A DNA stretch of 64,000 bases from an uncultured Chthonomonadaceae bacterium (GTDB lineage: Bacteria; Armatimonadota; Chthonomonadetes; Chthonomonadales; Chthonomonadaceae): NCBI GenBank assembly GCA_963817895.1, contig CAWFQB010000006.1, positions 1 to 64,000 of the forward strand. Reading direction: 5' to 3'. The notes beneath the pieces were generated by a model. It made no database searches. It had not been told where the DNA came from and worked only from the letters and a program-made list of their open reading frames with translations. The translations under genes were made by a program, and so were the position numbers. Positions 1 through 64,000 of the stretch are shown here, in pieces; positions within the stretch are counted from its first letter, which is position 1; the number at the start of each line of letters is the position of its first letter.

Positions 1-744
<744 letters not shown>

Positions 745-773
745 TAAAAATCCAACCCTGCGCCATTCATTCG

Positions 774-1133
774 CTATCGGGGCGTCAGCAAAAAGATTTG
801 GCTTGTCTCTTTGTATGTGCCGAAGCCCACGATTTGACCTTTGCTGTTGATGCTCGCCGCGAAGGATAAGTCCCATCCTGTTTTGGCGGCGATCAGCGTG
901 TTCAAGTCCGTCATCACGCCATTCTGCCACAGAAAAGCGTGAGTGATATAACTGCGCCTTGTGCCGGGAGGATCGGCTTTGGTAATCGCGTAAGCGTCTT
1001 TGTGGGGCAAATCCGGTAGAACCGGCATTATGGGTGAGGGCGTACCGCCGCCTCCTCCGCACCCGGACAGCGCCAGCAGGCAAAGAGTCGTCAGCACAAA
1101 AGTGTTACTCAATCTGGCCTGTAAATGGAACAT
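774..1133 (-). CDS. short lipoprotein with one HAF-type extracellular repeat, probably internally truncated
   Basis: lipobox LSGC; HAFLWQNGVMTDL and ASINSKGQIVGFG...FLLTP match the C-terminal end of HAF-repeat proteins. Confidence 0.6.
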   Translation of the reverse strand: MFHLQARLSNTFVLTTLCLLALSGCGGGGGTPSPIMPVLPDLPHKDAYAITKADPPGTRRSYITHAFLWQNGVMTDLNTLIAAKTGWDLSFAASINSKGQIVGFGTYKETSQIFLLTPR

Positions 1134-1222
1134 GGTTCATCCTCTGAAAAGATGCGGTTGCAGCAAAAGATTTCGATAAACGGCAGCGCAGGCAATGTCC
1201 CTGCGCGTCGGGGTACGAGGAA

Positions 1223-1663
1223 TCAGCGGATGCCCGTATCGTAGGCAAGGTTGGCCGTCACGAACTGATTGGTGGAAACCGTCGCGGTTTGCGGTGTGGG
1301 AGGGGCGGGAAAGATATGGCTCTTGTCAACAGGTAAGCCCTGAACCTGGTATGTACCCGGGATCAGCGTTATCTTGTAGTTGCCCTGGCTGTCAGTCGTT
1401 TGCCGCGCCACTTCCGCCCCGCCAGGCGTCAGGATAACAATTACCACATTGGGAAGCGGAGCCTCATTGGTTTGTCCCTGCTGAGTTACAGGCGTCAGAG
1501 GACCGCGCGTTGCCTGTCCCTGAATGCCCGAAGCAGCCGAGGGGATACCAACGTGAGGAGTTGTGCCGCTGTCACCCCTGCCGCATCCTGTGAGCGCAGG
1601 CAGGCAGGTGAAAGCTAGCAGAGCCGTCGCGACAAACGCGCGCCGGGAAAGGAGAGCAGGCAT
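1223..1663 (-). CDS. lipoprotein with carboxypeptidase-regulatory-like (transthyretin-like) domain
   Basis: SRRAF then lipobox LTGC; TTDSQGNYKITLIPGTYQV motif. Confidence 0.65.
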   Translation of the reverse strand: MPALLSRRAFVATALLAFTCLPALTGCGRGDSGTTPHVGIPSAASGIQGQATRGPLTPVTQQGQTNEAPLPNVVIVILTPGGAEVARQTTDSQGNYKITLIPGTYQVQGLPVDKSHIFPAPPTPQTATVSTNQFVTANLAYDTGIR

Positions 1664-1925
1664 GATTGTTACCCTTTGCAAAGGTGAGAACAGGTGGCGA
1701 AGGGGGAAACAACACAGGTATGTTCATTGCCGCGCGCCGAACGAACATTTTCCTGGGAGGGGGGATTGGAAACGTTCGCGGCAAACAGGCGCGTTGGAAC
1801 AGCAGCACAAAATGCTATTCGCCCGTTACATGCTCAATTCCTGCTGGCCCGGAAAAATAAATGTTAAATTTTCAGGCTGATGTAACACCCGTTAAAGCGG
1901 ATACGGCGCAGCAGGCAACCGTTCA

Positions 1926-2378
1926 TCATTTGAGGTGAAGGCGGCGGTAATTGGTTGGCGCGAGCGCAAAGCCCATCTTCTCATACAGGACGTTTGCCGT
2001 TGCGCGTTCCGGGCGGCTGGACAGGTTAATGGTTTGAAACCCTTCTGATCTGGCAATGGCAATCGCCTTTTCCAACAGGGCGCGGCCAATGCCCCTGCCG
2101 CGCATGGTTTCCTCGGTCACAACGCCCTCAATCCATGCTGTCCAGCCGGAAGCGCGCGGAAACGCATGCAGCGTCAACATTCCTGCCGCTTCCCCCTCCA
2201 CTTCCGCAATCAGCAGCCATGTTTTCGGGAAGGCCACCATTTGCAGAAGCCAGTCTCGCGTAACAACTACGGGCGATCCCCGCAGTTGCGATACAAGGGA
2301 GGATATGTGCGCCGCGAACGCCTCGGTGATGTCTTCCGCTTGTACGATTCGCGTGTGAATAATCAGGGGTTCCCTCAT
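1926..2378 (-). CDS. GNAT family N-acetyltransferase
   Basis: motif A VVTEETMRGRGIGRALL; ANVLYEKMGF. Confidence 0.9.
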   Translation of the reverse strand: MREPLIIHTRIVQAEDITEAFAAHISSLVSQLRGSPVVVTRDWLLQMVAFPKTWLLIAEVEGEAAGMLTLHAFPRASGWTAWIEGVVTEETMRGRGIGRALLEKAIAIARSEGFQTINLSSRPERATANVLYEKMGFALAPTNYRRLHLK

Positions 2379-2415
2379 TCAAAAGGCCTTTCAGGGCGGA
2401 AGCGGACACTCTACT

Positions 2416-2844
2416 TTATTCAAGCCATTGGCGCGGGCCAATCACAGTGGGCAGCGGGTATTCGGCTCCTGCAAGAGCGTCTTGAATACGCCGCAGGGTA
2501 AAGTCGCTGATAGGACGCGGCAATGCGTCCGGCTGCCAGTAGCCACACTCCGATATTTCCGCGCCATCCGGCGTTGCCTCGGCTTCGTCCGTTGCCACAT
2601 TGCACCGAAACACAAAATGCAGGCCTCCCGCTGCCCTGTCAAAGTAATATCCGGTCATATATTGGGCCACAACCGATAAGCCTGTCTCTTCACGGACTTC
2701 ACGAATAGCGGTGTCTACAGGCGACTCGCCCTCCTCGGCTCTGCCGCCGGGTATCTCCCAATTGCATTTACCATAGGTATGCTTGACGAGTAGCACCTCT
2801 CCGGCACTGTTTAGAATGATTGCCGCAGCCCCCATTAACGCCAT
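2416..2844 (-). CDS. NUDIX hydrolase
   Basis: Nudix box GGRAEEGESPVDTAIREVREETG. Confidence 0.92.
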   Translation of the reverse strand: MALMGAAAIILNSAGEVLLVKHTYGKCNWEIPGGRAEEGESPVDTAIREVREETGLSVVAQYMTGYYFDRAAGGLHFVFRCNVATDEAEATPDGAEISECGYWQPDALPRPISDFTLRRIQDALAGAEYPLPTVIGPRQWLE

Positions 2845-2877
2845 GTTTGGCTCTATCTACTTTCTGCTTGATTATCG

Positions 2878-3348
2878 CTAATCCATGTGAAACATCGCTT
2901 TGATTTTGGCGGCAAGTTGCGCGCGCTCCTCCACAGGCATAAACTTGCGCTTGCCGCCGTACAGGCCATCGTTTTCGTAGCGCGGCGTGACGTGGATATG
3001 GTAATGCCACACATCTTGATTGCCTGCCGGTTCGTTGTGTTGCCGGGTTGAAATACCGTCGCAGGCAAACGCGGCCTTCTGCGCCACCGCGACTGCTCGA
3101 ACGACACGATGCACATTCACCGTGAGCGTTGCCGGAAAGTCATAGATGTTCTCGAAGTGCTGATTTGGTATCACCAGAACGTTTCCGGCATTATTGGGTA
3201 ACTGATGCGAACTGATGAAAGCGGTTACAACATCATCCCCGTAGATTACGTCGGATTGAACCGAAAGGACATGTTCGTTTTCAATGCCGCGCGCGAGCAG
3301 GCAGAAGGGACAGATGTAGTTGTCGGGGGCGTGGAAGCGCATAGGCAT
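2878..3348 (-). CDS. HIT family protein
   Basis: N-terminal CPFC; histidine triad QDVWHYHIHV. Confidence 0.9.
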   Translation of the reverse strand: MPMRFHAPDNYICPFCLLARGIENEHVLSVQSDVIYGDDVVTAFISSHQLPNNAGNVLVIPNQHFENIYDFPATLTVNVHRVVRAVAVAQKAAFACDGISTRQHNEPAGNQDVWHYHIHVTPRYENDGLYGGKRKFMPVEERAQLAAKIKAMFHMD

Positions 3349-3406
3349 TAAAGCGTTCGTTCCTCGTGAACAAAGTATTCCATTTCGGCTTCAATCCATT
3401 GGAAGT

Positions 3407-4132
3407 TTAAGCCAGTCCGCGAAACCTTGCGCTTGCCCACTTTTGCGCGAATTGTATCTGCATCAGATAGCGAATGTCGCTGGAGGTGTTAGGCGCTCCC
3501 CGGTGCCACGCCTGATGATTGGTGAAGTAGATGTTGCCCGCTTTACAAAGAACGGCTCTGGGGGGTTGTCCCTCGAAACAGGGATTCTCCTGATTGTCTG
3601 GGCGCCGCCCGGAATAGTGGCTGCCGGGAACGTATTGCGTGGGGCCGTGTTCCAGGTCGGGAATGTCACTGAGCGCGACCTGAACGGTGAACCAGAACAC
3701 AGGCATCTGCATCCGGGCGTCGAAGCGGGGAATGTCCGAGGGCAGGGGAAATTCCAGCGTATCGTCTACGTGCCAGAAACTGATGGCCTGTCCGGGTTCG
3801 TTGCGGATTATATTGAGCGCGTTGAACGCGGGATTGGGGCCGAGGACTGCCGTAACAAGGCTGTGTATCGGCTCCCGCGTTGTCATATCCGCAAGCATCG
3901 GGTCGAGTTCCGCCCCATAGCGCAGAACAAACGCGCCATTGACATACGAAACGTGCCGGGACGGAAGCGCGTCCCGACTGTCGAAATAATCGTCGGTTTT
4001 CGTTCGCAGCGCGTCCACTTCGGAAGGCATGAGTACGCCCGGAACCAGTACGCACCCCTCTCGAAAGAATTCTGCGGCGATCTCTCGACACCGCTCTGTA
4101 TCGAAACGCTCCCCTGTTTCTGTTATGCTCAT
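3407..4132 (-). CDS. phytanoyl-CoA dioxygenase (PhyH) family 2OG-Fe(II) oxygenase
   Basis: WHVD, GPTQYVPGSH, WHRGAPN. Confidence 0.85.
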   Translation of the reverse strand: MSITETGERFDTERCREIAAEFFREGCVLVPGVLMPSEVDALRTKTDDYFDSRDALPSRHVSYVNGAFVLRYGAELDPMLADMTTREPIHSLVTAVLGPNPAFNALNIIRNEPGQAISFWHVDDTLEFPLPSDIPRFDARMQMPVFWFTVQVALSDIPDLEHGPTQYVPGSHYSGRRPDNQENPCFEGQPPRAVLCKAGNIYFTNHQAWHRGAPNTSSDIRYLMQIQFAQKWASARFRGLA

Positions 4133-4198
4133 GGTCGCGCGGCCTCCCCGCCTGAATAGCCCTCAACTTCCGGCACTCCGTCAAGGTAGAATACAAGG

Positions 4199-4280
4199 GT
4201 AGGGGCGCTGCTTGCCGCGCCCTGCATTGCTCATTGCCGCGCCCTGCATTTGAGGAGGGTTCAGCAAGCAGAACCCCTAC
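4199..4280. repeat. GTAG-type REP-like inverted pair
   Basis: GTAGGGGCGCTGCTTGCCGCGCCC ... GGGTTCAGCAAGCAGAACCCCTAC, with an internal direct repeat TTGCCGCGCCCTGCATT. Confidence 0.65.
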
Positions 4281-4316
4281 AAGTTATCCCTGCGTTCTAC
4301 CATGACGGGATAGGTT

Positions 4317-4742
4317 CTAAACCAAAGTCGCCTTAAGATGGATTTGCGTACCCGCTAACGCCTTCGAGACAGGGCAATTGGCTTTGGCGGATTCGGCCTG
4401 TGTCTGGAATGTGGCGGCGTCTATTCCGGGTACGCTGGCCTCAGTTTCCAGTTCAATATCCGTGATGGCAAACCCTTCGCCAACCTTGTCCAGTTTCACG
4501 CGGGCAACCGTGTGGATGCGGGTTGGCGGCGTACCGGCCTGTGTCAGTTGGGCGGAAAGCGCCATGGAGAAGCAGCCCGCGTGCGCCGCGCCGATCAGTT
4601 CTTCGGGGTTCGTTCCCGCGCCATCGGCGGAACGCGACCGCCAATCATACGGCCCGGAAAACGCGCCGCTTCCCAGTTTGATCTGGCCCTTGCCTTCGGT
4701 AAGATTGCCCTGCCATTCGGCTTCCGCGTTGCGAGTCGGCAT
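4317..4742 (-). CDS. osmC: OsmC family peroxiredoxin
   Basis: GTNPEELIGAAHAGCFSMAL and AKANCPVSKAL with both catalytic Cys. Confidence 0.92.
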   Translation of the reverse strand: MPTRNAEAEWQGNLTEGKGQIKLGSGAFSGPYDWRSRSADGAGTNPEELIGAAHAGCFSMALSAQLTQAGTPPTRIHTVARVKLDKVGEGFAITDIELETEASVPGIDAATFQTQAESAKANCPVSKALAGTQIHLKATLV

Positions 4743-4790
4743 TTCGTGTCTCCTTGTTTGTGTACATACAGTTACATTGTTATGGATGCG

Positions 4791-5597
4791 CTAATTGCCG
4801 CGCGCCAGCGCGACGACGCAAACTCTGGCTGCCCCGGCATCGCGAATGACTCGCGCCACTTCGCGCACTGTAGAACCGGTTGTCAGCACATCATCTACTA
4901 CTAATACGCATTGCCCCGCGTAGCGTTGCGGCGGACGACAGGCAAAGGCTCCGCGCACGTTTTCTTCGCGTTGCGCCCCTTCCAGCCGCGCCTGTACCCG
5001 CGTTTTCCGTACCCGGACGATGCCGTTCGCGTCCAGTTTCCAGTTCCGTTCCTGCGCTACAACCCGCGCCAGCCGCTCCGACTGATTGAAGCCGCGCTGC
5101 CGCAGTTTCGACGGATGGAGGGGAACCGGCACAACCGCGTCGAACGCCAATTTCTCGCCCAATGTGGACGTGAGCAGGGGCGAGGGCGGCGAATCCAGCG
5201 AACGGGCAAGCGCAAGGCCGAGCGGATGGGCAAGGGCGGCTTTGCCCTCGTACTTGAAGCGCAAAATGGCGTCGCGCAACGGGCCGCCGAAGTGTCCCAT
5301 AGCCTGCGACCATTGATACGGCGCTCCCGGCCCGGTTTCACAACTGTTACAGACTGCTCGCCCCGCTTCCTCCGTCAGTCCGCCGCAACGGTCACAAAAC
5401 GGCGGCAGAAGGGGCGCGAAACTGCGAATACAGGATTCGCACAATGCGCCGGATTCCATCCGCTTGCCGCAGACCAGACAGCAGGGCGGATACACCAGAT
5501 CGAGCAGCCCATTCCATACCAGTTCTACCGTTTCCCGCAATGTCCGGCTCCCGCAAAAAGGTTCTATTGCCGGTACGTTTCTCTGTGGCGCTCTCAA
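4791..5597 (-). CDS. comF: ComF family protein (double zinc ribbon + phosphoribosyltransferase); start uncertain
   Basis: four CxxC pairs; VPVPLH, RGFNQ, VVDDVLTTGST. Confidence 0.85.
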   Translation of the reverse strand: MRAPQRNVPAIEPFCGSRTLRETVELVWNGLLDLVYPPCCLVCGKRMESGALCESCIRSFAPLLPPFCDRCGGLTEEAGRAVCNSCETGPGAPYQWSQAMGHFGGPLRDAILRFKYEGKAALAHPLGLALARSLDSPPSPLLTSTLGEKLAFDAVVPVPLHPSKLRQRGFNQSERLARVVAQERNWKLDANGIVRVRKTRVQARLEGAQREENVRGAFACRPPQRYAGQCVLVVDDVLTTGSTVREVARVIRDAGAARVCVVALARGN

Positions 5598-5611
5598 ACT
5601 CCTGCCGGCAT

Positions 5612-5728
5612 TTGTCTTGAACCCTGATTTTTCCTGATTTTTGTGATTACCATGATTGACGAGGCGCGTTCATCATGTTAATCATCGTATTAATCATTCT
5701 GCTCATGCGAAATCAGGGTTCAAGACAA
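5612..5728. repeat. long hairpin repeat family A, copy 1 (MITE/REP-like)
   Basis: terminal IR TTGTCTTGAACCCTGATTT / AAATCAGGGTTCAAGACAA; TGATT recurs every 8-10 nt; second copy at 19686-19786. Confidence 0.8.
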
Positions 5729-5845
5729 TCCCGCTGCATCGCGTGGAACTCTGCCCGGTTCTTCAAACGTCCTTTATCCAGCATAATTCAGTCGGGAATG
5801 ATGTATTGGTTTCTGAAAATCAGGAAAAGAGGAGCGGCAACAACC

Positions 5846-6889
5846 ATGCGGATCGGATTTGCGGTAAAAGTATTAGGGGAGGGCGGAATCAAAGAGTGCG
5901 ATATGCGGCGGCACAAGAATAATCCGCATCTCAAATGCAGCATCGAAATGATACATGACGTATTCGAGTACCTGAACCGCGTGGACATACGCATGTACCG
6001 CATGAGCAGCGATCTCGCGCCCTATCTCACGCACCCCGATATGCCGCAATTCCACAACCAACTGGAAGAATCGCAGGAGGAGTTGGCCGCGTTGGGGAAA
6101 AAAGCGCGGGAGTACGACCTGCGCCTGTCGCTGCATCCGTCGCAGTACATTGTTCTCAATGCGGCAGACGAGTCAATTGCAACGAAATCCATTGCCGACC
6201 TGAACGCGCAGGCGATGGTTTTGGAAATGATGGGGCTGGACGACAATGCGGTTGTGATTACGCATGTCGGCGGCGCGTATGGGGACAAGCCTTCGGGTAT
6301 CGAGCGGTTCGCCCGCCGCTACGAGCAGTTACCGGAAATCACGCGCAGGCGGCTGGTGGTGGAAAACGATGATGTGACGTATTCCGCGAAGGACGCTTTG
6401 CGCGTCCATGAACTGTGCGGCATCCGCATGGTGTTCGACAACCTGCACCATTTTTGCAACAATCCACTGCCCAACGCCGCGCCGGAAGAGCAAGAGGGTA
6501 CGGAAGCAAATTCAGGTGAAAATGCGGCGGGAGTGGGGGAAGCGGAACGGCAGGCAGGGGGCGGCGAACGCCTGTCCATGCGCGAAGCCCTGTCACGCGC
6601 CCTCGCAACATGGCCGGAAAACCAAATACCCAAAATTCACTACAGTACGCCGCGCACCGAGTTGCAGGAGCAGGCGCGTAAAAACGGCAAAACGGGCAAA
6701 ATGGAAAACTACCAGACCGCGCCCGAAAACCGCCTCCACGCCGATTACGTCAACCCGATGGAGTTCCTGTACTTTCTGGAAAAAGCGCAGGGTTTACGCC
6801 CCTTCGACATCATGGTGGAAGCCAAATCAAAAGATTTGGCCGTTTTGAAGTTGAAGAAGGATTTGGCAAAGTACGGTACGAGCATTTAG
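5846..6889 (+). CDS. uvsE: UV DNA damage repair endonuclease UvsE
   Basis: YRMSSDL, LSLHPSQYIVLN, VENDD, FDNLHH, HADY, DIMVEAKSKD; AGGAG RBS. Confidence 0.9.
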   Translation: MRIGFAVKVLGEGGIKECDMRRHKNNPHLKCSIEMIHDVFEYLNRVDIRMYRMSSDLAPYLTHPDMPQFHNQLEESQEELAALGKKAREYDLRLSLHPSQYIVLNAADESIATKSIADLNAQAMVLEMMGLDDNAVVITHVGGAYGDKPSGIERFARRYEQLPEITRRRLVVENDDVTYSAKDALRVHELCGIRMVFDNLHHFCNNPLPNAAPEEQEGTEANSGENAAGVGEAERQAGGGERLSMREALSRALATWPENQIPKIHYSTPRTELQEQARKNGKTGKMENYQTAPENRLHADYVNPMEFLYFLEKAQGLRPFDIMVEAKSKDLAVLKLKKDLAKYGTSI

Positions 6890-7102
6890 CATCAATCTGT
6901 AACGAGGGAGCGCGAACATGTCTCAACTTCCTTCAATCTGAGACTTTCGGCCCATGACAGAAAGGCATAAATATCTTATACTCTTGTTGAAAATATAAAA
7001 AAAGCAGGTATTACGTTACCGTTGACAGAAGTTAGCGCTGATGAGGTTGATCAAACGCTGACAAATGCGGCGACTTTATAGATTCGACGGAGGCAGACAG
7101 TC

Positions 7103-10100
7103 ATGAGTTCCCGACCATCCGAAGGCGCTCCATTTCCCGATGCTCGGCAGTGGAAACCGTGTTCCCACTGCGGCGCTCCGAATCCACCCCGGGCATCGGG
7201 CTGCGTACAATGCCGTCAGCCGTTTCCACATGCCCATGAAGCCGCCGCCGCAGAAATCGCGCACGTTGATTACCTGCTGCAACAACTGCCCGGCTGGCGA
7301 CAGCATGGTTTGCTGTCAGACAGCGCCCATACGCGCCTGCGCTCCGATTACCTTCATCTCCAGCAGCAGCTTGCCGATACCCTCTTTCCACAGCAGAGGA
7401 GCCAATCGAACGCGGCGCAGCCTGACGTTGTGGCTTCCGACACATTTGCTGCGGTGGATGGAGTTGCTCCCACCCCCCCGTTCGCCGCTCCGGACGCGCC
7501 GACGTTATGGGCGATGGACTTACCCGGCATCGCGCCCGGTTGGTCTGCCGCCCCTGCCGGGGCTTTGCCACAAACGTTACCCTTCGTTCCCTCCTCTGCT
7601 GCACAGCATCCGCCTGTCGGAAAGGGGCTGCGCCAATTCTTTCAGAAACACGCTTTGCAGGTTCTCTTCGCTCTGGCGACCGTTCTCGTTCTGGCGGCCC
7701 TGCGCGCGATGCTCGGCTGGACATGGATTGGCGATGTGGTGATGCGGCTGCTGCCCGTCGTTCCGCTCGGATTGACGGCGATGTTCTGGATGTTCGGGCA
7801 GAAAACGCGAGACGAAAACCCGTGGGCCGCCTTCGCGTATCATGGACTTGCCGCTGCCCTAAGCGCGTTCGACGTGATTGCCCTGAACAAATACTGGCTG
7901 CCCGCGCCACTGGCGGCCAAACCCGCTCTACTACTGGCCGCTCTCGTCGCCCTCGCCGTTTCGGGCGCGTTGTTCCGTCAGTGGCGCGAAGTCGCGTATT
8001 TGCACCTGTTCCAGGTTGCTGCCCTGACCACTGCTGTTCGCCCTCACGCAAATCCTGCGGTTCCATGCGTTGCCCGAAGACTTCCGGCTGACGCCCCTGT
8101 GGCTGTTCGGCGTGGCATTTCTCTCCTACGCGGCGCTCTGTCTGCTGATGGCGCGCTCGTATCCTGCCGACGTTGCCGCAACGGATACTCCCCCCATTCC
8201 TGCCTCGGCGGAACCGTCATGGCGGATGGCATGGACGTTCTGGGCGCATTTCAGCGTGATTGGAACCGTATTCCTGACAGCCATTCATCTTGCGCTGGAA
8301 CCTGCCGCCCCGAATGATTTTGCGTTGCTGTCTCTCCTGACCGGCTTGATCTATGTCAGCGGCGCGCAACTGCTTCAGGATGCCCGTATGGTTCGGGTTT
8401 CCACTGTATTTTTGATGGGAAGCGGCCTGCTCTGGCTTGACAGCCGCCACCCGGCACAATTGTGGGAGGGCGCCTGCGCGTTCCTGCTCACGTTTGGCGC
8501 CCTTGCCCTTCTCCTCGCCCGCTATAATCGGCAGCGGACGGACGGACACGGGGCAGGGGAGCAACTCGCAAAGGCGTATCTGGCAACAGGCAGGTGGAAC
8601 GTGTGGTTCGCCACTGTTTTGTCATGTCTCTATACGCTGTACGCATTTGGAGCTGTCGGCCAACAGCACTACCGCGACCATGGCCTTGTGGGAGGCGCGC
8701 TGATACTGGCGTGTGGCGGACTTTATTTTATTTTTGCGCGACAGGAGGAGAAACCCGCCCTTTTGTACGCGGCGTTTTTGACGTGGGCAGTGGGGCTTGG
8801 AAGCCTGCTGGTTGCTTTGTTCACGCCACACGGGTTGTATCCGCTCGTCCTGACGCTATACGGCGTTGGGCTTGCGCAGATTGCAGCCCGACTCTCGCGC
8901 GGGGCAGAGGGGACGCAGGCGACAGGAACAGATTGGAAGCCCCCTCTGCATAATAGCGGCATTGGGCTGACGACGGTGGGCGCGTTGCTTGCGATTGGGT
9001 TGCCGTTTAAGGATACGCTCACCACGTCCTGGCTTTGGACGACGGCGACCCTGACGCTTGCCCTTCTCCTTTACATCGGCCAGGCGCGTAAATCCGGGGC
9101 CGCCGGTTACGCATACGCGGCTCTGATTTGCGCGGCCGGTATCAGCGCCCTGCTGACGTGGCGCGTTTTGGTTCCGCAGTCGTTCCGCCTGGCCGACAGC
9201 CTGACCGTCTTCACATTTGTGGCTGCGGCGGCGTCCCTGATTCTGGCGCGGCGTGACCGCGCATCAAATACAGAAAAGACTCTGTGGCGCGAGTGCATCG
9301 CGCATGGGGCGCTTGTGACCGCATTGCTCTGCCTGGGGGACGGCGTATACGCTTTCTGCCTGGAGTCTGAAGCGCGGCGCTACGCCGTTTCCCTCCTGCC
9401 CTGCCTGGTTTCGAGTTTGCTGCTGTGCGGGACGCGCTATGTTGAAAAGCGGGACGCGAACAACGTCATACGACGCATCGCGCTGGGCTGCGCGGGCGTT
9501 GCCGCGGCAGTAGAGGTCGGGCTACTGTGCCATGTCTGGCAGGGGACGGACGGCGGATGGGAGCCGGCCTTTTTGCGGGCCTGGGGAACGGGGCTTGTCG
9601 CGTTTAGCTGGATGTGGAAGTTAGCCGCGCGACCGGCTCCCTGGTGGAAGGAACAGGAATGGTGGCCGCGTGAACTGATCTTCGCGGCGCTGACGACTGC
9701 GCTGCCAGGCCTGTTGCCGCTCACGATGGGAGCGGCAGAACCGCAAAGCGGGGGTGCGCTGCTGCTCTTCGAGACGGCTTTTGCCGCCACGTTCGCCCTG
9801 TTCGCGCTGGAAGCGGATCGAACGCGCAAGCCCGCTCTGGTAATATCTGGCGTACTGATCGTGGCGCTTGCCGCATTTGCAAATCGGGCGTTTGCGCCCA
9901 ATGGCGTCACGCTGACGCTTGCCGCGTATGGCATTGCATACGCGCTGTTGACATTCCGCTGCCGCGAAACGGCATTTGTGGCGGCCGCTTCCCTGACGCT
10001 TTCCGCCGCCTACACGCATCATCTGCTGTCGCTGACCACATGGTATACTCCCTCGTATATTCATTCGCCCACGCTGTTCTGGCCCAAATTCGCGTGTTAT

Positions 10101-10856
10101 ATGGCGCAGGCATCACTCCTGTGGCTGTGGCTCGGCTGGCAACTGCGCAGCCGGTTCAACCGCAGCGATCTGGCGCAGCCACTCCTCGCGTTGGCGGGCA
10201 GTCTGGCTATGGCAAGCGGAGTTATCGCCCTCCTGACCGTGCAAACGCCCGGCGAGGGGAAGTGGTCTATCCTGACGCTGGGATGGGCAGGCGCGGCCTG
10301 GTTCCTGCTGTGGATAATGGAACAGGGTGAGATTTGCCTGCATGTGGCGACATGGAATCTGATTATCGCGTGGAGCCTCATCCTGTATGATCGCCTGGGC
10401 GCAATCGGAGGCTTTCTGGATTTTTATCTGCTGCCGGTCGGCATTTACCTGCTGACTATCGGGTATTTGCACAGCCGACGTCAACAGCAACGGCAGGCGC
10501 GTTCGCTGTGGATAGCGGGTCTGTTGCTGCTGATTACGCCCGCCTTTCTCGCGTTCTGGAACCGCGACGGAGACATTCACGCGCTGCTGTTCCTCGGCGA
10601 GTGCCTGCTGTCGGCGTTGTGGGGTCTCTGGCAGCGTATCCGCGTCTTCGTTCTTATCGGAATGGGCTATATGGCTCTGTATGCCGCTTCCGTCATCATC
10701 GGGCATGTGCCGGATGTTTGGGGAACTATCGTGACTCTCGTTGTCGGCGTCACTTTGTTCATTATGGGCTTCTACATCCTCACGCATCGCGCCATGATGC
10801 AGCAGTGGGCTGCCGCGATTGAAAGGCAATGGCAAGGGTGGCAGGCGTGGCGGTGA
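7103..10856 (+). CDS. large polytopic membrane protein with N-terminal zinc ribbon (DUF2157-like architecture), split by a frameshift near 8030
   Basis: ORFs 7103..8317 and 8070..10856 join into continuous hydrophobic helices (..QVAALT / LFALTQILRFHALPE..); CSHC..CVQC at the N-terminus. Confidence 0.65.
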
Positions 10857-10899
10857 CAGAACGCGCAAAGGTCTACAGGCTACCTGTCAGTATACGTAG

Positions 10900-11096
10900 T
10901 TCGCCGACGGCAGAATCGAACAGGTGGAAATCTACAACGGCTATGTGAATTGGGATGGACAGCAGCGCTTTGTTGAGATTATGTCGGCAGAAACTCAACC
11001 TCTAATCAGCAAGGGGATGCTGTACGGTTACAAGCTCACTATAAGAAACTGGTAGACGGTGGTTTGGTAACAATAGAGCGTCTTGGAACTCCGTAA
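10900..11096 (+). pseudogene. C-terminal remnant of a clan AA aspartic protease (AF_0612-like)
   Basis: translates FADGRIEQVEIYNGYVNWDGQQRFVEIMSAETQPLISKGMLYGYKLTI then, after a frameshift, VDGGLVTIERL; no start and no DTG motif. Confidence 0.55.
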
Positions 11097-11104
11097 ACAA
11101 ACCA

Positions 11105-13223
11105 TTATGCCGGGACGAGAGCGAGTTCGGCTTCCACAGTTCCCACGGCTTCCACTTCCACTTTCGGGACGATTTCCGTGTAGGCCATGACCGCTAAAGT
11201 GGGCAGGGAACGCTCGATGAGACGCTTCACGGGCAGACGGATTTGACCGGAACACAGCAGCACGGGATTGTAGCCTTGATCGGCTGCCGCTTCCATCTGC
11301 TGCGACAGGCTGCGGATGAGCGATTGCGCCATCTGTGGGTCTATGGCGAGCATGTTGCCGGTTGGCGTGGCCTGTACCGCGCCCCGCATCTCCTGTTCCA
11401 GTCCGGGCGCGAGCGTGAGAACCCGAATCACGCCGTCGTCCTCCTGATACTGCTTGCAGATTTGCCGCGCCAGCGCCTGACGGCTGAACTCGCAAAGCGC
11501 GTCCGCGTCTTTGGTGCGCGGCGAGTAGTCGGCCAGCGTTTCCAGAATGGTCGCCAGATCGCGGACGCCGATACGCTCCGCCAGCAGGCTTTGCAGCACT
11601 TTTTGCACCTCGCCCAGCGTCATCAGGTTGGGCATCAACTCCTCCACTGCTGCCGCGTCCGTGTTCTTAACGTGGTCAATCAGTTTTTGGGTTTCCTGCC
11701 GCGTGAGCAGTTCTGCCGCGTGGCTTTTAATCACTTCCGTCAGGTGGGTTATCAGGACGGTGGCGGGGTCAACGGTGATATAGCCCGCCATTTCCGCCCG
11801 CTCTTTCAGGCTGCGCGCGATCCACTGCGCGGGCGTTCCCATTGCGGGTTCGATGGTGTCAACCCCCTCGAACCGCTGATAAACAATGCCGCCCTCCAAT
11901 GCCAGCACACAGTTCGGATACAGGTCGTGCGCGGCAACGGTCGCGCCTTTCAGTTTGATCTGATAATGGTTGGCGCGCAGTTGCAGGTTGTCGCGGATAC
12001 GCACGGAGGGCAGAATAATGCCCAGTTCCAGCGCGATCTGCTTGCGGACGCTGCCCACGCGCTCCGCTAGATCGCCGCCCTCGTCTGGTAGGGCAAGCGC
12101 GACAAGGTTACTCCCTAATTCCAGTTCGATGGTTTCTACGCCCAGATGCTCCATTACGCTTTCGGGTTCGGTCGGGGCGTCCGACACCTGACTGGCGGTA
12201 CGTTCGTCTTCCGTCTTCTGCTGTAGCGCGTCCGCTTTCTCTTTTTGAGTCAGGAACCACGCCGCCGTACCCACGCAGGCTGTCACGACCAGAATCTGCG
12301 GCTTGGGAAAACCGGGCAGCAGGAACATCAGCATCAGCAGGCCGGTCACAACGACAAGCGGGCGCGGCTTCAGGAACAACTGCGAAATAAATTCCTGTCC
12401 GAGCGGCTTTTTCTGAAGAGGCGCGCGTCACCATCAAACCCGTTGCTGTCGAAATCAGCAGCGCGGGAATCTGGCCTACCAAACCTTCGCCAATCGTGAG
12501 CAGGGTATATTTTTGCAGCACCTGCATAATATCGCCGCCCCGCGTCATGCCCATCACGAACCCGCCCACAATGTTGATGATGATAATTAGTACCGCTGCC
12601 ATAGCGTCGCCGCGCACAAATTTGCTGGAACCGTCCATCGCGCCGTAAAAGTCCGCTTCGGCCTCGATCTGCTTGCGCCGCGTTTTGGCCTGCTGTTCCG
12701 TAATCAGGCCGGCGTTCATGTCGGCGTCAATGGACATCTGTTTGCCCGGCATGGCGTCAAGGGTGAACCGCGCGCCCACTTCCGCCACGCGCCCCGCGCC
12801 GTTCGTGATAACGACAAAATTGACCACGACCACGATCAGAAACGCGATTATCCCCACGATGTAGTTGCCGCCGATAACGTACTTGCCAAAGGCTTCGATT
12901 ACGGCCCCCGCGTGTCCGTTTCCCAGGATCAGTTTGGTGGCGGCAACATTCAGGGACAGGCGGAACAGGGTCATAATGAGCAGCAGGGAGGGGAAAATGC
13001 TGAATTGCAGCGGCTCGGTGTTGTACAACGCGACAAGCAGAACAAGGATCGCGCCCGTGATGTTGAGAACGAGCATCGTGTCCAGAAAGAATTCCGGGAG
13101 CGGCACGACCAGCATCGCCACAATCAGAATCACCGTTCCGGCCAGCGCCATATCGCTATGCAGCATCAGGCGGTTCAGAAAGGAGTTGGGGGGTGTAGAC
13201 GCGGTTTGTGAAACGGCAGCCAT
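11105..13223 (-). CDS. flhA: flagellar export gate protein FlhA (extra A in the A5 run near 12410)
   Basis: FPSLLL, RVAEVGARFTLDAMPGKQMSIDAD, EADFYGAMDGSSKFVRGDA, TIGEGLVGQIPALL; cytoplasmic domain in ORF 11105..12379. Confidence 0.92.
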
Positions 13224-13253
13224 GCAGTCAAACTCCTGATAATACTACTCTGG

Positions 13254-13314
13254 CCCTCACCCGGGCGTCCACTTGTGGACAGCCCCTCTCTCGAAAAAGC
13301 CTGGGAGAGGGGCT
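13254..13314. repeat. CCCTCACCC...CCCCTCTC/GAGAGGGG hairpin repeat family B
   Basis: AGCCCCTCTC/GAGAGGGGCT stem; related copies at 40043-40091 and 63376-63418. Confidence 0.6.
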
Positions 13315-13465
13315 AATTCCGTAGTTGGGAAGGGGCATAAGGACAGCAGAATAGGGAATAAGTGGAAAGGTTGGGAAGCGGGCTAAAGCAGGCTTCTGTT
13401 GTCATTATCGGAAACTTGCGCCCGCAACCGCAGAAGATTTCAGGATTTCACTACGGACACATTTT

Positions 13466-13616
13466 TGCCGGACGTTGAAAACGCCCGTCTGAGCGGCGTT
13501 CCGCGTAGGGACATAACATGTTATGTCCTCCTGCGGACGCAAGACATCTTTAGAACTGCGTCCGCAGGACGCTTGCGCTTTTCTGCCGGGAAAGAGATTT
13601 AATCTGAAATCCCCGG
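13466..13616. repeat. REP/BIME-like hairpin cluster family C, copy 1
   Basis: TGCCGG..TTGAAAA..CCCG hairpin and GCGTCCGCAGGACGCTTGC shared with 29497-29614; nested GTAG-GGACATAACATGTTATGTCC palindrome. Confidence 0.6.
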
Positions 13617-13630
13617 AACCGTTTCACCGC

Positions 13631-14653
13631 CTACTTGATGTTGAGCTTTTCCAGCGCTTTGCGGATACCCGCTTCATCAAAGCCGACAGAGCGGAAGATT
13701 ATTTTGCCGCTGCCGTCCAGCACGTAGTTGGTGGGATAGGCTTGTACGCGGTACTGCAAAGCCGCATCGTAGTTATCGCCCATGCCCTTCATGCCGATCA
13801 GGAACGTGAAGTTGTTTGCCTTCACGTACTTTTTAATCACGTCCGCGCTATCCGTGCCGTTGAGGGCAATCAGTTCCAGTCCTTTGTCTTTGAGTTCGGT
13901 GTACAGCTTTTGCAGATGAGGAAACTCCTCACGGCAGGCGCCTCAATCATAGAACCAGAAGTTGACGAGAACCGCTTTCTTGCCTTTGAGCGCATCCTCG
14001 AGGGCGATTTTGCCCCCTGTCGGCGCGGACAGCGCGAACCGGGGAGCCGCGCTGCCGACCGGAAGCAGTTTCTTGTTGTCATTCTGCGGCTCGTCCAGGG
14101 CTGCGCCGGTGGGCAGCGCGTTGAGGATGGGCGCAGAAGGCAAGGCCGCATTTACCTTGACGTTCTTCAGCGCGGCATTCAGGGTGATCTTCCAATCGTC
14201 TTGCGTGAAGATTGTTTCCATGCGGGTTGCCAGTTTGCTCGGCGCGATATAAAGGCTCATCACATAGTCAAATGGTTCCCTGCCTTTCAATTGAACCACA
14301 TCGTACTCTACGCCGTCCACCGTCCGCTTACCAAGATACGCTGTTTCCGGCTTGTGTTCCATACCAAAGATGCCGCTGGAAGCCCCCCCAAAGAACATGC
14401 TGACAGGTGTAGCCCACATGACATCAATGGCATTCCCCTGCGGGTCAACAGCGGATTTTCGGTAGTGATACCTGGGCGGCAGCATGTACAGGTCAAAACC
14501 GTTAGCCGCAATCATTTTAACAAACTGCCCCTCCGAAAAGTCAGCGCGCGCCAGGTTCGGCTTTTTAAGTTTACCGTATTCACATACAAGACCTGATGCA
14601 ATCCTCTGCGCTTGTTTGCATTTAATTCTGCTTTCATCTGCGCGCGCAGGCAC
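13631..14653 (-). CDS. probable selenoprotein: LolA/DUF2092-like domain + TlpA/redoxin thioredoxin domain with UxxC active site; 5' end uncertain
   Basis: ORFs 13943..14653 and 13631..13840 are one frame; VNFWFYD-TGA-GACREEFPHL puts TGA (13943-13945) at the first Cys position of CxxC; cis-Pro motif QAYPTNYVLD follows. Confidence 0.8.
13911..13936 (-). promoter_or_regulatory. candidate bacterial SECIS hairpin
   Basis: mRNA after UGA: UGC-CG-UGAGGA-GUU-UCCUCA-UCU-GCA; apical G is 18 nt after UGA. Confidence 0.55.
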
Positions 14654-14723
14654 AAATAACAGTGTGCTGTGTGTGTTGAATTGCGTGTGCAGGCGTCAGA
14701 TGCGACAGATAGCAGTGTATGAT

Positions 14724-14779
14724 TTAACGTTAATGCAGTCTTGAATTCTGCTGTTGGTTGCAAAAGATTTAACGTTAAA
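14724..14779. promoter_or_regulatory. two LacI-type palindromic operators TTAACGTTAA
   Basis: perfect palindromes at 14724-14733 and 14769-14778 (45 bp apart) with a central CG, upstream of the LacI gene. Confidence 0.7.
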
Positions 14780-14794
14780 TAAGCCAAAAATCGC

Positions 14795-14822
14795 TTGATT
14801 TATCGCTAAACCCGTGTATAAT
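14795..14822 (+). promoter_or_regulatory. sigma70-type promoter of lacI
   Basis: TTGATT-16 bp-TATAAT, ending 12 nt before ATG 14835 (near-leaderless). Confidence 0.6.
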
Positions 14823-14834
14823 AGTCTTAACACC

Positions 14835-16001
14835 ATGCAACGAAGCAACGCCACAACTTTACAGGATATTGCCCGCGAAGTGGGCGTCAGCGCCATGACC
14901 GTATCCGTCGTGTTGCACGGTTCCCGCTCTTCGGCGCGGGTTTCAGATGCCACCCGGACACGGATTGTGGACGAGGCGAAACGGCTGCGCTACCGTCCCA
15001 ACGGAGTTGCGCGCGGACTGAACCGGCGGCGCATGGATACGCTTGGCGTGGTTTCCGTGATTGATGGCGGCGAAGTCAATCTCTATTTTCTGGAAGTCCT
15101 GAACGGCATTCTGGAGGGCGCGGCGGAACGGGGACACAACATCACCGTATTTTCCGTGCGCGACTGGCAGGCGGATGCCGCGAAAATTCAATCCTTTTGC
15201 GATGGGCGCGTGGACGGCATGATTTTTATCGCGCCGCATGGGGTTCCCGCTGACGTGATGGAGGCGATTTTGAGCCACACGCCCGTTGTCGCGCTTCACG
15301 CCAGCCAGAATATGCCGGGCGCGGTCAATCTGGATGTGGACAATGAGGCCGGGGCGTTTGTGGCCGTGACTCATCTGGCAGAACACGGACACCGGCGTAT
15401 CGCGCATTTTACGGGCGGCATGGATGTGCCGGGAGCGCGGCAGCGCCTTGCCGGGTATCGCCGCGCCCTGGATACCGCGCATATTCCTTGTGATGAGGAA
15501 CTGGTGCTGACGGGTAATTACAGCGCCACATCGGGCCGACAACGTATGGAGAAACTACTGGCGCAATGCCGCGTCGAATCCTTGCCGACCGCCCTGTTTT
15601 GCGCCAGTGACGCCATTGCCGCCGGGTGCATTGAGGCCCTGACAGCGCATGGCCTGCGCGCGCCGGACGATATTTCCGTTGTCGGTTTTGACGACACGCT
15701 GAACGCGCGCATGACCACTCCGCCCCTGACAACCGTATGCCAGCCGTTTCGCGGCATGGGACGGCGGGCCGTGGAACTGCTGCTGATACAGCTTGAGGAT
15801 GGCAGCCAGACTGTTTGCGCTGAAGACGCCATTCCTGCGGACGCGCTGCCGCAGAGAGTGGCCGAGGCCCGACAGAGCCTGGAGGTCAATATCAGCATGG
15901 AGGCCGCCGGGACTGTTTCCACCCTGTTTCATTCCGAGGTTTTTCCTCTGGAACTGGTTGTTCGCAAATCGGTCGGCCCGCCCCGTCCGAATGTTCGCTA
16001 A
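14835..16001 (+). CDS. LacI family transcriptional regulator
   Basis: TLQDIAREVGVSAMTVSVVL HTH, YRPNGVARGL hinge, DISVVGFDD, PPLTTV. Confidence 0.93.
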   Translation: MQRSNATTLQDIAREVGVSAMTVSVVLHGSRSSARVSDATRTRIVDEAKRLRYRPNGVARGLNRRRMDTLGVVSVIDGGEVNLYFLEVLNGILEGAAERGHNITVFSVRDWQADAAKIQSFCDGRVDGMIFIAPHGVPADVMEAILSHTPVVALHASQNMPGAVNLDVDNEAGAFVAVTHLAEHGHRRIAHFTGGMDVPGARQRLAGYRRALDTAHIPCDEELVLTGNYSATSGRQRMEKLLAQCRVESLPTALFCASDAIAAGCIEALTAHGLRAPDDISVVGFDDTLNARMTTPPLTTVCQPFRGMGRRAVELLLIQLEDGSQTVCAEDAIPADALPQRVAEARQSLEVNISMEAAGTVSTLFHSEVFPLELVVRKSVGPPRPNVR

Positions 16002-16123
16002 TCCGCCTGGCTGCGCCGGATCATTTGCGCAGACACTCGCATCGCATACATCAACGTTCGAGCTAAAACCGCAAACCACCTGTTGAGTCGATAGTTGAAA
16101 AACAAAATAAGGAAAAGTTAGAA

Positions 16124-16996
16124 ATGAAAATGCAACGCCGCGCCAACCTGACCGTGTCTGCCGGTCAACCAGTCAAAGGTTTTACCCTGATTGAACTGCT
16201 CGTCGTGATCGCCATTATCGCGATTCTCGCCGCGATCCTGTTCCCGGTCTTCGCGCAGGCGCGGGAAAAAGCCCGCCAGTCCTCCTGCCTTTCCAACGAA
16301 AAGCAGTTGTCGCTGGGCATCCTGCAATACGTGCAGGACTATGACGAAACCTTCCCGCTCGGCTTCGACCAGGCCAGTGGCTGGGTGGGCAGCGGCTGGC
16401 CCGTGCGCGTACAGCCGTACATCAAGAACCTGCAAGTCTTTCACTGTCCCGATGACAGCCTGAACGGTGGCGCTCCCGTTCCGCCCAACTATCCCTGGGA
16501 GGGTGTGTTCATCTCGTATGCCGCTAACGGCTACTATGGCAACTGGGCAGGCACTTCCTTTGCCGAACAGGGCGTCATGGCGACTTCCGGCTACGATCCG
16601 GGCTGGCTGTCTACGGCTTCCGCATCCGGCGGGCAGATTCAGCGGCCATCCGAATCCATTCTGCTGACCGAAAAGTTTGCGAAAGACGCGCAGGATGGCA
16701 ACGCTGCAACCCCCTCCTTCGGAACTTTTGACCAGGTTTCCGGCTTCGGCCCGCAGTGCGTGATTGCCGGCCCCTCCTATGGCGGCGGCTGGGGCGAGCA
16801 GAACATTCCCGACGGCACGCGGGTGGATTCCAATCTCTTCGGCCTGGGCAAGAACGGCGGCGTGTCCGTGCATCATACCGGCATGGCGAACTTCGCGTTC
16901 TGCGATGGACACGTCAAGGCGATGAAGCCCGCCAACACCAACCCCGACCCGACCAACCAGCCGCAGAACAACATGTGGAACACCAACCGCCCGTAG
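16124..16996 (+). CDS. prepilin-type N-terminal cleavage/methylation domain protein (DUF1559, C-terminal H-X9-DG)
   Basis: [56 protein letters not shown]. Confidence 0.92.
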
Positions 16997-17098
16997 GTAT
17001 TACGCGGTCTTCCTACTCCCCTTTCCAATGCCGGGAAGGGGAGGGCGCTCTTCAGCAAAAATGGAAGCGCGGTGAAGCACAACATAGAGAGAAAGAGC

Positions 17099-17329
17099 AT
17101 GTCTATGAAACGAACTGTAAAAACGCTGGCCGCGTATAGCCTTGTCGCAGGCATGGCATGTCTGTTGCTCGGCGGCTGCGGCGCGAAATCCGATAGCGCG
17201 AACAATGTGGACGAGCGTAAAATCTTCAGCGGCGACGCCAGCAAGATGCCCGAATCCGCGCGCCAGCAGATGGAAGCGGCTTCAGCCAAAGGCAAAGCCG
17301 GGGCGCAAACGCCCAAACCGCCTCAATAA
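17099..17329 (+). CDS. small lipoprotein
   Basis: signal peptide with lipobox LGGC; short polar mature part. Confidence 0.65.
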   Translation: MSMKRTVKTLAAYSLVAGMACLLLGGCGAKSDSANNVDERKIFSGDASKMPESARQQMEAASAKGKAGAQTPKPPQ

Positions 17330-17352
17330 TCGCGCTATTGTGCACCAAACAG

Positions 17353-17392
17353 AATGCCGCCTGCTTCCATGAAAGGGAGTGGGCGGCATTTT
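17353..17392 (+). terminator. intrinsic terminator or stabilising hairpin
   Basis: AATGCCGCC...GGCGGCATT stem followed by T run, between the lipoprotein and GH74. Confidence 0.55.
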
Positions 17393-17459
17393 GCTGAATG
17401 ATTCAGCGTATATCGCTTGTATGGTTCCCATATTTACGGTGAACGTCATGGAGGAACAA

Positions 17460-19685
17460 ATGAAGAAATCAGCAGCGTTGCTTGCGCCTCTGATACTGAG
17501 CGGGTTCTGTGTTTTGCCGGCCTGTGGTCGCGCAGGGGAAACGAAAACGGCAAAGGGCGTGGCTATCCTCCCCTACGTCTGGAAAAATGTAGAGATTGTG
17601 GGCGGCGGGTTTGTGTCGGGGATTGTGTTCAGTCCAAAACAGGCCAACGTGTTGTATGCGCGAACCGACATCGGAGGCGCGTATCGCTGGAACCTGGCGA
17701 CGCAACGCTGGACGCCGCTCATGGATTGGGTGGGGCAATCTGAAGGCAACCTGCTCGGCGTGGAAAGCATCGCGCCCGACCCCACAGACGCCAATCGCGT
17801 ATATGCCGCAGTGGGAACCTACACGCAATCGTGGGCGAGCAATGGCGCGATTTTGCGCTCTGCCAATCAGGGGCGTACATGGCAGCGTACCGACATGCCG
17901 TTCAAAATGGGCGGCAATGAGGACGGGCGTTCCATTGGCGAACGACTGGCGGTTGACCCCGGCAAAAACAGCGTTCTGTACTTCGGTTCCCGGCACGATG
18001 GGCTTTGGCGCAGCGCGGATTATGGCGCGACGTGGAGCAAAGTGGAAATTTTTCCGGTTGGGGGACGAACCAACGGCATCGGCATCGGCTTTATTGTTTT
18101 TGATGCGCGGAGCGCAGGCGCGGGGCAGGGTTCGCAAACCCTGTATGTCGGCGTGTCCGCTCCGGGCGTGAATCTGTACCGCAGCAGGGATGGCGGCAAA
18201 ACGTGGGAAGCGGTTCCCGGCCAGCCTTCGGGACTGCTGCCGCATCATGGCGTTCTGGACAAAACCGGAGCTTTGTTTCTCACTTATGGCAACGCTCCCG
18301 GCCCGAACAACATGACGGACGGAGCCGTGTGGAAACTGGACACGCAAACGGATACCTGGACGAACATCACGCCCGTAAAACCCGGCAACGGGGGAATGGG
18401 AACTTTCGGCTATGCGGGGCTTGCCCTCGACCCGCAGCATCCCGGAACCCTCATGGTCACGACAATGGACAAGTGGAGTACGGGCGACGATCTGTTCCGA
18501 AGCACGGACGGCGGCAAAACGTGGACGGCATTGAAAGCCCACTCCGAGCGCGACAGTTCCGCGTCGCCGTTTCTTAATTGGGATCGGGGCAAGGCGGATA
18601 TGGGACACTGGATGGGCGCGCTTGCTATTGACCCGTTCAAACCCGGCCATGTTCTGTACGGCACGGGCGCGACGATATGGGGCAGCGACGACGCGAATGT
18701 GGCGGACAAAGATCAGCCGACGCATTGGACGGTTCGTGCGCAGGGATTGGAAGAGACAGCGGTTATTGATTTAATCAGCCCGCCAACCGGCCCGCATTTA
18801 ATCAGCGGATTGGGCGACATCGGCGGGTTCCGGCACGATGATTTAACGGTTGCGCCCCGCAACGGCATCTGGACAAACCCCATTCTCAGCAACACGGACA
18901 GTCTGGACTACGCCGTTCAGAATCCCAATCTGATGGCGCGAGTCGGCAGGGGCGACCGGGGAACATCGGGCGCGTTTTCTACCGATGGCGCGGTAACATG
19001 GACGCCGTTCGCCGCCGCGCCGCCGCAAAGCCGGGGCGGAGGAGCGGTTGCGCTGTCGGCAGACGGGGTTACGCTGGTATGGACGCCGCAAAACGGACAG
19101 GCAAGCGTCTCGAAAGACCGGGGGGCGACATGGACGATTTGCGCCGGTCTGCCCGCCCGCGTCAACGCGGTTTCGGATCGCGTCAATCCCTCCCGATTTT
19201 ATGCCTGTGATACGGCAACCGGTAAATTCTACGCGAGCAGTGACGGCGGTATGACCTTCACTCCCAAAGCCGAAAACCTGCCCAAAGGCCGCAGCCGGAT
19301 TCGCTCCACATGGGGGAAGGAGGGCGATTTGTGGCTTGCCGCCTACGATAATGGCCTATATCACTCCACGGATGGCGGCGCGACCTTTGCCAAACTGCCG
19401 GACGCGCAAACGGGTGACGCCATCGGGTTCGGCAAGGCTGCGACGGGTCAAACCTACCCCGCGCTGTACCTGACCGGCAAAGTGGGTGACGTATCCGGCG
19501 TGTTCCGCTCGGACGACAGCGGCAAATCGTGGGCGCGTATCAACGACAATCAGCACCAGTACGGCTGGATAGGCCAGATCGTAACGGGCGACCCGCGCAT
19601 CTATGGTCGCGTGTATTTAGGCACAAACGGCAGGGGAATTCTCTACGCCGATCCCGTTACAGGTGGACAGACGGCGCGGAAGTAG
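17460..19685 (+). CDS. GH74 xyloglucanase-like glycoside hydrolase
   Basis: WKNVEIVGGGFVSGI, YARTDIGGAYRW, GGNEDGRSIGERL, SGLGDIGGF, many SxDGGxTW (BNR) repeats, GTNGRGI; GGAGG RBS. Confidence 0.9.
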   Translation: MKKSAALLAPLILSGFCVLPACGRAGETKTAKGVAILPYVWKNVEIVGGGFVSGIVFSPKQANVLYARTDIGGAYRWNLATQRWTPLMDWVGQSEGNLLGVESIAPDPTDANRVYAAVGTYTQSWASNGAILRSANQGRTWQRTDMPFKMGGNEDGRSIGERLAVDPGKNSVLYFGSRHDGLWRSADYGATWSKVEIFPVGGRTNGIGIGFIVFDARSAGAGQGSQTLYVGVSAPGVNLYRSRDGGKTWEAVPGQPSGLLPHHGVLDKTGALFLTYGNAPGPNNMTDGAVWKLDTQTDTWTNITPVKPGNGGMGTFGYAGLALDPQHPGTLMVTTMDKWSTGDDLFRSTDGGKTWTALKAHSERDSSASPFLNWDRGKADMGHWMGALAIDPFKPGHVLYGTGATIWGSDDANVADKDQPTHWTVRAQGLEETAVIDLISPPTGPHLISGLGDIGGFRHDDLTVAPRNGIWTNPILSNTDSLDYAVQNPNLMARVGRGDRGTSGAFSTDGAVTWTPFAAAPPQSRGGGAVALSADGVTLVWTPQNGQASVSKDRGATWTICAGLPARVNAVSDRVNPSRFYACDTATGKFYASSDGGMTFTPKAENLPKGRSRIRSTWGKEGDLWLAAYDNGLYHSTDGGATFAKLPDAQTGDAIGFGKAATGQTYPALYLTGKVGDVSGVFRSDDSGKSWARINDNQHQYGWIGQIVTGDPRIYGRVYLGTNGRGILYADPVTGGQTARK

Positions 19686-19786
19686 TTGTCTTGAACCATG
19701 ATTTAGGTGATTAGGTGATTACCATGATGAACGCGCCTCCTCAATCATGCTAATCCTCAAATCACATAAATCATGGTTCAAGACAA
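19686..19786. repeat. long hairpin repeat family A, copy 2 (opposite orientation)
   Basis: TTGTCTTGAACCATGATTT / AAATCATGGTTCAAGACAA; loop GAACGCGCCTCCTCA is the near reverse complement of the copy 1 loop. Confidence 0.8.
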
Positions 19787-19868
19787 AAATAAGTGAGCAG
19801 ACAGTACGTTCCAAGCGTAAAGGATAAAAGTAACCCACGAGAACTTCCCAATACGAAAGGAACCTGCT

Positions 19869-20484
19869 ATGACCGCGCTTACGGAACCCGTTTCCCTCCC
19901 GCATCTGAATGAACACGATCTCGACCTGTTGCTTCGGGAGGCGAGAACGCATTACTTTTTCCTGCCCACGCCCGTAGCCGAAGCAAAAGCTACGCGAAAT
20001 CTATGACCTGATGAAGTGGGGGCCGACAAGCGCCAATTCTTGCCCCCTGCGCATCGTATTTCTGACCACTGAAGAGTCCAAAGCTCGCGTGCTGCCTGCC
20101 CTGTCCGCCAACAACGTGGAGAAGTCCCAATCGGCCCCGGTTGTCGCCCTGATCGCCTACGACATGGAGTTTTATGAGCAGTTGCCCAAACTGTTTTTAC
20201 AGGCAGACGCCCGTTCGTGGTTTGCCGGCAAGCCGGAAGTGATCGCGGAAGCCGCATTCCGCAACGGGAGTTTGCAGGGCGGGTATTTCATACTTGCCGC
20301 CCGTGCGCTCGGACTGGACTGCGGCCCCATGTCCGGTTTCGATGCCGACAAAATCAACGCCGAATTCTTCCCCGACGGCAAATGGCAAATCAACTTCGTG
20401 TGCAATCTCGGACACGGCGACCCGTCAAAATTGTACCCGCGCAATCCCCGTCTGGACTTCGACGAAGCCTGCAAAGTTTTATAG
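19869..20484 (+). CDS. RutE-like nitroreductase (malonic semialdehyde reductase); +1 indel in the A run near 19986
   Basis: LLREARTH, then IYDLMKWGPTSANSCPLR, RNGSLQGGYFILAARALGLDCGPMSGFD, PRNPRLDFDE. Confidence 0.85.
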
Positions 20485-20518
20485 AGGGTATGCCGCAGAG
20501 TGTGTCGAATGTAGTAGT

Positions 20519-22774
20519 ATGAAACCCTACAAACTCGAAGCCCTCGAATATCATAGCCGCCCGCCACACGGCAAACTGGAAATCACGCCCACCAAACCCT
20601 GCCTGACGCAGCGCGATCTGGCCCTCGCGTACACGCCCGGTGTGGCGGAACCGTGCCGCGCCATACAGAAAAACCCGGAAGACGCTTTTCTGTATACCGC
20701 GAAAGGCAATCTCGTCGCGGTCATTACGAACGGAACCGCCGTTCTGGGATTGGGCAACATTGGCGCGTTGGCGGGCAAGCCCGTGATGGAGGGCAAGGCC
20801 CTGCTGTTCAAGCGGTTCGCCGATCTGGACGCCATTGACCTTGAACTCGATACCGAAGACCCGGAACTGTTCATACAGGCCGTGAAAATCATGGAGCCGA
20901 GTTTCGGCGGCATCAATCTGGAAGACATCAAAGCGCCCGAATGTTTCATTATCGAGGAGCGTTTGCGGCGCGAAATGCGGATTCCGGTCTTCCACGACGA
21001 TCAGCACGGCACGGCGATTATTTCGGGGGCCGCGCTAATGAACGCGCTGGAACTGGTTGAGAAGAACATTGAGGACGTGCGTATCGTGTTCAGCGGCGCG
21101 GGCGCGGCGGCGATTGCCACCGCCCGGTTTTATCGGCTGTTGGGCGCGAAACCGGAAAACATCCTGATGGTGGATATTCACGGCGTGGTGCGTCCCGACC
21201 GTGAACCTGCCCCCAACTTCGCGCAGGAGGATTTCGCGCGGGAAACCGAGGCGCGGACGCTTGCCGACGCGCTTGTTGGCGCGGATGTGTTTGTCGGCCT
21301 GTCGGCAGCCGGAATCGTCAAGCCCGAAATGATTATGCCGATGACGGTCAATCCCATCATCTTCGCGCTTGCCAACCCGGATGCGGAAATTGATTACGAG
21401 GACGCCAAAGCCGCCCGCCCGGACGCCATTGTGGCGACCGGGCGTTCCGATTATCCCAATCAGGTGAACAACGTCTTAGGTTTCCCGTTTCTGTTTCGGG
21501 GCGCGTTAGATGTGCGGGCAACGGAAATCAACGAGGATATGAAAATCGCCGCGTCGAAAGCGCTCGCAATGTTGGCGCGGGAAGATGTGCCGGACGGGGT
21601 TGCCAAAGCGTATGGCGTGGCCGGACTGCGATTCGGGCCGGAATACCTGATTCCCAAGCCGCTCGACCCTCGCGTACTGCTGTGGGTTGCGCCCGCCATT
21701 GCCCGGTCGGCAATGGAGTCGGGCGTGGCGCGGATTTCCATTGATCTGGATAAGTACGGCGAACAATTGGAAGCGCGGCTGGGCAAGTCCCGCGAAATGA
21801 TGCGGATCGTGTTCAATAAGGCCAAATCGGACCCGCGCCGGATTGTGCTGGCCGAGGGCGAACACGAGAAGATGATACGGGCGGCGCATCAGCTGATGGA
21901 AGAGAAACTGGCGCGTCCCATTCTGCTTGGCGACCCGCACAAAATCGCCCGGACTGCGGCGGCGATGCAGATTGAACTTCGCGACATTCCCATTATTGAC
22001 CCGGTTACTTTTGAGGGGCGCGAACGCTATGTGCAGCGACTTCTCGCCCTGCGCGAGCGTAAGGGCGTAACCCGGCGCGAAGCCGAGGAACTGCTGCTCA
22101 AACCGGACTATTTCGGTTCTATCGCGGTGGAAATGAACGACGCAGACGGCATGGTGACGGGCCTGACCTCGCACTATTCCGAAGGGCTGCGCCCACCGCT
22201 GCAAATCATCCGCACCGCGCCGGATACGCATACGGCGGCGGGCGTGTACCTCGTCGCCACCCGTCACCGCGTCCTGTTCTTCGCGGATACTACCGTCAAC
22301 ATTGACCCGGACGCGGAAACGCTTGCGGAAATCGCCTGCCTGACCGCCACCCTTGCCGAAAGTTTCGACATCGTGCCGCGTATCGCCATGCTGAGTTTTT
22401 CCAACTTCGGCAGCGTCCGCCACCCTCGTTCCGACAAGATGCGCAAAGCCGTCGAAATCCTGCGCAAGCGCGATCCGAGTTTGCACGTTGACGGCGAGAT
22501 GCAGGTAAACACCGCGCTCGTGGACGAAATCCTCAACGGAACCTATCCATTCAACCAACTTGGAGCCGAAGCCAATATCCTGATTTTCCCCAGTCTGGAA
22601 GCCGGTAACATCGGCTACAAACTGGTACAGCAATTGGCGCAGGCGGAAGTGGTCGGGCCGATTCTGGTCGGGATGCGCAAACCGGTTCACGTTTTGCAGC
22701 GCGACGACGAGGTGAAAGACATCGTAAACCTCGCCGCCCTCGCCGTGCTGGAAGCGCAATCCCGTACGGCTTAA
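20519..22774 (+). CDS. maeB: NADP-dependent malic enzyme, PTA-domain fusion
   Basis: DLALAYTPGVAEP, GKPVMEGK, INLEDIKAPECF, FHDDQHGTA, TGRSDYPNQVNN; C-terminal phosphotransacetylase-like domain. Confidence 0.95.
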   Translation: MKPYKLEALEYHSRPPHGKLEITPTKPCLTQRDLALAYTPGVAEPCRAIQKNPEDAFLYTAKGNLVAVITNGTAVLGLGNIGALAGKPVMEGKALLFKRFADLDAIDLELDTEDPELFIQAVKIMEPSFGGINLEDIKAPECFIIEERLRREMRIPVFHDDQHGTAIISGAALMNALELVEKNIEDVRIVFSGAGAAAIATARFYRLLGAKPENILMVDIHGVVRPDREPAPNFAQEDFARETEARTLADALVGADVFVGLSAAGIVKPEMIMPMTVNPIIFALANPDAEIDYEDAKAARPDAIVATGRSDYPNQVNNVLGFPFLFRGALDVRATEINEDMKIAASKALAMLAREDVPDGVAKAYGVAGLRFGPEYLIPKPLDPRVLLWVAPAIARSAMESGVARISIDLDKYGEQLEARLGKSREMMRIVFNKAKSDPRRIVLAEGEHEKMIRAAHQLMEEKLARPILLGDPHKIARTAAAMQIELRDIPIIDPVTFEGRERYVQRLLALRERKGVTRREAEELLLKPDYFGSIAVEMNDADGMVTGLTSHYSEGLRPPLQIIRTAPDTHTAAGVYLVATRHRVLFFADTTVNIDPDAETLAEIACLTATLAESFDIVPRIAMLSFSNFGSVRHPRSDKMRKAVEILRKRDPSLHVDGEMQVNTALVDEILNGTYPFNQLGAEANILIFPSLEAGNIGYKLVQQLAQAEVVGPILVGMRKPVHVLQRDDEVKDIVNLAALAVLEAQSRTA

Positions 22775-22787
22775 AGCAAATACGTTC

Positions 22788-22935
22788 TCACCACAGAGAC
22801 ACAGAGGCTTCACAGAGGATAAAATAGAGAAGAGAATTGAAGGAATCCGCTACTTACGTCAATCATGTGGTTCCCTCTCCTTTCTTCCCCTTCCTTTCTC
22901 TGTGAAACCTCTGTGTCTCTGTGTCTCTGTGGTGA
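22788..22935. repeat. CACAGAG 8-mer hairpin repeat family D, copy 1
   Basis: TCACCACAGAGACACAGAGGCTTCACAGAG ... CTCTGTGAAACCTCTGTGTCTCTGTGTCTCTGTGGTGA. Confidence 0.85.
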
Positions 22936-22942
22936 AATCCTT

Positions 22943-23749
22943 TTACGATCCCAGCAACGTGATGTCGTGGAGGTGGCCGGAAGCGACGAGGTAGACGTAT
23001 ACATCGGTTATGGCGACGGAACACATACTGAGCAGGGCGTAGTTGCCGTGCTGTTCGTTGAGGAAGCTGACTTTGTTCCACATGCCGTAGCGGGTTTTGT
23101 TCAGGACGGAGCAGCTGTAGCAGTCCAGATTGCCGCCGATGAGATGCCGCCACGAGTGGCAGGAGAAGGTGTAAGCGGACAGCAGCAGGATATTGGCGAG
23201 GAAAATCAGGGTTCCGACATGGATGCCGAAATGCCCCCCGTGGAAGAACGTTTTGAACATGTCAACCCACAGCAGGATGATGAAGATTACGGCGGCATAA
23301 AACGCGAATCGGTGCAGGTTTTGAATAATCAGGGGGAAAGCGCGTTCGCCCTGATAGCGTTTGTAACGTAGTTTGTTCAGCCATGAGGGTTCCGCAACGG
23401 CGCAGCCGGCGGGGTCGAACAGATAGGCGCGATAAATGGCTTTTCTATAGTAGTAGCAGCTCAGGCGGAACATCAGGGGAAACGGCAGAATCAGCAGCGC
23501 GGGCGAAATGCTATATATGCCGATGTGCATGCCGAGTTTGATGGTGGGGGAATAAAACGGCGACAGGTACGAGTCGGCTTCGTAAAAATCGTTCTGGAAC
23601 GCGCGGAACGTGGCCCACGCGCCAAACGCGGAAAACAGAATAAAGAAGGTGAGCGAACTCGTCCACCACTGGTCTTTACGCTGCAGGGAGGGCGCGGACT
23701 GAGTTTCGGGCTGTACAGCGGGGGAAGTGGAAGGAGTAACGGTAGCCAT
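22943..23749 (-). CDS. membrane protein resembling the actinobacterial Sdh1 (Rv0249c-type) succinate dehydrogenase anchor
   Basis: YLSPFYSP, FRLSCYYYRKA, PAGCAVAEP, YQGERAFPLIIQNLHR, SCHSWRHL. Confidence 0.7.
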   Translation of the reverse strand: MATVTPSTSPAVQPETQSAPSLQRKDQWWTSSLTFFILFSAFGAWATFRAFQNDFYEADSYLSPFYSPTIKLGMHIGIYSISPALLILPFPLMFRLSCYYYRKAIYRAYLFDPAGCAVAEPSWLNKLRYKRYQGERAFPLIIQNLHRFAFYAAVIFIILLWVDMFKTFFHGGHFGIHVGTLIFLANILLLSAYTFSCHSWRHLIGGNLDCYSCSVLNKTRYGMWNKVSFLNEQHGNYALLSMCSVAITDVYVYLVASGHLHDITLLGS

Positions 23750-24018
23750 CAAGAATCTCCGTGCAATCGAAAAAGTTGGATTACTGAAACCGCGCGCCAT
23801 ACCCTTCAACAGTGCAGGATTGCGGCCAGTTCTTGTATAAGCATAGCACAAAAACCGGGCGAATGGCGCATAGTTTAGGCTTGTTATTCTGGCGAAAGTC
23901 GCTGAAATTGTCCGCAGCCACTTGAAAATCTCTCACAAAGTTCATTTTTGTAAGGTATACTCCCTGTGAGAAATTCGTAATATGTTGTAAATGGGTGGTG
24001 AAGGAGAACTTTAACGCA

Positions 24019-25023
24019 ATGCGATATCCTATAGGCTTTATGATGGCGCAGGGGCGGCATCGCGCGAAACTGGAACGTTCCGGGCAGAAACGCTATCCGA
24101 CGGTTCTGATGTTGGAACCGCTGTACACCTGCAATCTGGCGTGCTTGGGCTGCTCTGTCGAGCGTCATACGGGCAAGTTGAAAGATCGCATGTCGCTGGA
24201 AACCTGCTTTCAGGCTGTGGAGGATTGCGGCGCCCCGATTGTCAACATCTGCGGCGGCGAACCCACGCTTTACCCCGAACTCAAAGAACTGATTTCCGGC
24301 CTCATTGAGCGCGGGCGCTACATCATCATGTGTACTAATGCGCTGAAGCTGGATACCAAAGTATTCGATGTGATTCCCCCGAGCGACCACTTCTTCCTGA
24401 TGATCCATCTGGACGGGATGCGCCAGACGCACGATTACGTTTGTAATCGCGAAGGCGTGTTCGATAAGGCCGTGGAGATGATTCGCAAAGCGCGGGAGCG
24501 CGGCTACCACGTTTACATCAATACGACGGTTTTCAAGGAAACGTCGGTTGAAGAAGTAGAAGACCTGTGCAAACTGGTGGATGAACTCAAGGCAAAAGGG
24601 ATTCTGATCTCTCCCGGCTACGAGTACGAGAGCGTGGAGCGCGACATCTTCCTGACCAAAGAGCAGATTCACGACAAGTTCAAAGTGATTCGCGACTTTT
24701 CCCCCAAATATAAGGTGAGCGCGACTCCGGTATTTCTGGAATTCGCCGCCGGTCTGCGCGAACTTTCATGCGCCCCGTGGTCAACCGTGAACTACACGCC
24801 CAAAGGCTGGAAAGCGCCCTGCTATCTCGTGGAGGGCGAAGGCTTCTACGAAGGTTGGAATGAATTCTGGAACAAAACCGATTGGGCGTACTGGGAATCC
24901 CGTCAGGACCCGCGCTGCCAGAACTGCAAAATGCACAGCGGCTTCGAGCATAGCGCGGTCACGGAAGCCATGACCACTTTCGGCGGCAAGATGAAACTGG
25001 CGGCGTGGTCGCTGGCGAAGTAG
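24019..25023 (+). CDS. hpnH: adenosyl-hopene transferase, radical SAM
   Basis: VLMLEPLYTCNLACLGC, ICGGEP, CTNA, ISPGYEYE, C-terminal PCYL..DPRCQNCKMHSGFE; AAGGAG RBS. Confidence 0.85.
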   Translation: MRYPIGFMMAQGRHRAKLERSGQKRYPTVLMLEPLYTCNLACLGCSVERHTGKLKDRMSLETCFQAVEDCGAPIVNICGGEPTLYPELKELISGLIERGRYIIMCTNALKLDTKVFDVIPPSDHFFLMIHLDGMRQTHDYVCNREGVFDKAVEMIRKARERGYHVYINTTVFKETSVEEVEDLCKLVDELKAKGILISPGYEYESVERDIFLTKEQIHDKFKVIRDFSPKYKVSATPVFLEFAAGLRELSCAPWSTVNYTPKGWKAPCYLVEGEGFYEGWNEFWNKTDWAYWESRQDPRCQNCKMHSGFEHSAVTEAMTTFGGKMKLAAWSLAK

Positions 25024-25029
25024 GAATTG

Positions 25030-25185
25030 TTCACCACCAAGACACAAAGTACACCAGGAAAACGAGAGAAGATAAAAGAACAAATTGAAGCATGGTTCGG
25101 GTTAAGCGCATAAACAGCGGACGAGCTCTGTGATTGTTTTCCTTTCTTTTGTATTTCCTGGTGTTCTTGGTTTCTTGGTGGTGAA
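25030..25185. repeat. hairpin repeat family D variant (CACCAAG)
   Basis: TTCACCACCAAGACACAAAGTACACCAGGAAA ... TTTCCTGGTGTTCTTGGTTTCTTGGTGGTGAA. Confidence 0.75.
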
Positions 25186-25205
25186 ATAAACTCTCAAATG
25201 AAGGG

Positions 25206-26210
25206 TTGCAGTTGACTTCTCTGGTGACGGGCGCAACCGGGTTTGTCGGGTTTCATGTCGCGCAGCAGCTTGTGGCGCGGGGCGAAACGGTGCGGGTGTT
25301 GGCGCGTCCGAACAGCCGTCTGGACAACATTCACGCGCTGGGCAAAACCAATGTCGAATTAGTTTACGGCGATTTGACGGACGGGGAATCGCTGCGGCAG
25401 GCTATACAGGGATGTGATACACTATATCATGTCGCTGCGGATTATCGCCTGTGGGCGAAAGACCCGCAGGAACTGTATCGCGCCAATGTGGACGGTTCGC
25501 GGCAATTGCTGGAAATCGCGAAAGCGGCGGGATTAAGCAAAATCGTGTATACCAGCACGGTAGGCGCGTTGGGAATCCCGCATGACGGCACTTCCGGCAA
25601 TGAAGACACGCCCGTTAGCGTTGAAAACATGATCGGGCATTACAAACGCTCGAAGTTTCTGGCCGAAGAAGCGGTACGGCAGTTCGCGGCGGATGGTCTG
25701 CCGGTGGTGATTGTGAATCCGAGTACGCCGATTGGCGAACGGGACATCAAGCCGACGCCAACGGGACAGATTATCGTTGATTTTCTAAACCGCAAAATGC
25801 CCGCGTATGTGGATACCGGCCTGAACCTGATTGATGTTCGCGATTGCGCGGCGGGAATACTGCTGGCGGGAGAACGCGGACGTATTGGCGAACGCTACAT
25901 TTTAGGCAACCGCAACACCAGTATGCGGGAGATGCTGCAAATGCTGGCGACAATCACAGGTTTGCCCGCGCCCAAAATGAAAATGCCGTACGCGCTGGCG
26001 TGGCTTGCAGTTGGCGCGGAAAACGTGATTATGGATCGCGTGTTGAACCGCGCGCCCACGCACCCGTTCGAGGGCGTGAAGATGGCGCGTCACAAAATGT
26101 TTTTCGATGCGTCTAAAGCGGTTAAGGAACTCCATTTGCCGCAGTCGCCCGTTGAGGATGCCCTGCAACGCGCCGTAGAATGGTTCCGCGAAAATGGATA
26201 TGTAAAGTAA
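25206..26210 (+). CDS. hpnA: hopanoid-associated NAD-dependent epimerase/dehydratase
   Basis: VTGATGFVG, HVAADYRLW, GHYKRSK, NPSTPIGERDIKPTPTG, YVDTGLN. Confidence 0.88.
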   Translation: MQLTSLVTGATGFVGFHVAQQLVARGETVRVLARPNSRLDNIHALGKTNVELVYGDLTDGESLRQAIQGCDTLYHVAADYRLWAKDPQELYRANVDGSRQLLEIAKAAGLSKIVYTSTVGALGIPHDGTSGNEDTPVSVENMIGHYKRSKFLAEEAVRQFAADGLPVVIVNPSTPIGERDIKPTPTGQIIVDFLNRKMPAYVDTGLNLIDVRDCAAGILLAGERGRIGERYILGNRNTSMREMLQMLATITGLPAPKMKMPYALAWLAVGAENVIMDRVLNRAPTHPFEGVKMARHKMFFDASKAVKELHLPQSPVEDALQRAVEWFRENGYVK

Positions 26211-26371
26211 TTCACCACAGAGGCACAGAGACACAGAGACTTCACAGAGAAAAGCAGAAGAGGGGACAAGGAGTAACAGACAAGATTACTTGAATTTGTT
26301 CCTCTTCCTCTGTATAGTTTGTGGATTGTTTTTCATATTTCCCTCTGTGAAGTCTCTGTGCCTCTGTGGTG
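26211..26371. repeat. CACAGAG 8-mer hairpin repeat family D, copy 3
   Basis: TTCACCACAGAGGCACAGAGACACAGAGACTTCACAGAG ... CTCTGTGAAGTCTCTGTGCCTCTGTGGTG. Confidence 0.85.
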
Positions 26372-26396
26372 TAATCTTAAATTTCAGGAGCAGGAA

Positions 26397-27317
26397 GTGG
26401 ATACACAGCCCAAACGTACCGTGCTGATGGCGAAAGAAGTCGGGTTTTGCTTTGGCGTGAAGCGAGCAATCAACCTGACTAAGCAGGCGCTGGAAGAGCG
26501 CGGCGACGTGTTTATTCTGGGCGATTTGGTGCATAACAAGCGCGTGACAGATGAATTGGAGGGCCGGGGCCTGCGTAAAGTAGACGATTATACGCAGGAA
26601 GACAGCGGCACGACCATGGTGATTCGCGCGCACGGCCTGCCCAAAGTCAAGATTCAAGAGGCGCGGGACAGAGGGCTTGAGGTTGTGGACGCTACTTGCC
26701 CGATTGTTCTGCGGGCGCAGGAGGCGGCGCAAACGCTGGAGCGCGACGGCTATCAAGTCGTAATCATCGGCGACAAAAACCATGCGGAAGTCAAGGGCAT
26801 CATCGGCGCGTTGGAAGAGCCGGTACTGGTGATTGCAACCGTAGAAGAACTGCATCAGGCGCGGGCGGAATACAAGCTGCTGCGCAAAGTGGGCGTGTTG
26901 TTCCAGACGACGCTCGCGCTGGAAATGTGTTTCCCGGTGGCGAATGAACTCATGGCGATGTGCAAAGAGGTGCGGATCATCAACACGATTTGCCGCCCCG
27001 TGCAGAACCGGCAGGACGACGCCATTGAAATCGCGGCCAAAGTGGATTTAATGATTGTGGTAGGTTCGCGGACAAGCGCGAATACGGTAGAACTGGCTGG
27101 CCTGTGCAAGCATTACAACCCGAATACGCTGCATGTTCAAAACGCGGATGAGTTGGCGTATGAAGCGTTTCGGGACGCCAAAACAGTCGGCATCGCGTCC
27201 GGCCTGTCCACGCCGGAAGATTTAGTCGAAGCCGTCCGCGTGAAGGTGCTGACTGAAGACGCCAACATTATGCCGGAAGCCACAACTCAGATTGCAGCGC
27301 AACTGGCAGCGGTGTAG
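26397..27317 (+). CDS. ispH: 4-hydroxy-3-methylbut-2-enyl diphosphate reductase
   Basis: GFCFGVKRA, LVHN, IRAHG, DATCP, HAEV, NTIC, SANT, GLSTP; GTG start after AGGAG. Confidence 0.92.
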   Translation: MDTQPKRTVLMAKEVGFCFGVKRAINLTKQALEERGDVFILGDLVHNKRVTDELEGRGLRKVDDYTQEDSGTTMVIRAHGLPKVKIQEARDRGLEVVDATCPIVLRAQEAAQTLERDGYQVVIIGDKNHAEVKGIIGALEEPVLVIATVEELHQARAEYKLLRKVGVLFQTTLALEMCFPVANELMAMCKEVRIINTICRPVQNRQDDAIEIAAKVDLMIVVGSRTSANTVELAGLCKHYNPNTLHVQNADELAYEAFRDAKTVGIASGLSTPEDLVEAVRVKVLTEDANIMPEATTQIAAQLAAV

Positions 27318-27319
27318 GT

Positions 27320-28057
27320 ATGGCCGGGAAATCCGCTTTAGTAGGGAATATAGCCATTTTGTTCGCGCTGCGGGAAGAATTGAAACCCTTCGAGCGCGTC
27401 AATCCCGATAAGCACAAGTTTCACAGCGATTGTTCCGGCAGTGGCGCAAATAATTCATGCCACGCTGCCACGCAATTATTGAGCGCAGTAAAAGATGCGT
27501 CTGATTCGGAATATCGAACCCTGTTGATATGCGGGTTTGCGGGCGGGTTGGTGGACGGATTGACGCCCGGAACGCTTGTCATTGGCGACAGCGTGACCGA
27601 TAGTTCAGGGACAGTATTGACGGCGGACTCCCGGTTGCTTGCAATCGCGGAGTCCGTTCGCTTGCCGGAACTTGCAGCCATGCGTGGAACGATTTATACT
27701 GACAACAAGGTATTAACGCAAAGCGCGGAGAAACAAGCTCTTGCCCGAAGCCGCGATGTGATTGCCGTAGATATGGAAACCTTTGCCGCCGCCGAAGTTG
27801 CGCGGGAAGCGGGCGTTCCGTGGCTGGCAATTCGTGTCGTCACGGATGGCGCTACTGATGACATGCCTTTTGATTTCAATGCCATGACGGGTGCGGACGG
27901 TAATGTGAATAAAGGCCGCGTCATTGCTTCCGCGCTGACGCATCCCCGAATTATTCCCGCTCTGATTCGGTTGGGGGCGCGGTCGTCCCTTGCGGCGAAA
28001 AACCTTGCGCAATTTCTGGAAGCGTACTTGCCGCTATTGTCGGACGTAAACACATGA
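27320..28057 (+). CDS. purine phosphorylase/nucleosidase family protein (HpnG-like)
   Basis: ICGFAGGL, AVDMETFAAA, LAIRVVTD; position in the hpn operon. Confidence 0.75.
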   Translation: MAGKSALVGNIAILFALREELKPFERVNPDKHKFHSDCSGSGANNSCHAATQLLSAVKDASDSEYRTLLICGFAGGLVDGLTPGTLVIGDSVTDSSGTVLTADSRLLAIAESVRLPELAAMRGTIYTDNKVLTQSAEKQALARSRDVIAVDMETFAAAEVAREAGVPWLAIRVVTDGATDDMPFDFNAMTGADGNVNKGRVIASALTHPRIIPALIRLGARSSLAAKNLAQFLEAYLPLLSDVNT

Positions 28058-29478
28058 AGACAGGGAGAAGAGGAGAAGAGGAGAAGAGGAGAAGAGGAGA
28101 CAGGGAGTACCAAAGAATATCCATCGAAAATCGAAAATCGAAAATCGAAAATATCTTCATTCCTCTGTGTAGCCTCTGTGTCTCTGTGTCTCTGTGGTGG
28201 ATATTCTCTCTTCAGTTTTGTGACGCGCAGGACAAGCCGCTTTCGCAAACAGACGCTGTGATGCTGGCTGCGCGGCAAAGTCCACAGGCGCGGGCGGCAA
28301 AAGCGGCGCGGGACGTAGCGCAGGCGGAAGCGGATCGGAACAAACCTGCCGCGCGCCCGACCCTGAACGCAATCGCTTCGGGGACGGCGCAGGGGCCGCG
28401 CGTCACATTTCCGCGCCCCGATTACACGCCTGCAACGGTTTTACCGGAAGGCGCGACTCGTCTTGATCTGGTATTGGAACAAACGGTTTACCGGGCGGGA
28501 ATTGGCGCGGCGAAGCAGCGGTATGCGGCGCAATCCGCGCTGGTAACGGAAGATTATCGTAAAACGCTGTCCGCTCTGGCGCAAATGGCGCGTAAATCCT
28601 ATATGGATGTGCTGCGAGCGCAATCGGGGGTCCGAACGGCGCAGGAGGGATTGGATGCCGCCCTGCGATATCAGCAGACAGTAGACGCCCAAATTCGCGC
28701 GGGTGTTGCCAAACCCGTAGATGCCACAATGGTGACAGCGCAGGTGTCTGAAGCGCAGGGGGGCATTGGAAAGGCGGCAGGCGGCTTGCGGCTGGCGCAA
28801 CTTGCGTTCAACAAAGCGTTGGGACGCGGGCTGAACACGCCAGTCGCATTGGAAGCGTTGGGCGCGTTGCCGATTGTGCCGGATAATCCTGACGCGGCGA
28901 TTGCGATTGCGCTTCAAAACCGCCCGGAGCTGATTTCACTGGAACTGAATTTGCAGGCGGCGAGAGCGGGGGTATCACTCGCGCGTTTACAGGGGCAGCC
29001 CGTTCTCAATGCGCGAGGGCAGTTTACCGAGCAAACCCCAACCGCCTTTCAGCACGAACACTATTACGGCGCGACGCTGGAATTGCGCTGGACACTGCTG
29101 GATGGGGGCAAAATTCAGCAGGACACGCGGGAAGCCAAATCGCAGGTAGAGCGATTGGAAGCGTTGCGCGAAGATGCGCGGCAGGGAATTGCTATAGACG
29201 TAACGCAGGCATGGCAAAACATGGTGGATGCCCAGGCGCAGATTGGATGGGCGCGCGCGCGCGTGATCGCAACGCAGGCATTTGCCACCGTCGCCGAAAA
29301 AGCGTATGAAGTGGGCCGGGGAACCGTGCTGGAAGCGCAGGCGGCGCAACGGGAAGTCCGCTCGGCACGGGAACGCGAACTGCAAGCCACCCACGATTTA
29401 TATAGCGCCGCCATTGATTTCGCCCACGCGCAGGGAACCGATGTTCGCGAACTTGAAAGCATAGTCGGGAAGCGTTGA
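28054..29478 (+). CDS. TolC family outer membrane efflux protein
   Basis: two OEP-like repeats (ALQNRPEL, WTLLDGG, AYEVGRGT); ATGA overlap with the upstream gene. Confidence 0.8.
   Translation: MKTGRRGEEEKRRRGDREYQRISIENRKSKIENIFIPLCSLCVSVSLWWIFSLQFCDAQDKPLSQTDAVMLAARQSPQARAAKAARDVAQAEADRNKPAARPTLNAIASGTAQGPRVTFPRPDYTPATVLPEGATRLDLVLEQTVYRAGIGAAKQRYAAQSALVTEDYRKTLSALAQMARKSYMDVLRAQSGVRTAQEGLDAALRYQQTVDAQIRAGVAKPVDATMVTAQVSEAQGGIGKAAGGLRLAQLAFNKALGRGLNTPVALEALGALPIVPDNPDAAIAIALQNRPELISLELNLQAARAGVSLARLQGQPVLNARGQFTEQTPTAFQHEHYYGATLELRWTLLDGGKIQQDTREAKSQVERLEALREDARQGIAIDVTQAWQNMVDAQAQIGWARARVIATQAFATVAEKAYEVGRGTVLEAQAAQREVRSARERELQATHDLYSAAIDFAHAQGTDVRELESIVGKR
28064..28199 (+). repeat. composite tandem repeats inside the tolC 5' end
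   Basis: GGAGAAGA x4, TCGAAAA x4, CTCTGTG x4 (family D right arm). Confidence 0.85.
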
Positions 29479-29496
29479 ACGTATCAGGCATCTCTG

Positions 29497-29614
29497 TGCC
29501 GGGTATTGAAAATACCCGGCAGGAAATTGCAAGCGTCTTTCAGACGCGGGAATTTTGATTAAAAATGGCGTCCGTAGGACGCTTGCTTTGTATAGACAGG
29601 GAAAAATCCCTGGC
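29497..29614. repeat. REP/BIME-like hairpin cluster family C, copy 2
   Basis: TGCCGGGTATTGAAAATACCCGGCA; GCAAGCGTC...GACGCTTGC; shares GCGTCCGYAGGACGCTTGC with 13558-13576. Confidence 0.6.
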
Positions 29615-29650
29615 AGCACGTCCAGAGAATGGAAGGATGAGCGAGGGGCA

Positions 29651-30963
29651 ATGGTAAAGGGAACGCGACTACTCGCCGGGGGAACAGCCATTGCCGCTGT
29701 TGCCGCCACTTCCTACTTTCTGCTGCGCCCGCATGAAAAACCGGCAGGGGCGCAGGAGACGCAAAGGGGTCAGGAGTCAGGGGTCAGGAGTCAGGAACAG
29801 CAAGCCGGAATCTCCCCCGCCAAAACGGAACCCTTACCAATCACCAACCATCTACCACCAGCCACCATCTCTTTACTCGGCACGATTATGGGGGAGCAGC
29901 GGCAGTTATCGGTTCGGCAGCCGGCGCGGATTGTCGGCGTGTACGCGAAAGAGGGGCAGGCGGTACAGACCGGGCAACTATTGGTTCAGTTGGATACCTC
30001 AGAGATACAGGCAGGCGAACAAAACGCGCTTGCCGGTATTCGGTTGGCGCAGGCGCAGGCGGACAAAGCACGGAGCGGGCGAACCGCTCAATTGGTGAAA
30101 GCCGAGTCGGATATTCAAGTCGCGCAAACGGGAATCGCGCAGGCGCAGGCGAAGGTTCGGCAGGCGCAATTGGGCGTACAGGCGGCGCGGCAAAGCGATC
30201 AGGCTGATTTACAGACGGCGCAGCAGGCCGTTCGCAAAGCCGAAGCGGGCATGAAAACCGCGCAAACGCAACTGCATAGTCTGGAAGAACTGGCGAAAGT
30301 AGGCGGAGTGGCGCGTAACGATCTGGAGGGGGCGCGAACGCAGGCGCAAATCGCGCAAACCGATCTGGAATCCGCGCAGGAGGCCGTTCGCCGCGTACAG
30401 GCCGGACCTCCGAATCAGCCGGGTGTCACGTTTCGGGTCGCCAACGTATTACAGGAACTCGGGCAGGCGCAAAGCGGGGTCACGCAGGCGCGGCAGGGCT
30501 TGCAAACCGCTCAATCTGCCCGAATGCAGGTTGCGCATACGGCGGACGCGGAAATTCCGCGGCAGAAGCGGCAGTGGCGCAGGCGCGGGCGGGACTGGCA
30601 ACCGCGCAAACCGGAAACCAATCCGCCCGCCTGACAAGCCCTATCAGCGGCATTGCTTCCACGATAAACGCCCATGTGGGCGAAACCGCGCAGCCCGGTA
30701 TGCCCCTGCTGATCCTTATTTCAGCGTCAGGCGCGCGGGTGGAAGCCCTCGCTCCCGCCCGACAACTTTCTCTGCTGCGCGTCGGCCAGTCCGCGCAGGT
30801 CACGCTCGACACCCGGCCCACTCAGCCCTCATCCGCCGTTCTCAGCGCGATTTCGACTGTCGCCGAACCCGACGGACGCGCCTTTCGCGTCATTTTTCGC
30901 TTTACAACGCCGCCCGCCGGTCTGCGCGTGGGACAAACGGCGAGAATTCAGATAAGGGAGTAG
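29651..30963 (+). CDS. efflux RND periplasmic adaptor (HlyD/MFP); -1 indel near 30555
   Basis: lipoyl half motifs VYAKEGQAVQTGQLLVQLD and LTSPISGIA..HVGETAQPG around a long coiled coil. Confidence 0.8.
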
Positions 30964-31054
30964 GGAGTAGGAAATCCACATTATATTTCTGTATTCGTAT
31001 AACTTTACAGAACAGGATTGTGGTTCTACTCCCTACTCCCTACTCCCTACTCCC
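30956..31054. repeat. heptamer hairpin GGGAGTA / TACTCCC
   Basis: GGGAGTA x2 ... TACTCCC x4 around an AT-rich loop; supplies the MFP stop codon. Confidence 0.8.
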
Positions 31055-31059
31055 TGCCT

Positions 31060-34000
31060 ATGTGGTTTACCCGATTAGCCATTGCCCGCCCGATACTTAT
31101 CTGGATGGTCCTGCTCGCGATAGCGATTATGGGACTGATGGCGTACTTTCGCCTGCCCGCCGAACTTAATCCCCGCGTGGATATTCCCACTCTCACGATT
31201 ACCACCGTTTACCCCGGAGCCGGGCCGCCCGAAATCGAAACGCAAATCAGCAAGCCGCTTGAAGAGGTTGTCGGGGCTGTGCCGGGTGTGCGCGATGTGT
31301 ATTCCAGTTCGCAGGCCAATGTGTCTGTTATCAGCATGAATTTGCAGGTTGGCACGAATCTGGATGTGGCATCGGCGAATGTGCGCGGGCGCATTGAGAC
31401 GGTACGGGCGCAATTGCCGCAGGGCGCGAACGCGCCGGTTATTGCTAAACTGGACCTCAACGCGCAGCCGATATTGTACTACGGCCTGACCTCCACCACC
31501 CAATCCGTGCAGCAGTTGCGCCGACTGGCCGACAATACCCTGCGTCCCCGTTTGGAGCGGGTTCCCGGCGTGGCAAGCGTACAGGTGTTGGGCGGCAGGC
31601 TGCGCGAAATCCATGTAGATGTGGATTCCCTGCGGCTATCTGCCAACCACCTGACGATGGAAGATGTTGTCAACGCCCTGAAAGCGTCGGGACGCGACGT
31701 TCCCGGCGGAGCCGTGTCGCAGGGCAATCGGGAAACCGACGTGCGCCTGTCCGCGTCCTTCACCTCCCTTGACGCTATCCGAAATACGCAAATACAGGGG
31801 TCAGGCTTCAGGGGTCAGGGGTCAGGGACGCCACTATCAACCCTCAACTATCAACTATCAACTCCCCCCGTTACAATTGCCGATGTCGCTAACGTTACAG
31901 ACACGCTCGGCGAACCTGCCAGCGTGAACCGCATCAACGGGCAGGCAGGCGTCAGTCTGGTGTTGATGAAGTCGCCGGATTCCAGCACGGTCACGGTAGT
32001 CAATGCCGTCAAGCAGGAATTGGACGCGCTCAAACCGGACTTGCCGAAGGATTTGAAACTGGTTGTTTTGCGCGACGATGGCGAAACGGTCGGAGAAGCC
32101 CTGAGCGATGTGGATACCAGTCTGGTTTTGGGCGCGCTGCTTGCCGTCACGGTGATTCTGCTGTTTCTGCACAATCTGCGCGGCACGTTTATCGTCGCGC
32201 TTGCCATTCCCGCGTGTATGGTGGCGACGTTTCTGGTGATGTACATTGCCGACTTCACCCTGAATCAGATGACGCTGCTGGCATTGTCCCTATCCGTTGG
32301 TATTCTGGTAGACGACAGCATCGTGGTGTTGGAAAGCATCACGCGGCATTTGAATCAGGGCGAATCGCCCCACGAAGCCGCCATCAACGGACGGTCGGAA
32401 ATCGGCTTCGCGGACATTACGACAACGCTGGTGGATGTGGTCGTGTACGTGCCGATAGCGTTCATGGGCGGCATTGTGGGCGGCTTTTTCAAGCAGTTCG
32501 GCCTGTGCATCGCAACCGCAACCCTGTTTTCGCTGATTGTCTCGTTTTCGCTGACGCCCATGCTGGCGGCGCGGTGGTACAAACAGGGCGAAAATCTGGA
32601 ACACAAGCGCGGCCTATACGCCCTGCTGGACAAGTTATATCTAGGATTGGAGGTTCGTTATCGGCGCGTTATCGGGTGGGCGCTGCATCGCCGCTGGATT
32701 GTGCTGCTTGTAAGCGTTTTGGCGCTTGGCGGCATCTTTGTGGTCGCGTTCACGCATCTTGGGTTTGAATTTTTGCCCGGTTCGGATCAGGGGCAAATCG
32801 CTATCAGCGTGGAATTGCCGCCCGGAACCAGTCTGGACGCGACCACGCAGGCGGCGAAGCGGGTCGAGCAGGCGATAGGGCAACGGGCGGATGTGACCGC
32901 CTCGGTAACAAACGTGGGGCAGATTTTGGGCGGCTTCGGTTCCATACCGCAGCAGGGAGCGCAGTACGCGCAAATCAACCTGCGACTGGCGGATAAGGCA
33001 ACCCTGCTGGACAGGATACGCCATTCGGAACGTCGCCTGCGCAATCAATCGGATCAGGAAATCACCACGCAGTTACGCAAGCAGTTGAAGCCGCTGGAAA
33101 CAACCCTGGGCAGCAAGATTAGCGTGTCTGCGGTGCGTTCCGTGACGGGCATATCGCTGCCGGTCAACATCCAATTGCGCGGCTCGGACGTGAACCAACT
33201 CGCTAAATTCGCCGAACAGGTGCGCGACGAAATGAAAACCATGCCGGAACTGCTCGACCCGGACGTGTCCTCGCGCAGCGGCAAGCCGGAAGTGCGGGCG
33301 CAGATTGACCCGGTTCGGGCGGCGCAGTTGAACGTTCCCCCGGCCTTCGCGGGAGCCATTGTGCGCGACGCCATTGCGGGCAACACGGACGCGGTTTACC
33401 GGGATGCCGGGTTGGGCGACGAGTTTCCCATTCGGGTACGCCTTGCGGACGTGGATCGCGACGATCCCGCTGACGTAGGCAATGTGGTTGTGGGCTATGA
33501 CACGAGTGGCAATGGGGTTGCTCTTGCGGACGTGGCCGACATTCGGACGGAAACCGGGCCGAGCGCGATTGAGCGCAACAACGGGCAGCGCATGATTACG
33601 GTCACGGCCAATCTCGCGCCGGGTATTCCGCTTGGCAACGCCCAGCAGCGAATTCAGCGCGAAGTTTTGGACAAACTGCCGCACCCCAACATTAACATTC
33701 ACTGGAGCGGCGAAACAGAAACCCTCAACGAAAACGCCATTCCGTTCGCGACCGCGCTGATACTGGCGGGCATTCTGGTCTACATCGTAATGGCCTCCCT
33801 GTTCAACAATTTAGGCACGCCGTTCGTGATTATGTTCGCCCTGCCCATAGCCTTAGTGGGCGCGTTGGGCGCGTTGGTAATCACGGGCGAAACCATGTCG
33901 CTGATCGCGGCCATTGGCATTATCATGCTTGTCGGCCTGATGGGGCGCAACGGAATTCTGTTGCTGGACTACGCCAATACCCTGCGTTCGCGCGGTCTGG

Positions 34001-34251
34001 AACGCAATGAAGCCCTGATGGAAGCCGGAGCCACCCGCCTGCGCCCCATTCTGATGACCACAACCGCCACCATTGTCGGCATGATTCCCGTCGCCCTGCG
34101 CATCGGCAAAGCGAGTGAAGTACGCGCGCCGATGGCGATAGTGGTAATCGGCGGCCTGCTCGTATCCACCGTCCTCACCCTCGTTCTCATCCCCGTCCTC
34201 TACTCCCTCTACGACGATGTAACCGGTAAAAAGCCTCCGGTTCAGGATTGA
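31060..34251 (+). CDS. AcrB/AcrD/AcrF family RND permease
   Basis: TVYPGAGPPEIE, GILVDDSIVVLE, SLTPML, RNGILLLDY, RLRPILMTT. Confidence 0.93.
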   Translation: MWFTRLAIARPILIWMVLLAIAIMGLMAYFRLPAELNPRVDIPTLTITTVYPGAGPPEIETQISKPLEEVVGAVPGVRDVYSSSQANVSVISMNLQVGTNLDVASANVRGRIETVRAQLPQGANAPVIAKLDLNAQPILYYGLTSTTQSVQQLRRLADNTLRPRLERVPGVASVQVLGGRLREIHVDVDSLRLSANHLTMEDVVNALKASGRDVPGGAVSQGNRETDVRLSASFTSLDAIRNTQIQGSGFRGQGSGTPLSTLNYQLSTPPVTIADVANVTDTLGEPASVNRINGQAGVSLVLMKSPDSSTVTVVNAVKQELDALKPDLPKDLKLVVLRDDGETVGEALSDVDTSLVLGALLAVTVILLFLHNLRGTFIVALAIPACMVATFLVMYIADFTLNQMTLLALSLSVGILVDDSIVVLESITRHLNQGESPHEAAINGRSEIGFADITTTLVDVVVYVPIAFMGGIVGGFFKQFGLCIATATLFSLIVSFSLTPMLAARWYKQGENLEHKRGLYALLDKLYLGLEVRYRRVIGWALHRRWIVLLVSVLALGGIFVVAFTHLGFEFLPGSDQGQIAISVELPPGTSLDATTQAAKRVEQAIGQRADVTASVTNVGQILGGFGSIPQQGAQYAQINLRLADKATLLDRIRHSERRLRNQSDQEITTQLRKQLKPLETTLGSKISVSAVRSVTGISLPVNIQLRGSDVNQLAKFAEQVRDEMKTMPELLDPDVSSRSGKPEVRAQIDPVRAAQLNVPPAFAGAIVRDAIAGNTDAVYRDAGLGDEFPIRVRLADVDRDDPADVGNVVVGYDTSGNGVALADVADIRTETGPSAIERNNGQRMITVTANLAPGIPLGNAQQRIQREVLDKLPHPNINIHWSGETETLNENAIPFATALILAGILVYIVMASLFNNLGTPFVIMFALPIALVGALGALVITGETMSLIAAIGIIMLVGLMGRNGILLLDYANTLRSRGLERNEALMEAGATRLRPILMTTTATIVGMIPVALRIGKASEVRAPMAIVVIGGLLVSTVLTLVLIPVLYSLYDDVTGKKPPVQD

Positions 34252-34261
34252 AGCGGCAACA

Positions 34262-34290
34262 TTGACCGCCTGCAATTTGTGCGTTATAAT
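34262..34290 (+). promoter_or_regulatory. sigma70-type promoter
   Basis: TTGACC-17 bp-TATAAT upstream of the ParD-like gene. Confidence 0.7.
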
Positions 34291-34334
34291 GAACCAAGAA
34301 CGAACAATGAATATCGTGATGGAGGATTAGAATC

Positions 34335-34601
34335 ATGGTAGCTGTCAACATTTCCCTTCCCGACCAGTTGAAGCAGTACGTAGATACCCGGCTCAATGAG
34401 GGCGGCTACAACGACACCAGCGCGTTTATCCATGACCTGATTTCCGCAGACCAGAAACGGCGGGCGCAGGAGCGTCTGGAAATGCTGCTTCAGGAGGGGC
34501 TTGACAGTGGGGAACCGATTGAACTGACCGATGAGACGGTTCAGCAGATGCGCAGGGAGTTGATAGAACGCATCAGCAAGGACACAGCCAGTGGCAACTA
34601 A
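34335..34601 (+). CDS. ParD-like antitoxin (CopG/Arc/MetJ RHH)
   Basis: NISLPDQLKQYV..GGYNDTSAFIHDLI..LQEGLDSG; GGAGG RBS. Confidence 0.8.
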   Translation: MVAVNISLPDQLKQYVDTRLNEGGYNDTSAFIHDLISADQKRRAQERLEMLLQEGLDSGEPIELTDETVQQMRRELIERISKDTASGN

Positions 34602-34812
34602 ACGTATAAAAGTCCAGTCGCAGGCCAGATTTAGTGCCAATCAAGAGCAGGATGAAATTCGCCGTTTGCGGCTGGAAGAACTACACCGGGAGATTGGTCG
34701 TGGCGAGGAAAGTTTGACGCGAGGCGAATCGCGCGTGTTTCACTCCGGCGAGGAACTTGCGGCGCATATTGAAGCCGCAGGGCAGAAACTTCTCGGTGAG
34801 AAGTTGGCATGA
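34591..34812 (+). CDS. small protein resembling the C-terminal half of a ParD-like antitoxin
   Basis: RLEELHREIGRGEESLTRGE; overlaps both neighbours. Confidence 0.45.
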   Translation: MATKRIKVQSQARFSANQEQDEIRRLRLEELHREIGRGEESLTRGESRVFHSGEELAAHIEAAGQKLLGEKLA

Positions 34813-35616
34813 ATGACATGGACGAATTAGAACTATTGCGGCAACGCGTTCAACAACTGGAAAAAGAACTGGCCGAAGCGCGTCAAGTTCAGTCAATGGA
34901 TCGAATTTCGCCAATTGAATTGTATAAAATGCGCGCGTTTCTTACGCCATTGAAAGGATTTGTTCGCACTCTGCTCGACGACGAAAAAGAGGAGTGGTAT
35001 ACCCGCGAAGACCGCCGTGAGTTTTATACCATTTTGGAAGAAAACATTGATCGGCTGTCTGATCTTAATAGGGTTTGGCAGGGTGGAAAGAAAGAAGCAC
35101 TGCCCTCTGGTCTTGATATGTACTGGCAAGCCGATGTAGATGTACGCAAAATCGTGGAAAGCGTTGTTGCCGTACATCAAAGACAAACTAATAAGCATAC
35201 GCTGGTAGTTGATTTTGAGCCTCAGCAAATTTTGGTTGAAGCCGATGCGGGAAAACTTGAGATTCTTCTGGATACTCTGGATTGCCAATGCAATCAAATA
35301 TTCACCGGACGGGGGAGAAGTTCGGATTCGCGCTCGTCTGGAACCGCCGAATACCGAATGGGCGTGTGGAACGCTTCTGCTGCAAGTGAAGGATCAAGGG
35401 CTTGGGTTGAGTAAATCCGAGTTGAAACCAGTAGGTCATATATTTATCACTCCAAAACAGGGACAGCGCAACCCGGATGCTTCCAAGGGGCTGTGGCAGA
35501 CCAAAGGCATCATCAAGGCGCATCATGGCAAATTCCGGCTTGAAAGTGAGGGACATGGGAAAGGCTTAACCTTCAACGTCCGTATGCCCATGAAGCAGCC
35601 AGAGGCAGAAGATTAG
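34809..35616 (+). CDS. sensor-less histidine kinase-like protein, degenerate H-box; +1 indel near 35280
   Basis: LTPLKGFVRTLL..RREFYTIL HisKA-like region; N-box IANAIKYSPDGG, VKDQGLG, HHGKFRLESEGHGKG. Confidence 0.65.
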
Positions 35617-35711
35617 AACCTGAATGATGGAATACAGGAGAAGTCTATGACATTGACTATTGAACTTATGCTGGAACAGGAAGCGCAACTTACAAGATGG
35701 ACAGGTGAAAA

Positions 35712-36272
35712 TTATATCTCTGCTTGATGAGGCTGAAGCAGGCTGACTGTCTTGTAAAGTCCACACTGGACCAGAGTTGCAAGGTACTCTTCAACGGTTT
35801 TGGGTGGGTTTACCAATGCCTCACGATGGCGCTTGACTAATTGTACAAATTGCAGCGGGTCGGCTTTATACAGACCTGCCGCAAAATCGTCCGGGTGAAC
35901 GGCCTGCACATGGTAAGCGGCAAGAATCTTCGCGGGAAAGTCCGACAGGTTGAAAGTGACGATCACGGGAGCCTGCGCGGTGATGGCAGCGGCGAGTACA
36001 TGCCGGTCATTGGCATCAGGAAGCGTCAGGGTAGGAATCAGTGTTTCATAACCCGTCACCAGACACTTCCCGCCATGAAGGTTCATCAGGTCGCGTGTGC
36101 GCGTAAGTTGCGCCAATGTCACATCCGGGCGATCCGCCAGCACGTTACGTATCCATTCCTCATGGATGGTGTCCGTCCATTTTGGCTGATACAGCCTAAC
36201 CGCCAGACGCATAAAGAAGTCTCGCAAGGCAGCCGGATAGAGAACGCAAGCATCTAAAACAGCCGCCTGCAT
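35712..36272 (-). CDS. PIN domain toxin (PIN_3-like)
   Basis: AVLDACVL, LPDANDRHVLAAA, IVTFNLSDFP. Confidence 0.85.
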   Translation of the reverse strand: MQAAVLDACVLYPAALRDFFMRLAVRLYQPKWTDTIHEEWIRNVLADRPDVTLAQLTRTRDLMNLHGGKCLVTGYETLIPTLTLPDANDRHVLAAAITAQAPVIVTFNLSDFPAKILAAYHVQAVHPDDFAAGLYKADPLQFVQLVKRHREALVNPPKTVEEYLATLVQCGLYKTVSLLQPHQAEI

Positions 36273-36748
36273 CAGTACATTCCCAACTTCTGCGCTTCCG
36301 CAACCAGTTCGTCCAAGCCCCGATGCCGTTCCGCTTCCTCTTGTTCTTTGTAGCGCAGTAAGTCGTTTAGCGTTACACGCCGCCGCGAACCTACTTTGCG
36401 AAAGGGAATTTTGCCTTGTTCCAGCAGTTTGACAACATAAGGGCGTGAAACATTCAGGAAGTCAGCAGCCTGTTGCGTGGTAACTTCAGTATCCGTAGTC
36501 AGCACCACAATATTCTTACCGTAGCCCAATTCTCGCAGGATTGTGGAAAGCAGAGGGAGAACAGCGTTGGGCAAAGTAATTTCGGCCTGTTGCTCATCGG
36601 CCTGTTCTATATTCACGCGCAGAGTTGCGTTTTGAAACTTTTGTTTCGCTTTGCCCAAATCGTGCAGCAGCGCAATGCCGGATTCGTTGGCAAGGCGCGC
36701 TTCGTCTTGTGAAAGAGGGTTACTGGCATATTGGCCTAAAATTTGCAT
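36272..36748 (-). CDS. excisionase-type HTH (HTH_17) protein, probable antitoxin partner
   Basis: TTQQAADFLNVSRPYVVKLLEQGKIPFRKVGSRRR; coupled to the PIN gene. Confidence 0.85.
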   Translation of the reverse strand: MQILGQYASNPLSQDEARLANESGIALLHDLGKAKQKFQNATLRVNIEQADEQQAEITLPNAVLPLLSTILRELGYGKNIVVLTTDTEVTTQQAADFLNVSRPYVVKLLEQGKIPFRKVGSRRRVTLNDLLRYKEQEEAERHRGLDELVAEAQKLGMY

Positions 36749-37060
36749 GATTGTCTCCTGCCCTATTATACGAAATAAGCGAAAAGAACGCAAGGAACGA
36801 AACACAAATAGTGGAGCAATGTTGCTGAAATTCGCCGTAGTTAGTAGAATGAGACAGGAAAAATTATGGCACTAACATCGTATAGAGGAGGAAATCAGCC
36901 CTTTTGTATAGAAATGGCAGCCACCTGCGATAGTGGCCGTCCGCCTTTTCATAAAACGTTTGTACTCATTCAATTATTTCTGTATAGCGAAAACTGGCGA
37001 TACTTCTTCACAGAACACGCCGGACGGTCAGCGGGTGAAAGGGAAAGGTGACTCTTGTTG

Positions 37061-37540
37061 ATGTACCGAAACCGATCTATTCTGAGCGCGGGGTTTTTTG
37101 TCGCGCTGCCGTTGTGCGTGTTGCTGGCGGCGGGGTGTTCCAAATCGCCGGATGCGGCAACCTCCCCAACTTCTTCCGGTTCTGCTTCTGACGCGCCGAT
37201 GCCGGGCGGGGGTGGAGGAGCGGGACAAAACGGCGGCGGGCCGGGTGGGGGCATGCGCGGCGGTGGCGGACCCGGAGGCGGCGGGATGCGCGGCGGTGGG
37301 CGCGGTGGCCCGGTTGCCGAAAACGCGACGGGCGTGGAGATTTATCAGGCGAAATGCAACTGTCACGGGCCGGAAGGCAAAGGCGGACGCGCCCCGGTAC
37401 TGACGAGCGTTGCCAGCCGCTCGGATGAGGATTTAACGAAAATCATCCATGACGGACACGACAAAATGCCGGCTTTTAGTACGCAGTTGTCAGACGCGCA
37501 GATTACAAAGGTCGTCGCGTATCTCAAACAACTCAAATAA
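37061..37540 (+). CDS. lipoprotein monoheme cytochrome c with contracted CxCH motif
   Basis: lipobox AAGC, Gly-rich linker, GVEIYQAKCNCHGPEGKG, KMPAF distal Met, LSDAQITKVVAYL. Confidence 0.75.
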   Translation: MYRNRSILSAGFFVALPLCVLLAAGCSKSPDAATSPTSSGSASDAPMPGGGGGAGQNGGGPGGGMRGGGGPGGGGMRGGGRGGPVAENATGVEIYQAKCNCHGPEGKGGRAPVLTSVASRSDEDLTKIIHDGHDKMPAFSTQLSDAQITKVVAYLKQLK

Positions 37541-37563
37541 CTCCTGTGTTCTTGCGAAAGTCG

Positions 37564-37596
37564 GACGCGCAACTCATTGCCAGTGAGTTGCGCGTC
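37564..37596. terminator. perfect 13-bp hairpin between convergent genes
   Basis: GACGCGCAACTCA-7 nt-TGAGTTGCGCGTC. Confidence 0.55.
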
Positions 37597-37654
37597 TCAT
37601 CTTATGAGAGGGTTGTCTATGGGAAGAACTGGTTTGTGCCAGTAGGCAAAGTTC

Positions 37655-40330
37655 TCAATACTTTCTTTGCTCTTCCAGACGGGCCGCGAACGTGCCGATC
37701 ATAGCGTTGAACGGGCCGATGAGACTGGCGCGGCGGTCGTATTCGTTGCGAGATGGGTCGCCATACGTATAGATGAACACGATGGGATTGCCGGGTTGCA
37801 GCGATTTCAGGTTGGGGCGGTCGGGCGGAATATGGCCCGGAATGTACTCGATGCGCAGCGTTGGATTTTCCATACCCTTGCTGCCGGGGCGTTTATCGGT
37901 GTCGGGATCATACACGGCCAGCGAAATGAACTTCTTCTGCAAGGCCAGCGGCAGTTTGTTGGCCTGTAGTTCTTTGCCATTGATTAATTCCCAGCGCATT
38001 TCGGCGGGAACAGTCGCCAGAAACCGCCAGTGGTCGCGCAGGTTGGTGGAGCGGGCATAGTTCCATTCCTGTAAATTGTACATGGCAAGCGCCCCTTCAA
38101 ACGTTGTCAGCGCGTCCAGTTGCGTATTGGACAACTGCCCTATTTCCGTTAAATCATCCAGTGTCAGGACGCCGTGTTCGCGCCGGGACGCGGCCCATCG
38201 CGCCAGTTTACGGGCAGGCACTTCTTTGGGACGGTCATAAAACCAGCTTGTGCTGCGGAACGTGAGCCAGTCGCCATCCCGCGTCCAGCGCTCGTGCAGG
38301 GTATCGCCCAACCGGTTCAGCGCGTCGAAAACGGTCGCGTTAGTTTCCGTCACTTTGGCGGGCGCGTACAGTCGCGTGTAAGCATCGCCAATCACGTCCT
38401 TCCCGGTTGCCTTGAAAATGGCTTCCAACACATCCCCGGTCACGCATTTCTTACCCGCGAGTTCACTCATGCCCTCCACATCCGGTATATTCGCGCCAAA
38501 TTCCAGTTTGCAGGAGGGCTGCGGTTCAATCGTAACCTGCTTTTGCAGGTCGGCGTCGTGGGCGTGTTTCGCGTTGGCAAGCGCGTTTTGCGGACTGGAA
38601 ATGGCGGGGCTGCTCACCTCCGCGAACGTGATGCCGTGTCCGATACCATCCTTGCCGCCGTCCGTTGTGACGTTCAGATTGATGTCGCCTTTCAGCGTCA
38701 ACTTTCCCAACTGGCTGCGATCCAGTTTTAGTTCCGACGTTATGTTGATTGCTTTCGCGCTGGAAAGGGGCAGGCTGTCGGCGGGAATATTATGCGACAT
38801 CAGGGGCGGGCCGGACGCGCCCGGATGCGGATTGATGCGCGTGTCCTCAAACGATTTCAGGATTTCCGGTCGGAGCGCGGCGGGCAGACTTCGGCTGCCG
38901 TTTTCCCCGGACATAGAGAAACTGAGCGGCTGCCCGGTTCTCAATAACTGCATGTCTTCGGGCGACAGGCCAAAGTACAGGTTTGCGGGCAGCCAGCCGC
39001 CATACGCGAGGGGGAACACGTTGATGGCGTCTTCGGGCTTCAGGGTTTTTTCCAGATCGCGCAGTCGGGAGGCGTCCATTCCTTTGTAGCGCCGGTACTT
39101 CTCCATGGCTTTATCCAGCGCAATCAACGCCTCGTCCTGATCCTGATTCCGCGCCTCCTCTTCCAGCAGTTGTGACCGCGTGGATTGCGTGAGTTCGTAC
39201 TTATACGCGCCTTCTACCCCTTCGCGCAGCCACTGAAAGCCGAAATGCTTGCTGATCTGCCCCATGATGTCGCGAACCGGACGCTCGTGGCAATAAATCG
39301 TGACGTTATCATCCGCAACCCGTGAGTTGGCGACAAGCGTAAGCCCGGTTTCTTCGCTGATCTGTTTCAGCAGCGCGGACAGCGCCATTTCCTTGACGCC
39401 AAGCCGGATTTTACGGGCAAGCCGCGTATCCACAATCGCCTTTGCCTGCGCGTAAACCTCAAGAGCCGCCCGTAATGCGGGTTTCCCTCCTCCGGCGAGT
39501 TGCGGCAGGGGAACAGTCACGAAATCATCTCCCTTGCGCGAAGCGGCAATCAGGAGCGCGACTTCGGCTTCCAGGGCGTGGGATTTGACGGGCGAAGCCG
39601 ATGTCCAGCGTTCCATAGTTTCGGCGGGTGAAGAGTTCAGGAAGGCAAGGTCATCCTGAGCCGCAACTGTCCGACGGGTATTCTGTTCGGGCTTTGTTCC
39701 TATCTGCCGTTCAATTTCAACAATGGCTTTGCGCGGCATTGATATTCGCGTCCGGCTAGTTTCTTGCGTCGTTTCGGTGAGCGCGGGAGAAAGAGCGATA
39801 TGCGTGGTCACAATGTTGGGTTGGCTCGATACTGTTTTTTTCTGCGCGACCGGGTGAGCGCGTAACTGTACAATGGCCGGCAAGGTTATCGCCTGTTCTG
39901 GATTACTACAGCAAGCTGAAATGTCTTGCGCGAGAACAGACGGCGCAACAGCGGGAACGTCCTGCGAATTTGTCCACACGCGCGGCATCCACAAGGCCAA
40001 TCCAGTTATACTTGCAAGCGCCACGCCCATTCCTGCCAGATACCTCACCCCAACCCCTCTTCTTGCCGCTCGTTCCTCACTAAAAGAGGGGCTATTTTGT
40101 TGCAATTGCAGGCGCAGGGTTTCCCATGTAGCCTGTGAGGTTGGCTGCGGTTGCTGAAGCGCGGTTGTCGCAAGATTTACTGCACGACGGTATTCGGCTG
40201 CCTGTGCGCTGCAATCCGCGCACTGCCGCAAGTGCTGTTCCAGCGCCGTTTTCTGTGACGCAGGCAGGCGATCCAGAGCGTAATCAAGCCAGTAGGACGA
40301 CCATTGTTTACATTTCCATCGCGCGAACAT
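37655..40330 (-). CDS. ZAS (zf-HC2) anti-sigma factor with TM helix and large extracytoplasmic region
   Basis: HLRQCADC, one TM helix, then STN-like segments (LSALLKQISEETGL.., VLEAIFKATG..). Confidence 0.7.
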   Translation of the reverse strand: MFARWKCKQWSSYWLDYALDRLPASQKTALEQHLRQCADCSAQAAEYRRAVNLATTALQQPQPTSQATWETLRLQLQQNSPSFSEERAARRGVGVRYLAGMGVALASITGLALWMPRVWTNSQDVPAVAPSVLAQDISACCSNPEQAITLPAIVQLRAHPVAQKKTVSSQPNIVTTHIALSPALTETTQETSRTRISMPRKAIVEIERQIGTKPEQNTRRTVAAQDDLAFLNSSPAETMERWTSASPVKSHALEAEVALLIAASRKGDDFVTVPLPQLAGGGKPALRAALEVYAQAKAIVDTRLARKIRLGVKEMALSALLKQISEETGLTLVANSRVADDNVTIYCHERPVRDIMGQISKHFGFQWLREGVEGAYKYELTQSTRSQLLEEEARNQDQDEALIALDKAMEKYRRYKGMDASRLRDLEKTLKPEDAINVFPLAYGGWLPANLYFGLSPEDMQLLRTGQPLSFSMSGENGSRSLPAALRPEILKSFEDTRINPHPGASGPPLMSHNIPADSLPLSSAKAINITSELKLDRSQLGKLTLKGDINLNVTTDGGKDGIGHGITFAEVSSPAISSPQNALANAKHAHDADLQKQVTIEPQPSCKLEFGANIPDVEGMSELAGKKCVTGDVLEAIFKATGKDVIGDAYTRLYAPAKVTETNATVFDALNRLGDTLHERWTRDGDWLTFRSTSWFYDRPKEVPARKLARWAASRREHGVLTLDDLTEIGQLSNTQLDALTTFEGALAMYNLQEWNYARSTNLRDHWRFLATVPAEMRWELINGKELQANKLPLALQKKFISLAVYDPDTDKRPGSKGMENPTLRIEYIPGHIPPDRPNLKSLQPGNPIVFIYTYGDPSRNEYDRRASLIGPFNAMIGTFAARLEEQRKY

Positions 40331-40360
40331 GGTTTGCTCCCTTAGAATAGTGAGGAACAC

Positions 40361-40424
40361 TGAACGCTGAACGATGAATAGTATTCTGCCACTTATTCAT
40401 CCTTCATCCCTCATCCTTCATCCT
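40361..40424. repeat. heptamer hairpin TGAACGC / TTCATCC
   Basis: TGAACGC TGAACGA TGAA ... TTCATCC-type x4; overlaps the sigma factor stop. Confidence 0.65.
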
Positions 40425-41037
40425 TTATTATGGCGGTGACGCGCGCTTTGTATTGATGCGTGGCGCGGAGAACGCGCATTTTGGCGGTTGTGGGCGCACA
40501 TCCCAGAATTTGCCCGATTTGTTTGTAGTCCAACCCCTCCACAATGTGCAAAACAATCACGCTGCGCTGTGGAAGGGGCATGGCTTGCAGGACGCGCATC
40601 AGGATTTGCAGCGTGTCAGCGCGATCCAGAATGGAGTGTGGGTCATTGCCGGACACATGGGGCAGATAGTGCTGCGCCTTCTGTGGGTCGAACGAAATCT
40701 CCCCGCGCTTCTGCCGATGTTTCAGGCGGTCATAGCACAGGTTGCCGCAAATGCGCAGCAGCCACGTCAGGAGTGAACTGTCACGGCGAAAGGTGTGCAG
40801 GGCGCGATACGCGCGTAAAAATGTCTCCTGCTTTATGTCGTCGGCATCCTCATGGTGTCCAGTCAGGTAGAACGCATGGCGAAAAACCGCGTCGCTATAG
40901 CTGGCGTAGACCTGCCCGAAAGCATCCAGATTTCCCGCGACACACTGCGCAATCAACCGCGTGTCCGGGGTTATCGGCTTTTCTTGCGAGTTCACGGTCA
41001 ATTTCGTGTCCACATCGGTTTTCGAGGCCGTCATCAT
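40411..41037 (-). CDS. ECF RNA polymerase sigma factor
   Basis: DADDIKQETFLRAY, LTWLLRI (region 2); GLDYKQIGQILGC..KMRVLRA (region 4). Confidence 0.88.
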   Translation of the reverse strand: MMTASKTDVDTKLTVNSQEKPITPDTRLIAQCVAGNLDAFGQVYASYSDAVFRHAFYLTGHHEDADDIKQETFLRAYRALHTFRRDSSLLTWLLRICGNLCYDRLKHRQKRGEISFDPQKAQHYLPHVSGNDPHSILDRADTLQILMRVLQAMPLPQRSVIVLHIVEGLDYKQIGQILGCAPTTAKMRVLRATHQYKARVTAIIKDEG

Positions 41038-41130
41038 GCCTGTGTTTTCTCCTGTCTCTGCTATAGACTGCGCATCGGGGAAAGCGCAACAGGAAAATGT
41101 AGGTTTTAGAGGTTTATGTTTTTAGGGTTC

Positions 41131-41760
41131 TAAGGGTCGGTAAATTTATAAGTTCCCAAAATCAAGCGGGCAATTCCATGGTGCGCGGACGTAGGGTGTA
41201 GTTCCATTGCGGACACACTTCATGCCTGGTCAGGTTCCGCGCGGCCATAACCTCTTCGGCGACAGTAATGCCTTTCCGGGACACTTGTGTCACCAGATGC
41301 GCGGTGACTTTCAAGCCCGTTGCGGTACTCGTCTGGCGCAAGTAGTCCAACCCCACTTCGTAATCGCGCAGGGGACATCGCGCCCATGTCTTGTTGCTCT
41401 CGCGCAACACGCGATGTTCAATCGGGTTCCACCTGGAGCCGCCCGTCGGCAAGTGGCATACGGTCACTTCCAGGCTCAGGCGGTGGGCAATCTTCTCTTG
41501 CAACTGCTGCTTCCAGAGTTTACAGCGATAGCCGTTACTGCCGCCGCAGTCGCTGTGCCGCAGCAAGGAGGTGGCATAGGGGGAACGCGCGGGCATCTCG
41601 GTTTCGCGCCGGGTGTCCACTGCGGGCGTAGCCGAAGAAGGACAGCGCGCCAGATTGTCTACGGCGAACTCGCCCGTGTCGCCTGATTGCCCGACGTACA
41701 CCGTCGCCTGATTGCCCGCGATGTCGTACACGCCATAAGGAACCGCGCCTGTATGTCGAC
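41131..41760 (-). mobile_element. ISAzo13-family transposase remnant (3' part and probable right end)
   Basis: PYGVYD, DCGGSNGYR, HLPTGGSRWNPIEHR, TATGLKV, PQWNYTLRP; 5' part absent. Confidence 0.75.
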
Positions 41761-41894
41761 GCGCCGGAACCCCGCGCCACGGAAGACTTCGACATCGTAC
41801 TCAAACTCAGCCTGCTGGCGGATGTGGCGAAGATGCAGCGGTTTGAATGCAGGCAACACAAATCTACGACACGGCAAATCCGTCTCGACCACAA

Positions 41895-42548
41895 TCAGTT
41901 TTGTTCGACAAATTCCCGAAGTGAATCGCGCCACTCTTCCGGCAGCGCCTCAATTTGCATAGCGCGCCGCATCAACGCGACATCCTCTGTTTCGCCGCGC
42001 TGCCATTGGTTCAAATCCGCAACTCGCGCCTGATGCGTTTCTCGCTCGATGATGTTAATGGTATCTCCTCGGCCCACATCTCCTTCCTGTCGTACCGCCA
42101 GATAAAAGCCGCTGTAGCCGCTTTCCAGAAAATGCCGGACAATATCCGTTCTCCCGAACTTTGCCGCCAGTTTGTAGCAGGGCTGGCGAGGTTGCGTGAC
42201 AACAAGTTCCGTTGTCCCGATTTGAATCCGGTTGCCGATATGAACGTTCTCCTCCGTCAATCCTTCGGTTGTCAGATTCTCCCCGAAAGCCCCCATTGGC
42301 AAATCGGTCACTGCCAGAAAATCGCGCCAGAAGTCGTAATGCTCGATGGGATAGGCGTAGACGGCCTTGTTCGGGCCGCCATGTACCGTCAGGTCTGCCT
42401 GCCGATCCCCCTCCAGATTCAGACGCTTTACGGCGCAGCGGCCTTCGACCGGCGCTTTGAAGATACCGGTATCCACCGTTCGGCCTTTCCAGAGGATACG
42501 ACGCGGCAGTCCAACATTCACGGAAACGATACGCATTTGCTTCTCCAA
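41895..42548 (-). CDS. MOSC domain protein (YiiM-like)
   Basis: GDRQADLTVHGGPNKAVYAY, FGENLT, QPRQPCYKL, SGFYLAV. Confidence 0.9.
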   Translation of the reverse strand: MEKQMRIVSVNVGLPRRILWKGRTVDTGIFKAPVEGRCAVKRLNLEGDRQADLTVHGGPNKAVYAYPIEHYDFWRDFLAVTDLPMGAFGENLTTEGLTEENVHIGNRIQIGTTELVVTQPRQPCYKLAAKFGRTDIVRHFLESGYSGFYLAVRQEGDVGRGDTINIIERETHQARVADLNQWQRGETEDVALMRRAMQIEALPEEWRDSLREFVEQN

Positions 42549-42633
42549 TCTTCAGTCGGGTAATCAATGGTCTCGGCTATTATCGCCAACATTCCCCTTC
42601 AAAAGTCAAAGCGTTCCGAGTTCCCGCTTCCCC

Positions 42634-45600
42634 TCAAACTATACTGACCTCATCCTCTGATAAGGCGTAGGCGACAGCCTGCTCCCATGTCAAAGTATAG
42701 CCCTGCTTTAAGGCGGTCGCATACATCTCTTCGCCCAGCGCGCTACAGGCCTGATCTACAAAGTGGACGTATGTTCGGCTCTCATTGGGAGGCAGGGGAA
42801 CGCCAATGCTCTCTTGAAGCGCTACGGCCGCTCCCCAGAGGCGCGCGGCCTTTTTTGGCATAGCGAGCGCCAGCATCACAGCGGCCAGTCCTCTCAGACT
42901 GATGGCGACTCCCGGTCGGTCCACCATTTCCTGGAGGAGAAACAGACTCTCCTCATGCAGCGGCTGAGCAACAATGTAATCGCTTTGCGCGTAAGCCACA
43001 TCGCCCAATCCGCTAAGACAATAAGCGATATAAGATCGATTGCCCAACTTCCGGCTGATACCCAGACTCTCCTCATAGAAGGATTTGGCAGCAGTATGAT
43101 CGCCCTGTGAACTCAGCGCGACACCCAATTTGTAGAGTGAAAAGGCGATACCGTTTTGCTCTCCGAGTTCGCGCCGGATGCCCAGACTCTCCTCAATGAG
43201 TGTCCGCGCCAGAGGATAATCTCCCAGATTAGTCGCTACGTCGCCCAGGTTCGTCAGCGACCAGGCAACCCCATGTATGTATTCCAGCTCTTTGAAGAGC
43301 GCCAGGCTTTCCTCATAGGCGGCCCGCGCGACAGCGTGCTTCCCCTGTTCACCCGCGTTGCTTGCCAGGTTATTGAGGGAGAAAGCGATCCCCCGCTTGT
43401 TGTCGAGACTCCGAAAGATGCGCAGGCTCTCCTGCCCCAGGGTATGCCCTGCTGTGTAATCGCCTTGAGAATCCGCTAATGAGCTGGCTCGTAGCAAGGC
43501 CCATGCCCGCATAGATGTATCTCCCTGAACATTCTCTCGCGCCAATATTCGCTCTAAAAACATCCTGCCTTCGCTGACATCACCGCGTATACTCCAAAAA
43601 TTCCACAGGGCTGTTGCAAGTCGCAATCCGGTTTCTTTGGAGTTCCCTCACAGGGCCGTCCCATTGCAGACTGGCCCGGAGGTTATCGCGCTCTGTTTCG
43701 AACCGCAGCAACGCTGCTTCCTGCTCTCCCCCTTCCAGCTGATTGCGGGCCTCTGCAACCACAGCGATACACCAGTCTCGATGCCTGGCATAAACGGCCT
43801 CCCTTTCACCGCTTGCCTGTAGGAATTCCGCCGCGTACTGTCGCACCATTTCCAATAGATGGTAACGTCCACCTTCTTCTCCCCCCCCGTACCATAAACG
43901 CTATCAGCGACTTATCAATCAAAGAAGTCAGCAGGTCGAGAATCTGCGACGCCTGAACTTCCCCTCCCGCACAAACCTGCTCGACGGCGTCGAGCGTCCA
44001 GCCTCCGGCAAAAACAGATAGGCGGCGCAATAACAGGCGCTCCGATTCGTTCAAAAGAGCATACGACCAATCCAGCGTGGATCGCAGCGTCTGTTGACGC
44101 GACTGCGCCGAGCGGCTGCCACCTGTCAACAAGCCTAATTCATTGTCCAACCGGGCCGCAATCTGTTCCACCGTCAGCGCTTTAACACGCGCGGCGGCCA
44201 GTTCAAGGGCGAGCGGAATCCCTTCCAGGCGAAAGCAGACCTGCGCCACCGACAAGGCATTGCTTCTGGTGAGCGCAAAAGTTTTCTGGACTGATTGCGC
44301 CCGCTCCACAAACAACTGTACGCTTTCATAACCCATCAGCGCCCCAGGCAACGTGGCGTTCGCCTGCGGCAGATGGGCCGGGACGGGCGCGGCCAGCGAA
44401 GGAACGGCCCAGGCTGTTTCACCCGTGATGCCGAGCGCCTCCCGGCTCGTCGCTAAGATATGCGCTCCCGCGCACTCGCGCAAGAGGTACGCTGCTGCCT
44501 CCGCGCTCGCCTCCAGAAGATGCTCACAGTTGTCCAGCACCAACAGCAGCCGCTTCGCGCGCAGAGTTTCCTTCAGGCTTTGCAGTAAACTCCGTCCACT
44601 CTCCTTTAGCCCCAACACGGAGGCGATCTGTTGAGCCACCATCTTGTCCTCTGAGAGCGCCTCCAGCGCCACCAGCCACACGCCATCAGGATACTCGCTT
44701 ACGACCTCTTTCGCGACTTCCATCGCCAGGCGAGTCTTCCCGATGCCTCCCATGCCGGTCAGCGTCACCAGCCTAGACCTTCGCAGGCGTTGCGCCACTT
44801 CCATCCGCTCGTCCTCTCGGCCCACCAGGTCGGTGAGCGCGTGAGGCAGGTAGCCGGTGACACGAGGGACAGACGCCACTTCCGCCTTTACTGACGCAGG
44901 CGTACTGGACTGCTGACGCGCCTCTGTTCGCAAACGCTCATACAGGGCGCGCGTTTTCTCATCGGGAACGGCGGTGGGATCGCTTCTGAGAATAGTCAGA
45001 AATTCGCGGTACACCTGCAAGGCCGCGTTGCGGTCGCCCTGCTTTGCCAGCGCCTCCATCCATCCTCGCCGCGCCGCATCCGACCAGGTATCAAGGCTGG
45101 CGGCGCGCTGAAAGTGACGGAGGGCCGCCGCATAGTCGCCTCCCGCCAAAGCGGACTCTCCAAGTTTTTGCAAAGCCTGCAAGCAACACTGCTCACGGTG
45201 GGCGCGCTCCTGCCCAACCCACTCTTCAGCACAGCCTTCGAGCAGTGGCCCGCCATACAGCGCCACCGCCTGTTCCAGATCGGCAAGGTTCCCACTCTTG
45301 ATGGCGGCATCAAAGCGAAGAATATCCACATCCGCGCCGGAAAGTTCCAGAAGAAGCGTTTGACGGTCCGGCGATTGCAGCCGCGCGCCCTCCTCTCCCA
45401 ACGCCCTGCGCAGTTCGCTCAAGACGGGGCGCAGGTTGGCAAACGCCTGGCTCTGCTCCAGATCGGGCCACAGCGTGGCTGCCAGCCACTCCCGTTCCAC
45501 AGGCCGGTCATGGCGCAGTGTCAGCAAGGCCAGCGCCCACAACGCCTTACGCGAACGAAATGGCGGCAGGGGTAGACCTTGCGCCCTTACCTGCATCGGG

Positions 45601-45647
45601 CCGAACAGAGTTATGGTTAGCGTATCGGCAGTCTCTGGCGAGGACAT
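42634..45647 (-). CDS. AfsR/SARP-like regulator 1 (wHTH-BTAD-NB-ARC-TPR); indels near 43885 and 43650
   Basis: [10 protein letters not shown], Walker [44 protein letters not shown] tail; three ORFs join. Confidence 0.85.
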
Positions 45648-45712
45648 AAACGCAATCCTTCCTGCGCAACCTGGACCTGGCAAACAAACTTACTGGGAAG
45701 CAAATGGCTCTC

Positions 45713-45791
45713 ACAGCAATATTTCGGGGGAGCGGAATGTTTTTCCTGTGCGCGCGGAACGTTGGCGATAATATTCGAGCGCAATACTCAT
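45713..45791 (+). promoter_or_regulatory. conserved divergent promoter 1 with CGGAAYG direct repeats
   Basis: CGGAATG (45733) and CGGAACG (45755), 15-nt spacer; aligns with 55059-55136. Confidence 0.7.
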
Positions 45792-45842
45792 GGTACGGCG
45801 GAGGCATCAGCTTCCACGTTACGCGATAAAGGAGAACATTCC

Positions 45843-46667
45843 ATGACAGGTTTCATCACCACCAAAGACGGCGCGCAGATTTACTACAAGGACTGGGGCG
45901 CGGGACAGCCCATTGTCTTCAGTCACGGCTGGCCCCTGAGCGCCGACGCCTGGGAAGACCAGATGTTCTTCCTGGCTTCACATGGCTTCCGCTGCATCGC
46001 CCACGACCGGCGCGGACACGGTAGATCGAGTCAGCCCTGGAACGGCAACGACATGGACACCTATGCCGATGATCTCGCCACGCTCGTCGAAACCCTGAAC
46101 CTGAGCAACGCGATCCACATCGGTCATTCCACCGGGGGAGGGGAAGTGGCCCGCTACATTGGGCGGCATGGCACAAAGCGGGTGGCGAAGGCCGTGCTGG
46201 TGGACGGAATCCCGCCCCTGATGCTCAAAACCGAGGCCAATTCTGGTGGTCTGCCCATCTCGGCCTTCGACGAACTTCGCGCCAGCGTCCTCGCCGACCG
46301 CTCCCAGTTCTGGAAGGACTTGAGTTTGCCATTTTATGGCTACAACAGACCGGGCGCGAAAATATCGCAAGGGGTGCGCAACTCGTTCTGGCTGCAGGGA
46401 ATGATGGCGGGGATGCCCGCCTCCTATGAGTGCATCAAAGTGTTTTCGGAGACGGATCATACCGAAGACCTCAAGAAGTTCGACGTGCCGACCCTGATCA
46501 TTCACGGCGATGACGACCAGATTGTGCCGATTGGCGCTTCGGCGCTACTTTCGTCCAAAATCGTGAAGGGGGCTATCCTGAAAATCTATCCGGGCGCGCC
46601 GCACGGCCTGCCCGCCACGCACAAGGACCAACTCAACGCCGACCTGCTCGCCTTTTGCAAGGCGTAA
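45843..46667 (+). CDS. non-heme chloroperoxidase/perhydrolase-type alpha/beta hydrolase
   Basis: [42 protein letters not shown]. Confidence 0.9.
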
Positions 46668-46802
46668 GGAATTTCACTGTCTCATTCGTTTTCCGTATCT
46701 TTGCGCATTTTTAATTTTGGAGATGCGAGCAGGCAGCGCTACATGCTTCTCTCATTTTCCACAAGCGCAAAGATACTGTTCACTCCAAAAATCAAGGAGA
46801 TA

Positions 46803-48122
46803 ATGATGAAACACAACCTATTCGCAGCCGCATTCGCGGGGCTGTTCTGCGCTGGCGCCGTTCTCTATGCCGCGCCCACAAAGCCCGACGGGCAGGCCGG
46901 GAAGCCGGCTATCGTCCTCGTTCACGGCGCTTATGCCGATGGCTCAAGCTGGAGCAAGGTCATCCCACTGTTGCAGGCCAAAGGCTATCATGTGGTCTCC
47001 GTGCAGAATCCGACCACCTCACTCGCGGACGACGTTCTGGCGACCGAGCGTGTCCTCAATCAGCAGACGGGGCCGGTGGTTTTAGTCGGACACTCGTGGG
47101 CGGGCGTCGTAATCACGCAGGCCGGCAACCACTCGAAGGTGAAAGCCCTTGTCTATGTGGACGCTTCCGCTCCTGACAGCGGGCAATCCATCAGCGATGC
47201 GGCGGCGGGCTTCCCCTCAGAACCGGGAGCGAGCGCCGGTATCAAGGACGAAAACGGGTTTCTGACGCTGCCCGATGCGGCGGTCGAGCGCTATTTCGCG
47301 CAAGACTTGACCCACGCCGAACAGGGGATTATTGCGGCCACGCAGCCTCCCTGGGGAATCGGCTGCCTCACCGACAAAGTGACGCGGGCGGCCTGGCATG
47401 ATAAGCCGTCGTGGTGGGTGATCGGCGAGAACGACCACATGATCGCTCCCGGCCTACAGGCGAAAATGGCCGCCACCATCAAGGCGAAAGTCACGAAACT
47501 GCCGACAAGCCATGTCGCCATGCTCGCCGATCCCAAAGCGGTGACAGCCGTGATTCTCGCCGCTGCCGATGAAGTTCACTCCGAGAAGTACGGCAGCGCG
47601 TCTGATTCTCGCAACGGCGTATCCGTTGTTCCGGTGGGCTACAATCCCATCCCGATTGTTCCGCAGGCAGCGCAAGTTCCGGCGCGAGCGGCGACAGCGC
47701 AATCGGCGCGGGATTTGCGTGGGCCAGCCGCAGTCGCGCCGCTTGCAGGCGAAGCCCCGGTAAAACTCATCATTGATCCCCCGTTGGCGGAATCGCTGGC
47801 GCAAGGGCGGGTCGTGATTCAGTACCGGGCGGAAAATCTGCGGATCGTGCCGGTGTTCGGCAAGGCGGCGCTTGCAGTGTCGCCGCGCATCGGACACATC
47901 CATGTAACTGTGGATGACGCGCCCTGGCACTGGCTGGACGCAAGCGGCGAGCCACTTGTCATTACCGGCCTGCTCGCCGGACCGCACAAGGTTCTCATCG
48001 AACTTGTCAACGCGAACCATCAAACGCTCGATTACGGGGTGGTCAATTTTGAAGTCACGCAGCGGTCACTGACGCAACCTGATCCAAAAGCCGACGGCTT
48101 TCGCTCGGCTCCTAAACTTTAG
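46803..48122 (+). CDS. secreted alpha/beta hydrolase fused to a DUF6130-like domain
   Basis: signal peptide; VLVHGA, GHSWAG, SHV; C-terminal IDPPLAESLAQG..SPRIGHIHVTVDDAPWH. Confidence 0.75.
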   Translation: MMKHNLFAAAFAGLFCAGAVLYAAPTKPDGQAGKPAIVLVHGAYADGSSWSKVIPLLQAKGYHVVSVQNPTTSLADDVLATERVLNQQTGPVVLVGHSWAGVVITQAGNHSKVKALVYVDASAPDSGQSISDAAAGFPSEPGASAGIKDENGFLTLPDAAVERYFAQDLTHAEQGIIAATQPPWGIGCLTDKVTRAAWHDKPSWWVIGENDHMIAPGLQAKMAATIKAKVTKLPTSHVAMLADPKAVTAVILAAADEVHSEKYGSASDSRNGVSVVPVGYNPIPIVPQAAQVPARAATAQSARDLRGPAAVAPLAGEAPVKLIIDPPLAESLAQGRVVIQYRAENLRIVPVFGKAALAVSPRIGHIHVTVDDAPWHWLDASGEPLVITGLLAGPHKVLIELVNANHQTLDYGVVNFEVTQRSLTQPDPKADGFRSAPKL

Positions 48123-48197
48123 AATAGTCGGCGCTGAAGCGACCCTCTATCCACTCTGATAACACACTCTAATCACAGAGAACGAAAGGTAATAGCA

Positions 48198-48950
48198 ATG
48201 GAAGGAAAACTGGAAGGAAGGATAGCCCTCGTCACCGGCGGCAACAGTGGCATTGGCCTGGCGACCGCGCAAAGGTTCGTGCAGGAAGGCGCCTACGTTT
48301 TCATCACCGGGCGTCGCCAGGATGCGCTCGACGAGGCTGTGAAGACCATTGGCTGCAACGTTGCTGCCATTCAAGCGGACGCCGCGCGGTTGACGGATAT
48401 TGATAAGCTCTACGCCACGATACAAAAGGAGAAGGGCCATCTCGATATTCTCTTCGCCAATGCGGGGAGCGGAACGCTCCTGCCCCTGGGAGCCATCACC
48501 GAGGAGCAATTCGACCAGACGTTCGATACCAATGTCAAAGGGCTGCTCTTTACAGTACAAAAGGCGCTGCCGCTCATGTCTGAAGGGGCGTCCATTATCC
48601 TCAACGCTTCTATCACTTCCATCAAGGGAACGCCGGCCTTCAGCGTTTACAGCGCTTCCAAGGCTGCTGTGCGCTCCTTCGCGCGGAGTTGGGCGGTGGA
48701 CCTGAAGGGACGCCAAATCCGCGTCAACGCCATCAGTCCCGGCGTCGTCCCAACACCGGGCTACAACCTGTTGGGATTGAGCGAGGAACAAATGCAGGAC
48801 TTTATCGCTTCGCAAGCCGCGACAATTCCGCTGGGCCGCGTGGGGACACCGGAGGAGATCGCAAAGGCGGTTGTCTTCCTGGCCTCCGACGACAGCAGCT
48901 ATGTCAATGGCATCGAATTGTTCGTGGATGGCGGCATGGCCCAGATTTAG
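48198..48950 (+). CDS. SDR family oxidoreductase
   Basis: [22 protein letters not shown]. Confidence 0.92.
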
Positions 48951-49035
48951 GCGCAGATGCGCCAGAGGAAGCGCGCGCTCTGCCCCGCTCTAACTGTTTG
49001 AAATCAAGCGCATTCGCGCAAAAGGATTTTGCATC

Positions 49036-49980
49036 ATGACAACCCTGGAAATCAACCCGATGAACGCGCCTGCGAACTTCAATCTGGATATGGAACTCTC
49101 CATTCCTGAACTGCCCGGCGTGTTTTACCGCACTGTGAAGGTCAATGGCCTGGACATCTTCTACCGCGAAGCGGGGCCGAAGGATGCCCCCGTGATCCTG
49201 CTGCCGCACGGCTTTCCGACCAGTTCGCACATGTTCCGCAACCTGATTCCGGCCCTGGCCGACGAGTTCCGTCTGATTGCGCCGGACTACCCCGGTTTCG
49301 GCAACAGTTCGATGCCCACCGTGGACGAATTCGAGTACACGTTCGACAATCTGGTGAACGTGATTGAGCAGTTTACGGAGCAGTTGGGGCTGACGAAGTA
49401 TTCGCTGTATGCGCAGGATTATGGCGGGCCGGTCAGCTTCCGCCTGGCCGTCAAGCATCCGGAGCGGGTACAGGCGCTCATTGTGCAAAACGGCAACGCC
49501 TACGATGAGGGCATTGACAACGACTTCTGGAAGCCGATCAAGGCGTACTGGAAGCAGAAAAACCCGGAAAGCGAAAAGTACATTCGCAACATCTGCACGA
49601 GGGAAGGCACCATCTTTCAGTACACCAACGGCGTCCGCGACATCGAAGCGATCAGCCCGGACAACTGGAACATGGACGCGCCCCTCCTGGAGCGCCCCGG
49701 CAATGCGGAGATTCAGCTCGCGCTCTTCTACAGCTACGGCAGCAATCCGCCCCTGTACCCTGAGTGGCAGGCGTACTTCCGCAAGTATCAGCCGCCCACG
49801 CTCATCATCTGGGGCAAGAACGACGTGATATTTCCCGGCGCGGGCGCGGAACCGTACAAACGGGATTTGAAGAACCTGGAGTTTCACCTGCTCGATACCG
49901 GACACTTCGCGCTGGAAGAAGACGGCGCTAAAATGGCCCGCCTGATGCGCAGTTTCCTGCGCAAGAACGTGACGCGGTAA
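49036..49980 (+). CDS. alpha/beta hydrolase (epoxide hydrolase/dehalogenase-like)
   Basis: [25 protein letters not shown] nucleophile Asp, TGHFALE. Confidence 0.88.
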
Positions 49981-50078
49981 GCGCAGTGTAGCTGTCCCAC
50001 TCTCCCATGAGAGTGGGACAGGCGGAACCCAATGCAAAAGTCACTCGCAGCGCATAAAGCTGCAAAGGAAAAAATCTC

Positions 50079-51038
50079 ATGCAAACACCGAGTATTTCAC
50101 GCCGTGGCTTTTTAGCCTCTACCAGCCTCGCCGCCACTGCCGCCTGGCTCGCCCCGCGCTCCGTTTTCGCCTATGACAGGGGCGATGAGGGCGGCATTGT
50201 CGGAATGATCCGTACAGAAGCCGCCACCGGGCCAATCACCGTTCAGTCGCTTCGAGGAAATGTCAGCGTCCTGATGGGGTCGGGCGGCAATATCGCTGTC
50301 TTTTCCGGCCAAGATGGCAAACTGCTCGTGGACGCGGGCATCCCGGCCTCGCGCCACAAGATCACCGAGGCTCTTGCCGCCATCAGCGCCGCGCCAATCA
50401 AACGACTCATCAATACGCACTGGCATTTCGATCATACCGATGGCAATGCCTGGCTCCACGCGGCGGGCGCGACCATCCTTGCCCACGAGAATACGCGCAA
50501 GCGCCTGGCCGTTGACACGCGAGTGGAAGGCTGGAATTTTACCTTTCCGGCTTCACCCGCAGGAGCGCTTCCTGCCGAGGTCTTCACAACGGAGCGTACC
50601 CTGCGCTTCAATGGCGCTGCCATCGCGCTCAAATACTACGGCCCGGCCCACACCGATTGCGACATTTGCGTCCACTTCACGGACGCGGATATCCTCCATG
50701 TCGCGGATACCTGGTGGAACGGCTACTATCCCTTCATTGACTACTCGACCGGCGGCTCCATCAACGGCATGATTCAGGCTACCGAAGCCAATCTCGCCAG
50801 AGTTACGGACAAGACCATTATCATTCCGGGACATGGGCCGGTTGGCAGCCGATCTGAACTCATCGTGTACCGTGATATGCTTGTCACCCTTCGAGATAAA
50901 ATTGCAGCCCTCAAGAAGCTGGGACATTCCTTGAAGGAAGTCGTGGCGGCCCACCCGACTGCCGCCTACGACGCGAAATGGGGTGGGTTCGCGACGAAGC
51001 CCGATGCTTTCACCCGGCAGATTTACATGGGTGTCTGA
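50079..51038 (+). CDS. Tat-exported MBL-fold metallo-hydrolase
   Basis: SRRGFL; THWHFDHTDGN; AHTD; IPGHG. Confidence 0.88.
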   Translation: MQTPSISRRGFLASTSLAATAAWLAPRSVFAYDRGDEGGIVGMIRTEAATGPITVQSLRGNVSVLMGSGGNIAVFSGQDGKLLVDAGIPASRHKITEALAAISAAPIKRLINTHWHFDHTDGNAWLHAAGATILAHENTRKRLAVDTRVEGWNFTFPASPAGALPAEVFTTERTLRFNGAAIALKYYGPAHTDCDICVHFTDADILHVADTWWNGYYPFIDYSTGGSINGMIQATEANLARVTDKTIIIPGHGPVGSRSELIVYRDMLVTLRDKIAALKKLGHSLKEVVAAHPTAAYDAKWGGFATKPDAFTRQIYMGV

Positions 51039-51081
51039 ACTTCGCGGCAACCTTGATGTTTTACGCGGATGGAGCAAAACA

Positions 51082-51252
51082 ATGGGCAAAATCATCATGG
51101 GACTTTTTCTGGGCTTTCTGATTGGCGTCGGCTGTCGCGGCTTCGACATTCCGCTGCCTGCCCCACCCAAACTGATCGGGGCGTTAGTGGTGCTGTCCAT
51201 GACATTCGGCTATGTCGGCATGGATTACCTGCTATCCTGCCATGCAAAATAG
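51082..51252 (+). CDS. XapX-domain (DUF1427-like) small membrane protein
   Basis: GFLIG..FDIPLPAPPKLIGALVVLSMTFGY. Confidence 0.7.
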   Translation: MGKIIMGLFLGFLIGVGCRGFDIPLPAPPKLIGALVVLSMTFGYVGMDYLLSCHAK

Positions 51253-51331
51253 GCAGCAAGCCTTGGTTGCAATCTGCTTTTGGAGCGGTTTCATTGACGG
51301 AATCGTAAGAATTATGAAGGAGGTGAAAATA

Positions 51332-51502
51332 ATGGAGTGGGTACAATTTATCGGGTTCATAGCAGTCTGGATCGTGCTACAGCGTTTTATCCTGCCCAAA
51401 CTTGGCATCACTACTTGAATGGCTCCAGGTGGCTGCGCGGTGGAACCGCGCGAAAAGAAACGCGCAGACAAAACAGAAACCGACGCCGACCAGATACGAT
51501 GA
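51332..51502 (+). CDS. candidate 56-aa membrane-anchored selenoprotein (TGA at 51416-51418)
   Basis: AAGGAGGTG RBS; MEWVQFIGFIAVWIVLQRFILPKLGITT-U-MAPGGCAVEPREKKRADKTETDADQIR; hairpin GCGCGGT-GGA-ACCGCGC starts 17 nt after TGA. Confidence 0.6.
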
Positions 51503-51508
51503 AAGCAA

Positions 51509-51548
51509 CGTCCAAACGACATTGAACGTATCTCATGTCGTTTGGACG
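51509..51548. terminator. 14-bp hairpin between convergent genes
   Basis: CGTCCAAACGACAT / ATGTCGTTTGGACG, directly after stop 51502. Confidence 0.6.
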
Positions 51549-51549
51549 C

Positions 51550-54500
51550 TCAGCACCCGGATGCAATCATGAGCATGGCTGAATGAGAGTTTTCTTCCGC
51601 ATCGCCGTCAAACCGCTCGGAACCCCTCTCCGACAAAGCGACTGCAACGGCCTCCTCCCAGGTCAGCGCCCGCCCCTCCTCCCAGCCTCGCGCGAACGCT
51701 TCATCTCCCGCGACAGCGCAGGCGGCTGCCACATCGCGCTCGTATTCTTCTCGCGCGCTGGACGGCAGCGGCGCGCCAATCTGTTCCCGCAACGCCTGTG
51801 CCGCTCCCCACAAGCGGGCCGCTCTTTGCATTTCTACGCCCGCCTCGTTGCTCCCCCCTGCCGTTTCCACCGAAGTTGTAGACGCAAGCGTTTCTACCGC
51901 GATAAGAGCGGCGAAGGCATCCAGAAACGAGAGAATGCCAGGCCGACATTCGATGCTCCGCCAGATTGCGAGGCTCTCTTCGTGGCAAGCGCGGGCGGCA
52001 ACATAGTCAGCCCGTATGCGTTCCCGACACCCCAGATTATGGAGTGAGGCGGCGACAGCAAGGGGTTTTCCGATCACTCGTCGGAGCGCCAGGCTCTCCG
52101 CATGGTAAGCTCGACCGGCAGCATCGTCGCCCCGTTTATAGGCTTCATCCCCCAGTTCATACAGGGTGGCAGCAATACCCGGCCGATCTCCGATCTCTCG
52201 TCGAATCGCCAGGCTCTCATCCAGGTAGACCTGCGGGGCAGCATAGTCGCTCCGGTTCCAGGGCACCCTCCCCAGGTTCGTGAGACTACTGGCTATACCC
52301 GGCAGATCTCCGAGTTCCCGAGAGATTGTCAGGCTCTCATTATAGTAGGCCCGCGCAGCAACAGTGTCGTCCTGATCGCTGGTAACATTTCCCATAGAAT
52401 TGAGGACGGTAGCAATACCCAGCCTATCTCCGAGTTCCCGAGAGATTGTCAGGCTCTCAGCAAAGTAGGCCCACGCAGCAGCATAGTCGCCACGAATATA
52501 TTCCTCTTCCCCCAGGTTATTGAGACAGCTGGCTATACTCTGCCGATCTCCGAGTTCCCGAAAAATTGTCAGGCTCTCATTATAGTAGGCGCGCGCGGCA
52601 ACAGTGTCGCCCTGATCGCTGGTAACATTTGCCAGGCAGTTGAGTGACGCCGCGATACCCATCCGGTTTCCGAGTTCCCGCAGGATTTCCCAGGCACTCT
52701 TCAAGGTAGGCGCGCCCAACCGCATAGTCACCCAGAATGCAGGCCAGCATCCCGGCCCCAATGAGTCCTCTCGTTCGCGCCGCCGTTCGCTCCTGCGCTC
52801 CTTTGGCCTGCAATGCTTTCTCGCACCATGCCCGTCCCTCCGTTAGATACCCGCGCGTATGCCAGAACTCCAGCAACGCGCCGCAGATAAGCAAGGGGAT
52901 GGTGGAATACGGCTGAAATTCATCCTGGTTCCCTCGTCCCTCTTTCTCCTCTTTCAGGCTCCAGTCAAGAGCGGCCCGCAAATTCCCATGCTCACTGTCC
53001 AAACGCGTCAACCACGCCTCCTGCTCCGCCGTTATCAGCGCCTTCTCGGCCTGCTCGGCAAATGTCAAACACCACGCCAGATGCCGGAGTTTTACCTGCT
53101 TTGCCTCCTCTCTCGCTTGCAATTCCTGCGCGGCGTATTGTCGCACCATCTCCAGTAAACGGTAACGCCCATCTGCGTGGCCCCGTTCCTCGAATAAGAC
53201 CAGGGACTTGTCCACCAGAGAGGTCAACAGGTTCTGCATCTGCTTCTCCTCAACACCATCCCCGGCACACACCTGCTCTGCCGCTTCCAGAGTGCAGCCA
53301 CCGGCAAAGACAGACAGCCGCCTCAGCGTTGCCCGCTCCGCTTCACTCAACAGGGCGTAAGACCAGTCCAGCGTAGCCCGCAGCGTTTGCTGACGGCCGG
53401 GAGCTGTGCGGCTCCCGGCCGTCAGCAAACCCAGGTTGTCGTGCAGGCGCGAGGCGATCTGCTCGACGGTCATGGCTCTCGCCCGTGCCGCCGCCAGTTC
53501 AATAGCAAGAGGAATACCCTCCAATTGTTGGCACACCTGCGCTACCATCCGCGCATTGCTGCCCGACAGGGTAAAACTTTTTTGTACCGCCTGTGCGCGC
53601 TCTACGAACAACTGCACACTTTCATAACTCATCAGCACGCGAAGCAGGGTGGTGTTCGCCTGTGGCAGATGGGCTGGATCGGGCACAGCCAGAGCAGGAA
53701 CGGACCAGGCTGTCTCGCCCGTGATCCCCAATGCCTCTCGGCTAGTGGCTAAAATTTTTACCGTCGCGCATTCCCGCAAAAGATGGGCTACAACCTGAGC
53801 GCTCGCTTCCAGCAGATGTTCACAATTGTCCAGTACCAACAGGAGCCGCTTCGGACGCAGATGCTCGGTCACACGCTGCAAAGGAGTTCGGTCCGGCTCT
53901 TCTCTAAGCCCCAACACGGAGGCGACCTGTTGGATCACGAGTCTGCCATCGGAGAGCGTGTCCAGCGCCACCAGCCACGCGCCATCGGCATATTCTCGAA
54001 CGACCTCGCTGGCAACCTCGCGCGCCAACCTGGTTTTGCCGATGCCGCCTGCTCCCGTTAGCGTCACCAGGCGAGAACGTCCCAGCCTCACTGCTATCTC
54101 CTGCCGCTCGTCCTCTCTTCCTACCAGGTCCGTCAAGGGATAGGGAAGATAGCCTAAGACCTTCGGAACCTCTAACACGTCCGCCAAAACAACCGCATGG
54201 GAATGTTTTTGTGTCTGCGCTTCGGCTCTCAAACGCTCATACAGGGCGCGTGTCTGTTCATCGGGAACGGCGGCAGGATCGCTCCTCAGAACCGTGAGGA
54301 ATTCGCGGTACACCTGCAAGGCCGCATTACGGTCGCCCTGCTTCGCCAGCGCTTCCATCCACCCGCGCCGCGCCGCATCCGACCAGGCATCCAGACCGGC
54401 GGCTTTCTGGAAATAAGTGACAGCCTCCGCATAGGTTCCTGCCCTCAGCGCGGCTTCTCCTAACTTCTGCAACGCCTGCAAGCACTGCTGTTCCCGGCTG

Positions 54501-54979
54501 GCGCGTTCCTGCGTCACCCATTCTTCCTGACAGCCTTCCAGCAGCGGCCCGCCATACAGCGTCACCGCCTGTTGCAGATGGGCAAGGTTCCCGCTCTGGC
54601 TGTCCCTCTTAATGGCGGCATCAAACGCGAGGACATCTACTTGCGCGCCGGAAAGTTCCAGCAGAAGCGTTTGACGATCCGGCGATTGCAGCCGCGCCCC
54701 TTCCTCTCCCAATGCTCTGCGCAACTCGCTGAGAACGGGGCGCAGGTTGGCAAACGCCTGGCTCTGCTCCAGTTCCGGCCACAGCGTTGCGGCCAGCCAC
54801 TCGCGTTCCACGGGGCGAGAATGGCGCAGGGTCAGCAGCGCCAGCGCCCACAGCGCCTTACGGGAACGAAAAGGCGGAAGGAGGTTGCCCCCCACCCGCG
54901 CCTGCATCGGCCCGAACAGAGTAATGGTTAACGCTTGAACAGCGGTTTGCGCTTCCGCGCCGATCTCTGACGAGGGCAT
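51550..54979 (-). CDS. AfsR/SARP-like regulator 2 (wHTH-BTAD-NB-ARC-TPR); +1 indel near 52690
   Basis: close paralogue of 42634..45647; [17 protein letters not shown], 40-aa TPR repeats. Confidence 0.87.
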
Positions 54980-55058
54980 CGGCCCCCCCTTTCTTCCATC
55001 AACGGAATGTAGAGGAACACTTACGAGACAGCAGATTACAGAGGAATAAATTGTTTGT

Positions 55059-55136
55059 ACAGCAACATTCGAGATACCGGAACGCTTTTCCTGTGGGAAC
55101 GGAACGTTGGGGATAATGTTCGGGTGCCATACTCAT
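55059..55136 (+). promoter_or_regulatory. conserved divergent promoter 2 with CGGAACG direct repeats
   Basis: CGGAACG at 55078 and 55100, 15-nt spacer; aligns with 45713-45791. Confidence 0.7.
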
Positions 55137-55209
55137 TATACGTTCGGGGCGAAAAGACGCTTCGGCGTCAGGGATAAAGTTTACGCGCTCACATGTAAGG
55201 AGAAATCTT

Positions 55210-55713
55210 ATGGCTACGTTGGTATCAATCGTTTACCCCGACAAGAATCAGGCTATCGAAGCGCGCAACGCTCTCACCAGGCTGCAATCGCAGTATCTGA
55301 TTGATGTGATTGACGCTGTCGTTGTCACACGCGACGACAAGGGTAAGACCCATCTCGACCAACTCGCGCCGCTGGTGGAAATGGGCGCGATGAACGGGGC
55401 TTTATGGGGCATGCTCATCGGCATCCTGTTCTTCGCGCCCCTTCTGGGCGTGGCGGTGGGGGCGGTTTCGGGCGCGCTCGCCGGAAAGTTCTCGGACTAT
55501 GGCATTGAAGACAACTTTATGCGCGCGCTGGGTGAGCAACTACAGCCGAATACCTCGGCACTGTTTGTGCTGGCGCACGGCGGCACGCCAGAGCGTGTGC
55601 TGCCTGAAATTGCTCCTTACGGCGGCACCGTGCTGCAAACCTCGCTTCCTGCGGCAGCCGAAGAGCAGCTGAGAGTTGCGCTAAGTCAGGGACAGCTTGC
55701 GGGACAGTCGTAG
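55210..55713 (+). CDS. DUF1269 family membrane protein
   Basis: DAVVVTRDDKGK, GALWGMLIGILFFAP, DYGIEDNF, GGTVLQTSL. Confidence 0.85.
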   Translation: MATLVSIVYPDKNQAIEARNALTRLQSQYLIDVIDAVVVTRDDKGKTHLDQLAPLVEMGAMNGALWGMLIGILFFAPLLGVAVGAVSGALAGKFSDYGIEDNFMRALGEQLQPNTSALFVLAHGGTPERVLPEIAPYGGTVLQTSLPAAAEEQLRVALSQGQLAGQS

Positions 55714-55808
55714 CGGCGCGCAGAGGTGAGCGGAAGCAGGCCGGAACAGGGTCGCCGTGTTCAGCCTGTGCCGGTGGAACACTGCTGTGACGACACAAGG
55801 AACAAACG

Positions 55809-56495
55809 ATGAACCCTGCGAACGAACAATCGGTACTGGCTCTGCTGCTGGGAGCCTTGTCCATTGCGGCTCTGCACGCGCTGATCCCCTCGCATTGGCT
55901 GGCGTTCGCATTAGTCGGACGGGCGCAACACTGGACAGCGCGACGCACCCTGATTGTTACCGCGCTGGCCGGAACAGGACACGTTCTGCTGACGATAGCG
56001 CTCGGAATGATCCTGGCGGTTTTGGGAAAGGGGCTGCTGCGCGCGATACCGCCCGCCGCGGAACACGCCGCTACAACGGTGTTGCTCATCGCGCTCGGTC
56101 TGTACTTCGCGGTGGGGGGAATACGCCACAAGGGGAGTTGTCATCATCACGGTCACGCGCATGGGGAGGATGGCGTGTGCGCGCCTCCTGAACGGGGATT
56201 GCGCGGGAAGTTGGGAGAGGGGCCGACGGTCATGGGCGCGCTCGTTCTGGGCATGACTCTATCTCCCTGCCTGGACTTGCTATCCGTATATGTGGCCGCG
56301 TCCGCCGCTCCCTGGCCCGTTCTGATCGCCATCAGCGTCATCATGGCCTCCACAACCATAGGACTCATGCTGCTGCTGGTATGGCTGACGCTGCATGGTC
56401 TGGAGCATGTCAAACTCGACTGGCTGGAGCGGAATGAGGGCCTGGGACTTGGCGTTATATTGATCGCATTGGGGGTGCTGTTGTTCTTTTTGTAA
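55809..56495 (+). CDS. putative nickel/cobalt permease (NicO/RcnA-like)
   Basis: LHALIPSHW, GTGHV, His-rich loop HHHGHAH, LSPC. Confidence 0.7.
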   Translation: MNPANEQSVLALLLGALSIAALHALIPSHWLAFALVGRAQHWTARRTLIVTALAGTGHVLLTIALGMILAVLGKGLLRAIPPAAEHAATTVLLIALGLYFAVGGIRHKGSCHHHGHAHGEDGVCAPPERGLRGKLGEGPTVMGALVLGMTLSPCLDLLSVYVAASAAPWPVLIAISVIMASTTIGLMLLLVWLTLHGLEHVKLDWLERNEGLGLGVILIALGVLLFFL

Positions 56496-56571
56496 GCAGC
56501 CATGTTGCGAAATATGGCAATTGTACTGAGGCGCAATGATCCGCTCCTCATTGTGAAAGAAGAGGATTTTC

Positions 56572-57435
56572 ATGTCACAAGTTTGGTTGATTACGGGCAG
56601 TTCCGCGGCCTGGGCCATGCGCTTGCCGAAGCTGCGCTTGCCGCAGGACACCAACTCGTCGCTACCGCGGAATCCCGCGCAGCTTGCCGGCCTGGTGGAA
56701 TGTTACGGCGATCAGGTTCGCGCCGTCGCCCTGGATGTAACCGACCCGCAGGCGGCCAAAGATGCGATAAATACGGCTGTGGAAGCGTTCGGGCGGCTGG
56801 ATGTGCTGGTCAACAACGCGGGCTATGGCGACATTGGCTCCATTGAGGATACGAGCCTCGAAGACTTTCGCGCGCAGATCGAAACCAATCTTTTCGGGGT
56901 CATCAACGTTACCAAAGCCGCGCTGCCGTTGTTGCGGCAGCAGGGAACGGGGCATATCATTCAGGTTTCTTCCATCGGGGGAAGACGCAGCTCACCAGGC
57001 TTTGCTCCTTATCAAGCCGCCAAATGGGGGGTAGAAGGCTTTTCAGAAGCGCTTGCAAAAGAGGTCAGGCCACTGGGAATCAAGGTGACGATCCTGGAAC
57101 CGGGCGGCTTCCGTACGGACTGGTCCGGCGCTTCCATGACCATCCATACCAGTCGGCCTGAATACGATTCCACGGTGGGCGCGGTGGCCCGGTTTCAACG
57201 CGAATACGATGGCACCCAACCGGGCGATCCCCGTAAGGCCGCGGCGGTTATCCTCCAGGTCGCGAGCCTTGAGGAACCACCGCTGCGGCTGCTGCTCGGC
57301 AGCGACGCCGTTCGACTGGCGGAGCAGAACGACGAGACGCGGCGCGAAGCCGACCAGAAGTGGCGGGACCTGAGCGTCTCGACCGACTTCGAGACGGGCG
57401 ACAGTTCTAAAAACTATCCCTGGAAAGAAAAGTGA
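56572..57435 (+). CDS. SDR family oxidoreductase (two compensating indels at about 56603 and 56668)
   Basis: WLITGSS / RGLGHALAEAALAAG in an alternate frame; NNAGYG, YQAAK, EPGGFRTDW. Confidence 0.85.
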   Translation: MSQVWLITGSSAAWAMRLPKLRLPQDTNSSLPRNPAQLAGLVECYGDQVRAVALDVTDPQAAKDAINTAVEAFGRLDVLVNNAGYGDIGSIEDTSLEDFRAQIETNLFGVINVTKAALPLLRQQGTGHIIQVSSIGGRRSSPGFAPYQAAKWGVEGFSEALAKEVRPLGIKVTILEPGGFRTDWSGASMTIHTSRPEYDSTVGAVARFQREYDGTQPGDPRKAAAVILQVASLEEPPLRLLLGSDAVRLAEQNDETRREADQKWRDLSVSTDFETGDSSKNYPWKEK

Positions 57436-57482
57436 TACGCGAGACAGCTTTGCTTGCCATATCAAAGAAGGAGGCCGTAAGA

Positions 57483-57966
57483 ATGTTTTCGACAAAGAAC
57501 GATTTACCCGAAGCTACGCGCGCTGCCATGATCGAGACGCTGAACCTGCGTCTGGCGGACGCCATCGCCCTGCAAACGCAGGTGAAACAGGCGCACTGGA
57601 ATGTCAAAGGTCCGAACTTCATCGGGCTGCACAAGCTGTTCGATGAGATTTCCGGCGCGATGCTGGAAACCATTGATCTTCTCGCGGAACGGGCGGTGCA
57701 GTTGGGTGGCGTGGCGGAAGGCACGGCGTACATGGCGGTGAAACGCTCGCAATTGAAGCCGTATCCCCTGGACATCTCGACCGGCAAAGACCACTGCGAG
57801 GCGCTCTCCTCCGCGTTGGCAACGTTCGGCAAGGCGGCTGCGCAAGGACATTGACGCGGCGGACAAAGCGGGCGACAAGAACACTTCCGACATTTACACA
57901 GAAATCTCGCGTGGCATGGATCAGTGGCTGTGGTTCGTGGAAGCGCACTTGCAAGCCGACGCTTAA
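57483..57966 (+). CDS. dps: DNA starvation/stationary phase protection protein Dps; +1 indel near 57837
   Basis: KQAHWNVKGPNFIGLHKLFDE, DLLAERAVQLGG; next frame RKDID..DIYTEISRGMDQWLWFVEAHLQ. Confidence 0.88.
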
Positions 57967-58003
57967 AACACTATCACTCTGAAAGAGGGAAGGAGGTATT
58001 CCG

Positions 58004-59842
58004 ATGGCAACAGTTTTACAGCGATTCTGCGTTCTCAGCGCCCTTGTTATGGGAACTCATTTATGCCTGCCTGCCGTTTCTCAGCAGCAACACAGGGTAC
58101 ATGTGAACGCGAACCCGGCGTTTGCGCGTGAGATGATGGACAGCATGGCGAAGATGGACAAAGCCATGATGACCGCGCCCATGACTGGCGACCCCGACCA
58201 TGACTTTGCGGCCATGATGATCCCGCACCATCAGGGGGCTGTGGATATGGCGAAAGTCGTGCTGCTGCATGGCAAAGACCCTGTGCTGCGGCGACTGGCG
58301 CAGGAAATCATTGTCACGCAGCAGCAGGAGATCGAAGTCATGCGTCTCCGACTGGCTGGCGCTGAAAGGCGGCATGCCGATGCCGCGCAAGGCCAGCCTG
58401 CCCGACGCCGCGCGACGAGTTCGTCTCGACGGACAAGCCTGCCGCATAAGGAAGAACCAAAAGCCGCCGCTTCGATTGCTCTTTCCAGCCATGACCGGGT
58501 TTATACCGCTGACCAGACCTCCAACACGGTTTCGGTGATTGATCCGGCAACAAATACTTTGCTCGGCGTCATTCGGCTTGGCGATCCGGTTCCGGGCGCG
58601 CTCAGTCCGCTTTATAGAGGACAGTTGCTGGTACACGGCATGGGATTTTCGCCGGATCACCGAACGCTCGCTGTCGTTTCCGTCGGCTCCAATTCGGTTA
58701 CTTTTCTCGATACGGCGACCAACAAAGTAAAGGGAGTAGTCTATATCGGGCGTTCGCCGCACGAGGCGTTCTTTACGCCGGACGGCAGGGAACTCTGGGC
58801 AACAGTGCGCGGCGAAGATTATGTCTCTATCATTGATCCTGTAAAAATGAAGGAGACGCGGCGCGTCCAAACAGCGAACGGGCCGGGAATGGTTCTATTT
58901 CGCCCGGATGGGCGGTACGCCTTCGTAACTTCCAGCTTTACCCCGGAGTTGGATGTGGTGGATACAACGACCTACAAGGTCATTGCGCGCGTTCCGCAGG
59001 TAAGCCCCTTCTCGCCTAATCTGGCGGTCAGCCAGGATGGGCAGGAGGTCTGGTTCACGCTCAAAGACAGCGGCAAAACGCAGGTGATGAGCGCGATTCC
59101 GCCGTTTCATGTTCTCGCGACACTTGCGACCGGCCCGATTTCCAATCATGTCGCGCTCGTTGAAAACGCCAATGGAAAGTTCGCTTATGTGACGGTAGGC
59201 GAAGAAAACGTGGTAAAAGTCTACCGCCGGGGTTCAAAGCCAGAATGGGTTGCAAGCATTCCGACGGGCGATCTGCCACATGGCATCTGGCAATCCGGGG
59301 ATGGAACACGGGTCTATGTCGGGCTGGAAAATCAGGACGCGGTCGTAGCCATTGACACGCTATCGAACACAGCTATCGCTACTATTCTGATTGGTCAGCA
59401 GCCGCAGGCGCTCGTTTATGTTCCCAATGCCGTGCCTGAAGGCGATGGCGTTTCCAATTTGACGCCGCTCGGCGACGCCGGGAACGCCGGGCATCTGACC
59501 ATGAGCGCGCCGGAAGGCAGCGGCAGTCGGGCGCATGCAACGGTTTCGGTGAATGTGTTGGGGCCACTCGACCTGCTGCAAATGGCGGTTTCCGGTCTGA
59601 AACCGGGGCAAATGTACCGGCTCTGGCTGGTGACCTCTCGGACTGCGCCGTTTGGACAAAAGCAGCCGCTTGTCACCTTCAAGACGAATTTGGCCGGGGC
59701 GCAGGTGACGCAGGCGATTGGCCCCTTTCGGCAGGCGCTAACCTCCGCCGGCGAAAATGCGCGGGAACCGCTTCCGCAACGATTTCTGCTGCTCACTGCG
59801 GGAGACAGGGAAACGCCCGAACTGATCCAAAACGCTCCGTGA
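58004..59842 (+). CDS. DUF305 (CopM-like) domain fused to a YncE/YVTN beta-propeller
   Basis: GDPDHDFAAMMIPHHQGAVDMA; RVYTADQTSNTVSVIDP, HGMGFSPD, SPHEAFFTPDG. Confidence 0.8.
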   Translation: MATVLQRFCVLSALVMGTHLCLPAVSQQQHRVHVNANPAFAREMMDSMAKMDKAMMTAPMTGDPDHDFAAMMIPHHQGAVDMAKVVLLHGKDPVLRRLAQEIIVTQQQEIEVMRLRLAGAERRHADAAQGQPARRRATSSSRRTSLPHKEEPKAAASIALSSHDRVYTADQTSNTVSVIDPATNTLLGVIRLGDPVPGALSPLYRGQLLVHGMGFSPDHRTLAVVSVGSNSVTFLDTATNKVKGVVYIGRSPHEAFFTPDGRELWATVRGEDYVSIIDPVKMKETRRVQTANGPGMVLFRPDGRYAFVTSSFTPELDVVDTTTYKVIARVPQVSPFSPNLAVSQDGQEVWFTLKDSGKTQVMSAIPPFHVLATLATGPISNHVALVENANGKFAYVTVGEENVVKVYRRGSKPEWVASIPTGDLPHGIWQSGDGTRVYVGLENQDAVVAIDTLSNTAIATILIGQQPQALVYVPNAVPEGDGVSNLTPLGDAGNAGHLTMSAPEGSGSRAHATVSVNVLGPLDLLQMAVSGLKPGQMYRLWLVTSRTAPFGQKQPLVTFKTNLAGAQVTQAIGPFRQALTSAGENAREPLPQRFLLLTAGDRETPELIQNAP

Positions 59843-59966
59843 GCGCGTTCAGCGGGAGATTACCGTATACGTCTGCCGTCTTCGCGGCGAGCCAACCGTT
59901 CCTGTGGACGGGAATATATCCGCTGTGGAGATTGGTCTCAAAGATGTGAAAAGGAGAGTGACGACA

Positions 59967-60803
59967 ATGAGCCAGACTCGAGTTTCGATGTTGAGCAAAG
60001 GAATAGCAGGCGAGGACAAAACACAATCCTCCCGCCCGAAGGCAAGCGAGGATACATGCGATCAGACAGGCGAACGCTTGTTTTTGGCAGGCGAATACGT
60101 TGCGCCGGGGGAGTATGTGGAGATGGAGACAAACCGGCGTATTGCCCTGCCCGGGCCGGGTTTCCTGCCCGCCCGTTTGGATGGACACGTCGCCTGTTAT
60201 CGCCTGGCGCGGCGCGGCCTGGGAGGAACGGGGGATATGGCGCTGGCAAGGCGACAGGCGCAGTTCCAATGTCTCGCCGAGCAAACTCACAAACGCCTGT
60301 ACAACTTTGCGCGCCGCGCCCTGAATAATCCCCAGGACGCCGAGGATGTGACCCAGGAAGCGCTCACCCGCGCCTGGACGCACTTCGAGACGTTCGATCC
60401 GCGCTACTCTTTCGACGCCTGGATATTTCGGATCGCCGGCAACATACTGATTGATCAGAGTCGCCGCCGCAAACGCCGACAGGAGATCTCGCTGAATGTG
60501 CCCGCGGCCCGCTCGGAAGAAAACGAGGGATTGGGCTGCATGGAACTTGCCGACAGCGCAAGCGACCCGCACGAAAGTTTGATGGCAAAAGAGATCAGCG
60601 CCGAGTTGAAGTGGGCGTTGCGTTCGCTCCCGCCCCTGCATCAGACAATACTTTTACAAGTGGCGCAGCAGCGCTCGTATGCCCAGATCGCTCTCGCAAT
60701 GAATTGCCCCGAAGGAACCGTGCGTTCGCGCGTGTATCGGGCGCGGGTCATGTTGCGGCGCACTCTGAAAGAAAGGACATTCCATGAATACGCAAATGAA
60801 TAG
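59967..60803 (+). CDS. ECF sigma factor with an N-terminal extra domain; start uncertain
   Basis: DAEDVTQEAL, FDAWIFRIAGN, SYAQIA..PEGTVRSRVYRAR; about 90-aa N-terminal extension. Confidence 0.82.
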   Translation: MSQTRVSMLSKGIAGEDKTQSSRPKASEDTCDQTGERLFLAGEYVAPGEYVEMETNRRIALPGPGFLPARLDGHVACYRLARRGLGGTGDMALARRQAQFQCLAEQTHKRLYNFARRALNNPQDAEDVTQEALTRAWTHFETFDPRYSFDAWIFRIAGNILIDQSRRRKRRQEISLNVPAARSEENEGLGCMELADSASDPHESLMAKEISAELKWALRSLPPLHQTILLQVAQQRSYAQIALAMNCPEGTVRSRVYRARVMLRRTLKERTFHEYANE

Positions 60804-61590
60804 CCAGACAGATGCCACGAGCGCGGCGCGTGAGAGGATGGCGCAAGGGGCGTGTCTGCCCCCTGACGCTTCCATGACACCTTTCCCCTGCGCAGATACG
60901 GAGCGGGAAAACGCCCGCTTGCGTTTGGCGTTGCGGGAAGCCCATCATCGCTCCGGCAACCAGTGGCAGTTGTTGCTGGGACTGGCGGAACTGGAACGGA
61001 TACAACCGCAGGCCGAGGGTGCGGGGGGCAGTATGCGCCTGCGGGCCATGATGTCTGCTTTTGCCACCCTCAACCAGTCGCTGGACACTGATGCTGATGT
61101 TTTGACGGGCAGCCGGAATGTCAGCATTCGAGACGCTCTGGAAAACATTCTGGAACCGTTGCAAGCGGCTGCCGAAGAGGACGCCCTTGCTTTTGCGGTG
61201 CAGGATGCGTGGCTGTCGGAGAAGGGATGCGCCGCGCTCCTTCTCATCTGCGCCGAATTGGTGTGTAACGCCACCAAGTACGGGCGCAAGACCACGCAAG
61301 TTGCCTTTCGCGCGCAGGACAGACAGGGTATCCTGGAAGTGCGCGATGATGGCCCCGGCTTCCCGGATGGGTTCCGCATTGAGGAACAAACCCGTCAGGG
61401 ATTACAGCTTGTGGAAACGTTATGTCGCTGCGACCTGAATGGAGAGATGCGCTGCCACAACCATGCGCAGGGAGGCGTCGTCACTCTGACATTTCCTGTC
61501 TTGCCTGCCCCGGAAACCGCCCCGGCAGCGCAAGTAAGCGAAGGCTTATGCGGAATGGAAGGAATTATTTGTCCTCCCGACATTGGATAA
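60784..61590 (+). CDS. HisKA_2-type histidine kinase without a sensor domain
   Basis: H-box LREAHHRSGNQWQ, ELVCNATKYG, VRDDGPGFP, GLQLV. Confidence 0.78.
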   Translation: MNTQMNSQTDATSAARERMAQGACLPPDASMTPFPCADTERENARLRLALREAHHRSGNQWQLLLGLAELERIQPQAEGAGGSMRLRAMMSAFATLNQSLDTDADVLTGSRNVSIRDALENILEPLQAAAEEDALAFAVQDAWLSEKGCAALLLICAELVCNATKYGRKTTQVAFRAQDRQGILEVRDDGPGFPDGFRIEEQTRQGLQLVETLCRCDLNGEMRCHNHAQGGVVTLTFPVLPAPETAPAAQVSEGLCGMEGIICPPDIG

Positions 61591-61667
61591 TCGTAAGTAA
61601 AACAGCAGGTAAGCGCGGGGAAACTCCTCGCGCGGCAAAGGGAAAATAAAAAGGGAAGGATAAACGC

Positions 61668-63356
61668 ATGGACAACGCTGTAACTCCTGTACAGGTTCCT
61701 GACGCTCTGGCAGCCCGGGTAGACCAGATGTTTCCGACGCTGACCCCGGCTCAACTCGCGCGCGTTGAATTGCATGGGCGACAACGTCAGATTCGCAAGG
61801 AGGAGGCGCTGATTGAGCCAGGCGATCAGAATCCGCCGTTTTTCGTGATCACCCGGGGACAGGTGGAAATTGTTCGTTTGTCCGGCAAGACAGCCGATCT
61901 CATTACGACGCATGGACAGGGCGCTTTTACCGGCGAGGTGAACATGCTTTCCGGTCGCCGCTCACTCATCCAGGCGCGCGTTACCGAAGCAGGCGAAGTG
62001 ATCGAAATGGATCGCGAACGCATGTTGGCGCTCGTGCAGACAGACTCGGAACTGGGCGAGATTATCATGCGAGCTTTCATCCTCCGCCGAGTGGGGTTGA
62101 TATCCAACGGGCTTGGGGATGTCGTGCTTGTCGGCTCGATGCAGTGTGGGCATACGCTTCGCGTCAAAGAGTTCCTGACGCGCAACGGCCATCCTTACGC
62201 CTACATGGACCTCGACCAGGAGGCCGATGTTCAGGAGATGCTGGATCGCTTCGGAGTCGGCGTGGGGGACATTCCCGTCCTGATCTGTCGGGGCGAGGTG
62301 GCGCTTCGCAATCCCACTAACGAGCAGATTGCCGACTGCCTGGGCTTCAATGCGGGGATTGATCCGACCTACATCCGCGATGTGGTCATCGTCGGCGCGG
62401 GTCCGGCGGGGCTGGCCGCGGCCGTGTACGCGGCATCCGAAGGTCTGGATGTCCTGGTGCTGGAAACGAACTCGCCGGGCGGGCAGGCCGGTTCAAGCTC
62501 CACGAATTGAAAATTATCTCGGGTTTCCCACTGGCATCTCCGGCCAGGAACTCGCGGGCCGCGCGTACAACCAGGCGCAGAAGTTCGGCGCGCAAATCGC
62601 CATCGCAAAAAGTGCCAGTCGGCTCGTGTGCGCCGAGCAGACCCTACGCGGTCGAAACCGGGAGCGACGCTGCTGTTCCGGCGCGAACGGTTATTATCGC
62701 GACGGGCGCGGAATACCGTAAACTGCCCCTCGATACCCTGTCGCAGTTTGAAGGCGTCGGGGTGTACTACGCGGCGACCTTCATGGAATCACAGGTATGC
62801 GGTGGTGACGAAGTGATCGTGGTGGGCGGCGGAAACTCGGCGGGACAGGCCGCCGTCTTTCTCGCCCGTACAGCAAAACATGTGCATCTGCTTATCCGGT
62901 CGGATGGCCTGGCAGAAAGCATGTCGAAATATTTGATACGGCGCATCGAGGAAACGCCTGCTATCACCCTGCACACGCAGGCGGAAATCACGGCTCTTGA
63001 AGGGGAGAGACATCTGGAATGCGCGTACTGGCGAGACAACGAGACCGGAACGATTACGGGCCACGACATTCGCCATATTTTCGTGATGACAGGAGCCTCT
63101 CCGGCAACGCAATGGCTGGCCGGGTGTGTCATCCTGGACGCAAAAGGGTTCATCAAGACAGGGCCTGACTTATCTCCTGAGGAATTGGCCGCAGCGCGCT
63201 GGCCCCTTACGCGGCCCCCCCCATCTTTTGGAAACGAGCCTGCCCGGAGTGTTCGCGGTCGGCGATATTCGGAGCGGCAACATCAAGCGCGTGGCGTCCG
63301 CCGTAGGCGAGGGGTCTGTGGTGGTCTCCTTCGTTCATCAGGCGCTTAACGAATAA
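61668..63356 (+). CDS. cNMP-binding domain + thioredoxin-reductase-like FAD oxidoreductase (three +1 indels near 62500, 62633, 63220)
   Basis: FPTLT..GAFTGE; GAGPAGLAAAVYAASEGL; IENYLGFPTGISG; GGGNSAGQAA; GVFAVGDIRSG..VASAVGEG. Confidence 0.85.
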
Positions 63357-63437
63357 GAGCCTATCCCGATAGGTTTCCCTTCTCCCAAAGTTGGGAGAAG
63401 GGGTCAGGGGTTGAGGGCCATTTGGGATAGGCTCTTA
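63354..63437. repeat. family B hairpin nested in a 14-bp IR
   Basis: TAAGAGCCTATCCC ... GGGATAGGCTCTTA flanking CCCTTCTCCCAAAGTTGGGAGAAGGGGTCAGGGGTTGAGGG. Confidence 0.7.
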
Positions 63438-63510
63438 GCAGAAGATAACGGGAAGTCCTCCTACCGGGGCATCCGGGCGTAATCTTAAAGAAGACGAAAG
63501 GACATCTGCT

Positions 63511-64000
63511 ATGACGATTGAGAATTGCCGGAACCTCATTATCGGAAGTGGAGAAGCGGGCAAGTACCTGGCCTGGACGCTGGGCAGGCAGGGAGAACAG
63601 GTCATTGTGGTTGAACGCGCTTTAATCGGGGGATCGTGTCCGAACATTGCCTGCCTGCCGAGTAAGAACCTCATTTACAGCGCAAAGGTGGCTGCTCTTG
63701 TCAGCCGCGCGCGCGAATTCGGTATCGAGACGGGGCCGGTGAACGTGAATATGGCCGACGTCATCCGCCGTAAACAGGAGATGGTAGACGGACTGATGCA
63801 ACTGCACGCGAATAACTTCAAAGCCAGCGGAGCGGAGTTGTGGATGGGTACGGCGCGCTTCACCGCTCCCAAAACGGTGCAGGTAACGCTGGCCGATGGC
63901 GAAACGCGGATGCTGCGGGGAGAGCGCATTTTTGTCAATGTCGGCAGCCGCGCCAGCCGCCCCAATGTTCCGGGATTGGCCGAGGCTGAACCGATGACCC
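63511..64000 (+). CDS. class I pyridine nucleotide-disulfide oxidoreductase (mercuric reductase/RclA-like), runs off the window
   Basis: IIGSGEAG; GGSCPNIACLPSK redox disulfide; not in the ORF track because no stop codon lies in the window. Confidence 0.85.
   Translation, partial: MTIENCRNLIIGSGEAGKYLAWTLGRQGEQVIVVERALIGGSCPNIACLPSKNLIYSAKVAALVSRAREFGIETGPVNVNMADVIRRKQEMVDGLMQLHANNFKASGAELWMGTARFTAPKTVQVTLADGETRMLRGERIFVNVGSRASRPNVPGLAEAEPMT

Follow-up and report, generated by a model that had tools for sequence, protein, structure and literature searches.

The in-frame TGA of a redoxin gene in the window (the whole stretch of 64,000 nucleotides that was analysed) is very likely a selenocysteine codon, as in the family of thioredoxin-type enzymes with a LolA-like front domain to which the gene would belong. 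Our preferred overall reading, to which we give a probability of roughly 0.6, is that this TGA encodes selenocysteine (Sec), that the family consists of disulfide reductases which are probably exported and whose front domain is predicted to be LolA-like, and that the window copy arose by duplication of a gene still intact on contig C11 (the C11 paralogue) and is decaying after a recent truncation at its 5' end. The features on which the argument rests are the following.

13631..14653, minus strand: read-through frame of 340 codons, with a GTG at 14653 that lacks a good SD sequence and the stop codon TAG at 13633-13631
13943..13945, minus strand: in-frame TGA, putative selenocysteine at the nucleophilic position of U-G-A-C, from translation and homologue alignment
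13934..13936, minus strand: codon of the resolving Cys of the UxxC motif, from translation and ResA alignment
13916..13932, minus strand: bSECIS-type upper stem-loop of 7 bp with loop GUU and apical G at 13925, from folding and comparison
13634..14059, minus strand: ResA/TlpA-type redoxin domain, with PF00578 and PF08534 above cut-off
14080..14572, minus strand: retained part of the DUF2092/LolA-fold domain, from KLKKPN on, by DNA homology to C11
14573..14653, minus strand: eroded 5' end, a signal-cleavage remnant (V)PARA-DE and then 20 codons, from C11 alignment and GC3
14724..14778, no strand: two TTAACGTTAA palindromes, at 14724-14733 and 14769-14778, by sequence inspection
14835..16001, plus strand: divergent LacI-family regulator, context only, from the ORF list and Pfam

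An earlier note on this DNA had proposed a hidden selenoprotein whose frame is continuous even though the ORF list divides the gene into 13943..14653 (236 aa) and 13631..13840 (69 aa), with the TGA at the first Cys position of a thioredoxin motif. Both points hold: on the minus strand, which the note had left unstated, the translation from 14653 to 13631 is unbroken save for a single TGA (13945-13943) in VLVNFWFYD-*-GACREEFPHL, and in an alignment made with the C11 paralogue the TGA is in register with the first Cys of the ResA CxxC motif. Residues 199-329 of the window copy match the Pfam families AhpC-TSA (67.1 bits, cut-off 26) and Redoxin (56.8 bits, cut-off 26.6) and contain the UxxC motif, and this redoxin half is 92% identical to that of the C11 paralogue, with a dN/dS of 0.13.

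The intact C11 paralogue (C11:128023-129192; L020:6024-7193, plus strand) combines a signal-peptide-like N-terminus, DUF2092 and Redoxin with the same U-G-A-C and the same hairpin. The source genome also carries a distant TGA paralogue (C3 447k-448.7k; L021), in which the LolA-like fusion reads U-I-C-C, as well as a paralogue with Cys on C4 (L022), and 5 of its 31 AhpC-TSA matches contain a TGA. Matches to the window protein were obtained in 54 of 61 related genomes, and the active-site codon of 29 loci fetched from these relatives is TGA in 16, Cys in 9 and another codon in 4, so that the TGA is not peculiar to the window gene and alternates with Cys. None of the outcomes that the earlier note had named as refuting it was observed. 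Among named records the close relatives belong to the Armatimonadota, with the nearest in the Chthonomonadaceae. In a sample of 251 Armatimonadota genomes, 26 matched at E<=1e-30, and one TGA lies somewhere within the match in 15 of 36 match rows (10 genomes). Among 120 listed hits in the protein database, 60 (the C11 copy itself included) end just before the Sec site, 54 have the full CxxC and 6 have other residues; among the best 150 of a profile search the corresponding numbers are 54, 83 and 13, a count that favours proteins ending at the site because the profile included truncated members. The next codon was seen for a minority of the database proteins that end at the site. The cut proteins are labelled 'outer membrane lipoprotein-sorting protein' or 'DUF2092 domain-containing protein'. 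A quick tree was built from 32 rows, of which 22 have Sec, 9 Cys and 1 another residue, after a filter had removed 20 sites; it requires 7 Sec/Cys changes, of which at least 4 are forced by well-supported branches, and Sec and Cys do not cluster on this tree, as 132 of 500 shuffles were as low as 7 changes.

If the TGA were a true stop or a nonsense mutation, the gene would give a LolA-only protein, and this is how the databases annotate it; the frameshifted selB of the source assembly would agree. However, the same TGA is common to 27 distinct sites in many genera, the conserved redoxin continues beyond it, and it is followed by a covarying hairpin that is missing from the Cys forms. The comparative data already contradict a stop, to which we give next to no weight, and we regard Sec coding in the LolA-redoxin fusion family as nearly certain.

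The source genome holds two further TGA redoxins, a short membrane-anchored TlpA with W-U-G-S-C (C3:2202-2570) and a beta-propeller-like fusion with W-U-G-P-C (C5:542468-542830); a hairpin-like sequence follows the UGA in both of them and in C3:447k-448.7k. Three single homologues deserve mention. The copy of the genus relative G002 (L024) is frameshifted and reads U-A-A-C-R-K, and may be either a second decaying copy or an assembly error, rpoB also being shattered in G002. The database homologue P0021 has W at the Sec position (W-G-A-C), which may reflect either a change to TGG or translation of TGA as Trp. On a 4 kb contig in a record labelled Actinomycetota, L076 has the TGA and an intact hairpin, and represents either transfer or mis-binning.

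PMC13188914 gives the bSECIS consensus as a loop of 3-9 nt, a stem of 4-16 bp, a G in loop positions 1-2, a spacing of 16-37 nt and an MFE <= -7.5. The window hairpin GUGAGGA-GUU-UCCUCAU agrees with these rules (spacing 17, 7 bp, loop GUU, -12.2 kcal/mol), its predicted lower stem reaches to about 13911-13936, and its apical G is the 18th nucleotide past the UGA, just as the earlier note had described. By itself, the hairpin is not more stable than shuffled sequences (z -0.57 to -1.89 in four windows), and stability alone was dropped as evidence for a SECIS element because it was not significant. It is the contrast in pairing between TGA and Cys sites that lifts the hairpin beyond chance. In our own implementation of the rules, with duplicates removed, 26 of 27 TGA sites pass, the single failure being the frameshifted G002 copy. 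Cys sites pass in 2 of 20 cases in the close set, which consists mostly of fused forms, and in 8 of 56 cases in the distant one. In ungapped 42-nt alignments, the 7-bp stem is paired in 96.4% of 196 cells (28 TGA sites) and in 47.6% of 147 cells (21 Cys sites), and slid controls for the TGA sites gave 38-69%. Stem covariation reaches 0.212 at the TGA sites, with none of 500 shuffles as high and with two-sided changes in 3 pairs (10 cells), compared with 0.075 at the Cys sites, where 141 of 500 shuffles were as high. Because the stem came from folding the window copy itself and the aligned sequences are related, the shuffles overstate the covariation, and the Cys-site contrast seems the stronger control. 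At six sites C-G has replaced an A-U pair, one arm of the stem having changed a Glu codon to Ala and the opposite arm a Pro codon synonymously.

An ab initio scan of the genome for UGA, hairpin and motif was set aside as mostly noise (326 of 46,633 TGAs passed), as was a short-motif regex scan, and an Rfam search over 13200-14900 returned two matches, both far under the gathering score.

The machinery for Sec is present in the source genome (G000, 81% complete), where selA and selD are above cut-off, selD with a TGA of its own in GAG-U-AGK, and a tRNA-Sec with anticodon UCA was found. The selB gene is there over its whole length in several reading frames, and it is intact in both genus relatives. 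Read by eye against the intact gene of a relative, its breaks are mostly one-base indels, and as neighbouring genes on the same contig are split likewise, they are probably patchy assembly indels. A valS-family synthetase gene and flhA are also split in this assembly, and rpoB and valS are whole. Among the 16 genomes with active-site TGA loci, 15 have selA and 14 have tRNA-Sec, although the selA co-occurrence is weak evidence given the high background of 46 in 60 relatives. In G050 (92% complete), which has a TGA copy and selB, we did not find selA, selD or tRNA-Sec. The same three were not found in G008 and G029, which have a full-length selB-like gene under cut-off and Cys in their fusion copies; a recent loss of the Sec trait is possible in these two. 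At C11:90528-90599 there is also a tRNA with a CUA anticodon that ARAGORN calls tRNA-Pyl, and as no PylS scores above cut-off in the genus, it is probably spurious or suppressor-like.

The earlier note had read the gene as a LolA-like domain fused to a TlpA-type redoxin. For the redoxin this holds in the window copy itself, and for the LolA fold it holds only by way of the intact C11 paralogue, in which DUF2092 (PF09865) scores 35.4 bits (cut-off 21.2) next to Redoxin; for the truncated window copy, DUF2092 was listed neither at E<=0.1 nor in the genome-wide search. The structure predicted for the C11 paralogue from a 51-row alignment (pLDDT 91.4, pTM 0.82) matches DsbE/ResA over residues 245-389 (Z 20.7, rmsd 1.8, 138 aligned) and LolA-family chains over residues 26-234 (Z 16.4, rmsd 3.2, 178 aligned), and Foldseek relates the front domain to P. 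aeruginosa LolA with an E of 6e-11. The single-sequence fold of the window copy was uninformative (pLDDT 35.8), and the LolA-like domain has no PDB sequence match at E<=10. PMC4520260 places DUF2092 in the LolA superfamily and describes its hydrophobic cavity as conserved in part. The C11 model shows an open barrel with a helical lid. It differs from LolA proper in sequence (7-19% identity; TIGR00547 21.9, cut-off 112) and in its fusion to a redoxin, so that the front domain as modelled has the LolA fold but is not LolA proper. The LolA-like fold is expanded in the source genome, where DUF2092 is matched ten times, in several cases by LolA-like proteins that stand alone and are secreted.

As to what is new, UxxC redoxin selenoproteins as such are known. 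Table 1 of PMC13188914 (2026) gives 119 prokaryotic selenoprotein families, including UxxC Redoxin, Prx-like and thiol-disulfide isomerase-like ones, and the Prx-like selenoprotein family already stands in PMC1794560. The UxxC Redoxin selenoproteins of PMC13188914 resemble the window copy in their Pfam domains, in the UxxC motif and in a coding-region bSECIS at 16-37 nt, and what the fusion family adds is a signal peptide and the DUF2092/LolA-fold domain, although representatives in that catalogue could themselves be fused. 'LolA' and 'DUF2092' occur 0 times in the accessible part of that paper, and the fusion is absent from its list of 119 families. We also found no description of the fusion in listings of the open literature on Armatimonad selenoproteins, DUF2092/LolA-thioredoxin fusions, LolA-like paralogues or selenocysteine in Chthonomonas. 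No NCBIfam model scores above cut-off for the window copy or the C11 paralogue. The equivalogs ResA (79.7/170), DsbE (46.8/123) and TlpA (31.2/230) are under cut-off for the window copy, and the weak cross-hits to other thioredoxin-fold selenoproteins, which have different motifs, are far under it: NF041054 (WAxxUGC_long) 28.1/300, NF053656 (TUGYCR) 19.7/100 and NF040769 (SelL-related) 15.4/120. The fusion is common in an understudied phylum and systematically mis-annotated, half of the nearest listed database proteins being cut at the UGA. It provides DUF2092 with a partner activity that can be tested and, with its 4 or more switches, a natural set of Sec/Cys pairs.

The closest structural relatives of the C11 redoxin domain are the extracytoplasmic thiol-disulfide reductases Bacillus ResA, DsbE(CcmG) and TlpA (PDB 1st9, 4nmu, 3gl3), which have the same fold (Z 19-21, rmsd about 2 A) and have in common with the C11 paralogue the register of the CxxC, a Glu three residues past the second Cys and the Pro of the PT motif. 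They differ from the fusion family, which has Sec for the first Cys and, instead of their membrane anchor, a cleavable signal and a LolA-like domain; a cytochrome c maturation context was not seen in the loci listed. Enzymes of the ResA/TlpA type attack a disulfide with the first Cys, resolve the intermediate with the second and are recharged by a DsbD/CcdA-type protein. By analogy, in an intact member of the family, SelB-GTP-Sec-tRNA would bind the hairpin 18 nt past the UGA and insert Sec, and the signal peptide would be cleaved at the A-x-A/D-E motif that is seen in the C11 paralogue and its relatives, bringing the protein to the periplasm. The selenolate would then attack a substrate disulfide, the Cys three residues on would resolve the adduct to a selenenylsulfide, and a membrane protein of the DsbD/CcdA type would re-reduce it. 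In the model, the LolA-fold barrel would most likely grip an acyl chain or hydrophobic segment of an envelope client near the Sec. Lgt is present in the source genome, and a preprint lists the Armatimonadetes among the diderm phyla (10.1101/2021.05.31.446380). Client and electron donor are putative, since no LolCE scores above cut-off in this 81% complete genome (best 58.2 versus 362, TIGR02212) and DsbD/CcdA gives a weak, split match.

An alternative, compatible with the truncation of the window copy, is that the LolA-like cavity holds lipid hydroperoxides, on which the family would act as a Sec-dependent peroxidase or reductase. The fusion of a hydrophobic-cavity fold to a Sec redoxin would suit such a role (for the DUF2092 cavity, see PMC4520260), and AhpC/TSA is the best Pfam match of the window copy. 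However, the nearest structures and sequences are the ResA/DsbE disulfide reductases, whose ResA-like Glu and Pro are kept in the C11 paralogue, GSHPx scores 15.8, far under its cut-off of 27, and the motif is UxxC and not the TxxU of Prx. We regard the lipid-hydroperoxide role as unlikely and, arguing from the ResA-type relatives, hold with good confidence that the family would reduce disulfides rather than peroxides. A wider proposal is tentative and rather doubtful: the Armatimonadota may have a large unannotated envelope selenoenzyme family, which gene callers enter under the name 'lipoprotein-sorting protein' alone. Its LolA-like pocket would take up clients with a lipid anchor (lipoproteins, lipopeptides or oxidised lipids) and bring them to the Sec redoxin, so coupling anchor recognition to redox repair, and Sec and Cys would have been swapped repeatedly.

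Four loci, L022 (G000:C4), L037, L041 and L042, form a separate LolA-redoxin subclade with Sec in L037 and Cys in the other three. Their fusion genes lie just upstream of a conserved gene for a large membrane protein, and an FtsX/MacB-like permease gene precedes the fusion in L022, L037 and probably L041, a neighbourhood that is a possible lead to the client of the family.

The earlier note had cautioned that a clear start and signal peptide are missing and that the 5' end may be eroded, and this caveat was right. DNA homology to the C11 paralogue starts only at 14572. Upstream of this point, (V)PARADE matches the family consensus PARADEK at the signal-cleavage site, after which the window copy has 20 codons as compared with 45 in C11. 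It has no counterpart to helix 26-43 and strands 46-58 of the C11 model, nor to most of 64-76. In all 16 other TGA genes listed, the signal peptide is there and nothing of the segment before KPN is missing. The frame is closed upstream by a TGA 14 codons above GTG 14653, and no hydrophobic signal stretch as in C11 and its relatives was seen by eye upstream in the three frames. GC3 is 0.33 in the first 27 codons, lower than in the LolA body (0.65), the redoxin (0.71) and the neighbouring genes (0.67-0.74). In the retained LolA part, which is 43-58% identical to C11, 5 of 24 family-conserved residues are changed in the window copy and none in C11. The LolA half has accumulated 31 amino-acid changes in the window lineage versus 15 in that of C11 (p 0.026; 29 versus 17 with a second outgroup, p 0.10), with branch lengths of 0.33 and 0.13, and it thus seems to evolve about twice as fast; the redoxin half has no excess (5 versus 5; 7 versus 2). 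In run X3, one contig matches on both sides, over the redoxin as far as 14078 and over the operator/lacI region starting at 14693; the two matches lie 857 letters apart on it, against 614 in the window, and the difference of 243 nt would fit the loss of the leader, the start, the signal peptide and helix 1. We infer that the window copy has lost about 240 nt, and with them its leader and start codon, the greater part of the signal peptide, helix 1 and the first strands; it is therefore probably not made or not exported.

The 5' damage could come from the assembly, with a full-length second paralogue as the living gene: many indels are seen in selB and its neighbours, the valS-family synthetase gene and flhA, and the related X3 contig has an interval of intact length at the same locus. 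However, the visible errors are mostly indels of 1-2 bases, whereas about 240 nt are missing here in at least two places; a contig from an independent short-read run (X2) aligns gap-free to 14642-15000, with 7 differences; and conserved LolA residues are substituted further inside too. Among the run contigs, none covers 14260-14595 and none bridges 14572-14642. We consider an artefact improbable. It is slightly less improbable that the copy is still translated, from GTG 14653 or an internal ATG such as that at 14515, to give a cytoplasmic selenoredoxin that lacks a signal and in which the LolA half is leaving selection. Such a protein would account for the open frame of 340 codons, the intact SECIS and a redoxin half under purifying selection without rate excess beside an accelerated LolA half, and ATG 14515 has a 4/6 SD-like match, though far upstream. 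Yet none of the 13 in-frame starts has more than a 4/6 SD match, a simple scan gave no promoter-like site on the minus strand, the single-sequence fold tells nothing, and a recent truncation would yield the same pattern. The open frame, the intact SECIS, the normal GC3 of the body and the low dN/dS of the redoxin half do speak against a pseudogene, and they imply that the damage is recent or that the redoxin is still made from an unusual start. On balance, the window locus is probably a young pseudogene, a decaying duplicate of the intact C11 gene, and we think it fairly probable that its product is non-functional or non-exported. A Sec-containing envelope redoxin, as the earlier note had put it, therefore fits the family and the C11 paralogue, while the window copy, which has neither start nor signal peptide, probably gives no expressed envelope protein. 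The copy worth study is the intact C11 paralogue and probably not the window locus.

Gene conversion between the redoxin halves of the two copies, suggested by a dS of 0.31 versus 1.1-1.8, was also considered and dropped, as the contrast at fourfold sites (20/44 versus 14/59, p 0.03) is the same or stronger in other pairs among 77.

The two TTAACGTTAA palindromes sit about where the start of an intact signal peptide would fall and are likely operators of the divergent LacI-family gene. From 14835 to 19685, that gene is followed by a DUF1559 prepilin-like gene and a BNR-repeat glycosidase, which we take to be GH74-like, and the region probably serves the use of xyloglucan. G002 has a similar upstream stretch directly before the prepilin-like gene, beside a GH31-like gene. 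In G001 and G002, flhA, lacI and the prepilin-like gene are at separate loci, and G001 gave no close copy of the fusion. No conserved gene neighbourhood was seen for the window/C11 clade in the loci listed; linkage to LacI occurs in none of the other 112 loci, save for one distant clostridial locus with an unrelated lacI-family gene, and in one run contig. A metagenome scan gave 3 loci, none of them shown to be syntenic. None of the sequencing runs listed is of RNA, and as all their shares are small (0.14 at most), we claim no habitat. On the other side of the window copy, flhA (FHIPEP; 11105-13223) is in two frames, probably through an assembly indel, and is intact in G001 and G002; the ORF pair at 7103-10856 looks similarly split. 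The intergenic stretches 13244-13330 and 13470-13620 contain REP-like repeats whose arms are inverted; they are found again on many of the genome's contigs and in run contigs. Elsewhere in the source genome, G000:C4:227906-230044 holds a dense array of 16 tRNA genes on one strand, as in mobile elements.

Follow-up and report, generated by a model that had tools for sequence, protein, structure and literature searches.

SELENOK and SELENOS are single-pass membrane selenoproteins with a disordered cytosolic tail, in which Sec is located C-terminally, far from the membrane, and the SECIS element lies in the 3′-UTR. SELENOS functions as a thioredoxin-system-dependent Sec/Cys reductase. Most of the catalogued bacterial selenoproteins are soluble proteins of the thioredoxin fold or metalloenzymes, with the redox pair arranged as U-x2-C or C-x2-U. 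In bacterial SelB/bSECIS genes the in-frame UGA is accompanied by a hairpin, for which a figure legend gives the consensus: G in the first two loop positions, a loop 16–37 nt after the UGA and an energy of −7.5 kcal/mol or lower (PMC13188914, Fig. 2). Small membrane proteins with the YgaP-like transmembrane domain (PF11127, former DUF2892) have two helices, a conserved R and a C-P motif; one subclass ends in I-L-x-K-L-G-V-P and another in G-I-x-T-C. The family of the protein described here was listed earlier as a selenoprotein family in deep-Sep Data S1 (2025) under a placeholder name, with name and sequences only.

The gene lies in a 64,000-nt stretch of DNA from an uncultured Chthonomonadaceae bacterium (the window; contig CAWFQB010000006.1, positions 1–64,000). 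By every computational test available it reads as a real selenoprotein gene, a member of this predicted but hardly noticed family, and its product is most likely a membrane-anchored selenoprotein of 56 residues that gene finders have shortened. A Shine–Dalgarno sequence (AAGGAGGTGA, 51317..51326, plus strand) stands 5 nt 5′ of the ATG at 51332. The coding sequence (51332..51502, +) would be read through an in-frame UGA at codon 29 (51416..51418, predicted Sec29) up to a second TGA at 51500–51502. A single transmembrane helix is predicted for residues 2–24 (51335..51403, +), with P22 and G25 invariant in the family and a predicted N-out/C-in orientation. The codon of the putative partner thiol, Cys35, occupies 51434..51436 (+), and the remaining tail (51437..51499, +) is charged, weakly conserved and, judging from the alignment and AlphaFold2, probably disordered; in the AlphaFold2 model of the window protein the helix at residues 2–24 is followed by a low-confidence tail. 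A bSECIS-type hairpin (51434..51452, +) has a perfect 7-bp stem at 51435–51451, or 8 bp with a U-G pair, and a GGA loop, whose first G at 51442 is the 24th nucleotide after the UGA. All the sequence features on which the earlier note had based its selenoprotein candidate (ribosome-binding site, one helix, TGA, U-x5-C, second stop and hairpin) are present where it placed them. The protein collection stores the gene, described there as missed by ORF callers, solely as a 34-aa form ending at the UGA (P0002).

The window gene shares with bacterial SelB/bSECIS genes the in-frame UGA, a three-nucleotide loop beginning with G, a stem of 7–8 bp, a spacing of 23 nt and an energy below −7.5 kcal/mol; selA, selB, selD and tRNA-Sec also occur in its genome. 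In contrast to most catalogued bacterial selenoproteins, the family has no folded domain, and its pair is spaced by four or five residues. The likeness to SELENOK and SELENOS (a single membrane pass and a disordered cytosolic tail) is an analogy with no homology claimed, and Sec of the window protein is located mid-chain. With the deep-Sep Data S1 family the window protein shares, as compared by eye, a short N-terminus, a W-bearing hydrophobic helix, the L-P-[KR]-x-G-x-x-T-U motif, a downstream Cys and a charged tail; the listed family has x4 before this Cys, whereas the window protein is U-x5-C. One of the six printed entries has an 11-residue run around Sec in common with the window protein. 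Two Geobacteraceae loci (L014, L015) belong to our family alignment, and the gene is also present in Desulfonatronovibrio records.

Other searches returned little. A word-based homologue search found nothing beyond the UGA-terminated form of the protein itself, a PDB sequence search gave no match under an E-value of 0.2, and Foldseek gave no matches for the single-helix model. In the ESM Atlas one unnamed cluster of 123 members was matched (score 0.87). A plasmid search gave no match.

The link of the gene to the hydrolase/SARP cluster beside it in the window looks incidental. An upstream XapX-domain gene (51082..51252, +; TIGR03510 over cut-off), absent beside the fetched relatives, closes a run of hydrolase, SDR and MBL-fold genes, and the 79-bp gap between it and the selenoprotein gene contains two weak terminator-like sites, about chance level. 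The gene had earlier been taken for the end of a SARP-1 operon; co-transcription with the upstream hydrolase cluster is unsupported, and the SARP/hydrolase setting was seen in no fetched relative. A functional tie to this cluster was rejected for the latter reason. Past the true stop, a strong inverted repeat (51509..51548, −23.5 kcal/mol, z −4.4) lies between convergent genes. The suggestion that a terminator-like hairpin follows the second stop and not the first was thus correct as to the position of a repeat beyond 51502, but the repeat has no U-tract on the plus strand and was left uncalled by a terminator scan. A further Sec candidate claimed for the window was not recovered: the hairpin scan gave no second match tied to a gene.

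The family is broad. A scan of genome contigs yielded 17 relatives, all 17 with TGA at the Sec column; the best match is a Chthonomonadaceae record (61%), in line with an Armatimonadota host. A 42-row profile matched 37 of the 251 genomes sampled from the same phylum, with one copy each, and among the 30 loci fetched there, that of the window included, 29 have TGA and one TGT. In a sample around a Desulfobacteraceae-labelled centre 91/201 genomes match (weak matches counted), with TGA in 30/30 fetched loci. A sample around a Thermodesulfovibrionales-labelled centre has matches in 9 of 101 genomes (loci unfetched), and one around an Ignavibacteriaceae-labelled centre in 67 of 151, with TGA in all 12 fetched loci; the latter is called here the G255 phylum, and a near-identical locus is labelled Zixibacteria. 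Metagenomes contain 18 loci with TGC or TGT at the column, which show that Cys forms exist and not how frequent they are, because the search pattern demanded Cys. Among 28 library homologues, known at the protein level, the residue at this column is C in 22, W in three and R in three.

Conservation extends beyond the UGA. A second Cys follows after four residues in 52/75 members and after five in 16/75; together these 68 of 75 compare with 76 of 1746 ordinary TGA stops. In the other seven members it stands 7–13 residues away. The W-x2-L...L-P-x2-G residues of the helix are invariant or nearly so. The homologues that the earlier note proposed to look for, with a conserved TGA, a downstream Cys and Cys in place of Sec, were therefore found, the last in the 18 metagenome loci and in one own-phylum genome with TGT. 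A homologue with TAA or TAG, which was named there as contrary evidence, occurs once: a weakly matching member in G368 (L157:1258-1440) has TAA at the Sec column, against near-exclusive TGA elsewhere. This copy keeps the hairpin and the downstream Cys and is likely a pseudogene or a sequence error; recoding of UAA was rejected because the tRNA-Sec of this genome has the anticodon UCA. A change of the genetic code was also rejected, because the terminal stops of the family genes (n = 75) are mixed, with TAA in 29, TGA in 28 and TAG in 18.

The distribution of Sec machinery fits that of the UGA. In the own-phylum sample selA occurs in 133/251 genomes, yet in 35 of the 36 TGA carriers (Fisher p 5e-10, which is overstated, as 13 carriers share a family), and the 36th carrier, which has no selA, possesses selB and tRNA-Sec. 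The TGT carrier (G094, 88% complete) yielded no match for selA, and neither its selB nor its tRNA-Sec search exceeded the cut-off. Its gene (L044:1304-1453, minus strand) still has a strong hairpin at the SECIS position, a possible relic of a recent Sec-to-Cys change. The second sample covered by the selA test, the G255 phylum, is non-discriminating, since selA is near-universal there (147/151 genomes, 66/67 carriers). The restriction to genomes with Sec machinery, proposed as a check, is thus observed in the own phylum, and together with the conserved TGA and Cys and the Cys orthologues it strongly supports the selenoprotein reading.

The hairpin of the window gene, folded alone, has an energy of −12.9 kcal/mol (z −3.2), and in a strict bSECIS-type test built on the constraints of the published figure legend (PMC13188914) it passes with an energy of −12.1 and 23 nt between the UGA and the loop. 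Among the 74 distinct TGA members 42 pass it, compared with 50 of 1200 ordinary TGA stops of the window genome, 2.7% of synonymous randomisations and 2 of 13 Cys forms. The other 32 of the 74 members miss the strict energy cut; a loose version, for which there is no background figure, is passed by 70 of 74. The stem also covaries: in an unselected 43-row alignment it is 69% paired and shows 37 double changes, where shuffles give 58% and 16. Relatedness and the origin of the structure inflate these figures. In this alignment each of the six slid registers of the stem scores below the true one.

These data also bear on an alternative in which translation simply ends at the UGA, leaving a membrane peptide of 28 residues, and the next ATG may open a second mini-ORF. 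Gene callers do end the gene at this codon, ATG directly follows the TGA in 55/75 members, and the one TAA member could be read in the same way. However, TGA is near-exclusive at the column while the terminal stops are mixed, the Cys aligned at the column is also followed by Met, and the SECIS enrichment, the covariation and the co-occurrence with selA speak against it as well. We regard a plain stop as extremely improbable, and insertion of Sec at UGA29 by SelB, acting on the in-frame hairpin, as almost certain from the comparative evidence.

Folding in a longer context is less simple. The probability of the stem pairs is about 1.0 for nucleotides +13 to +48, falls to 0.3–0.75 when the sequence extends to +60 and to about 0.1 at +80, as an alternative fold competes with the SECIS of the window gene once about 60–80 downstream bases are included; in the minimum-energy fold of the UGA plus 52 nt the hairpin is absent. 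For the SECIS of this gene to work, the hairpin would then have to fold locally, immediately in front of the ribosome. Such a competing fold, together with the shortness of the ORF, the in-frame SECIS and a tight coupling to the downstream gene in some operons, could also suit a selenium-sensing leader, a peptide of little importance in itself whose UGA would govern translation of the following gene through stalling or read-through. This is improbable. As in the window, the selenoprotein gene is often the last one, with a terminator or a convergent gene after it. Cys orthologues persist, one of them in a genome that yielded no Sec machinery; both the helix residues and the second Cys are conserved, and fusion to thioredoxin occurs.

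The Sec machinery of the window genome (81% complete), the presence of which was a further check suggested for this candidate, includes selA, selD and tRNA-Sec; selB is present too, but frameshifted and spread over several frames (C14:204962-206852). The breaks in selB and the competing fold might mean that the family consists of selenoproteins whose decoding was lost in this organism, through a broken selB or a misfolded hairpin. We give this a low probability, comparable to that of the leader peptide. The selA match is free of stops, the in-frame UGA of selD is retained with a hairpin after it, and tRNA-Sec is present. Moreover, 18 of 20 housekeeping queries were matched in this genome and five of these 18 also change frame, so the breaks in selB are likelier an assembly error than a real lesion, and a broken gene in this assembly should not be taken as a sign of a pseudogene. 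The two SARP/NB-ARC/TPR-type genes of the window (42634–45683 and 51550–54979) are split across frames as well.

Two other tRNA features were observed in the window genome. At C4:227906-230044, 16 tRNA genes are arranged on one strand within about 2.1 kb; dense tRNA arrays of this kind are seen in mobile elements. At C11:90528-90599 ARAGORN called a tRNA with a CUA anticodon (‘tRNA-Pyl’), which may represent a suppressor or a pyrrolysine tRNA, unless the call is false.

The orientation of the protein can be predicted from its charge. By the positive-inside rule the flank richer in K and R faces the cytoplasm, and this is the C side of the helix in 84 of 87 members. The Sec/Cys pair would therefore be cytoplasmic and near the membrane. 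The N-out/C-in topology, which we consider quite probable, would set the U-x4/5-C pair about five residues from the inner membrane face.

The end of the family helix resembles the ends of the two PF11127 subclasses mentioned above, the proteins of which share operons with the family. Profile alignment of the family with YgaP-like proteins by hhalign gave weak matches of 46% and 9%, against 97% for a within-family control, and the local score with the YgaP-type C-terminal segment is 22.0, compared with a maximum of 20.9 in 40 column shuffles. The resemblance is suggestive and not significant. Membership in PF11127 was rejected, since the window family has one helix and is without the C-P motif, and no member matches the PF11127 model. 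One YgaP-like ORF in another genome (G420; L151:1078-1300, C14 ~35580–35800; PF11127 over cut-off) contains two in-frame TGAs that would give U-x-U at the C-P motif. This genome has selB and tRNA-Sec; the hairpin is weak (−6.4 to −7.5), and the ORF, seen once, is a possible unlisted double-Sec variant. A second, diverged single-helix microprotein with C-x-x-U was found at L159 ~1040–1190 (minus strand, G316) and L160 ~1005–1155 (plus strand, G274), where a 6-bp hairpin with a G-first loop follows about 21 nt after the UGA; it is perhaps a sister family.

The first functional handle found for the family is provided by thioredoxin fusions. In a search of longer proteins, the Cys form (C-x4-C) was found fused to a complete WCGPC thioredoxin in three sequences (P0037, P0038 and P0041), which are single-member clusters known at the protein level. 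They represent two types, P0037 and P0038 being 50% identical. Two other long matches are without a Pfam domain and seem to be ORFs extended too far. A single-sequence model of P0038 left the Cys linker unresolved, and the N-terminal part of the thioredoxin fusion led to no named cluster in the ESM Atlas. Thioredoxin genes also occur within about 1.5 kb of the selenoprotein gene. In the G255 phylum this holds for 12/12 of the fetched loci, which amount to one conserved locus; the other figures are 4/15 for Cys loci and 2/59 for loci of the other two samples. The gene sits 3′ of thioredoxin in all 12 loci of the G255 phylum and in single loci of two other phyla.

Further partners are connected with sulfur and with membrane transport. 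Among the carrier genomes with DUF302, 7 of 33 have it directly beside the gene (5/13 and 2/20; 117 carriers searched, including 80 of the 91 Desulfobacterota carriers, the 11 omitted being mostly weaker matches). YgaP-like genes lie within 4 kb in 7/41 cases from 60 hand-picked genomes. Where the gene belongs to a larger operon, this is often one of the persulfide-handling kind. The operons take the order MFP, RND, DUF302, the gene and CoA-disulfide reductase/rhodanese in L109, and ECF, anti-sigma, thioredoxin, CoA-binding, YgaP, SQR-like, the gene and DUF302 in L112. ArsR, the gene, DUF302 and YgaP succeed one another, in part, in L110, L111, L113 and L114, and the gene follows MBL-rhodanese and reductase genes in L155; TauE-like genes are also among the companions. 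SQR, PDO, CoA-persulfide reductase, sulfurtransferases and TauE appear among RSS-regulated genes in PMC13467558, and DUF302 in a module with sulfur dioxygenase, rhodanese and TauE in PMC6305408.

At least one of the partner families is found within about 1.6 kb in 55/101 loci, compared with 37/2329 tiles of the window genome; this enrichment is inflated, as the neighbours themselves served to build the profiles, related loci are not independent and the background is a single genome. No partner family lies near the other 46 of 101 loci, and among the 55 positive ones 22 have an FmdB zinc ribbon alone. The window's own locus belongs to those with no partner family within 1.6 kb, and DUF302 was not found in the window genome. 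The FmdB zinc ribbon (TIGR02605), itself a family with a listed Sec form, lies near the gene in 22/101 loci (e.g., L038:1190-1381) and is a very common neighbour in two phyla, which is unexplained by the mechanism proposed below.

The neighbours could also be read in terms of metals. The same selenoprotein might be a chaperone or sensor tethered to the membrane, with a Sec/Cys pair that binds a soft metal or a metalloid (Cu, Hg, As or Zn). Its recurrent neighbours include ArsR/SmtB regulators, RND pumps and FmdB zinc ribbons, and some Cys forms carry C-C-C or C-C-x3-C clusters. Against this, the fusion partner is thioredoxin, the RND pumps fit general RND models with a better score than the CusA/CzcA model and reach neither cut-off, and genes for rhodanese, SQR-like proteins and CoA-disulfide reductase stand in the same operons. 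Metal binding is rather unlikely. Of the two functions that the earlier note had put forward for the peptide, Sec/Cys redox chemistry is thus favoured by the thioredoxin fusions and neighbours, and metal binding is the less favoured.

Another function could be that of a small accessory subunit, comparable with AcrZ, which would dock by its W-x2-L...L-P-x2-G helix on a membrane protein such as an RND pump or a YgaP-type protein and tune it through its own redox state. The helix residues are conserved beyond the needs of an anchor, an RND gene stands upstream, directly or within two genes, in L030, L049, L102/L103 and L107, and in L153 the gene precedes YgaP, TolC, MFP and RND. However, an RND match within 1.6 kb was obtained in only 5/101 loci, and in most cases the selenoprotein gene stands by itself or next to a thioredoxin or FmdB gene, which makes such a subunit unlikely, slightly more so than metal binding.

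A redox role is the preferred reading, and its steps can be formulated with different degrees of confidence. The Sec29/Cys35 pair would alternate between the reduced and the selenenyl-sulfide state, and thioredoxin would reset the oxidised form; a redox centre served by thioredoxin is reasonably likely in view of the fusions. Sulfane sulfur or a persulfide, generated at the membrane by an enzyme such as SQR, could serve as the oxidant. Guessed from the neighbours, this is the best-supported oxidant, and it is put forward tentatively. The neighbouring ArsR proteins, which reach at most 67 bits where the BigR cut-off is 155, count against the mechanism. The protein would then capture sulfane sulfur and hand it to thioredoxin, to CoA-persulfide reductase or to an export module. 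Taken as a whole, a membrane-tethered Sec29/Cys35 redox centre that cycles through a selenenyl sulfide, is re-reduced by thioredoxin and possibly acts on sulfane sulfur is, on balance, the account that we would back. A bolder version is doubtful: a foldless membrane-tethered selenol might be the bacterial functional counterpart of SELENOK and SELENOS, stripping sulfane sulfur at the inner face for thioredoxin, and might be the missing small component of the ArsR–DUF302–YgaP–RND–CoA-persulfide-reductase module.

The databases hold no model of the family. For the window protein NCBIfam r20 and Pfam gave no matches at E-values up to 1, and for 42 members the best E-values were 0.0067 and 0.0011, respectively, with generic membrane helices; the NCBIfam search takes in the NF models cited in the 119-family table of a 2026 review (PMC13188914). 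The family is absent from this table and its placeholder name from the review, as far as the parts of the review covered here go, and BSepDB may still list it. Neither the placeholder name nor the motif is present in deep-Sep Table S1. As for the origin of the G. lovleyi name, the word ‘lovleyi’ does not occur in the main texts of PMC2398784, PMC5029168 and PMC13188914, the supplements of PMC5029168 are without any of three related terms, and the part of the BSepDB supplement covered has a species row only. No analysis of function, topology, neighbourhood or fusions of the family was found in print. The family is therefore predicted before yet uncatalogued, with no printed function found, and the remark that the peptide belongs to no family that could be named is superseded by the listing in deep-Sep Data S1. 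To this the present analysis adds the breadth of the family, Cys orthologues, fusions to thioredoxin and a mechanism that can be tested.

The gene is present in all four phylum samples, yet it is truncated by gene callers and has no HMM. Because it is both truncated and missing from the inventory, selenoproteome counts of sulfate reducers and their relatives are likely one common member short. With 56 residues and both Sec and Cys forms in nature, the peptide is readily synthesised and assayed and would allow a direct test of what is gained from Sec at a membrane surface. Occurring in about 45% of the genomes sampled from Desulfobacterota and from the G255 phylum, the overlooked family would rank with the most frequent selenoproteins of both.
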